Made by a program: the position numbers and the translations under genes
Notes under the pieces: model-generated
The model's database searches: none
Told to the model about the DNA's origin: nothing
The model's input: only the letters and a program-made list of their open reading frames with translations
Assembly: GCA_964423825.1 (NCBI GenBank)
Contig: CAYRHK010000001.1
Coordinates: 1 to 36,367 of the forward strand
Reading direction: 5' to 3'
Source of the DNA: an uncultured Terricaulis sp.
GTDB lineage: Bacteria; Pseudomonadota; Alphaproteobacteria; Caulobacterales; Aquidulcibacteraceae
Length of the DNA: 36,367 nucleotides
Shown: in pieces, positions 1 through 36,367 of the stretch
Numbering within the stretch: position 1 is the first letter of the stretch
How the letters are laid out: the number at the start of each line of letters is the position of its first letter

Positions 1-294
1 GACGGTGAACTCATCGCCGCCCTTGGCGAAGCCGCGCGTGCCGTCGAGCGGATCGACGCAGAAGAAGCGCGCGCCGCAATCGGGAATGCGTCCCACCGAC
101 GCCGCCTCCTCGCCCAGCATGGGCACGTCCGGCGCCAGCCTTCCCAATCCAGCTTCAATAATGGCCTCGGCGCGCTGATCGGCGATAGTGACGACCGAGC
201 CGTCGCCCTTCTTCTCTGCGTCGAATCCAGCATCGCGCACCGCCATGATTTCACGGCCTGCCTCAAGCGCCAAGGCGATCAGATCGTCAAGCAT
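1..294 (-). CDS. cysQ: 3'(2'),5'-bisphosphate nucleotidase CysQ, 5' part (runs off the left edge)
   Basis: Not in the ORF track. Manual translation from ATG at 294 gives MLDDLIALALEAGREIMAVRDAGFDAEKKGDGSVVTIADQRAE...LGEE...FCVDPLDGTRGF...EFTV, with the CysQ/IMPase KxDxSxVTxAD, GEE and DPLDGT motifs. Confidence 0.9.
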   Translation of the reverse strand, partial: MLDDLIALALEAGREIMAVRDAGFDAEKKGDGSVVTIADQRAEAIIEAGLGRLAPDVPMLGEEAASVGRIPDCGARFFCVDPLDGTRGFAKGGDEFTV

Positions 295-320
295 CAGCCC
301 AGCAAGCACGCCGCCATGGC

Positions 321-2351
321 TCAGTCCAGCGCTTCCGGTGTGTTGCGGGTGAGTTCTTCGCGCCACGTCGTCGCAGCCGCATCGCTGGGTGCGCGCCAGT
401 CGCCGCGCGGCGACAGCGCGCCGCCTGAAACAAGCTTAGGTCCATTGGGAACCGCGGAGCGCTTGTACTGATTGGCGAAGAAGCGGATCAGGAATTGATC
501 GAGCCAGTGGCGGAGCGTTTTGTAGTTGTACTTTGCCGACCACGCGCTCCAGGCCAAAAACAAGATCTTGCTCGGCGCCATGCCGTAACGCGTGAGGTAG
601 TACAGATTGAAGTCCTGCAACTCATAGGGGCCGACGACCGCCTGGGTGCTTTGCGCCGAGGCTCCTGGGATGAGCTCGGGGCTGATCTCCGTGTCGAGTA
701 CCCTGAGCAGCGTCGCCGCAGCATGGCCGTCGAATAACTTCGACTGCGCCACCCAGCGGATCAGGTATTGGATCAACGTCTTTGGCGCGCCGGCATTGAC
801 GTTGTAGTGGCTCATATGGTCGCCGACGCCATAGGTGCACCAGCCGAGCGCCAGCTCGGAGAGGTCGCCGGTGCCGACCACAAATCCGCCTTCCTTGTTG
901 GCGAGCCGGAAGAGGTAATCGGTGCGCAGCCCGGCCTGGACGTTCTCGTAGGCGACGTCATAGATCGGCTCGCCGCGCGCGGCGGGGTGGTCAAGGTCCT
1001 CCAGCATGCGCTGCGCCAACGGTTCAATCGAAACCTCGCGCGCATCGATCTGCAGCGCTCGCATCAGCGCCCAGGCGTTAGCCTTGGTGTCCTCGGTGGT
1101 GGCGAAGCCCGGCATGGTGACGCCCACAATGTTTTGGCGCGGCAGGCCGATGAGATCGAAAGCGCGCGCCGCCACGATCAGCGCATGCGTGGAATCGAGG
1201 CCGCCCGAAACGCCGATGACGACCTTCTTCGTGTTGGTGGCCTCGATACGTTTGGCCAGTCCCGAAACTTGTATGTTGTACGCCTCGAAGCTGTCGCGAT
1301 CGCGTCGCGCCTCGTCGTCGGGAACGAACGGGAAGCGGTCCAGAGGGCGCTGCAGGGGCAGAGGCGACGAGGGGGCGTCGAGTGCAAACGGGATGTGCGC
1401 CCAAGGCAGGCGGTCTTTCTCGCGAGCGGCCGCGTCGCGAAACGACGAGAGCCGCCGCCGCTCCGCCGCGATGCGCCCAACGTCGATGTCGGCCAGTACC
1501 AGCTTGGGCTCCCGCGCGAAGCGCTCGCCCTCGGCGATCTTTTCACCCATCTCGTAGGCAACGATCTGACCGTCCCATGCCAAGTCCGTCGTGCTCTCGC
1601 CAGCGCCCGACGCTGCAAACACGTAGGCCGCGCAGCAACGCCGCGACTGCGAATCACAAAGCACCTTGCGGTCATCGGCTTTCCCAATCGTCACGTTTGA
1701 CGCTGACATATTCATGAGAATTGTCGCGCCGGCGAGCGCCGCACGTGTCGAAGGCGGTGTCGCCGCCCAGAAGTCCTCGCAGATCTCAACGTGGAATCGG
1801 AGGTCAGGAAAGTCCATAGCCGCAAACACGAGGTCGGCGCCAAAGGCGACGCCTTCGCCGCACAACGGGATTGTATCTTCGTCGGTGTCGGCGCCGCTGG
1901 CGAAGTGGCGCTTCTCGTAGAACTCGCGATAGTTCGGCAGAAAGCTCTTCGGAACAACGCCCAGCACGCGACCGCGGTGGATCAGGACGGCGCAATTGTA
2001 CAATGCGGTGCGCCCGCGCAGTGGCGCGCCAACGATCAGGATCGGGAACAGGCTCTCGCTCGCCGCGCGCAGCATTTCGATTGCCGCTTCAGTGGAGTCG
2101 AGCAGGGCGTCTTGCAGCAGCAGATCGTCGATGGCGTAACCGGTCAGCGATAATTCCGGCGTCAGCAGAATCGCGGCGCGCGCTTCATCAGCCTCGCGTG
2201 CGAACGCGAGGATACGCTCGGCATTGGTTACGGGATCGGCGGGCGCAACGACCGGCGCACAAGCCGCCACCCGCACAAAACCGTGCGTGTATAAGCATTG
2301 AAAGCGATCAGACGCCGTGGCTTTCGCTGACTTCGGCTTGGAAGCTGCCAT
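321..2351 (-). CDS. nadE: Glutamine-dependent NAD+ synthetase (nitrilase-type glutaminase plus synthetase domain)
   Basis: N-terminal TPELSLTGY, PKSFLPNYREFYEKRHF and EICED motifs. C-terminal GVSGGLDST PP-loop, ENVQAGLR, GTGDLSELALGWCTY and QYKRSAVPNGPK. Confidence 0.97.
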   Translation of the reverse strand: MAASKPKSAKATASDRFQCLYTHGFVRVAACAPVVAPADPVTNAERILAFAREADEARAAILLTPELSLTGYAIDDLLLQDALLDSTEAAIEMLRAASESLFPILIVGAPLRGRTALYNCAVLIHRGRVLGVVPKSFLPNYREFYEKRHFASGADTDEDTIPLCGEGVAFGADLVFAAMDFPDLRFHVEICEDFWAATPPSTRAALAGATILMNMSASNVTIGKADDRKVLCDSQSRRCCAAYVFAASGAGESTTDLAWDGQIVAYEMGEKIAEGERFAREPKLVLADIDVGRIAAERRRLSSFRDAAAREKDRLPWAHIPFALDAPSSPLPLQRPLDRFPFVPDDEARRDRDSFEAYNIQVSGLAKRIEATNTKKVVIGVSGGLDSTHALIVAARAFDLIGLPRQNIVGVTMPGFATTEDTKANAWALMRALQIDAREVSIEPLAQRMLEDLDHPAARGEPIYDVAYENVQAGLRTDYLFRLANKEGGFVVGTGDLSELALGWCTYGVGDHMSHYNVNAGAPKTLIQYLIRWVAQSKLFDGHAAATLLRVLDTEISPELIPGASAQSTQAVVGPYELQDFNLYYLTRYGMAPSKILFLAWSAWSAKYNYKTLRHWLDQFLIRFFANQYKRSAVPNGPKLVSGGALSPRGDWRAPSDAAATTWREELTRNTPEALD

Positions 2352-2358
2352 GGCGGTG

Positions 2359-2387
2359 AGCTTACCAGATTATGCTCAGCCTGACTA
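2359..2387 (-). promoter_or_regulatory. Putative sigma70 promoter giving a near-leaderless nadE mRNA
   Basis: Minus strand reads TAGTCA-N17-TAAGCT-N7-ATG (-35 at 2382-2387, -10 at 2359-2364, ATG at 2351). No Shine-Dalgarno sequence upstream. Confidence 0.4.
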
Positions 2388-2624
2388 TAAAGGTTTGTCG
2401 TCGTCGCGAGGGTCGAGGTCGATGCGATCGTCATAGCCATGGCGCGCCGAGTAGAACACCAGCGCCATCAGCCCGCCGCCCACCAGTAGCGACAACACCG
2501 TACCGATGGTTAACGCGATCCAGCCATGAACGCTCATCGCGGAGGCGTCCCAGTCAGAGAGCACGCCGAACAGCACCACCGCCAGCAGCGCCATCAGCAC
2601 CAGGGCCAGAAGCGCTGTTTTCAT
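2385..2624 (-). CDS. Small membrane protein (79 aa, two hydrophobic helices), function unknown
   Basis: Two long hydrophobic stretches followed by FYSARHGYDD. Starts 3 nt after the ydbL stop, so probably co-transcribed. Confidence 0.75.
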   Translation of the reverse strand: MKTALLALVLMALLAVVLFGVLSDWDASAMSVHGWIALTIGTVLSLLVGGGLMALVFYSARHGYDDRIDLDPRDDDKPL

Positions 2625-2627
2625 CGA

Positions 2628-3020
2628 TCAGGTGCAGAAGCTCGGCATCGCCACCGCTTGCGTCGCTGTGCGCTGGCGCCATTGGCCTTGCTCGTCGCGA
2701 TAGCGCTCGCCAACCTCGATGCGGTTCTGGAATACCTCGCAGGCCACCGCGGCGGCCATTTCATTGACGGTTGCGTTCCGCTCGGTGGCGCGACGCGTGT
2801 AAAGCGCGCGGCGGCGAATGTTGTTCTGTTCGACGCGGCCGCGCAGATCCGCGGAAATCGCCGCGCCCGGCACGAAGCCCAGATAGCCGTCAGCTTGCTC
2901 GCCAACGAGCCCGGCCGCGCGCGCTTGATCGATGGCGGGATCGGCCTGCGCCGTAGCTTCGAGCGCCATGGCTGCACTCATCAGCGCCGCGACAGCGAAT
3001 GTGGAAAGAAGGCGTTTCAT
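2628..3020 (-). CDS. ydbL: YdbL/DUF1318 family periplasmic protein
   Basis: Signal peptide MKRLLSTFAVAALMSAAMA and motifs ARAAGLVGEQADGYLG, NIRRRALY, GERYRDEQGQW. Start taken at ATG 3020 after an AAGGA RBS; follows ynbE. Confidence 0.88.
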   Translation of the reverse strand: MKRLLSTFAVAALMSAAMALEATAQADPAIDQARAAGLVGEQADGYLGFVPGAAISADLRGRVEQNNIRRRALYTRRATERNATVNEMAAAVACEVFQNRIEVGERYRDEQGQWRQRTATQAVAMPSFCT

Positions 3021-3033
3021 CGTTGTGGTTCCT

Positions 3034-3249
3034 TCAGAACAGGTCGGCGTTTTGCTCAAGGAGCTCTTCCGCGTCGCGCTCGAGCCGTACGATGACTTCT
3101 TGGCGTATGGTGACGTTGAGATTAATCTCGATCGGCTCGTCGGGCGCTTGGATCTGAACCGGAATGCAGCCGGCGGCGGCGACCGCCAGCGCGGGCAGCA
3201 ACGCCCAGCGCCGCGGGGTCTTTGGCTCCATCGGGGTCTTTGACTGCAT
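3034..3249 (-). CDS. ynbE: YnbE family lipoprotein
   Basis: Lipobox-like LAVAAAGC followed by the YnbE-type PDEPIEINLNVTIRQEVIVRLERD...DLF. GAGGAGG RBS upstream. Confidence 0.9.
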   Translation of the reverse strand: MQSKTPMEPKTPRRWALLPALAVAAAGCIPVQIQAPDEPIEINLNVTIRQEVIVRLERDAEELLEQNADLF

Positions 3250-3314
3250 GGCCTTCGAACCTCCTCAGGCGATTGAGAACTCTAATCGGGTCAACTGAAT
3301 GGCGGCTGAACTTA

Positions 3315-6300
3315 TCATGGCGTCGCCGGGGGTGGGTCAACTCGCCCCGGCTCTTGCGGCGCGCTTTCCTCGGTTTCCGACCTCCCCTGACGGTTGAGCA
3401 GCGATATCGGGTCAGTGATCGAAGCCGCCGTCTGCGCCAGCGCCCGGAACGGCGCGCTGATGGTGACATTGAACGCGAACGGCACACCCCTCATGGTGAT
3501 GTCGCCGACGCCTGGGATGGGGGCGATATCGCCGAGTTCCACATCTTCGCCGGTGTTTTCTCCTGAGAACGCAATCGCGGAGATCACCTCGCCATTGAGG
3601 TCGCCGTCCAACGTAAGCGTCAGCTCGTCGTAGCGAAAGCTGCGCAGCGCGTCGAAGGCAATGCGCGCCGGCCCGGTCGCGCCCTGGCCGGCATTGCCGG
3701 TGTAGGCGATGGTGCCGCCGCCGTCCTGCGCACGCACGACGCCGCCTTGGATGAACGCCGTGCGTCGCGTCAGCAGAAGAGGGAAGCTGCCTTCGACCCG
3801 CCCTGTGGCGGCCAAGTCCGGCACGCCAAGCGTAGCGATGAGTTGCGCGGCATCCACGTCGCGCAACATGAGTTCGAAACGTGTCTCTTCCGAGCCCAAC
3901 GTAATCGTCGTCGGCGCCATCGCCAACGTGCCCGACGCGAACTCGAACTCTGCCGCCTCGATCGCCACTTGCTGATCCCGCAGCAACTGAAAGCGAGTGG
4001 CGCCGTTGCGTACTGCCACACCAGGATTTAGCAGGCCGACAGTCACCGTCTGCCCCGGCGGGGTGGTGAGCAGGAAAAGATCGTCAAAATAGATCTCGCC
4101 TCGAACATCGCCCACGATCGGGATCGTCGAGGTTGCCAACGAAACGCCATCCAGGCGCACGCGTCCGGTGCTGGTCAGCGCATCGTGGGCCCATTCGATG
4201 TCCGCGACCGCGGCCACATCGCCGCGCACGTTCTCAACGAGCCCGCGCGCGCGTTCGGTGATGTCGTAGGGTTGCAGATCTTGGCCAAACGAAATCCGCT
4301 CGGCGTTCACCCGCGCGCCGCCCTGTCCTTCGCTGATATTGTGACGCGCCGTGAACGCGGCCAATTCGCGGTCCCCTGCATCAAGCACGATATCGCCTTC
4401 GGCAACGACGGCGCCGCCACGCACCGTGGCGCTAACACTCATGAGACGCAGCGGGTTGAACAAGGGCCGCTCCGCATCGGTCGCCGGTCGGTTGGCGGTG
4501 AGCAGCGCTTCCCCGGCTTGTACGCGAATAATGGGCGCGCCGTTATCCTCCGGCCCCGCCTCCCAAGACCCGGCGATTGTAGTGACGGTCCCAGGCAGCG
4601 CCGGATCGCTGAGCGAGCCCTCGGAAAATTCGCCGACGATGCGCCAGGTCTCGGCAATCTGGGCGTCGCCGCTGGCATGCGCCAACACGAGATCGAGCGT
4701 GCGTGTTTCATCCATCTCGATCGAGAGCCGGGGGCGCTCGGCTTGTAGCGCCAGCGTCATGTCGCCAGCGCGCCCCCTGAATCGACCAACGACGTTGGCC
4801 GCGTTCAAGCGCGCGGGTTGAGCCTCGGGACCGGCCATCCGCCCGTTGAGAGCAAGTCGCTGCACCGAAAAACCGCCCGACAGCCCGCCGCGCGCGTCGG
4901 CGGCGATCAGCGCGCCGTCAAGCGCACAGAGCTCAAAGGCTCCGTTCGAGAACGACAGTCCCGCCGCATCGAGCTGGCCCATGCGCACCGGCAAGCACCC
5001 ATTGGACACAACGCGCCAGCTGTCGCTCCAGTGCGCAACGACATCAAGTGTCGCAACGAGGTCGCGCACGCTGCCGTCGCCGATCGGGCCGGTGACTTCG
5101 ACGGGACCGGCAATCTCAACGCGGCCTCCGCCGTCCGGCGCCAGGCTGATGCCGACATCCAGTTCCCGAACCTCGATGCTCGCGCCACCAGCGCGCCAGT
5201 TCGTCAGCGAGAGGGTGCCGTCGGATTGAAATCCAGCCCCCGCCGACCAGCCGAGGCGATCGAGAAGGAGCGACGCGTTGGGCGCCCCGCCCCCGCTGAG
5301 CTCCAGCGCTACGGCCCCCGACATCACTGGCTCGGGCCAGCTGAGCGCAAGCGTCGGCGTGTCTTGGCGCAGAGCCGAAAGCCGCAGCACCGCACCAGTG
5401 TGTGCGCGCGCTTCGATAGGCGCCGTGGCGAACAGGCGATGGGTCCGTCCGTCTGAAGCGATTGTGATCGGGATAGCAAGTTCGAAACTGTCAGCGGCGG
5501 CGCCCAGCGCAGTCTCGGCGGCGGCAAGTGGCGGCGCCAGCGGCGAGCCGGGGAGATCGGGAATGAGTTCGGAGATCTGATCTTGCGCGGTGTCCGCCAA
5601 GCGTGCGTTGTGCAGGCGCAGTTCTGCTTCGCCAGCGATGGCGACGATGTCCTCGTAGTCGAACCGCAGTCCGCCATCTGCAATCGCGTCTCTTGCCGCC
5701 AAGGCGTACCCGGCGAACGTAGCGCTTCGCGCTGTCCACCGAAGTGAACCGCGTGCGTCATCGCCTTCGGCTTCGGTCTGAAAGCGCAGCAGGGTTGCCT
5801 GCGCATCCGCTGCGGCGAGGGCGGCCGCATTGCCTTGCATGCTCCCGCGCCAAGCGCCGAACGCCAAACCATCATCGCGAATGTCAGCCTCAAACGACGC
5901 GCTGCCGGTGAACCCTTGCGCGGCGAAGACGGCGCCGGTGACGTGGGAGGCTTGCCATGCCGCGTCTCCGTCGATGCGCGCCAGATCGAGCGGCATGGCG
6001 CCCGTGACGCGAAGGGCGCCGCCTTGAACCTGTACGCTTCCCCACGACAGCGCATCTGCGCTCGCGGTCAGGCCCCACTCAACCTCACCGTCGATGGCGC
6101 GGATGAGGAGGTTGGCGCCGCCGCCGCGCACGCTGTAGCCGCCGTCCGTCAGAGTCGTCGGCGCGATCTGCGCTTCCGCGGAGAAGTCTTCGCCGATCGT
6201 GCCGTTTGCCACATAGGTCGCGGTCATCGCGCCAAACGGCGCATCAATCAGCGCGGATCCGTCCTCGATTGTGAGCGCAATCGCGGGGATGCTTGGCCGC

Positions 6301-6746
6301 CGCGCGCGACCCTCCCGCCGCAGCCCGCTCAGCGCCCCCATCGTTACCCTTCCGCCGGCATCGAGGGATAGGCGCAGTTGCGGTTCGACGATGCGCACCG
6401 ACTCCAGGCGCGGGGTCAGGCCTTGCCAGCTCCAGTGCGCCTCCACGCTGCTAACGGCCGCATCGGGATTCTCCTCAGCGCCGACGACAGCGTTTGCGAG
6501 CGTGATGTGATCCAGTTCCAACTCGACCACATCGAAATCGGCGTCTACGCCCCGCTCGGACAGCGCCGCTCCAAGTATGAAGTCCGCAAGCGGCAACCGG
6601 ATTAACCAAACCCCGAACGCCACTAGCGCGGTGCTGACCCCAAGCGCCGCCAAGGCCGTCGTCCAGCCGACCAGGAGCCGCCGTCCCGAAGGGGGCGGTT
6701 CGATTTGCGGTGTGTCCGCAATGCCCTGGTCAGAGGTTTGTGTCAT
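3315..6746 (-). CDS. ydbH: YdbH-type AsmA-like intermembrane lipid-transport protein
   Basis: About 1143 aa with a single N-terminal TM helix and a beta-rich body. C-terminal ATGRVEGSFPL...GGGTIAYTG...AFDALRSFRYDELTL...FNVTI. Directly upstream of ynbE-ydbL. Start moved to ATG 6746. Confidence 0.88.
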   Translation of the reverse strand: MTQTSDQGIADTPQIEPPPSGRRLLVGWTTALAALGVSTALVAFGVWLIRLPLADFILGAALSERGVDADFDVVELELDHITLANAVVGAEENPDAAVSSVEAHWSWQGLTPRLESVRIVEPQLRLSLDAGGRVTMGALSGLRREGRARRPSIPAIALTIEDGSALIDAPFGAMTATYVANGTIGEDFSAEAQIAPTTLTDGGYSVRGGGANLLIRAIDGEVEWGLTASADALSWGSVQVQGGALRVTGAMPLDLARIDGDAAWQASHVTGAVFAAQGFTGSASFEADIRDDGLAFGAWRGSMQGNAAALAAADAQATLLRFQTEAEGDDARGSLRWTARSATFAGYALAARDAIADGGLRFDYEDIVAIAGEAELRLHNARLADTAQDQISELIPDLPGSPLAPPLAAAETALGAAADSFELAIPITIASDGRTHRLFATAPIEARAHTGAVLRLSALRQDTPTLALSWPEPVMSGAVALELSGGGAPNASLLLDRLGWSAGAGFQSDGTLSLTNWRAGGASIEVRELDVGISLAPDGGGRVEIAGPVEVTGPIGDGSVRDLVATLDVVAHWSDSWRVVSNGCLPVRMGQLDAAGLSFSNGAFELCALDGALIAADARGGLSGGFSVQRLALNGRMAGPEAQPARLNAANVVGRFRGRAGDMTLALQAERPRLSIEMDETRTLDLVLAHASGDAQIAETWRIVGEFSEGSLSDPALPGTVTTIAGSWEAGPEDNGAPIIRVQAGEALLTANRPATDAERPLFNPLRLMSVSATVRGGAVVAEGDIVLDAGDRELAAFTARHNISEGQGGARVNAERISFGQDLQPYDITERARGLVENVRGDVAAVADIEWAHDALTSTGRVRLDGVSLATSTIPIVGDVRGEIYFDDLFLLTTPPGQTVTVGLLNPGVAVRNGATRFQLLRDQQVAIEAAEFEFASGTLAMAPTTITLGSEETRFELMLRDVDAAQLIATLGVPDLAATGRVEGSFPLLLTRRTAFIQGGVVRAQDGGGTIAYTGNAGQGATGPARIAFDALRSFRYDELTLTLDGDLNGEVISAIAFSGENTGEDVELGDIAPIPGVGDITMRGVPFAFNVTISAPFRALAQTAASITDPISLLNRQGRSETEESAPQEPGRVDPPPATP

Positions 6747-6899
6747 ACTACCTAACTTGGCGTGGGGCTTGCGGTGGCGGGTTGGGCCCCCGCAAGCGCC
6801 GCCACCGTGGAACAACAGGGTTTAAGGCTGATAACCAAACTTCGAAAATGCTTTTCAAATGAGGCTTTTTCGACGAGGTGGGCCAAAGGAGCACAGTAA

Positions 6900-8261
6900 G
6901 TGACCGCCGCGTTCACGCAGAAGCTGGCCAAGGCGAGAAAGGGTCTCACTGCACTGGGAGCGATCGCCGTTTGCAGCGGGGTTGGCGCGCTCTTGGCGTG
7001 GCGGGCCGGGCTCCTGGGCGAAGACGCCGAAGCTGTGGCCATCCGCGAGGCCTCGATCCGTGACGCCGCCGCCTTCCGCGCAGAACATCGTGCGTTTACA
7101 GAGCCTTATCTCGCCTATGAGGCCAGGGAACTGGCAGTTCGGAATGGCGAGACCTTGGCGGGATTGCTGACCCGCGCCGGGGCTGGGCCAGCCGAGGCCA
7201 ACGCGGCGATGTTGTCGATCCGGGATGTCTACGACCCTCGCCAACTGCGCCCGGGCCAAGAAATTAACCTGATCTTCGACCGCGCCGGCGACGAGGTTCG
7301 CCTCACTGGGCTCGCGTTCCGGTCCGAACCAGGCGCATCAGTCACCGCCAATCGCACCGCCGAAGGCGGCTTTGCCGCCCGTCAGGTGCTCATGCCGCTG
7401 ACCTTCGAAATCGCGCGCATCGCCGCCCGCGTACAAACCAGCCTGTACGCGACGGCCTTGGAACTGGGCGCCACTGACCGAGAAGTCGCTGCGCTCGCCG
7501 ATGCGTTCGCCTATGATGTCGACTTTCAGCGCGACGTGCGAACCGGTGATCAGTTCGAACTGGTATTTGAGCGCTTCTATGACGATGAAGGTAACACGGT
7601 TCGCACTGGCGAACTGTTGTTTGTGGGGTTGGAGACACGCCGCGGTGATCGCGCCTTCTACCAATTCCTGGCGCCGGGCGACACCCGCCCGGATTGGTAT
7701 GACGCCGACGGCAAGAGCGCGCGGCGCTTCTTGATGAAGACGCCGATCAACGGCGCCCGGCTCTCGTCCGGCTTTGGCATGCGCCGCCATCCAATCCTTG
7801 GGTTCTCGCGCATGCACCAAGGAACTGATTTCGCCGCGCCGATCGGAACACCTATTCTTGCTGCAGGCGACGGCGTCGTTGTGCGCGCTGGCCCCTTCAG
7901 CAGCTACGGCAACTACGTACGGGTTCGCCACGCCAACGGCTACGAAACCGCATACGCACACATGTCCCGCTTCGCGCGCGGCGTACGCCCTGGAGCACAA
8001 GTGCGGCAGGGCGACGTGATAGGCTACGTAGGCAACACGGGCCGATCCACTGGCCCGCACTTGCACTATGAGGTGATGTTGCGCGGTCGCCAAATCAACC
8101 CGATGACCCTTCAAGTCGCGAATGGCAGGAATCTCGAGGGCCGAGCGCTCGAGTTGTTTATGATCGAGCGCGCTCGCATTGACACGCTGCGCGAAGTCCG
8201 TGGCGACGAGACAACAGCGATCGAACCGGTCGGCGCCGCTGCCGCCGCCGCCGCGCCTTGA
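6900..8261 (+). CDS. M23 family peptidoglycan DD-endopeptidase (MepM-like)
   Basis: N-terminal TM and LysM-like VRNGETLAGLL segment. C-terminal SSGFGMRRHPILG, HQGTD (HxxxD), YAHM and GRSTGPHLHYEV (HxH). Confidence 0.93.
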   Translation: MTAAFTQKLAKARKGLTALGAIAVCSGVGALLAWRAGLLGEDAEAVAIREASIRDAAAFRAEHRAFTEPYLAYEARELAVRNGETLAGLLTRAGAGPAEANAAMLSIRDVYDPRQLRPGQEINLIFDRAGDEVRLTGLAFRSEPGASVTANRTAEGGFAARQVLMPLTFEIARIAARVQTSLYATALELGATDREVAALADAFAYDVDFQRDVRTGDQFELVFERFYDDEGNTVRTGELLFVGLETRRGDRAFYQFLAPGDTRPDWYDADGKSARRFLMKTPINGARLSSGFGMRRHPILGFSRMHQGTDFAAPIGTPILAAGDGVVVRAGPFSSYGNYVRVRHANGYETAYAHMSRFARGVRPGAQVRQGDVIGYVGNTGRSTGPHLHYEVMLRGRQINPMTLQVANGRNLEGRALELFMIERARIDTLREVRGDETTAIEPVGAAAAAAAP

Positions 8262-8294
8262 GCCAGCGCGCGGTATTCGCGCTATAGTCGCGCC
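8258..8294 (+). promoter_or_regulatory. Putative promoter for a leaderless thioesterase mRNA
   Basis: GCTATAGT -10 element (TATAGT at 8283-8288) ends 6 nt before ATG 8295. TTGAGC at 8258 with a long 19-nt spacer. No SD. Confidence 0.35.
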
Positions 8295-8765
8295 ATGTCT
8301 GACGATATCGCGCCACCAGCCAGCACCGAACCTCCGCCAGGTTTTGCCGCGCTCGACATGCGCCGCGGCTTCGCGCGCGAGATCGGCCCGCTCTACCGGC
8401 GCGTCTCCAGCGACGGATCGGTGATGGGCTTTCGTGTTGAGGACAGACACACCAACGGCCTGAAGAACGCACATGGCGGCATGCTGATGTCGTTCGCGGA
8501 CATGGCCTGGGGCCACGTCGTGTCCGTGGAAATGTCCTCTTATTGGGTAACGGTGCGCTTGACCGTGGATTTTCTTGCGAGCGCCCATCTGGGTGATTGG
8601 GTTGAGGGCGCAAGCGAGGTGCTTTCGCGCGACGACGATCTCTTCCTCGTGCGCGGGCGCGTGTGGACGCGCGAGCGAACGTTGATGATTGGGTCGGGAT
8701 TGTTCAAAGCGCTTGCCGCGCGCGAACCGCGGCCGGGCGAAAAAGCCTATCGCGCCACCCAGTGA
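8295..8765 (+). CDS. PaaI family hotdog-fold thioesterase
   Basis: [18 protein letters not shown] hotdog motif and [13 protein letters not shown]. Confidence 0.9.
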
Positions 8766-8768
8766 TTA

Positions 8769-9512
8769 TCAGCAGGCGTCGCGAGTGTTGAGGACCGCCG
8801 GGACCGTCATAAGTACGATCCAGAACTCGCTCAACCAAGACCATTCCTCAAGGTAGCTGCGGTCGAAGCGCACCCGGGTCTCGTAGCTGGTGCTTGAGCG
8901 ACCGCTCACTTGCCACAAGCCGGTGATGCCGGGCTTGACGAGTAGGTAATACCGGCGGTCGCGGCCATAGCGGCCAAGTTCAGCGCGGGTGACCGGACGA
9001 GGGCCCACGATGCTCATTTCACCCCGAAGCACGTTCCAGAACTGCGGCAGTTCGTCGAGGCTGGTGCGGCGCAAGAAGGCGCCGATTTTGGTGACCCGTG
9101 GGTCGCGACGAAGCTTCTGGCTTTCGCGCCACTCCGAAGCGGCCTCGTGATCCGTGAGCAGGATCTGCGCGAGGCGCTCTTCCGCATCCACAGCCATCGT
9201 GCGGAATTTGTAGCAGGTAAATCGCTCCCCCTGACGACCGATGCGGCGGTGACCGTAGAAAATGGGTCCCTGATCGTGTGCCTTGATCAGCGCCGCAATC
9301 GTCAAGAAGGCCGGCGCGAAGAACACCAACGCGAATGCTGCGACTGCGAAATCGAAGGCCCGCTTCAGCCCGCCGTTGGCGGCGCGCACTTTGGCGATGA
9401 GCCGACGATCAGTGATGCGATGCGCAGAACGTGGCTGCGGCTTGCGCCGTTCCAGGCTCGCGTTTACCGCAGGAATCCCCGCAGTTTTCGCCATGATCAC
9501 GTGGTCAGACAT
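8769..9512 (-). CDS. exoY: Priming undecaprenyl-phosphate hexose-1-phosphate transferase (monotopic PGT, ExoY-like)
   Basis: All core motifs intact: LKRAFD, KFRTM, DPRVT..G.FLR, SLDELPQFWNVLRGEMSIVGPRP, KPGITGLWQVSGR. The ExoY-type EWRESQKLRRDPR insert is present. Start taken at ATG 9512. Donor sugar not determinable. Confidence 0.88.
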   Translation of the reverse strand: MSDHVIMAKTAGIPAVNASLERRKPQPRSAHRITDRRLIAKVRAANGGLKRAFDFAVAAFALVFFAPAFLTIAALIKAHDQGPIFYGHRRIGRQGERFTCYKFRTMAVDAEERLAQILLTDHEAASEWRESQKLRRDPRVTKIGAFLRRTSLDELPQFWNVLRGEMSIVGPRPVTRAELGRYGRDRRYYLLVKPGITGLWQVSGRSSTSYETRVRFDRSYLEEWSWLSEFWIVLMTVPAVLNTRDAC

Positions 9513-9538
9513 CGTGAACGGCCCCCGCCATGTCCCTC

Positions 9539-9553
9539 TTAATGGCTTAGTAA
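9539..9553. promoter_or_regulatory. CtrA-box-like site (TTAA-N7-GTAA, one mismatch)
   Basis: TTAA tggctta GTAA lies in the divergent promoter region, about 27 nt upstream of the PGT start. Confidence 0.35.
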
Positions 9554-9715
9554 TGTTCTGCCATGCAAATCTTGTGCACTGCAATCCCAAACACGCTGCG
9601 GAGGACATGGGCCGCTAAGATGTGTGCGCAAGGGCAACAGTCATCTTGTGTGACCGACACGAATTCATAACGATTTCGTCGATGATTCTTCGCATTCGCG
9701 AAGTGGACTCGGTTA

Positions 9716-9940
9716 ATGGCCAATACGGTTCGTGCGCTTGGTGCATCTCAAACGGCTGGCAGGCCGGCGCCGGAGCGTGCGGCAGTATTCGCGCAGGGAG
9801 CTGCTCGGGGGGGAGTGCGCCGCTTGCCGCCGCGTTGGGTCGTGGCGATCCTGGTCATCGGCTACTGCGCGCTGATCTGGGTGCTGGTCATCGGCGGCGC
9901 CTTCGCCGGCATCAAGTGGGTTGCGACCGCGTTTTCCTAG
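9716..9940 (+). CDS. Small (74 aa) membrane protein divergent from the priming PGT
   Basis: Basic N-terminus followed by hydrophobic WVVAILVIGYCALIWVLVIGGAFAGIKWVATAFS. Fills an otherwise empty gap. Confidence 0.6.
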   Translation: MANTVRALGASQTAGRPAPERAAVFAQGAARGGVRRLPPRWVVAILVIGYCALIWVLVIGGAFAGIKWVATAFS

Positions 9941-10144
9941 GCGAAAGCGGGTAACTCAAGGCGCCTCAAAAGCGATGTGCGTTTCAACATGCACCCCGCG
10001 CTGGTTAAGGCGAGGGAGAACTGCCACACTCTAAGCTAAAGTGGAGTGCGCGGAGGGTTTGGCGCGTTGCTCTTTTTCGCTATTAGGTCGATCTTTAGGG
10101 GAATCGGGCGTCTACTTTGGTGGACGACCGTATTGGGGGTGCAT

Positions 10145-11365
10145 GTGCGTTTAGGGGCAATTTCGCTTTTTGCCGCGTCGTTGGCCTTCTTGGTGCCGAC
10201 GGCGGCTGCCCAAACCCCCGACAGCGAAGCGCGAGGCGACGCATCCGTGCGGGAGCGGCAACGCTCTGATTACGATCCACTCGGCATGCGTCTAGGCGCG
10301 TTTATGCTCAACGCCACGTTGGACTTGGGGATCGCTACCAGCGACAACATATTCGCCGAGGAGGTCACCCCTGAGAGTGACGTCATCTTCATTGCGGCGC
10401 CAAGCGCGACTTTGACCTCCAACTGGTCCCGGCACTCCCTGGTTTTTGGCGCTGGGATTCAACGCGCGACGTACCAGGATTTCTCCAATGAGAACGCCAC
10501 CACGGGATACGCCAACGTCTCTGGCCGTCTCGACATCGGCTCGCGCTCGCTCATCCGCGGGTTTGCGGGCTTGGCGAATGCCGTCGAGTCTCGGACAGAT
10601 CCCGATGCCTTGATCTTTGGCGAGCCAGTTGAGGTGGACAGCACCGTGCTCTCGCTCGGCGCGGAGCACCGGTTCACGCGCTTTCGCGTGAGCGGCGATG
10701 TAACCCGCACCGACTGGGACTACAGCGGCGGTCCGTTCAACCAGGATTTTCGTGACAACGAGCAGACCGCTTTCACCGGACGTGTTCAGTTCGACTTCAC
10801 GCCGCGCCTAGGGGGCATTTTCGAGGCTCGCGTAGACGAGCGCGACTACAGCGACCCCACCACGAACGACTCCGACGGCGTGGCTTATCTTGCGGGCGTT
10901 GGGATCAACTTCACCGACGTTCTTCAAGGCGAGGTGCTCGCTGGTGTGTTTGATCGCGATTACGACAATGGCGACACTAACAGCGGCACGGCTGTGTCGG
11001 CCAATTTGGTCTGGTACTTAACCCGCCTTACAAACGTGACGTTTAGCGCCAGCCGCCAGGGCGAAGATGTGAGTGGCAATGTCTCCTCGCCATTCACAGC
11101 CGACCGCTACGGCGTCAGGGTGGATCACGAACTTCGTCGCAACATCATTCTGGCCGCGGGCGTGAGCGGCGGGAAGTTTTCCTACGAAGCGATCGATCGC
11201 GACGATACCTTTTACGGCGGCTTCGTCGGCGCCGACTATTTGGTCAACCGGCGCGTGGTTCTCTATGGAACCTACAACTACAACCAAGTCGAATCCGAAG
11301 GCGTTGATCGCTATCGGGACTTTGAAGCGAACGCCTTCAGGGTCGGCGTTCGCCTGCACCTCTAG
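10145..11365 (+). CDS. Outer-membrane beta-barrel protein of polysaccharide export (BBP2/DUF2320-like)
   Basis: Signal peptide ending TAAA-Q, YDPLGMRLGAFML, SDNIF and NWSRHSL. Alternating amphipathic strands, C-terminal FRVGVRLHL. Start taken at GTG 10145 after a GGGGG RBS. Confidence 0.85.
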   Translation: MRLGAISLFAASLAFLVPTAAAQTPDSEARGDASVRERQRSDYDPLGMRLGAFMLNATLDLGIATSDNIFAEEVTPESDVIFIAAPSATLTSNWSRHSLVFGAGIQRATYQDFSNENATTGYANVSGRLDIGSRSLIRGFAGLANAVESRTDPDALIFGEPVEVDSTVLSLGAEHRFTRFRVSGDVTRTDWDYSGGPFNQDFRDNEQTAFTGRVQFDFTPRLGGIFEARVDERDYSDPTTNDSDGVAYLAGVGINFTDVLQGEVLAGVFDRDYDNGDTNSGTAVSANLVWYLTRLTNVTFSASRQGEDVSGNVSSPFTADRYGVRVDHELRRNIILAAGVSGGKFSYEAIDRDDTFYGGFVGADYLVNRRVVLYGTYNYNQVESEGVDRYRDFEANAFRVGVRLHL

Positions 11366-11458
11366 GTTCTTTTCCTCCGTCAGGTTAAGCTAACCCGTTT
11401 CCACGGGAGCGAACGTGCCGATGGACCGCGTTGTCCCCAGTTCCGGCGTCTGTGCAGC

Positions 11459-12826
11459 GTGAGCAGCTGGACGCTCTGCATCGACTTCGGCACGGCCTAT
11501 TCCAAGGCCGCAGCCGCCCCGCGCGATGCCTGGAGCGGATTTGAGCCCTCCCTGGTGCGTCCTCTAAGGCTGGGTAGCGTGCAGGAAGCTGGCAATGCAT
11601 TCCTGCTTGAAAGCGCCGTTCTCGTGGACGACGCTGCCGTCATGTTCGGGCGCGCAGCGATGTCGCGGGCCGAGGCCCTGACGCACAGTCGGCGCGTGCC
11701 GCTTCGTTCATTCAAGACTTTGTTGAGCGTCAGCGATCTCGATCGCGCACTCAATACCAATGCTCCCGCCTCGGTAGACCCCCATCGTGTATTTCAGATG
11801 CGCGACCTTATCGTCCTGTACCTGGCCTCCCTGCTAACGGCCGTGGATGTAGCCGCGGCTGCTGACGAACTTGTCGCATCTGCTGAGGACCTGGAATGGC
11901 GCTACGCTGCACCAGCCTGGCGCAGCGGCGACAGCGCCGGTCAGCACGATGCTGTGGTGCGTTTGTTCGGCGAAGCGGATGCTTTTCGCCAAATGGTTGG
12001 CGCCGATGCGCTTCTGGCGCCGGGCGGCATCAAGTTTGAGACGGTGCGCGCATTGCTGCCGGAAGCCATGGCTGCGCCCTCGCGCTACAAGATCGGCCTT
12101 ATCTTCGAGGCCACAGCCGCTGCTGCCTACACCTCGATTGGCTTGGCCGAACACGCGTCGCATCTCTTGGTGATCGATATGGGCGCCGGCACTACAGACT
12201 TGGCGGCGCTGGTGCGCGACGGCGCGAGTCTCGCCGAGCTATCCGATGCCCGCGTGACCCTGAAACAGGCGGGTGATTTCGTCGACAACACCATGGCCAA
12301 CGTCGTACTCGATGGCTCTTCGTGGGCAAAAACAGAGGACCAGCGGGCAAGTCTCTGGTCGGCGCTGATGCGCCAGATGCGTCAGATCAAGGAGAGCATT
12401 TTCGTCCACGGCGCCGCCAACATAGAACACGAAGGTCGGCGTATCGCAGTCACCATGCGTGACTTGGAGCGCCATCCCGATTTTCGCGATTTTCTCGCCA
12501 GCCTCACCGCTGCCTACGATCATGCGCTGGGCGTGGTTCAAGATGACGCGCTTCGGCGCCGCTCGCGTGAAGTCGAGGTTGTGGCGGTTGGCGGTGGCGC
12601 TGCGGCGCCGTTCATTCAGGACTTGGTCGTCAGGCGGCGCGGCAACGGCAAAGTGGCGGTGATCAAGCGGCCTGCCACGCCAGAGTGGGCGCATGCGGAG
12701 CGCGCCCCCGACGGCCTAGCGGCGGTATTTCCGCAACTCGCGATCGCGATTGGCGGCGCGCTGGCGCCAGATCCCGTCTTGGCCGTGAGTGGTCCGTCTA
12801 GTCGCCTCGCACGCGGCCGAACCTAA
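11459..12826 (+). CDS. Hsp70/actin-fold (ASKHA) ATPase, nucleotide-binding domain only
   Basis: Phosphate-1 CIDFGTAYS, connect-1 IFEATAAAAY, phosphate-2 VIDMGAGTTD, AGDFVD, adenosine AVGGGA and connect-2 QLAIAIGGA. The protein ends about 20 aa later, so there is no substrate-binding domain. Confidence 0.82.
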   Translation: MSSWTLCIDFGTAYSKAAAAPRDAWSGFEPSLVRPLRLGSVQEAGNAFLLESAVLVDDAAVMFGRAAMSRAEALTHSRRVPLRSFKTLLSVSDLDRALNTNAPASVDPHRVFQMRDLIVLYLASLLTAVDVAAAADELVASAEDLEWRYAAPAWRSGDSAGQHDAVVRLFGEADAFRQMVGADALLAPGGIKFETVRALLPEAMAAPSRYKIGLIFEATAAAAYTSIGLAEHASHLLVIDMGAGTTDLAALVRDGASLAELSDARVTLKQAGDFVDNTMANVVLDGSSWAKTEDQRASLWSALMRQMRQIKESIFVHGAANIEHEGRRIAVTMRDLERHPDFRDFLASLTAAYDHALGVVQDDALRRRSREVEVVAVGGGAAAPFIQDLVVRRRGNGKVAVIKRPATPEWAHAERAPDGLAAVFPQLAIAIGGALAPDPVLAVSGPSSRLARGRT

Positions 12827-13835
12827 AGCCGGCGGGCACCCGGTTGACATAGATCGCGGTCGTGGCTGGCCGAGACGCGGTGTGGAGTTGGCGCATTGTC
12901 CGCCGCACCGCACCAAGCGGCGTGCGGTCCCAGGCGGTCACGACGACCGTGCGGTCGGCCATGCGCCCGATGAGCGCGCCTTCTGCGCTCTCGAGCGCCG
13001 ACGGGCAGTCGAGAACAATGAGTTCGTAATGGGGGCGAAGCTTCTCAAGCACTGGGCGCAGCGTTGGACCCATTGTTCGCCACGGGTTTTGGGCTCGCGC
13101 CGCAGGCAGGAAATGAAGCCCCGTCTCTGGCTCTTCGCTCACGAACCTTTCCCAAGACTCAGGAGTTTCACAAGCTTCGAGCGTTCCCAGCGCCGGTTCG
13201 GCGCCAAGCGCTTTTGTGAGTGATCGGAAGCGCAAATCGCAGTCGATTACGATGACGCTTTTGCCTTGCTGCGCAGCACTCGTGGCGGCGCAAAGCGCCG
13301 TCGTGGTGGCGCCCTCGCCGGGAAGCGAACCTATGAAGGCGATCACGCCGCGCTCTGGCAGAGAACCCTGCAAGTCGCGAAAGGCGGTCGCAAACCCCGA
13401 GGCTGGCCAGAACGCTAGGCACCCGATCGGCGACCGTTTGTCGGGCGGCAACTGGCGCAACACGCCAGGCGTCAACTCTGGCGCCGCCCCGAGCACGGCG
13501 TAGCCACGTTGTTTGCCGAAACTGGACAGAGTCGTCACCGTGTTTCGGCTGATTTCTCGGAGGGCGCCCGACGCAAGCCCGCCAGCGATCCCGACCGGCG
13601 CCCAGAACAGCGCGGCAAATCGCCACGAAGCGCCCCCGAGCACCTCTGCAGCCACGCCTATGGCCGTAATGGCGGCGGCGACGAGGGCGGCAAACAGTGC
13701 TTGGCGGCCAAGCGCGCGCGACAAGCGGCCAAGCGCCAGCGCCCGCAACTGAGCCGGGTTCAGCTCCGGACGGCGCGCGGCTCGACCGCGGGGGCGCGTT
13801 CGCGCCGCGCTCGGCGAAGCAATCTGCTGCGTCAC
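12798..13835 (-). CDS. Wzc/CapB-like BY-kinase paralog with two TMs and degenerate catalytic motifs (probable pseudokinase)
   Basis: Walker A reads SLPGEGATTT (Lys replaced by Ala). Walker A' IDCDLR and Walker B LIVLDCP are kept. No Tyr cluster. Start taken at GTG 13835 after a GGGAGA RBS. Confidence 0.82.
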   Translation of the reverse strand: MTQQIASPSAARTRPRGRAARRPELNPAQLRALALGRLSRALGRQALFAALVAAAITAIGVAAEVLGGASWRFAALFWAPVGIAGGLASGALREISRNTVTTLSSFGKQRGYAVLGAAPELTPGVLRQLPPDKRSPIGCLAFWPASGFATAFRDLQGSLPERGVIAFIGSLPGEGATTTALCAATSAAQQGKSVIVIDCDLRFRSLTKALGAEPALGTLEACETPESWERFVSEEPETGLHFLPAARAQNPWRTMGPTLRPVLEKLRPHYELIVLDCPSALESAEGALIGRMADRTVVVTAWDRTPLGAVRRTMRQLHTASRPATTAIYVNRVPAGFRFGRVRGD

Positions 13836-14085
13836 CCGTGATCTCCCGACCTCTGTGGCGTCATAGCCCGCGTTTGACGCAAGGGCGACCACACTCGTCA
13901 CCCGATTGGCACCGGTCACCCCCGACTTGTATCCTTGGCGAGGAAAAGCGTTCAATTCAAAAACGGGCCCACCGGGATTTCTTGTCGCGGTTGCGGACCC
14001 TGGCGCGTGCCTTCCTGGGGGCACACATATCTTGCGTGAAATCCATTGGGCGAGATCGCCAGTAGAGACGTGCAGAGGTCGGGCA

Positions 14086-14718
14086 ATGCTTTATGAGATG
14101 CCCCGCAAAGTCCCCGAACGGCCGGACGGCGAAGCTCCGCCGGAGAACACGTTCGAGGCCTCGCTACGACGCGACCTTTCCGGCGACCCGCTCATCTCAT
14201 GCAATCCCGTTGTGGGTGGGTGGCTGAAACGCGGGTTCGATCTCCTTGTCCTCCTTGTCGTCGCGCCAGTTCTGGGGCCGCTCTTGCTTCTGAAGGCGAG
14301 CGCCTATTGGCGGCGCAAGCAACCAGCATTCGCGCGCTGTGAGAGCGTAGGCTACGGAGGCCGCCGGTTTGAACGTTTGCTTTGGGCGAGCGATCCCGGC
14401 GAGCCTGCCAACGACACTGCATCGCAGGCGCGGGGCTCGCTCAGCGAGCACCTTCCCCAGCTCCTAAATGTCCTTCGTGGCGAGATGTCGCTGGTTGGCC
14501 CGCTACCGCTTACGCAAGATCAAATCTCTGCTCTAAAGACCGGCTTGCGGCACTACCTGAGCGCGCGCCCCGGCGTGTTTGGCGTGAGGGCGGTTTTGAA
14601 CGCGCCGGAGGAAGATCCGCTCCACTACAAGGCTTATGCGTTGTCGTGGTCGCTCTTGGCCGACTCGGTGCTGTTGTGGCAGGAGCTAAACGCCTTGCGG
14701 CGGACGGACGCGGACTAA
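14086..14718 (+). CDS. Degenerate sugar-transferase (monotopic PGT) paralog, probable pseudoenzyme
   Basis: Keeps LKRGFD, the hydrophobic helix, LPQLLNVLRGEMSLVGP and RPG. DE is replaced by EH, KFRTM is absent and GPRP reads GPLP. ORF uninterrupted. Start taken at ATG 14086. Confidence 0.78.
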   Translation: MLYEMPRKVPERPDGEAPPENTFEASLRRDLSGDPLISCNPVVGGWLKRGFDLLVLLVVAPVLGPLLLLKASAYWRRKQPAFARCESVGYGGRRFERLLWASDPGEPANDTASQARGSLSEHLPQLLNVLRGEMSLVGPLPLTQDQISALKTGLRHYLSARPGVFGVRAVLNAPEEDPLHYKAYALSWSLLADSVLLWQELNALRRTDAD

Positions 14719-14767
14719 CGCACTGGTCGCAGGCTCGTCGTTTCAGCGAAGGACGCGGTCTTTCATC

Positions 14768-15901
14768 TTGGTCAAGTTGGCGTTCTTCGGGCACGACGCA
14801 AATGACGCCGCCGTGCAGCGGCGGATCGCAGCATTCGCGCAGGCCGACGCTGAGGTTCACGGCTTCACTATGCGCCGGGGTGAACTCCATGCCGATCCGG
14901 GCTGGGACAATGTCGACCTTGGCGCCACGCGCGACGCCGATTTTGCTCAGCGCATAAGGGCCCTGTGGGCTTCCCGCGCTGTGCTCCGGCGAAACCGGGG
15001 GGCTTTGCGCGCGTGCGAGGTCTTTTGGGCGCGGAACCTCGACATGCTTGCGCTTGCGCACTGGGCCCGGGGCATGAGCGGCGCGAGCGCTTGTTTGGTC
15101 TATGAGTGCCTCGACATTCACCGCTTCATGACCCGCGAGGACCCTCTGGGAGCGGGCATGCGCCAATTTGAACGCAGCTTGCTTCGCGACACAGCGCTTG
15201 TGGTGGTGAGCTCGCCGGCTTTCGTTCGCGAATATTTTGACAAGAGGCTGACGGGGCTTGCGCGCACAAAGTTGGTGGAGAATCGCCTCGCTCCCGGCTT
15301 TGAGTATGGACCCCGGCCCACCCAACACGCGCCGACCGCGGGCGCCGTCAGGCTGGGGTGGTTTGGAAATCTACGTTGCCGTCGCTCGTTGTCGCTGCTG
15401 CTTGACCTTGCTGACCGTTTTCAAGACCGGATCGAGCTGCACTTGCGGGGCGCGCCCACGAAAACCGATCTCGGCGATTTCGAAGCACGCGTCGCTGGAC
15501 GGACCAATGTCCATTTCGCTGGGCGATATCGTTGGCCGGATGACCTCGCATCCATCTATGCCGGCGTCGACTTGGTCTGGGCTGGTGACTTCCACGATCC
15601 CGGCGCAAATTCGAAATGGTTGCTGCCAAACCGCCTTTACGAGGGCGGATATTATGGTGCTACTCCGTTGGCCCCGTCCGACAGTGAAACTGGGCGATGG
15701 ATTGCGGCGCGCGGATTCGGGTTCACGCTTGATGAACCGTTAGAACAAAACCTGCCCGAGTTTTTCGCCAGCATTCAACCCGCGGAGCTCGCCGCCGCGC
15801 GTGCGCGCTTGCTGGCCGCTGACATCGACACATTCGTCCAGCCTGTAGAGGAGTTGCGCCAGGTACTGCGGGTGGCGCTCTCGGGGGAGGGGCTGCGCTG
15901 A
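14768..15901 (+). CDS. exoL: ExoL-like glucosyltransferase
   Basis: HDANDAAVQRRI, GFTMRR, ARNLDML, YECLDIHR, SSPAFV..YF, GWFGNLRCRRS and NSKWLLPNRLYEGG match recalled ExoL features. Confidence 0.8.
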   Translation: MVKLAFFGHDANDAAVQRRIAAFAQADAEVHGFTMRRGELHADPGWDNVDLGATRDADFAQRIRALWASRAVLRRNRGALRACEVFWARNLDMLALAHWARGMSGASACLVYECLDIHRFMTREDPLGAGMRQFERSLLRDTALVVVSSPAFVREYFDKRLTGLARTKLVENRLAPGFEYGPRPTQHAPTAGAVRLGWFGNLRCRRSLSLLLDLADRFQDRIELHLRGAPTKTDLGDFEARVAGRTNVHFAGRYRWPDDLASIYAGVDLVWAGDFHDPGANSKWLLPNRLYEGGYYGATPLAPSDSETGRWIAARGFGFTLDEPLEQNLPEFFASIQPAELAAARARLLAADIDTFVQPVEELRQVLRVALSGEGLR

Positions 15902-17121
15902 TGGGCAAGCCCGTTCTGGTAATGTTGCTGAGCCGCCAGCCCTTTGTGGAAAAGAGCGGCCGCGGCTTCACTTTGCGCCAGCGGATCGAGCAGGCGCGAA
16001 CGCAGTTCGACGTAAGGTTGATTGTCCTGGGGCCACCAAGCGGTGACCCGACCGACGAAGGGTTGACGTTCGTGCCGATGGCGCCGCCGCTCGCACTTGC
16101 GCTCAATGCGGTGCGCTTGGCGCCATTGCCGCTCCAGACCTGGCTCTATTACAGCGCATCAGCGCGCTCGCGCATCGCGGATATTGTCGCCAAAACTGGC
16201 GCCTGGGCGGTCTACGTCGATCTGTTGCGACTAGCCCCGCTGATCGAGGGAACGCCCGCGCACATCGCGCGAATTCTCGACTATGACGACATCTTTTCAG
16301 TCCGTTACCGCAACGCTGCGTCGAAGAACTACGATGTGATGGGCTTCTTGGCCGGTCGCGTCGGCGTTTTGGCGCCGCTCGCTCGCACATTCGCGCCGCT
16401 GCTATTGCGTATCGAAGCGGCGCGTTGCGAAACCTATGAAAAGACCATGCTCAGCCGCGCCGACCTCGTGGTGCTGGTGTCTCCTACGGAAGCGCGATTG
16501 ATCGAGAGGCCCGGCGCTCATGTTCTGGTCGCGCCGCCCGTCGTGCAGCCGATCGCCGGTGCTTCGACCCCCGGGCGGCGGTTGGTATTCCTCGGCAACA
16601 ATCGTTTTGCCGAGAACATCAGCATGTTGCGCGATCTCGCTCGTGCGCTTTCGGAACTGGGATCGGATCTCTCGGATGACGTCGTGATCGACGTGGTCGG
16701 CGATCACGCGCCCGAGCTGCCGAACCAGCTGGGCTCGCCGCGGCTAAACTTCTTGGGTCGCGTCGCGGATCTGCGCGACCTTGCCGGCGCCGGAGTCTTT
16801 CTGGCGCCGGTGATGAGCGGCAGCGGCGTCAAACTCAAGGTGTTGGACGGTATGGCGCTGGGCTGCCCGGTGGTAGCTACGCCGAAGGCGCTAGAAGGCA
16901 TAGGCGCGCGCGCCAACCGCGATCTCATCATAGCAAATGACGCCAAAGGGGTGATCAAGGCAGCGCTCGCGCTCCGCGATCGTCGCACGCTCAAGGCCAT
17001 GCTCGCACGCCGCGGCCACGCCTACATCGAGCACGCACATGCGCCGAGCATCGGCGACGCGTTCTGCGCGGCGATGGAGTCGGCCATCGCCCGCGCCGCC
17101 AAGCGTCACGAAACGCTGTAG
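15901..17121 (+). CDS. GT4 (GT-B fold) glycosyltransferase
   Basis: APVMSGSGVKLKVLDGMALGCPVVATPKALEGI signature. TGA/ATG overlap with exoL. Confidence 0.88.
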   Translation: MGKPVLVMLLSRQPFVEKSGRGFTLRQRIEQARTQFDVRLIVLGPPSGDPTDEGLTFVPMAPPLALALNAVRLAPLPLQTWLYYSASARSRIADIVAKTGAWAVYVDLLRLAPLIEGTPAHIARILDYDDIFSVRYRNAASKNYDVMGFLAGRVGVLAPLARTFAPLLLRIEAARCETYEKTMLSRADLVVLVSPTEARLIERPGAHVLVAPPVVQPIAGASTPGRRLVFLGNNRFAENISMLRDLARALSELGSDLSDDVVIDVVGDHAPELPNQLGSPRLNFLGRVADLRDLAGAGVFLAPVMSGSGVKLKVLDGMALGCPVVATPKALEGIGARANRDLIIANDAKGVIKAALALRDRRTLKAMLARRGHAYIEHAHAPSIGDAFCAAMESAIARAAKRHETL

Positions 17122-19247
17122 TAGGACTTCGATTGATAGAAGTAGAGCGAGTCCGAATAGGACTGCCAATGAGGCAATACACAATTGAGCGCCACGCCCA
17201 GCACCTTGCCGCCGGCGCCTTCAGTTTGCGCAATGGCCGATTTCACCGCCCCGATCGCCGAACGGCCAGCCCGGGCCACGACCACGGTCGTGTCGGCATG
17301 CTTCACTAGTACGCGCGTCTCAGCGACCGCCAGGATCGGCGCGCAATCGAGGATCACCAGGTCGTAGGCGCCCCGGAGGTCGTTCACGAGGCGCTCCATG
17401 GCGTCGGACCCGAAAACGTCGCGTGGTGTGAAGCCCGAGGCGGCGACCGGCAGAATGTGCGCGTCTGACGCGGGATCCTGCACGATCGCCGCACGCCATG
17501 GCGCCTCGCCGGCGAGCACCTGCAGAATGCCAACGTCGGTCTCGATGTCGACGACGTCATTGATTGATTGCTTGCGTAGATCGCAATCGACGACCACCAC
17601 CCGCTGACCCGACATCGCCGCCACGCGCGCCAAGCACATCGAGATGGTTGTCTTGCCTTCGTCGGGCAAAGCTGACGTGATCGCTACGACTTTCACCGAG
17701 AAATCGAGCTTGGAATAGACGATTACTGTGCGCAGGACGCGCAGCGCTTCGGCGAAAGCCGACATTGGTCGCCCAATTAGATAGCCCGAAGGGTGGCGAT
17801 CGGATGGCGGCAGTTGACGCATCATGGTCCGCGAGATCGTGGGAATCGAGGCAATAGCGGGGTGGCCGACACGCGCTTCGAGGTCTTCGGCGTTCTTCAC
17901 GGATTGGTCGAACATCTCAAGCGCGATGCCGACCGCGACCCCCAACAACAACCCAGCAGCGATCGCCAGCGCCAACGCCACGCGCAACTGCGGCGAAGAG
18001 GGGCGCGTTGGCACCGAGGCGTAGTTCATCAACCGTGCGTCGGAGGTATTCAACTGATCCTGGTCCGCGATCTCTTGGTAGCGTTGCAGATAGCTCTCGT
18101 AGACCTCGCGGCTCGCCGTTGCTTCCCGTTCCAGTTCGCGCAGCCGCACGCTTTCGGCGGAATTGTTCGAAAGATCGCCCGTTGCGTCCGACAAGGAGTT
18201 CTGCAGCGTCTGCAATCGCGCGCGCGCCACGGCGACTTCATTGGCGAGGTTCGCCGAGATGCGCTGAATTTCGCGCTGGATTTGCGCTTCGAGTTCGACG
18301 CGTTCGGCGCGCACCGCCTGCACCGCGGGATGAGTTTCAAGATAACGATTCTCAAGATCCGATTGCCGCCGTGCGATTTCCGCATCGCGATCGCGCAAAC
18401 TGCGGATCGTCTCCGAATTCATGGCGTTGCCGATGGTCTCTAGCGAGGCGTTCGAACCGCGAAGGTCCTGCAGTTGGCGCAGTCGCGCCTCGCGCTCTGC
18501 GAGATCTGCTTGAGCCTGCAAAACCTGGGTCTGAATGTTCGTGATCTGCTGTTCGACCAGAGACGAGCCCTGGGCCGCCATCAGGCCGGATTCGATCCGG
18601 AACATCTCGGCAGCGCGCTCTTTCTCCTGCACATCTTCGCGCAGCTCAGCCAAGCGGCGGGCGAGCCACGAATTGGCGCGTTGCGAGGTGTCCACTCGCG
18701 CGTTGATCTGGCTTTCGATGTAAACGTCGGCGTAGGTGTTGGCGATGAGCTGCGCCCGTTCCGGATCGGGCGAACGCGCCGTGATTTCGATCACGTAGGT
18801 GAGGCCGCGACGTCGCACTTCGATTGAGCTGAGCAGCCCGTAAATCACCGCCTGCCGGGCGCCTTCGTCGCCGTTGACCTCCATGCCCAAAGCCTCCGCC
18901 AGCTCATCCATCAGCGCGGGCGAGCGCAGCAGTTCGATTTCGGAATCGATCGCCGAGGAGTCTCGCGGCATTGCTCCCACCACCGCTTCGTCGGCATCGA
19001 CGACGCGCTCTTGCCTTGAGTTGATCGCGAGCAACGAGGTGGCGCTATAGGTCGGGGTGCGCAGCATCAGAAACGTGAACACCGCTGCGGCGACGGCCAG
19101 CCCGACCGCACCCATGACCAGCGCACGCCGCCGCAACATCGCAATTGCCGCGTTAAGCCCGAAAATTTCGGCGAGCGTCTGCGGCTGCGACGAGCCCGGC
19201 GGATACCCCGGCGGGACGGCTGATCCATCAATCGCGCTTGTCGTCAT
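17106..19247 (-). CDS. wzc: Polysaccharide co-polymerase / tyrosine autokinase (Wzc/ExoP)
   Basis: TM, coiled-coil periplasmic domain, TM. Motifs EALRVLR, Walker A SALPDEGKTT, VDCDLR and LVILDCAP. Tyr-rich tail SYSDSLYFYQSKSYY. Alternative GTG start at 19259. Confidence 0.93.
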   Translation of the reverse strand: MTTSAIDGSAVPPGYPPGSSQPQTLAEIFGLNAAIAMLRRRALVMGAVGLAVAAAVFTFLMLRTPTYSATSLLAINSRQERVVDADEAVVGAMPRDSSAIDSEIELLRSPALMDELAEALGMEVNGDEGARQAVIYGLLSSIEVRRRGLTYVIEITARSPDPERAQLIANTYADVYIESQINARVDTSQRANSWLARRLAELREDVQEKERAAEMFRIESGLMAAQGSSLVEQQITNIQTQVLQAQADLAEREARLRQLQDLRGSNASLETIGNAMNSETIRSLRDRDAEIARRQSDLENRYLETHPAVQAVRAERVELEAQIQREIQRISANLANEVAVARARLQTLQNSLSDATGDLSNNSAESVRLRELEREATASREVYESYLQRYQEIADQDQLNTSDARLMNYASVPTRPSSPQLRVALALAIAAGLLLGVAVGIALEMFDQSVKNAEDLEARVGHPAIASIPTISRTMMRQLPPSDRHPSGYLIGRPMSAFAEALRVLRTVIVYSKLDFSVKVVAITSALPDEGKTTISMCLARVAAMSGQRVVVVDCDLRKQSINDVVDIETDVGILQVLAGEAPWRAAIVQDPASDAHILPVAASGFTPRDVFGSDAMERLVNDLRGAYDLVILDCAPILAVAETRVLVKHADTTVVVARAGRSAIGAVKSAIAQTEGAGGKVLGVALNCVLPHWQSYSDSLYFYQSKSYYSVS

Positions 19248-19381
19248 CTTAACCACCACAGCCTCAGCGTTTTTGCGCTGGTCGCCACGTCAAATCCGAC
19301 TGCCATGCCAAGCTAGCACAGCGTGCTGCTCGGCAAGTCCTTCAACCACCCCAATGCATGCCCTGCGCCGGGCGGGCATCG

Positions 19382-19939
19382 TTAAAAGAACCGTTCTCCA
19401 ATCCGGATTGTGTCGCCGGGGGATACGGGAGTGGTCGTGTTGAGACGATAGGGCCGCTCTTCCGCCTCGTTCGCGTGCCGAATGAAGACGCGCCGTCTGT
19501 TCGCCCGATAGGTAAACCCGCCCGCCGTCGCCACCGCGTTGAGGACGGTGAGGTCAGCGGAGTAGGGATAAGTTCCTGGTCGTTGCACTTCGCCCAAGAT
19601 AAAGAACGGCCGGTAATTCGCCACCTCGACGCTGACATTCGGGTTCCGCAGGTATTCCTGAAGCGCTGTCCGAAGCGCTTCGGTAAACTCAGCTACGGTC
19701 AATCCCACGGCGGCAATCTCGCCGACCAGGGGGTATGCAATGGTGCCTTGGGAGCCAACCAGAAACTCGCCCGTGAGGTCGGGCTCGCCAAACACGGTCA
19801 CGCGCAGCTGGTCCCCCGATCCCAGCCGGTATTCGCTCGGCTGTACGGGTTGGTCCTGCGCCGCCGCGACCCCGGAAAAGCCGGCGGAAATTGCGCCGAG
19901 CCCGATCAGGACGCCGCGCCTTGTGTGCCAAACTGACAT
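19382..19939 (-). CDS. wza: Short OPX (Wza/ExoF-like) polysaccharide export protein, 185 aa
   Basis: Poly_export motif YRLGSGDQLRVTVFGE..GTIAYPLVG plus one SLBB domain (GEVQRPG..AVATAGGFT). Ends PGDTIRIGERFF. ATG 19939 follows a GAGGTGAGG RBS. Confidence 0.9.
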   Translation of the reverse strand: MSVWHTRRGVLIGLGAISAGFSGVAAAQDQPVQPSEYRLGSGDQLRVTVFGEPDLTGEFLVGSQGTIAYPLVGEIAAVGLTVAEFTEALRTALQEYLRNPNVSVEVANYRPFFILGEVQRPGTYPYSADLTVLNAVATAGGFTYRANRRRVFIRHANEAEERPYRLNTTTPVSPGDTIRIGERFF

Positions 19940-20000
19940 GAGCCTCACCTCAGGCGTATATCGCGCTTTATTTACCAAGCCGCAAGCGCGCCCCAGCGCC

Positions 20001-20948
20001 TCACGCACCGCGCAGTCGCCCTGCAAGGGCCATTCCGCGCCGCCAGATTTCCCGAAGGGCGCACTGCGCCACAAATAGGCTCGCTTGGGGGCTGCGGAAG
20101 GCCGATAGCGCGCGGCGCACATCGCCAGCCTTGCTTGCCTCCGCAAACCGGCTCCATTGTAGGCGGCGATCGACGAAATCCCAGTGTTGTCGCAGCGCGC
20201 GCGCTTCTCCACGACTAAGCTGCCGGATCGCCGAAATGTCGCGGTGATTGTCCCGGTGCGCAGCGAGTTCGGTCGAGCCGTGAGCTTTGCTGAGCGAACC
20301 CTCGCGTTCGACGGACACATAGCCCGCCGGCCCGCCAAGTAGGAAGCGCGCACCATGTGCAAGCGCCCGTGCGTAGAGGTCGAAATCCTCGCCGAGCCGC
20401 ATGTCTTCGTTGTAGCGTAAGCCCTTATCCCTAAGGAACGAGCGTCGCATGAGCGGCTTCAGGAAGCCGAAGTTGAGTTGGTCCCTGGACCGGCCCAGGT
20501 CCCCCAACAGAAAGGTCTCGAGATCGATCTTGATCGGCGAGAGCGGCGTGCTCACTCCTAGGGGCAGTTCGCGATCCTTAACGCGAATGAGCGTGTCGGC
20601 GATGAAGTCGGCTTCTGCAGCGACCGCCAACAGCGCCGCCAACCTGCCCGAGAGTAAGTAATCATCAGCGTCGAGTACGCCGATCCATGGCGCGCTTGTT
20701 GCGGCGATCCCCGCGTTGCGCGCCGACGCGGGTCCTGCGTTCCGTGGCTGCCTGATGACGATAACCCGGCCATCGGCGTCCGCCCACGCTTGCGCCCTGG
20801 CGGCCGTGTCGTCGATTGAACCATCGTCGACCACGCAGACTTCAGCGGCCTCAGGCTGCGCCAGCGCCGACTTTATCGCACGATCAAGGGTCAAGCCGGC
20901 GTTGTACGCGGCGATTAAGATAGCTACTTGGCGGTGATTAGCGTCCAT
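20001..20948 (-). CDS. exoU: GT2 glucosyltransferase, ExoU-like
   Basis: ALAQPEAAEVCVVDDGS, GPASARN, GVLDADD, DFIAD and GFLKPLMRRSFL...LRYNE.MRLGEDFDLYARALAHGAR closely follow recalled rhizobial ExoU. Start at ATG 20948. Confidence 0.82.
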   Translation of the reverse strand: MDANHRQVAILIAAYNAGLTLDRAIKSALAQPEAAEVCVVDDGSIDDTAARAQAWADADGRVIVIRQPRNAGPASARNAGIAATSAPWIGVLDADDYLLSGRLAALLAVAAEADFIADTLIRVKDRELPLGVSTPLSPIKIDLETFLLGDLGRSRDQLNFGFLKPLMRRSFLRDKGLRYNEDMRLGEDFDLYARALAHGARFLLGGPAGYVSVEREGSLSKAHGSTELAAHRDNHRDISAIRQLSRGEARALRQHWDFVDRRLQWSRFAEASKAGDVRRALSAFRSPQASLFVAQCALREIWRRGMALAGRLRGA

Positions 20949-21015
20949 ATGAGCGAGAGGTTTTGCCGGATTGGACGCGCCTTGCAAGCGAGCGGCCAAG
21001 GATCGGGGGACGGTG

Positions 21016-22065
21016 ATGACGGCCAAAGGCGCTGAAAGCGGGCGCTACGTCGTACTCGACGGCCTCCGAGGTCTGGCGGCGTTATGCGTCATCACCGACC
21101 ATATCGATGCGGGGTTCCTTTCCACTGCCCTGCCGGGGCGCTACCTAGCCGTTGACTTCTTCTTTGTGTTGAGCGGTTTTGTGCTCTCGCATGTCTATTC
21201 CGAGCGCTTGGCCGCAGGCATGAGCGTGTTCGGGTTCATGCGCGTACGCCTAGTCCGTCTTTATCCGTTGTACCTGGTTGGACTTCTCGTCGGTTTCGGT
21301 CTCTCGCTTGTGCAAGTCATCAGGTGGGGGATGCACCCCGCCGAAACTCTAGGTCCTCCGCTTGTTCTCAACCTCCTTATGTTGCCGTCGCCGCTAGGGT
21401 TGACCTACCCATTCGACGCGCCAGCATGGTCGCTTTTCTTCGAACTCGTCGCGAACGTGGTGTTTGCGGCTCTCTTCGTGCGCCTGTCGCCGCGGGCGTT
21501 GTGGGTGATCGTGCTCGCGAGCGCGCTCGCGCTCGCGGCGTGTGCGACCGTCTTCGACAAGCTCGATGGCGGTTGGATTCCGGAGAACTTCGTTGTCGGG
21601 TTCCCGCGGGTGTTCTTTGGCTTTTTTGCGGGCGTGCTGATTCACCGCGCGAGCCAGCACATGATTTTGCCCGCGCTCCCCAGTTGGATGGCTTACATTC
21701 TGCTCCTCGCCCTGCTTGCGGTTCCAACGATCGGACCCAATCGTGCTTGGACCGACCTTTTCGTGATCGCGCTCGGCTGTCCGGCGTTGCTGGCGCTTTC
21801 CACGGGCGCCCGGGCCTCGGGGCGATTGGAGAGTGCGCTAGGCTGGGTCGGCGCCATGTCGTACGGCGTCTATGTGCTGCATGTGCCGATCATCGGTTGG
21901 CTGGGGGCCGCGCTGCGAGCTCTCGCGCCCTCGCTCGAAGTGCCGGGTCTCGCGCTGTTCATACTGGTGGCGAGCCTAGCGCTGGCGGGTGCGGCATTCT
22001 TGGATAAACTGTACGACAAACCAGTACGCGCGTGGCTCACGCGCCGGTTCGCAGTGCGCTCCTAG
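21016..22065 (+). CDS. Acyltransferase family 3 (membrane O-acyltransferase)
   Basis: LDGLRGLAALCV..DH, AVDFFFVLSGFVL, RLVRLYP, WSLFFE and SYGVYVLH, with many TMs. ATG 21016 after GGGGGA. Confidence 0.92.
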   Translation: MTAKGAESGRYVVLDGLRGLAALCVITDHIDAGFLSTALPGRYLAVDFFFVLSGFVLSHVYSERLAAGMSVFGFMRVRLVRLYPLYLVGLLVGFGLSLVQVIRWGMHPAETLGPPLVLNLLMLPSPLGLTYPFDAPAWSLFFELVANVVFAALFVRLSPRALWVIVLASALALAACATVFDKLDGGWIPENFVVGFPRVFFGFFAGVLIHRASQHMILPALPSWMAYILLLALLAVPTIGPNRAWTDLFVIALGCPALLALSTGARASGRLESALGWVGAMSYGVYVLHVPIIGWLGAALRALAPSLEVPGLALFILVASLALAGAAFLDKLYDKPVRAWLTRRFAVRS

Positions 22066-22961
22066 TCCGTTGCGGCCGTTGCCGGATGCCGGGCGTAGTC
22101 GCGCCGTATGCGCGCCGCGATGTCGAGTAGACGCTGTGCTCGGTCGGTCAGAACCGCCTCGTCGCTCAGGTGCGTAGGTCCTGTCGCCGCCTGCGCCAGC
22201 GCCCCGGCCGCCGCCTGCAACGCAACCCGATCCACCGCGCCGGCGATGGCGCCCTTGAGTCCGCCTTCCAACGGCGCACGATCGAGCCCAATCGCGCCGA
22301 ACCTCAGCTCCCGCAACGATGAGCCGGCGAAGCGTTGAAAGCGCAAGTCGATGTCGAGCGAACGCGCCCAATCGGACCACTTCATGTGATGCGCCTTGTC
22401 GATGGGCCGCAACGCAATCCACGGCACGCGAAGCGCGTCCGCAACGATGGCGCCATGCATCGCCTCCGTAAGCAGCTTTGCGCTCGCTTGGAGTTGATCC
22501 ATAACGGCCTCGACGGGAAGGCGCGGGTCGATGAAATGTATGCCAGCCAACCCGCATGCCCGCTGCCACTGCCCGCGTTCGATGCTCTCGTAGTGCGGCA
22601 TGAACGAGCATGCGTGGATCTTCGGGCGCGTGGCAGGCCTGAATTCCCGGAGAAGAATGGCGGGGTCGCAAACGGCAAGGCTAGGGTCGAGGCCAAGCAA
22701 TTCAGCCGTCTGAGGGCCGCGTACGCAGTAGATACGCCACGTATCGTCAAGCTTGGGCGCACTGTAGTAGGCGCCATAACCAGAGCCGAACACGACCTTC
22801 TGAGCTTCAGTCGGATAGCGCGCATCGAGAATGGAGCCGATTGGGAGAAGAAGCGGCGGTTTTTCGTCGAAGAAATCGGGGCCAAACACCCTCGGCATCA
22901 GCCAATCATTGAGTTCGTCGCCGAAGTTCGGCACGACATCGCGACTGATGTATAGCTTCAT
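22062..22961 (-). CDS. exoV: Polysaccharide pyruvyltransferase, ExoV-like
   Basis: NFGDELN, IGSIL, VFGSGYG, CVRGPQTA, DPA, FMPH, EAMHGAIVADALRVPW and KWSDW. Start at ATG 22961; the ORF-track extension overlaps the flippase. Confidence 0.85.
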   Translation of the reverse strand: MKLYISRDVVPNFGDELNDWLMPRVFGPDFFDEKPPLLLPIGSILDARYPTEAQKVVFGSGYGAYYSAPKLDDTWRIYCVRGPQTAELLGLDPSLAVCDPAILLREFRPATRPKIHACSFMPHYESIERGQWQRACGLAGIHFIDPRLPVEAVMDQLQASAKLLTEAMHGAIVADALRVPWIALRPIDKAHHMKWSDWARSLDIDLRFQRFAGSSLRELRFGAIGLDRAPLEGGLKGAIAGAVDRVALQAAAGALAQAATGPTHLSDEAVLTDRAQRLLDIAARIRRDYARHPATAATD

Positions 22962-22968
22962 GTCGCAC

Positions 22969-24456
22969 TCACGCTTGAAGTTGTTCATCGCCGGAAAGGC
23001 GACGGCGTACATGCGCCACCATGTCGAGCAGTTCTCGCACCGGGCCTGCTGGCTTGCCCGTCGCTTGCCAAAGCCCAAACATCGCCAGCGCGTATGTCGC
23101 GGCCCCGGAAAAGACGAGCAGCGCCAGGTGCGGTATCGTCGCTTGCGCCAAGCCAAAGGTCGAGAGTCCCGCGACAACCGCCGCCATCGCCGCCGTTGAC
23201 GCAAACGTCCGCCAGTTGTTGACGATCTGGGTAAGAAACGCCGCGCCGATCGCGCGCTGCACCAGCACCAAATCGAGCGCGACAACGAGAACGCCGCTGA
23301 TACACCGCGCGAGCACCAGCCCCACGAAACCGCCGGTGAACACCCCGATAATGATCGCCGGCATCCTTACACAGAAGAAGATCACGTCGCGGATAAAGAC
23401 GAGCCGCGTCTGCTTCAGCGCCATGGCGACCGCGCTGAACGGCGCCGAAAGTGACTGCAGCGCCAAGACCCCGCTGAGCGCTTGAACCACGAACGCTGCT
23501 TGCGCCCATTGCGGCCCGAGCGCCAGCGTCACTAAAGGGTGCGCTATCAGCGCAAATCCCGCGCCGACCGGTAACCCCACCGCGACCAACAGGCGCTGCG
23601 CCCTCAAGAAAGCGGCGCGGAGCCGCGCGGGCTCGCTCTGCAAGCGCGAAAATGCCGGAAACAGCACCGACGCAATCGGCGCTGTCGCCTCCTGCACCGG
23701 CAGTCGCGCTAGGTTGTTGCCCACATCGTAGTGGCCCAAATCATGAGTGCCAAGCACGCGCCCCATGATCAGCTGATCGGACCGGTAGCTGAATGTGCTG
23801 AGCCCCGTGCTCAGCACCAGCCATACCGAAAACGAGAGGAGATCGCGCGCATGCGAGAAGCTGAGGCGAGGCAAATAGGGTATGAGCGCATAGGATACGA
23901 TGAAGCCCGTAACTTGCCCCGCAACCGATCCTATCACGAGGGCCCAATAGCTCTTGTACGCGATCGCGACCCAAAGCCCCGCGATGAAGCCGATGAGCTT
24001 TGGCGGAACGGATGCGATGAAATCCTGCTTGAACGACAGGCGCCGGTTGAACTCGACGAGCTTCGGATTGGTGAAGCCGCTAAGCGCGGTCGTTGCGCAA
24101 AAGGCGAAGATGACAGCGACGAGCCGCTCGTCGTGGTAGAACGTCGCGATCGGATGGGCGGCTAGCGCCAGGATGCCCGCGATCAGCAGCGCCCGGGCCG
24201 CATTGAGCGTAAACGCAGTGTCGAAATGCGCACGCTCTGGCTCGGGGTGCTGCACGAGGGCCGCCGCGAGCGACATTTCCGTCAAAGCGCCGATAATGAC
24301 AAAGGCCGTGGTCGCGATAGCGACGAGGCCGAAGTCAGTTGGCGTTAAGAGTCGCGCCAACACCAGGGTACTGACCAACGCGATCGCATTGGCGACAATC
24401 CGCGTGCTGGCTGTCCACAGCACGCCTTGCGCGAGGCGCTTACCGACTCCCTCCAT
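22969..24456 (-). CDS. wzx: Wzx flippase (PST family, WzxC/ExoT-like)
   Basis: LARLLTPTDFGLVA, WALVIG, DQLIMGRVLG and LFPAFSRLQ, with about 12-14 TMs. ATG 24456 after AAGGA; alternative GTG at 24474. Confidence 0.92.
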   Translation of the reverse strand: MEGVGKRLAQGVLWTASTRIVANAIALVSTLVLARLLTPTDFGLVAIATTAFVIIGALTEMSLAAALVQHPEPERAHFDTAFTLNAARALLIAGILALAAHPIATFYHDERLVAVIFAFCATTALSGFTNPKLVEFNRRLSFKQDFIASVPPKLIGFIAGLWVAIAYKSYWALVIGSVAGQVTGFIVSYALIPYLPRLSFSHARDLLSFSVWLVLSTGLSTFSYRSDQLIMGRVLGTHDLGHYDVGNNLARLPVQEATAPIASVLFPAFSRLQSEPARLRAAFLRAQRLLVAVGLPVGAGFALIAHPLVTLALGPQWAQAAFVVQALSGVLALQSLSAPFSAVAMALKQTRLVFIRDVIFFCVRMPAIIIGVFTGGFVGLVLARCISGVLVVALDLVLVQRAIGAAFLTQIVNNWRTFASTAAMAAVVAGLSTFGLAQATIPHLALLVFSGAATYALAMFGLWQATGKPAGPVRELLDMVAHVRRRLSGDEQLQA

Positions 24457-24683
24457 CAACTTCGTCCTTGGCACGGGTCAGCTGCGCCTGCGCCGGCTCT
24501 ATACCTCTTTCCGCGCCGACAAAGCAAAAACCGCGCCCCGCAAATTCGCAGTTAATGAAACCGCGCTCGTTGTGGACACTCGGCCCCTGGACTAGTTCTT
24601 GCGTGCGAAGCGGAAGAAATGGGGATCACGGCCGCTATGGTGAAGCTGAGCGAACGAAGCTCTGTTGTGGCGGAGCTCTGCCC

Positions 24684-25598
24684 GTGACCCAGCCTCTCCG
24701 CGTCGCGCTTGGGTTTGACCGCGCCTATGCGCCGCATGCCGCGGCGCTGATTACATCATTGCGGCGGTACACACCGGGCTTGTTTGAGTTTCTCATCCTC
24801 CACGAGGGCGTCGACCGCGTCCTCAAACGCCGTCTTCAGGCCATTGCCCCCGATTGCGGATTCATCTGGCGCGAGATCGGCGACGCCGACGTGCCGGCAA
24901 TGGCCGACCGCGAGCACTTTAGCCGCGCCATTCTCTATCGTTTGGGCTTGGAGCGAATGGCCCCAGCGGAGTGGTCACGCGTCCTTTACCTCGACGTTGA
25001 CATGATCGCCGCCGCTGACGTGACGTCGCTCTGGCGCACCGATTTGGAGGGGGCCGCCCTCGGCGCGGTTCCAGATTGCTACGTTAAACCCGCGACATTC
25101 GCCCAACGTTGGGAATTGTCCGGCGACCCAGCATACTTCAATTCCGGCGTCCTGCTGATCGATCTCGATGTCGTGCGCAGGGATGGCTTATTCACCAAAG
25201 CTATCGAATTTGTTGCCGCCTACGCAAGCGAGGTCCGGTTTACCGATCAGGACGCGCTCAACTTTGCTTGCTGGGCTCGCTGGAAGCGATTGCCGGCGCG
25301 CTGGAACGTTCAGCGCCACATGGTGATCCCGGCGCTGATTGACGAGACTGCGCCCGAGTGTCGCCTCAACGGCGCTGCACCGGCCATTGTTCATTTCACC
25401 GGCCCCGAGAAGCCGTGGCTGAAAGAGGGATACCACCCTTGGGCTTGGCTCTATTGGGACAATCTGCGCCGCACGACATTTTGGCGTGAAGTCATGGCCC
25501 AAAGCGGCGTCGGACTTCTCGGTCAAGCTCGCCTTCTGCAACGCTACGTGCGCGCCCGCTTGCGTCGCAGTCAACCCGACGTCGCTGGGCGATCATGA
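24684..25598 (+). CDS. GT8 glycosyltransferase (copy 1)
   Basis: RVLYLDVD, YFNSGVLLID, DQDALN and HFTGPEKPW. GTG 24684 after GGAG. Confidence 0.9.
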   Translation: MTQPLRVALGFDRAYAPHAAALITSLRRYTPGLFEFLILHEGVDRVLKRRLQAIAPDCGFIWREIGDADVPAMADREHFSRAILYRLGLERMAPAEWSRVLYLDVDMIAAADVTSLWRTDLEGAALGAVPDCYVKPATFAQRWELSGDPAYFNSGVLLIDLDVVRRDGLFTKAIEFVAAYASEVRFTDQDALNFACWARWKRLPARWNVQRHMVIPALIDETAPECRLNGAAPAIVHFTGPEKPWLKEGYHPWAWLYWDNLRRTTFWREVMAQSGVGLLGQARLLQRYVRARLRRSQPDVAGRS

Positions 25599-26500
25599 CC
25601 GCCCCGCCCATCGACATCGCCTTTGGCTTCGACGCCAACTACGCGCCTCACGCCGCCGGCGTCGTGGCCTCGGTGGTTCACCATGCGCCAGACGCCGAGT
25701 TCCGCTTCCTCATTTTGCATGACGGTCTCGTTGAGGGTTTGCGTACAAGAGTCGAGGCCGCCGCGCCCGGCGCGGATTTTGTCTGGCTGCAGTTAGGCGA
25801 GGGCGACCTGCCAGCTTATGCCGGGCAGGGATATATCAACCACAGCACGCTGTTTCGTCTGGGCTTGGAAAAGCTGGCGCCGGCCGACTGCGGTCGCGTG
25901 CTCTACCTCGATGCGGATTTGGGCGTCGCCGGCGATGTGCGCCCACTCTGGGCGGCGGACCTAGGCGACAAGCCGATCGGCGCGGTGATTGATGCGTATA
26001 TCGAGCCGGAATCGCTGGCGGCGCGCTGGGGCCTGCCGGCCGGCGGTCGCTATTTCAACGCGGGGATATTGGTCATCGATCTCGATAAGGTAAGGCGCGA
26101 GCGCCTGTTTTCCCGCGCCGTCGAGTTCATCGCCGAGCATGGCGCCGACTTGCCCTACAACGACCAGGACGCATTGAATTGGGCGTTCTGGAAGAATTGG
26201 CGCGAACTCGATGTCGCCTGGAACGTCCAGCGCTTCATGGCCTTTCCGGAAATCGACCGCACCTTGTCGCGGGATCGGCGATTGGGTGCGCGTGTGCCGC
26301 TGATCGTGCACTTCATGGGCGCCGACAAACCCTGGATGAAGCAGGTTTGGCATCCGTGGGCGTGGCTCTATTGGGATGGCGTACGCCGAACCTCGTTCTT
26401 CGGCGAACTGTCTTCCAAGGTTGGCCGGTGGCGCATCGCGCGCGCGTGGTTTCGCTGGCTTTCGCGGTCGCTGCGTTTGCGCCTGCAGCGCATGCGCTGA
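25595..26500 (+). CDS. GT8 glycosyltransferase (copy 2)
   Basis: RVLYLDAD, YFNAGILVID, DQDALN and HFMGADKPW. ATGA overlap with copy 1. Confidence 0.92.
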   Translation: MTAPPIDIAFGFDANYAPHAAGVVASVVHHAPDAEFRFLILHDGLVEGLRTRVEAAAPGADFVWLQLGEGDLPAYAGQGYINHSTLFRLGLEKLAPADCGRVLYLDADLGVAGDVRPLWAADLGDKPIGAVIDAYIEPESLAARWGLPAGGRYFNAGILVIDLDKVRRERLFSRAVEFIAEHGADLPYNDQDALNWAFWKNWRELDVAWNVQRFMAFPEIDRTLSRDRRLGARVPLIVHFMGADKPWMKQVWHPWAWLYWDGVRRTSFFGELSSKVGRWRIARAWFRWLSRSLRLRLQRMR

Positions 26501-27541
26501 CTAGGCGCCGTCAGGCCACCATCCAGCGAGATCGCCTGCAGCATAGTGCTCACCGCCAGCTTGCGCGGGCAAAGCGGCTTTGGCGCGCCGCAGCGCATGG
26601 GTCGCGCCGGCGCCGAGTGTCTTCTTCAGTTGCAGCTTCCACCACGCCGGCTGCTTGCGCAAATCGCCGAGCAATTCGCTCGCTAGCGCCAAGGCGTCGG
26701 CGTGAGCGGCGTCATCCACGGCATAAGTCCAGTTGGCGACCGCAAGCGCGTCAAGTCCGACTCGACGGCGCTTCTCGGCGAGCAGACTGGCAAGCGCTGG
26801 CAACTGCGCCAAATACCCATTCACGAAGTGCCCGAGCGTCTCGATGACCACGCGGCGGTCGCCAAGTGGGCCGCGTTGCCACTGATGCGACAGGTTTGAG
26901 GCGTGGATGCGATAGAGCCCTTGCGGCGCATTGATGACGCCGACCTTGCCGCGCGCGCCGATGCGCAGCCACATGTCCAGATCCGAAGTGTAGGGAAACG
27001 CCGGATCGTAGCCGCCAACCGCGTGCTGCACGCTCGTGCGCACGATCGCGGTTGGGGTGAAAATGAAGTTGCCGCGCGCGAACAGGCTCTTGATGAAGTC
27101 GAGGCCGTCGAGCACGCGCGTCTCGGCCTCGCCGACATCGGCAGGCTGCGGCAAGGCCGCGCCTTCGCCCATGATTTGCGCCAGGCCCCACGTGAGCCCG
27201 ATGTCTGGATTAGCGTCCATGAGTTTGGTTGCGCGCGCTAGTGCGCCCGGCGTCAGCCCGTCATCGGCTGAAAGCAGCAGCACGTAGTCGGCGCGTGCCC
27301 ACTCGATGACGCCCCGGTTCGAGGTCCCGATCAGGCGCAGGTTCTTTTCGTTGCGCGTGTAGATGACGCGCGGGTCGGCCGCGGCGAGCGACTCGCCGAC
27401 CTCTGGTGTGTTGTCCGGGGATTGGTCGTCGACAATCAGCACCCGCACATCGACATCGCGCTGCGACAGGATGCTGGCGACGCACCCTGGCAGGTAGTGC
27501 GCGTAATTGTAGCACGGAACGACGACGTCCACGGAGCTCAT
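26501..27541 (-). CDS. GT2 glycosyltransferase
   Basis: VDVVVPCYNY, IVDDQSPD, LLSADD and SDLDMWLR. Confidence 0.9.
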   Translation of the reverse strand: MSSVDVVVPCYNYAHYLPGCVASILSQRDVDVRVLIVDDQSPDNTPEVGESLAAADPRVIYTRNEKNLRLIGTSNRGVIEWARADYVLLLSADDGLTPGALARATKLMDANPDIGLTWGLAQIMGEGAALPQPADVGEAETRVLDGLDFIKSLFARGNFIFTPTAIVRTSVQHAVGGYDPAFPYTSDLDMWLRIGARGKVGVINAPQGLYRIHASNLSHQWQRGPLGDRRVVIETLGHFVNGYLAQLPALASLLAEKRRRVGLDALAVANWTYAVDDAAHADALALASELLGDLRKQPAWWKLQLKKTLGAGATHALRRAKAALPAQAGGEHYAAGDLAGWWPDGA

Positions 27542-27550
27542 GACGCGTCC

Positions 27551-28669
27551 CTAGTTGAGCGCAGTCAGAAGCGCGTCCGCGACTTGGCTCTGCTCATCGT
27601 CGGTGAGTCCCACGAACAGCGGCAGCAGCAGCGTTTCCGCCACTGCACGATCGGTCTCCGGCAGTTCGGCGCCGAGCGCAATTTCTTGAAAGTAGGGCTG
27701 CTGGTGGATGCCGATGATGCGCCGCGTCGCCACGCCCTTCGCGCCCATCGCGGCCATTACGTCGTACTGCTTGTAGTGCGGCTTAAGGCGCACGCAGTAG
27801 GATTGGTAAATGTGTTTGTACCCATCGGGTTCGTAGGGAAGCTCTATGCTGTTGCTGGCGCCCAAGAGTTCGCGATAACGCCCCGCGAGCCGCCGCCGCT
27901 CCGCGAGGAAGCCTTCCAGCTTCCCCATCTGAACGACGCCCATCGCCGACTGGAAGTCGGTCATTTTGTAATTGTAGCCAAGCTCTGTGTAGCCTTCGAG
28001 CACGACCCCTGTGGACGTGTGCCGCGTCAGCGTCGACACCGAAGCCGAGTGCGCACGCAGATTGCGGATGCGCGTCGCCCAGTCTTCGTTGTCGGTGCAG
28101 ATCACGCCGCCTTCGCCGGTTGTGAGCACCTTGCGCGCATCGAAGCTGAACACGGTGATGTCGCTGATCGCGCCGACCTTGCGTCCGCCGACCTCGGCGC
28201 CCAAAGAGGGGGCTGCGTCTTCCAGCACAGGCAAGTTGTGGCGGCGCGCGATTTCCAAGATTTGTGGCAAGTCCGCCGCCAAGCCGATTTGGCTCACGGC
28301 CATGATGGCCTTGGTACGGGGCGTGATCAAAGCTTCGATCTTGTCGGGATCAAGGTTGTACGTGCGCGGATCGATATCGACGAATACGGGCTTGGCGCCC
28401 GCGAACAGCACGGCGTTGGCGGTCGCGATGAAGCTGAAAGATGGGCAGATTACCTCGTCGCCCGGCCCAACACCGAGCGCGATCAGCGCCAGATGCAGGC
28501 CGGTCGTGCAACTCGACACCGCCACCGCATGTTTGGCCCCGACATAATCAGCCACCAAGCGCTCGAACGCCTCGGTGCGCTTGCCGACCGCAATCCAGCC
28601 GGACTTGATCACCTCGGCTGCGGCGTTGGCTTCTTCATCGCCAATGCTCAGGCGGCTAATCGGGATCAT
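27551..28669 (-). CDS. DegT/DnrJ/EryC1/StrS PLP-dependent NDP-sugar aminotransferase
   Basis: SSCTTGLHLAL, GPGDEVICPSFSFIATAN, EDAAPSLG, SFDARKVLTTGEGG (PLP Lys) and GYNYKMTD. ATG 28669 after GAGAGG. Confidence 0.93.
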   Translation of the reverse strand: MIPISRLSIGDEEANAAAEVIKSGWIAVGKRTEAFERLVADYVGAKHAVAVSSCTTGLHLALIALGVGPGDEVICPSFSFIATANAVLFAGAKPVFVDIDPRTYNLDPDKIEALITPRTKAIMAVSQIGLAADLPQILEIARRHNLPVLEDAAPSLGAEVGGRKVGAISDITVFSFDARKVLTTGEGGVICTDNEDWATRIRNLRAHSASVSTLTRHTSTGVVLEGYTELGYNYKMTDFQSAMGVVQMGKLEGFLAERRRLAGRYRELLGASNSIELPYEPDGYKHIYQSYCVRLKPHYKQYDVMAAMGAKGVATRRIIGIHQQPYFQEIALGAELPETDRAVAETLLLPLFVGLTDDEQSQVADALLTALN

Positions 28670-28674
28670 GGATT

Positions 28675-29280
28675 CTATTGCCTCTCTGTTTGAACGTTCC
28701 GCCAAGTCGTCTCGCCTGAGACGCGGAACGGCTGGCCCTCGCTGTACTGCTGCAAGCTGACGCCGCGCGTGGCGTCCTTCTCCGATAAGATCGGATCGGC
28801 GATCGGCCAGGCGATGGCGATTGTGGGATCGTTCCAGGTGATGACGCTATCAGCGGCTGGATTGTGAAAGTCCGAACACTTGTATTGGACTTCGGCGGTG
28901 TCGCTCAGCACCGCGAAGCCGTGCCCAAACTGCGGCGGGATCAGCAATTGATGCCGGTTTTCCGCAGTGAGTTCGGCGCCGATCCAGCGACCGAAGGTCG
29001 GGGAACCAACCCGCAGGTCTACCACCACGTCGAGCACTGCGCCGACTGTGCAACGAACTAGCCGTACCTGCGGGCCATGCGTGTTCTGAAAGTGCAGCCC
29101 GCGCACCACGCCCCTGGTCGAGCGAGAATGATTGTCCTGGACAAAGTCGATATCGAGCCCGCGCTCGGCGAAGCGGCGCTTGCTATAGCTCTCGAAAAAG
29201 AAGCCGCGCTGATCCTCGAACGCTCTCGGCTTTATCAGCAGAACGCCTTCGAGGTCAGTCGTGTGAACCGTGATGTCCAC
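28675..29280 (-). CDS. rmlC: dTDP-4-dehydrorhamnose 3,5-epimerase
   Basis: DQRGFFFE, QDNHSRS, RGLHFQ, DVVVDLRVGSPTFGRW, HGF, YKC and LSEKD. Confidence 0.93.
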   Translation of the reverse strand: MDITVHTTDLEGVLLIKPRAFEDQRGFFFESYSKRRFAERGLDIDFVQDNHSRSTRGVVRGLHFQNTHGPQVRLVRCTVGAVLDVVVDLRVGSPTFGRWIGAELTAENRHQLLIPPQFGHGFAVLSDTAEVQYKCSDFHNPAADSVITWNDPTIAIAWPIADPILSEKDATRGVSLQQYSEGQPFRVSGETTWRNVQTERQ

Positions 29281-29469
29281 TTGTCGCCACCTTTGCCCAT
29301 CGCCCGACGCGAACGACGCCGGTAGCAGACCGCCCGTTAACCGTAAACCTGCACGAACGCAGGGCCGCCGCGCGCTTTCCCGCGTTACGCAAGTTCCGTA
29401 CCGATGCGGAACGGGCTTTGCATTGGACTAACCTTGCCACGGCGGATAAATCGTGTGCAGGGACGCGGC

Positions 29470-30270
29470 ATGAATTCGCAGCTGAAGGCGCTGGCAAAAC
29501 GTGCAGGACTGCGACGTGAGACGGTCGCGGCCGCCCGCATGCTGGTTGAGCGCCAAGCATTGGCCCTAACCAATCCTCACCGCAGCCGCGACCGTGGCCG
29601 CATCCTTTGCTACCATTCCGTTGGGCAACCCAGTTCTGGGACAAACGACGTGTCCCCCAACGCGTTTCGCGCTCAACTCGATTGGGCTCTGGCTGCCGGT
29701 TACGAATTTGTACCGGCATCTGAAATCGCCAGCGCCGGGGGCGGGCCGAACCAGCTAGCCATCACTTTCGACGATGCTTGGTCCAGCGTGCTGACGACTG
29801 CGGCGCCTCTGCTCAGGGATCGCGCCATACCCTGGACGGTCTTTGTTGTATCAGATTGGAGCAGCCATCCTTGGGCTTGGGCTCAGGAACGCTTCATCCA
29901 TTGGCGTGATCTGGCTCGCCTCGGTGACTTCGGCGGCGAAATCGGCAGCCACTCCGCCACCCATCCAGATTTCGCAAAACTGTCGCAGGACCAAGTTCGT
30001 GACGAGTTGGAGCGGTCGCGCGCAGTCATTCAGCGAGAGCTTGGCTTCGCGCCCACCCAATTCGCCATCCCCTTTGGTCAATCGATGAACTGGCCGGCGT
30101 CTGCGCATGCCGCTGCGCTCGCCGCTGGCTACGAGATCATCTACGCTCAGGCCGAGGAGACGCGCCCACCCGGCACGGCGGGACGCACGTTTGTAACTCA
30201 ATTCGACGACCTGCGACTTTTTCGCGCCGCGCTGCATGGCGCCTTCGATCGTTGGGAGGAGTGGGTTTGA
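29470..30270 (+). CDS. Polysaccharide deacetylase (CE4/NodB family)
   Basis: ILCYHSV, ITFDDA, EIGSHSATHP and AIPFG. ATG 29470. Confidence 0.88.
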   Translation: MNSQLKALAKRAGLRRETVAAARMLVERQALALTNPHRSRDRGRILCYHSVGQPSSGTNDVSPNAFRAQLDWALAAGYEFVPASEIASAGGGPNQLAITFDDAWSSVLTTAAPLLRDRAIPWTVFVVSDWSSHPWAWAQERFIHWRDLARLGDFGGEIGSHSATHPDFAKLSQDQVRDELERSRAVIQRELGFAPTQFAIPFGQSMNWPASAHAAALAAGYEIIYAQAEETRPPGTAGRTFVTQFDDLRLFRAALHGAFDRWEEWV

Positions 30271-31220
30271 CGCCTGCTCCTCTGCGAATTTCCGTTGTTG
30301 TGCCCACACACAATCGCCCCGCGTTTCTCCGTGCGGCGCTCGCAAGCATTCGCGCGGCCGAAGCTGAGGATCTGCACCTCGAAATTCTGGTCGGTGATAA
30401 TGGCGACAATCCCGAAACGGTTGCAGCCGTCGCCGAGTTCGGCGCGCGTCACTTGCCAACGCGCGCGCCGGGCGCCTCTGGCGGACGTAATGTCTGCCTT
30501 CGGGCCGCAACCGGCGACTACATCGCATTCCTGGACGATGATGATGTCTGGCTGCCGGGGCATCTGCGGCCGCACCTCGCACTGCTCGACGCCCGCCCCG
30601 ATCTGGATGCCGTCTTCAGTCAGCGTGTCTGGACCGACCCTGAACTCAACCCCGTCGCGCCGCCAAATCCGAGCGACGACCCCGGGGAGGGCTCTGAGCT
30701 CTTGCGCCGCTTGCTGAGCGGCCTGTTTCCGCAACTGGGCACCCTTGTAGTGCGCGCAAGCGCCGTGTCTTACACAGGATTACTCGACGAAAGGCTTGCA
30801 GGCGGCGAGGATCTGGACTGGGTGTTGCGCTTCGCGCGCCGCAACAAACTCGGTTTCGTCCCGCACGTGAGCAACTATGTGCGCGGACGGCAGAATGGAA
30901 CTTATGACCATCTGCAGCTGACGCGCCTTGGCTACGACCGTTTGGTGTTCTTGCGCCATGCGATCAGCGAATGGCGCGTCTGGCGCTCTCCTCTTGAGTT
31001 CGCTCGCGCGTACAGCGCGAGCATTGATCACTTTTTCGGCTATTTCGAGAAAGCCGCGCGGGAACGAGCGGCTTGGGGAAACCGGAGAGGCGCTGCAGCG
31101 GCCCTCTGGGGCGCGTTCCAAGTGTTGCCGTTGCGCGCGATGCACAACATGCTTGCCGATCGACCATTGCGGCACGCTGTGGTGGCGATTATCGACAAGA
31201 CAGTTAGACGCAGAGGGTGA
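30267..31220 (+). CDS. GT2 glycosyltransferase (paralog A)
   Basis: ISVVVPTHNRP, VGDNG, AFLDDDDVW and GGEDLDW. TTG start overlaps the deacetylase TGA, with a GGAGGAG RBS. Confidence 0.9.
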   Translation: MTPAPLRISVVVPTHNRPAFLRAALASIRAAEAEDLHLEILVGDNGDNPETVAAVAEFGARHLPTRAPGASGGRNVCLRAATGDYIAFLDDDDVWLPGHLRPHLALLDARPDLDAVFSQRVWTDPELNPVAPPNPSDDPGEGSELLRRLLSGLFPQLGTLVVRASAVSYTGLLDERLAGGEDLDWVLRFARRNKLGFVPHVSNYVRGRQNGTYDHLQLTRLGYDRLVFLRHAISEWRVWRSPLEFARAYSASIDHFFGYFEKAARERAAWGNRRGAAAALWGAFQVLPLRAMHNMLADRPLRHAVVAIIDKTVRRRG

Positions 31221-31227
31221 CGCCGGC

Positions 31228-32274
31228 ATGTCGGGAGTGGAGGGTCAAAATGCAGTCGCCCTTCCGACATCCGGGGCGCTCGCGGATGCCAAGCGCGGCG
31301 AGGAGGGCGTGCTTGCCGCACAAGGACCCTATGTCGACCCTCTTGAAGCGCCGCCGCCCGATCGCTCGGGGTGGGACGACCTGCGCCGCACCGTATTTGA
31401 CGGCCCCGCCACGACAGCATTCGTCGCGGTGCTGCGCCTGGGCGACCTGGATGTGCGCGCCTCGATCTTGGACGATCTCGCACAATACCATCAGCTCTCG
31501 CCCGAAGAATGCCGGCAGCGCTGCATCCATTGGGAAAAGTGGAGCGTTGACGAGTGGCGCGCCGGCGACCGCTCTACCCCGGAGGGCATCCAGGCGTTCT
31601 ACGACTCGGTGGAGTCATGGGCGTTCGATCTTCTGTGGCACGCCTATCTAGAGACGACCGGCCATGCGTTTCCGCAGGCGCAGCTGGCGGCGCATCTAGC
31701 CAAACAGGTCCATCCCGCCGCCAAGAGCCACCTCGACTTTGGATCGGGCGCCGGGGTTCTCAGCCAGCTGTTTGATCGCTTCGGTTACCGGAGCGCAAGC
31801 GCCGACATCTGCGCGCCGCTGCTCAAGTTCGCACGCTGGCGCGCCGAGCGGCACGATCAGACCATCAGCTTCATCGACCTCAGGACCGAAGCTCTTCCCG
31901 ACAGCGCGTTTGACATGGTGACCGCGATCGACACTCTGGTGCACGTCGACAACCTCGGCGTCGCACTCGCCAGCTTGCATCGGGCAATACGACCTGATGG
32001 TTGGCTGATCGCCAATTTCGACGTGCGCTCTACGGAGGATGACGCCAGCGCCTGGCATCTGCACAATGACGAACTGGCGCTTGACCGCCAACTCAAGAAA
32101 GCCGGCTTTGTCTATCGCCTCGCGGCCTACAATCTCCGCTGCTACCAACGTCTGGATCGCCAATCGCGCGCGTACCAGTGGAGCGAAGCCGCTGAACTAG
32201 TCCGCTATCCGTTACGCAGGCTGAAGCGCCGGGTGCGTCAATTGTTTTCTCAAGCGCAGGCGACGCAGGCATGA
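31228..32274 (+). CDS. Class I SAM-dependent methyltransferase
   Basis: Motif I HLDFGSGAG, ADI, FDMVTAIDTLVHV and IRPDGWL. ATG 31228. Confidence 0.88.
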   Translation: MSGVEGQNAVALPTSGALADAKRGEEGVLAAQGPYVDPLEAPPPDRSGWDDLRRTVFDGPATTAFVAVLRLGDLDVRASILDDLAQYHQLSPEECRQRCIHWEKWSVDEWRAGDRSTPEGIQAFYDSVESWAFDLLWHAYLETTGHAFPQAQLAAHLAKQVHPAAKSHLDFGSGAGVLSQLFDRFGYRSASADICAPLLKFARWRAERHDQTISFIDLRTEALPDSAFDMVTAIDTLVHVDNLGVALASLHRAIRPDGWLIANFDVRSTEDDASAWHLHNDELALDRQLKKAGFVYRLAAYNLRCYQRLDRQSRAYQWSEAAELVRYPLRRLKRRVRQLFSQAQATQA

Positions 32275-33242
32275 GCGCCGAATCCGCGACGCGCATCTCC
32301 GTGATCGTGCCCACGCGCAATCGCCCCGCGCTCCTGCGCGAAGCGCTGGAGAGTATCCGTCGGCTGGAGCGCGACGGCCTCGTGTTTGAAATCCTGGTCG
32401 GCGACAATGGCGATGATCCGCATACGCACGAGGTGGCGACCGAATTCGGCGCTCTCCACTTGCGCGCCGCCAAGGTAGGGGCTGCGGCAGCGCGAAACGT
32501 TTGCTTAGGCGCGGTAACGGGAGGCTACGTCGCCTTCCTCGATGACGACGATGTTTGGCTGGAAGGCCACCTTATCCCCCATCTGGCGCTGCTTCGCGCG
32601 CGCCCGGACCTTGAGGCGGTGTTCAGCCAACGGGTTTGGGCAGACACCGAGTTGCGCCCAGTGGCGGAGCCTGACCCCTCTGCCGATCCGGGGCAAGGCA
32701 AGGAGCTGCTGCGCAACATGATCGGCGGCGTCATTCCGCAGCTAGGCACCATGCTGGTGCGTACAAGCGCGCTTGGCGACGTCGGTTTATTCGATGAAGC
32801 GCTGATCGGCGGCCAGGATTGGGACTGGACACTACGCTTCGCCCGCCGCGAGACATTGGGCTACGTGCCACACCTCAGCAACATCGTGCGCGGTCGCGCG
32901 CCCGGTACCTACAATACCCTTCAGTTCTCCCGCCTGCGCTATGATTGGCGCATCTTCCTTCGCCATGTGGTGGCCAACTGGCGCGTCTGGCGCTCACCGT
33001 TTGAAGTGATGCGAGCTTATCGCCGCAGCTTCGGTCACTACTTTAGTTACTTCGAAGAGGCCGCGCTCGCGCTCTCTGAGAAGGGCGACAGAGCCGGAGT
33101 GGTCGCCGCCATCTGGGGTGCGTTTCGAGTTTTTCCGCTGCGGGCCACGCACAACACGACGGCGAATCGTCCACTGCGGCAATCGCTACTCAAAGTGCTT
33201 CGCCGGGCGCGGGAGAACTCCGTGTCGGAAGCGAGCAACTGA
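32271..33242 (+). CDS. GT2 glycosyltransferase (paralog B)
   Basis: ISVIVPTRNRP, VGDNG, AFLDDDDVW and GGQDWDW. Colinear with paralog A; ATGA overlap with the methyltransferase. Confidence 0.9.
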   Translation: MSAESATRISVIVPTRNRPALLREALESIRRLERDGLVFEILVGDNGDDPHTHEVATEFGALHLRAAKVGAAAARNVCLGAVTGGYVAFLDDDDVWLEGHLIPHLALLRARPDLEAVFSQRVWADTELRPVAEPDPSADPGQGKELLRNMIGGVIPQLGTMLVRTSALGDVGLFDEALIGGQDWDWTLRFARRETLGYVPHLSNIVRGRAPGTYNTLQFSRLRYDWRIFLRHVVANWRVWRSPFEVMRAYRRSFGHYFSYFEEAALALSEKGDRAGVVAAIWGAFRVFPLRATHNTTANRPLRQSLLKVLRRARENSVSEASN

Positions 33243-33288
33243 ATGGTGCGGCTTCACGCGCTTGCGCAATTGGTTCGTCGCTGAAGTG

Positions 33289-34653
33289 TCAGCTCGGCGA
33301 CTGTCGAGTGCCGCTCGGGTAGAGACGACGCATCAAGGGGCCGCAAATTCTGTCGAAGGAGGCCCTCTCCTGTTCAGTCCACGCGGCGGCGGAGTGCTTA
33401 TCATAGTGGGCTTCATTGGTTCCTCTCACGAGGATATCCACGGGCTCTAGGCCTAGAAACTTCTGTAACGCGATCGCAGCCGAGCTGTTGAAGTCCTCAA
33501 GACGCAAGGTGTAGCGCAGCGGTTCAGGGAGGCGGCCTAGGTCTCGCTCAATGACTTCGTTGACGTGGGTCCAATACCAGCAATTCTTCTCAAAAGCCGT
33601 CATTGACGCCCAGTCCGCCGCCGTCACAGATCCACACAAGTCGCCGCGAATGCGGTTCTCGTGATAGTACCAATCGATGTTTTTCCACACTGGATGGTCG
33701 GGCCCCGCATACCAGCTTCGACCTACAGTCGACGCGACAACCGCCCTCGCCTCGCGCATCATCCAGACGAATTTCGCGGTAGGAATGATCTCATGAAGGA
33801 TCGGAGTCAGGTTGAAGAGTTTTAGGTCTGAGAAAACATAGACAACGTCTTTGCTGTATACCGATGTCTGCAGCAACAATTGCGTCAGCTTGTCCTTCAT
33901 CTCTGCGGCGCTGAGCGCGCCGTGAGCAAAGTCGGTTGACCACTTTATCAGCTGCATATGGGCTTCATGCTTAGCGTCAACCTTGGGGTGTTGGTTGAGC
34001 GCAGCTGCGATGGTCGTACTGCCCGCCCTTCCGGTTGTCAGCACAAAGCAAATAGAGGGGGAGCGTTCGTCGCCGCGCTTGAATTGTAAGGCTGAACTCG
34101 CAGCGGTTTGCCGCGCACGCAGTTCCTCATAAGCTCCCAGCGGTCGCTCGCCAGTGACGCGCGCCGGTTGTGCGCCCATCACCGCCCTCGCAGGAACATC
34201 GGCGCAAACGACGGCGCTTGGTCCCACAATTGCGCCTTCGCCGATGGTCACGCCGGGCAGAACGACAGCGTTACGCCCGATTGTAACGTTGCGCTCGATC
34301 ACCACTTGGCGCCATGTCTGCCTTTGAGGCAACGATGCGTCGCTCCCCTGGTGGGGTTCGGTTGTGTAGATCGCGACCCCATCGGAGATGTGCACGTTGT
34401 CTTGGATCTGCAGGCCGCCTTGAGCCTGAATGAAGACCCCCCGACCCATTTGGATATTGTTGCCCAGCGCTATCGCCCGAGGATCGACTATTTCTGCGCT
34501 AGGGTCGATAATCACATTGTCGCCAATGGACTGAAACGCCGCTCGAACTCGCGCTTGTTGGTCGGCGAGTCGGCTGCGTCGAGCGCGATCCAGCAATTCC
34601 GCAAGACTCGCGAGCGCCCGGACCAATACGTTCTTCAAGCCACCGCTCGCCAC
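33289..34653 (-). CDS. Fusion of a hexapeptide (LbH) acyltransferase and a PAPS-dependent sulfotransferase-like domain
   Basis: N-half: IGDNVII, LGNNIQMG, IQDNVHIS and IERNVTIGRNAVVLPGVTIGEGAIVG. C-half: VLTTGRAGSTT (5'-PSB-like), LNQHP, HE, KFVWMMREARAVVAS (3'-PB-like) and LRLEDF. Confidence 0.8.
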   Translation of the reverse strand: MASGGLKNVLVRALASLAELLDRARRSRLADQQARVRAAFQSIGDNVIIDPSAEIVDPRAIALGNNIQMGRGVFIQAQGGLQIQDNVHISDGVAIYTTEPHQGSDASLPQRQTWRQVVIERNVTIGRNAVVLPGVTIGEGAIVGPSAVVCADVPARAVMGAQPARVTGERPLGAYEELRARQTAASSALQFKRGDERSPSICFVLTTGRAGSTTIAAALNQHPKVDAKHEAHMQLIKWSTDFAHGALSAAEMKDKLTQLLLQTSVYSKDVVYVFSDLKLFNLTPILHEIIPTAKFVWMMREARAVVASTVGRSWYAGPDHPVWKNIDWYYHENRIRGDLCGSVTAADWASMTAFEKNCWYWTHVNEVIERDLGRLPEPLRYTLRLEDFNSSAAIALQKFLGLEPVDILVRGTNEAHYDKHSAAAWTEQERASFDRICGPLMRRLYPSGTRQSPS

Positions 34654-34685
34654 AGCGTTCTCCCAACTTTGGTGTTACTCGCTAG

Positions 34686-35684
34686 TCAGCGCGGCAGGTC
34701 CCAATTGCGCGCGTTGTCTTCGAGCAGCGCCGCCGGATCGGAGTAAGTATCGCGGAACCAGGCGATGTAGCGCCCGATGCCGTCTGCGAACGACACTTTC
34801 GGTGTGAACCCGATCAGCGCACTCGCCTTCTTGGTGTCGGCGATCAGAGCTTGGATGTCGCCGGGGCGATCGGGTGCGAATTCGAGCGCCACATCGTTGC
34901 GCCCGCATTGTTGAATGATCTCCGCCGCCACCTCGCGCACCGAAACCGCACGGCCCCAGCCAAGATTGATGGTGTCGCCGATGAGCCTTTCGTTCCCCGC
35001 CGCACGCCACAGGCCGTCCGCGGTGTCGGTTACATAGGTGAAGTCGCGCCCCTGGCTGCCGTCGCCGAACACGATCGGCGCGCGCCCGTTAAGCACGCGA
35101 ATGACGAACCGCGGGATCACCTCCGCCAGGACGCCATGATCGTGCTCGCGCGGGCCGAACGCATTGAACGGGCGCACGACCGAAGTCGCCATGCCGTAGG
35201 TGCGCCAATAAGCCAACGTGTAGAGTTCGCCGGCGAGCTTGGCGCCGCCATAAACCGTGGTCGGCGCGCACACCGAACCGTCTTCGCTGAGCGCACCGGT
35301 CGAGGCGTTGCCGTAAACCTCAGACGAGGAGCAATACACGAAGCGCTTCACGCCCGCGCGGCGCGCCGCCTCCAGCGTCATCAGCGTGCCGGTGGCGTTG
35401 ATGTGGTGGTTGCTGACGGGGTCGCCGATCGATTTGCGCACGCACTCGACCGCGAGATGGAAGACGCATTCGACGTCGTCCATGGCCCTAGCAAGGTCGG
35501 CTTCGTGGAGGATCGAGCCTTCGATCAATGTTGCTTTGCCGCTCGCGAGCGCCGCTTCGATATTGCGGCGTTTGCCGGAGGCGAAATTGTCGAGGATGAT
35601 AACTTCATGGCCTTCCGCGACGATGCGGTCGGCCAGATGGCTGCCGATGAACCCGGCGCCGCCGGTGACGAGATAGCGAGTCAT
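34686..35684 (-). CDS. NAD-dependent NDP-sugar epimerase/dehydratase (extended SDR)
   Basis: [23 protein letters not shown] (YxxxK), RPFNAFGP and [12 protein letters not shown]. Confidence 0.93.
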
Positions 35685-36367
35685 GCAGCCAAATCCGTCT
35701 CGTTTGCCAACTCGATCACAGCCGCGGCGACTTCTTCCTGCATCGACGCCTTCAGCTCAGGATACATCGGCAGCGACAATTGCTCTGCCGCCGCGCGCTC
35801 AGAGTGCGGGAACTCGCCTTGGCGATAACCCAAGTCCTCATAAGCCGGCAGCATGTGGATGGCGATCGGATAGTGGATTCCGGTCTGGATGCCCTTGGCG
35901 TTCAAGCGCTCCTGCCAGAGCGCCCGGTTCGGCGTGCGCGTCGAATAGATGTGATAGACGTGGCGCGCATCCTCGCGCACGAACGGCGTGACCACATTCG
36001 TGCCAGCGAACAGCGCTTCATAACGCTTGGCCGCCGCGCGCCGCGCTTCCGTCCATTCTTCGAGATACTTCAGCTTCACCCGCAGGATCGCGCCCTGCAT
36101 GCCCTCAAGGCGCATGTTGTAACCCTTGAGCACGTGCTGATACTTCTTTTCCGCGCCCCAATCGCGCAGCATCCGCACCGTGCGCGCGTAATCGGCGTTG
36201 TTGGTGACGGTCATGCCGCCTTCGCCATAGGCGCCGAGATTCTTGCCCGGATAGAAGCTGAAGCCGGCGATGTCACCGATGCCCCCGACGCGTCGGCCCT
36301 TGTACTCGGCGCCGTGCGCCTGCGCGCAATCTTCAATGACGGTCAGCCCGTGTTTCTTGGCGATGGC
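35681..36367 (-). CDS. DegT/DnrJ family aminotransferase, 3' part (start lies beyond the right edge)
   Basis: The frame stays open to the window edge: [41 protein letters not shown]. Confidence 0.92.

Follow-up and report, generated by a model that had tools for sequence, protein, structure and literature searches.

The window, the whole stretch of 36,367 nucleotides analysed here, carries three contiguous genes within a polysaccharide locus, encoding an Hsp70-like ATPase, a Wzc-like protein (pseudo-Wzc) and a relative of the priming transferases (pseudo-PGT) (Table 1). The minus-strand pseudo-Wzc gene ends at 12798, where it overlaps the ATPase gene by 29 bp, and it is divergent from the pseudo-PGT gene, with a 250-bp gap between the two when measured to the GTG at 13835. 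At its longest the pseudo-Wzc ORF begins at 14024; the GTG is the likely start because it is preceded by GGGAG and the orthologues align from there. All three ORFs are intact in the window, and positions 10000-15000 are covered by one contig from another study's run with 48 substitutions and 0 gaps, which rules out an assembly artefact in the three-gene region. The head-to-head arrangement, the overlap and the uninterrupted reading frames described in an earlier note on this DNA are borne out by the coordinates and by this contig.

Table 1. Genes and intervals at the locus, with positions in the window
Feature	Position	Strand	Size and evidence
Small PGT, motifs intact	8769..9512	-	Pfam, motif counts, orthologue search
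Outer-membrane beta-barrel BBP2_2	10046..11365	+	Pfam E 1.5e-76; synteny
Gap	11366..11458	+	93 bp; site of GrpE-like gene in relatives, absent here
ATPase gene	11459-12826	+	455 aa
Pseudo-Wzc gene	12798..13835	-	345 aa from likely GTG start; ORF extendable to 14024
Pseudo-PGT gene	14086..14718	+	210 aa; Pfam Bac_transf, Foldseek, motif counts
Full-length Wzc	17106..19247	-	GKT, ExxRxxR, Tyr tail intact
Wza/OPX export protein	19382..19942	-	Pfam Poly_export

The BBP2_2 gene upstream of the ATPase gene is, by synteny, part of a conserved export core. There is no full CtrA-type site, TTAA-N7-TTAA, in the window. Four RNA runs yielded no more than short, scattered contigs, such as 12072-12289, 13576-13808, and 14175-14326, of which DNA carry-over is a possible source.

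Motifs and ancestry of the three proteins

The pseudo-Wzc is 32% identical to the Wzc of the locus over 238 aa. It has G175-A-T where Wzc has G531-K-T, T150xxRxxQ where Wzc has E500xxRxxR, and no tyrosine cluster where Wzc has 4 Tyr among its last 16 residues, while the DxD and the Walker B Asp are kept. The same pattern is seen in the orthologues. The Walker A Lys (GK[ST]) is present in 27/27 Wzc and in 0/54 pseudo-Wzc, which have Ala (47), Ser (4), Gly (2), or Thr (1) instead; the Walker A' DxD is retained in 54/54 and the Walker B Asp in 52/54. In the oligomerisation motif (O-motif), ExxRxxR, the first Arg is present in all 54, the Glu in two, and the second Arg in none. All 54 have 0-2 Tyr among their last 20 residues, against 4-6 in the last 25 of Wzc. 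The roles of the O-motif and Walker A in BY-kinases are dealt with in the accessible part of PMC9800525.

By hydropathy, the two hydrophobic helices of the pseudo-Wzc (47-65 and 74-92) are 8 residues apart, which means that about 360 periplasmic residues are absent, the helices of Wzc being at 43-61 and 423-441. The description of this protein as a catalytically dead Wzc in the earlier note therefore holds for the lost motifs, but not for the protein as a whole, which has no periplasmic domain. Nor did it arise by recent duplication of the Wzc gene of this locus, since a tree that groups the two together is rejected (p-AU 0.0003). All of the sampled pseudo-Wzc form one clade with support of 99 (18 rows against 12 active Wzc), although this monophyly could be due to long-branch attraction.

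The pseudo-PGT matches Pfam PF02397 (Bac_transf; E 1e-17), and Foldseek matches PglC/WbaP at E 1e-4 to 1e-5, from a weak model (pLDDT 64) that was used for the fold only. The re-entrant helix DX12P is present at D52-P65. Identity to the PGT of the locus is 39% over 82 aa, with E121-H where that PGT has D153-E; KFRTM is lost and GPLP replaces GPRP. In PglC the catalytic and substrate residues are the D93E94 dyad, K59, and R111 (PMC12802240). The dyad, the substrate Lys, and the substrate Arg are all present in 12/12 active-type PGTs, whereas among 28 pseudo-PGTs the Asp-Glu dyad is found in none (mostly it is E-R), the Lys in three, and the Arg in seven. The pseudo-PGT is thus, from its sequence, a small monotopic PGT fold that is predicted to be inactive. 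Most orthologues have about 255 aa; the window copy, at 210 aa, is shortened at its C-terminal end. Relatives of this protein are labelled in databases as ordinary 'sugar transferase/ExoY'. The sharing of catalytic substitutions across orthologues, which the earlier note proposed as a check, is seen for both proteins, the Lys being missing from 54/54 pseudo-Wzc and the dyad from 28/28 pseudo-PGTs.

The AlphaFold model of the ATPase has a pLDDT of 90 and its best Foldseek matches are Hsp70 NBDs (E 1e-13), and the nucleotide motifs are invariant in 54/54 sequences, in agreement with the earlier identification of an actin-fold ATPase with intact motifs. There is no substrate-binding domain or lid, the whole model of the 455 aa protein aligning to NBDs of ~380 aa. 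The DnaK profile does not match the ATPase, and membership of DnaK or MreB/MamK is rejected, with scores far below the cut-offs. The ATPase is a homologue of PADLOC PDC-M61B (E 2.2e-50), for which model positions 123-556 of 588 align to ATPase residues 4-434. The accessible part of PMC8265645 has nothing further on NBD-only proteins.

Linkage and selection in relatives

The host family is one of stalked bacteria in which the ATPase gene stays adjacent to the pseudo-wzc. Both have orthologues in the same 34 of 36 genus genomes, in 32 of which the two are neighbours on a single contig, and the pair spans 7 genera, so that the co-occurrence and synteny expected in the earlier note are found for these two genes. 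These genomes are kin and the counts are therefore non-independent. Among 56 loci the pair is convergent in 43, co-directional in 9, and divergent in 4; one of the co-directional loci, L202, has a different pseudokinase, 8 kb away. Loci L154 and L199 carry wzc, pseudo-wzc, the GrpE-like gene, and the ATPase gene in that order on a single strand, and G722 and G732 have two ATPase/pseudo-Wzc pairs each. The adjacency persists through rearrangement and duplication. In other genera, a short Lys-less Wzc-like gene lies within 900 bp of the ATPase gene in 13 of 28 family loci, and 5 more of the 28 are beside wzc/wza/wzy/PGT genes. For L171-L173 the view was limited to 1.5 kb per side, and G747 (L183) was left out of the survey.

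The pseudo-PGT is distributed differently. It co-occurs with wzc/wza in 29/30 genomes and with a PGT of the window type in 13/29, the orthologue of that PGT being confined to 14 of 36 genus genomes and missing from 16/29 pseudo-PGT genomes. A dedicated partnership with the PGT of this locus is rejected on this distribution, and mimicry of it, as proposed earlier, is not supported. The proposal that the three genes form one module stands for the ATPase/pseudo-Wzc pair; the pseudo-PGT is separable from it. The ATPase and pseudo-Wzc, with the GrpE-like protein in relatives, are an old, family-wide unit, to which the pseudo-PGT appears as a younger addition that follows wzc/wza.

The small GrpE-like gene (130-170 aa) adjoins the ATPase gene in relatives (56/59 loci) and has been lost from the window species and three g316 loci. 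Contigs from two further studies span the 93-bp junction left in the window, which excludes an assembly artefact here also. The product, a helix plus a beta-domain with an FDP..H motif, aligns to GrpE over 66 columns in hhalign (probability 90, E 1.5e-6); its top PDB match is GrpE 3a6m (E 0.046), and Atlas structure matches also point to GrpE. The Pfam GrpE cut-off was not reached, with 1/21 of the small proteins matched (E 0.032). Canonical grpE is encoded apart from these loci (G000:C41).

In the three closest pairs dN/dS is 0.01-0.09, similar to that of real wzc, and this check of the earlier note, for purifying selection, accordingly gives a positive answer for close pairs. It is very improbable that the pseudo-Wzc and pseudo-PGT are functionless duplicates in decay: for the family this is refuted by these ratios and by identical substitutions fixed over 28-54 orthologues, and there is no stop among the 17 listed strain-level codon changes (10 silent, 7 missense; 29 further differences are unlisted). 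What would suggest decay comes from the window itself, where both copies are on longer branches, the GrpE-like gene has disappeared, and the pseudo-PGT is cut short. Comparisons involving the window are saturated (dS >1.2; dN/dS 0.27-0.50), so purifying selection is poorly tested in that lineage. The frameshifted G011 (L059) was left out of the paired alignments, and L039, L044, and L202 out of alignments A5/A6.

The pseudo-Wzc is present in 23/23 genus genomes of one sample, and in many genomes the block BBP2-ATPase-pseudo-wzc-pseudo-PGT-wzc-wza is kept without glycosyltransferase genes. Both observations would suit a constitutive assembly factor, with the pseudo-Wzc as a scaffold and the ATPase as a helper in building the export machine, as would the BY pseudokinases EcpK (Myxococcus) and HfsB (Caulobacter), described in the accessible part of PMC12004946 as essential scaffolds. 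This is unlikely, as the kinase and tail of the partner Wzc are intact in 27/27, so that no substitute is needed, the ATPase has no substrate-binding domain, and wzc is present without the ATPase in many family genomes.

The ATPase has paralogues outside polysaccharide loci, including a second near-core copy that follows an OmpR/EnvZ-like pair (24 tree rows) and two between ftsA and ftsZ; G000 has two further copies. In G015, which is 91% complete, the ATPase, GrpE-like, and pseudo-Wzc genes are kept and no full-length wzc was found, while G006, G009, and G032 keep the three genes without this wzc type and have another wzc each. In G036 the ATPase and pseudo-Wzc genes are separated. The paralogues, G015, and the weak matches of the pseudo-Wzc to MinD/ParA-type proteins would be expected if the pair acted on a target other than Wzc, for example in envelope or division positioning, its site merely reflecting the origin of the pseudokinase there. 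This is rather improbable, given that other-clade ATPases without a pseudo-Wzc also adjoin wzy/wza/wzc, in three genus genomes and four loci of other genera, and that G015 is incomplete and has the most degenerate pseudo-Wzc.

Known systems and a candidate control of the Wzc ring

Like EcpK and HfsB, the pseudo-Wzc has the Wzc kinase fold but neither the catalytic residues nor the Tyr tail, and it is encoded in association with a Wzx/Wzy-type export system. In the accessible text of PMC12004946, however, those proteins stand alone and have a partner co-polymerase without a kinase domain, and the fused pseudokinases named there have a periplasmic part, which the pseudo-Wzc does not. Unlike EcpK and HfsB, it contains a pair of membrane helices, retains Walker A' and B, and adjoins an Hsp70-like ATPase and a complete active-type Wzc with GKT and tail, and it is not therefore a member of that group. 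For the pseudo-PGT a possible model is provided by ExoX/PsiA, small proteins of the inner membrane for which post-translational inhibition of the priming PGT has been proposed, although no PGT paralogy is described for them in the part of PMC3233446 available. The pseudo-PGT, by contrast, is of PglC fold and follows wzc/wza, not any one PGT. BY pseudokinases and PGT inhibitors are thus already known, with other anatomy. StkA of Myxococcus xanthus, likened here by description only, is also Hsp70-like, and its deletion gives about 50% more EPS, which makes it a precedent for EPS regulation by such a protein; it has 540 aa, acts between pili and Dif signalling, and has no pseudo-Wzc partner in the accessible account (PMC4319316). 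With DnaK-GrpE the likeness is in the NBD fold and motifs and in a neighbour with a GrpE-like beta-domain, the differences being the missing substrate-binding domain and the canonical grpE elsewhere.

The GrpE-like gene, upstream of the ATPase gene and co-directional with it, resembles the C-terminus of PDC-M61A (two M61A proteins). Distant relatives of the ATPase are found behind PDC-M61A genes, in one case close to IS66 genes, and the M61A C-termini match the GrpE-like profile. Surface sugar may be a phage receptor or shield, and the module could on these grounds, and on the M61B match, still be a defence or stress device, with the ATPase as infection sensor and the pseudo-Wzc and pseudo-PGT as membrane anchors or decoys for switching surface sugar. 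This is improbable. About 120 N-terminal model positions of M61B are absent, there is no full-length M61A at the window locus, relatives having only the 130-170 aa gene, and that gene alone has no PADLOC match. The genes are embedded in polysaccharide export loci. They are near-core, fixed in position, and low in dN/dS, which typical defence genes are not. A negative correlation of PDC-M61 with temperate phage number in P. aeruginosa favours defence (10.1101/2024.04.30.591980, in its accessible part), but PDC systems are themselves presented as candidates without experimental trial in the portion seen of 10.1101/2024.01.29.577857. The accessible part of the ParA-immunity preprint 10.64898/2026.10.19.760177 makes no mention of Wzc or GrpE.

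The preferred reading, to which a little less than an even chance is given, is that the ATPase and pseudo-Wzc would together control the Wzc ring as an ATP-driven unit, with the pseudo-PGT as a later Wzc/Wza accessory. The presumed target would be the full-length Wzc. With no catalytic Lys, Tyr tail, or periplasmic domain, and with two of the three O-motif residues gone, the pseudo-Wzc would be neither enzyme nor substrate; it would probably join the ring through a single face, which would cap or open the ring, and so tether a defence-derived Hsp70-NBD switch that tunes ring assembly. The ATPase would dock on the pseudo-Wzc, its nucleotide state deciding between hold and release, with the GrpE-like protein as its exchange factor in relatives, the two perhaps descended from a PDC-M61-type operon. 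The pseudo-PGT, still membrane-bound, might scaffold the active PGT that supplies this Wzc, whichever it is, or dampen its activity. The paralogues elsewhere, G015 with no full-length wzc found, the three genomes that have only another wzc, the split pair of G036, the loss of the GrpE-like gene here, and the weak sequence likeness to GrpE are points against such a unit. More doubtful is that a domesticated PDC-M61 Hsp70/GrpE system became an ATP switch of the ring through the pseudo-Wzc, with the pseudo-PGT coupling initiation.

The post-translational control of these pathways is incompletely understood (PMC12802240). In the literature searched, which included few subscription papers, neither this gene combination nor a family of inactive PGT paralogues is described. 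If the switch is real, control of Wzy-type export would not rely on Wzc phosphorylation alone, an Hsp70 without a substrate domain would have a dedicated client, and the priming transferases would include a conserved pseudoenzyme family. The locus offers a candidate client and exchange factor for an NBD-only Hsp70, and a first functional handle on the PDC-M61 family. Wzc ring assembly and disassembly and the coupling of initiation to export, both open questions in the field, could be addressed with this deletable gene set. Members of the family are named in Terricaulis and Vitreimonas, genera with cultured species according to the accessible part of PMC12700997, and such tests are therefore feasible.

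Anatomy and setting of the locus

The source genome of the window is 76% complete, has the window as its contig 1 and was found in sludge metagenomes. The closest proteins carry the database names Vitreimonas, Terricaulis or Hyphomonadaceae, genera placed in a clade named Aquidulcibacteraceae (PMC12700997). The locus encodes a priming transferase (PGT), the BBP2 outer-membrane beta-barrel, Wzc, Wza, Wzx and many glycosyltransferases. A scan of 26 ORFs in window 8769–36367 detected no Wzy, though Wzx is present, and the polysaccharide locus may continue beyond the window, since the contig stops inside a gene at 36367.

The three ORFs of the earlier note, the 29 bp overlap of the ATPase and pseudo-Wzc genes and the divergent arrangement of pseudo-wzc and pseudo-PGT were all confirmed in the sequence, and a contig from another study spans window 10000–15000 without gaps. 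By predicted structure and structure search, the ATPase has the fold of an Hsp70 nucleotide-binding domain, without the substrate domain. The pseudo-Wzc is 32% identical to the locus Wzc over 238 aa and has two membrane helices with 8 residues between them. Its Walker A reads GAT where Wzc has GKT, TxxRxxQ stands in place of the oligomerisation motif (O-motif) ExxRxxR, and a Tyr tail is absent from the C-terminus of the window protein. The Walker A Lys is required for ATPase and kinase activity, and the O-motif is one of two ring interfaces (PMC9800525). The window pseudo-PGT has EH in place of the DE dyad, as assigned from the residue roles in PMC12802240.

Coordinates of features in the window and in compared loci
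Feature	Location	Strand
PGT	window 8769–9512	-
Gap in place of GrpE-like gene	window 11366–11458
ATPase	window 11459–12826	+
Pseudo-Wzc (start likely 13835)	window 12798–13835	-
Pseudo-PGT	window 14086–14718	+
Wzc	window 17106–19247	-
Wza	window 19382–19942	-
Hexapeptide-repeat acyltransferase domain fused to sulfotransferase-like domain	window 33289–34653	-
ATPase paralogue directly after ftsA, ftsZ on other side	L065:9206–10567
ATPase paralogue directly after ftsA	L067:816–2177
GrpE-like domain on 263-aa frame	L214:6148–6936
L202, locus of another genus	G481:C25:6000–25900
Second dyad-less pseudo-PGT	17113–17793 (L202)

Conservation within the genus

The ATPase and pseudo-Wzc occur in the same 34 of 36 genus genomes and are adjacent in 32 of them (split at contig ends in G024, separated in G036). 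The pseudo-PGT is present in 29 of 36. All three genes are missing from two genomes, of 83% and 84% completeness. Gene order is conserved as BBP2, ATPase, pseudo-wzc, pseudo-PGT, optional glycosyltransferases, wzc, wza. The catalytic substitutions are common to orthologues: the Walker A Lys is missing in 33/33 pseudo-Wzc and kept in 27/27 Wzc, the DE dyad missing in 28/28 pseudo-PGT and kept in 12/12 PGT. For the three closest pairs of genomes, dN/dS is 0.01–0.06 for pseudo-Wzc and 0.04–0.09 for pseudo-PGT, compared with 0.03–0.04 for the ATPase and 0.02–0.06 for Wzc. Medians for pairs with dS 0.05–1 are 0.18 (29 pairs), 0.19 (22), 0.30 (52) and 0.22 (86), respectively, pairs that involve the window being saturated. 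Beside these values, decay of the paralogues is a highly improbable explanation. The ATPase and GrpE-like genes of L059 (G011) carry frameshifts, as do pseudo-wzc and wzc of L039 (G020); these are probably assembly errors because several genes are affected.

The proposal of a single three-gene module stands for the ATPase and pseudo-Wzc, which hold together, and not for the pseudo-PGT, which is separable and goes with wzc, being present in 29/30 genomes with this wzc type and 0/6 without it. In G006, G009, G015 and G032 the ATPase and pseudo-Wzc stay paired though wzc, wza and pseudo-PGT are gone. That pseudo-PGT mimics the locus's own PGT is not borne out: orthologues of that PGT are in only 14/36 genomes, 13 of these among the 29 with pseudo-PGT, and most of the 16 pseudo-PGT genomes without one show a different small PGT beside a second wzc. 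A recent origin of pseudo-Wzc from the locus's own Wzc was rejected, in a tree test of a clade with that Wzc type; the pseudokinases form one clade separate from active Wzc (support 99, with a long-branch caveat).

The GrpE-like gene and distribution beyond the genus

An ORF of 130–170 aa adjoins the ATPase in 56/59 loci with the pseudo-Wzc-associated ATPase, 18 of which were used to seed the profile. The same holds for 14/14 additional loci, one of which belongs to a genome counted before, but for no locus of the genus's other ATPase paralogues (L060–L105). Its product is similar to GrpE over the latter's C-terminal half (hhalign probability 90), has GrpE as top PDB match (E 0.046) and in rows 3–5 of an Atlas structure search, and falls below the Pfam GrpE cut-off. 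The gene was not found in the window's genome, and contigs from two other studies run across the 93 bp gap replacing it; therefore the window's species has lost it from this locus. The L214 frame has a longer N-terminus and lies upstream of a divergent ATPase copy, and Atlas structural neighbours of the small gene's product include cyanobacterial HTH-GrpE fusions.

The ATPase family is found in 103/147 family genomes (10/20 genera) and 3/400 class-wide genomes, and a search of 240 genomes from the order's other families with the pseudo-Wzc profile gave no match at E 1e-60. Among 28 ATPase loci from other genera of the family (neighbourhoods scored for 27), 13 carry, within 900 bp, a short Wzc-like gene that lacks the Lys, five more adjoin other export genes and nine have neither in the flanking DNA compared. 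The ATPase/pseudo-Wzc pair occurs in 7 genera, in convergent, co-directional or divergent orientation, and G722 and G732 have two such pairs each. No membrane helices were detected in the two g341 pseudo-Wzc copies. Two loci have wzc, pseudo-wzc, small gene and ATPase in order on one strand, which suggests that pseudo-wzc arose by tandem duplication of wzc and loss of the periplasmic part.

In L202 the ATPase and GrpE-like gene adjoin wza/wzc, with a 615-aa Wzc-like frame that lacks both the Walker A Lys and a Tyr tail and a pseudo-PGT outside the genus clade, on a long branch of unsure placement; the same set of inactive parts may have arisen here independently. In the lineage where no glycosyltransferase genes separate pseudo-PGT from wzc (L131, L156, L158, L165–L169), a calcineurin-like phosphoesterase gene, a candidate Wzc phosphatase, follows wza, where the window has a GT2 gene.

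Possible roles

The locus can be read as a variant of pseudokinase-assisted polysaccharide export. There are precedents for the pseudo-Wzc (EcpK and HfsB, PMC12004946), the ATPase (StkA, PMC4319316) and the pseudo-PGT (ExoX and PsiA, PMC3233446), but each of these families has defining features that are not found here, and literature searches found neither this combination nor a pseudo-PGT family described. Beyond the observed anatomy, conservation, linkage and homology, the leading though tentative reading is that the ATPase and pseudo-Wzc control the Wzc ring. The pseudo-Wzc would join the ring through one face, capping or opening it, as governed by the nucleotide state of the ATPase, with the GrpE-like protein as putative exchange factor, while pseudo-PGT would scaffold or damp initiation at the same core. 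A constitutive scaffold is unlikely.

The ATPase matches the PADLOC phage defence candidate PDC-M61B (E 2.2e-50), as do 7/7 distant relatives tested from a wider family of 329 clusters at E 1e-30. In two distant genomes a PDC-M61A gene precedes the ATPase, and the M61A C-terminus matches the small gene's profile. PDC systems are untested defence candidates (10.1101/2024.01.29.577857), M61 not being named in the main text of that preprint, and PDC-M61 has been tied to fewer temperate phages (10.1101/2024.04.30.591980). A retained defence role is rather unlikely.

A role apart from Wzc is quite unlikely. Several observations tell against a role confined to EPS. G015 keeps the module and a full-length wzc was not found there. 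A second near-core ATPase paralogue in the genus lies behind an OmpR/EnvZ-like two-component pair (L061, L068, L075, L081, about 20 similar loci and contig C427 of the window's genome), with no GrpE-like or pseudo-Wzc neighbours; others are at ftsA/ftsZ and at further loci. However, ATPase paralogues from separate clades also adjoin a second export locus, which counts towards the EPS link. At the border of a second wzy/wza/wzc/PGT locus, L069, L094, L103, L208, L211 and L215 have an ATPase paralogue next to a transglutaminase-like BTLCP gene.
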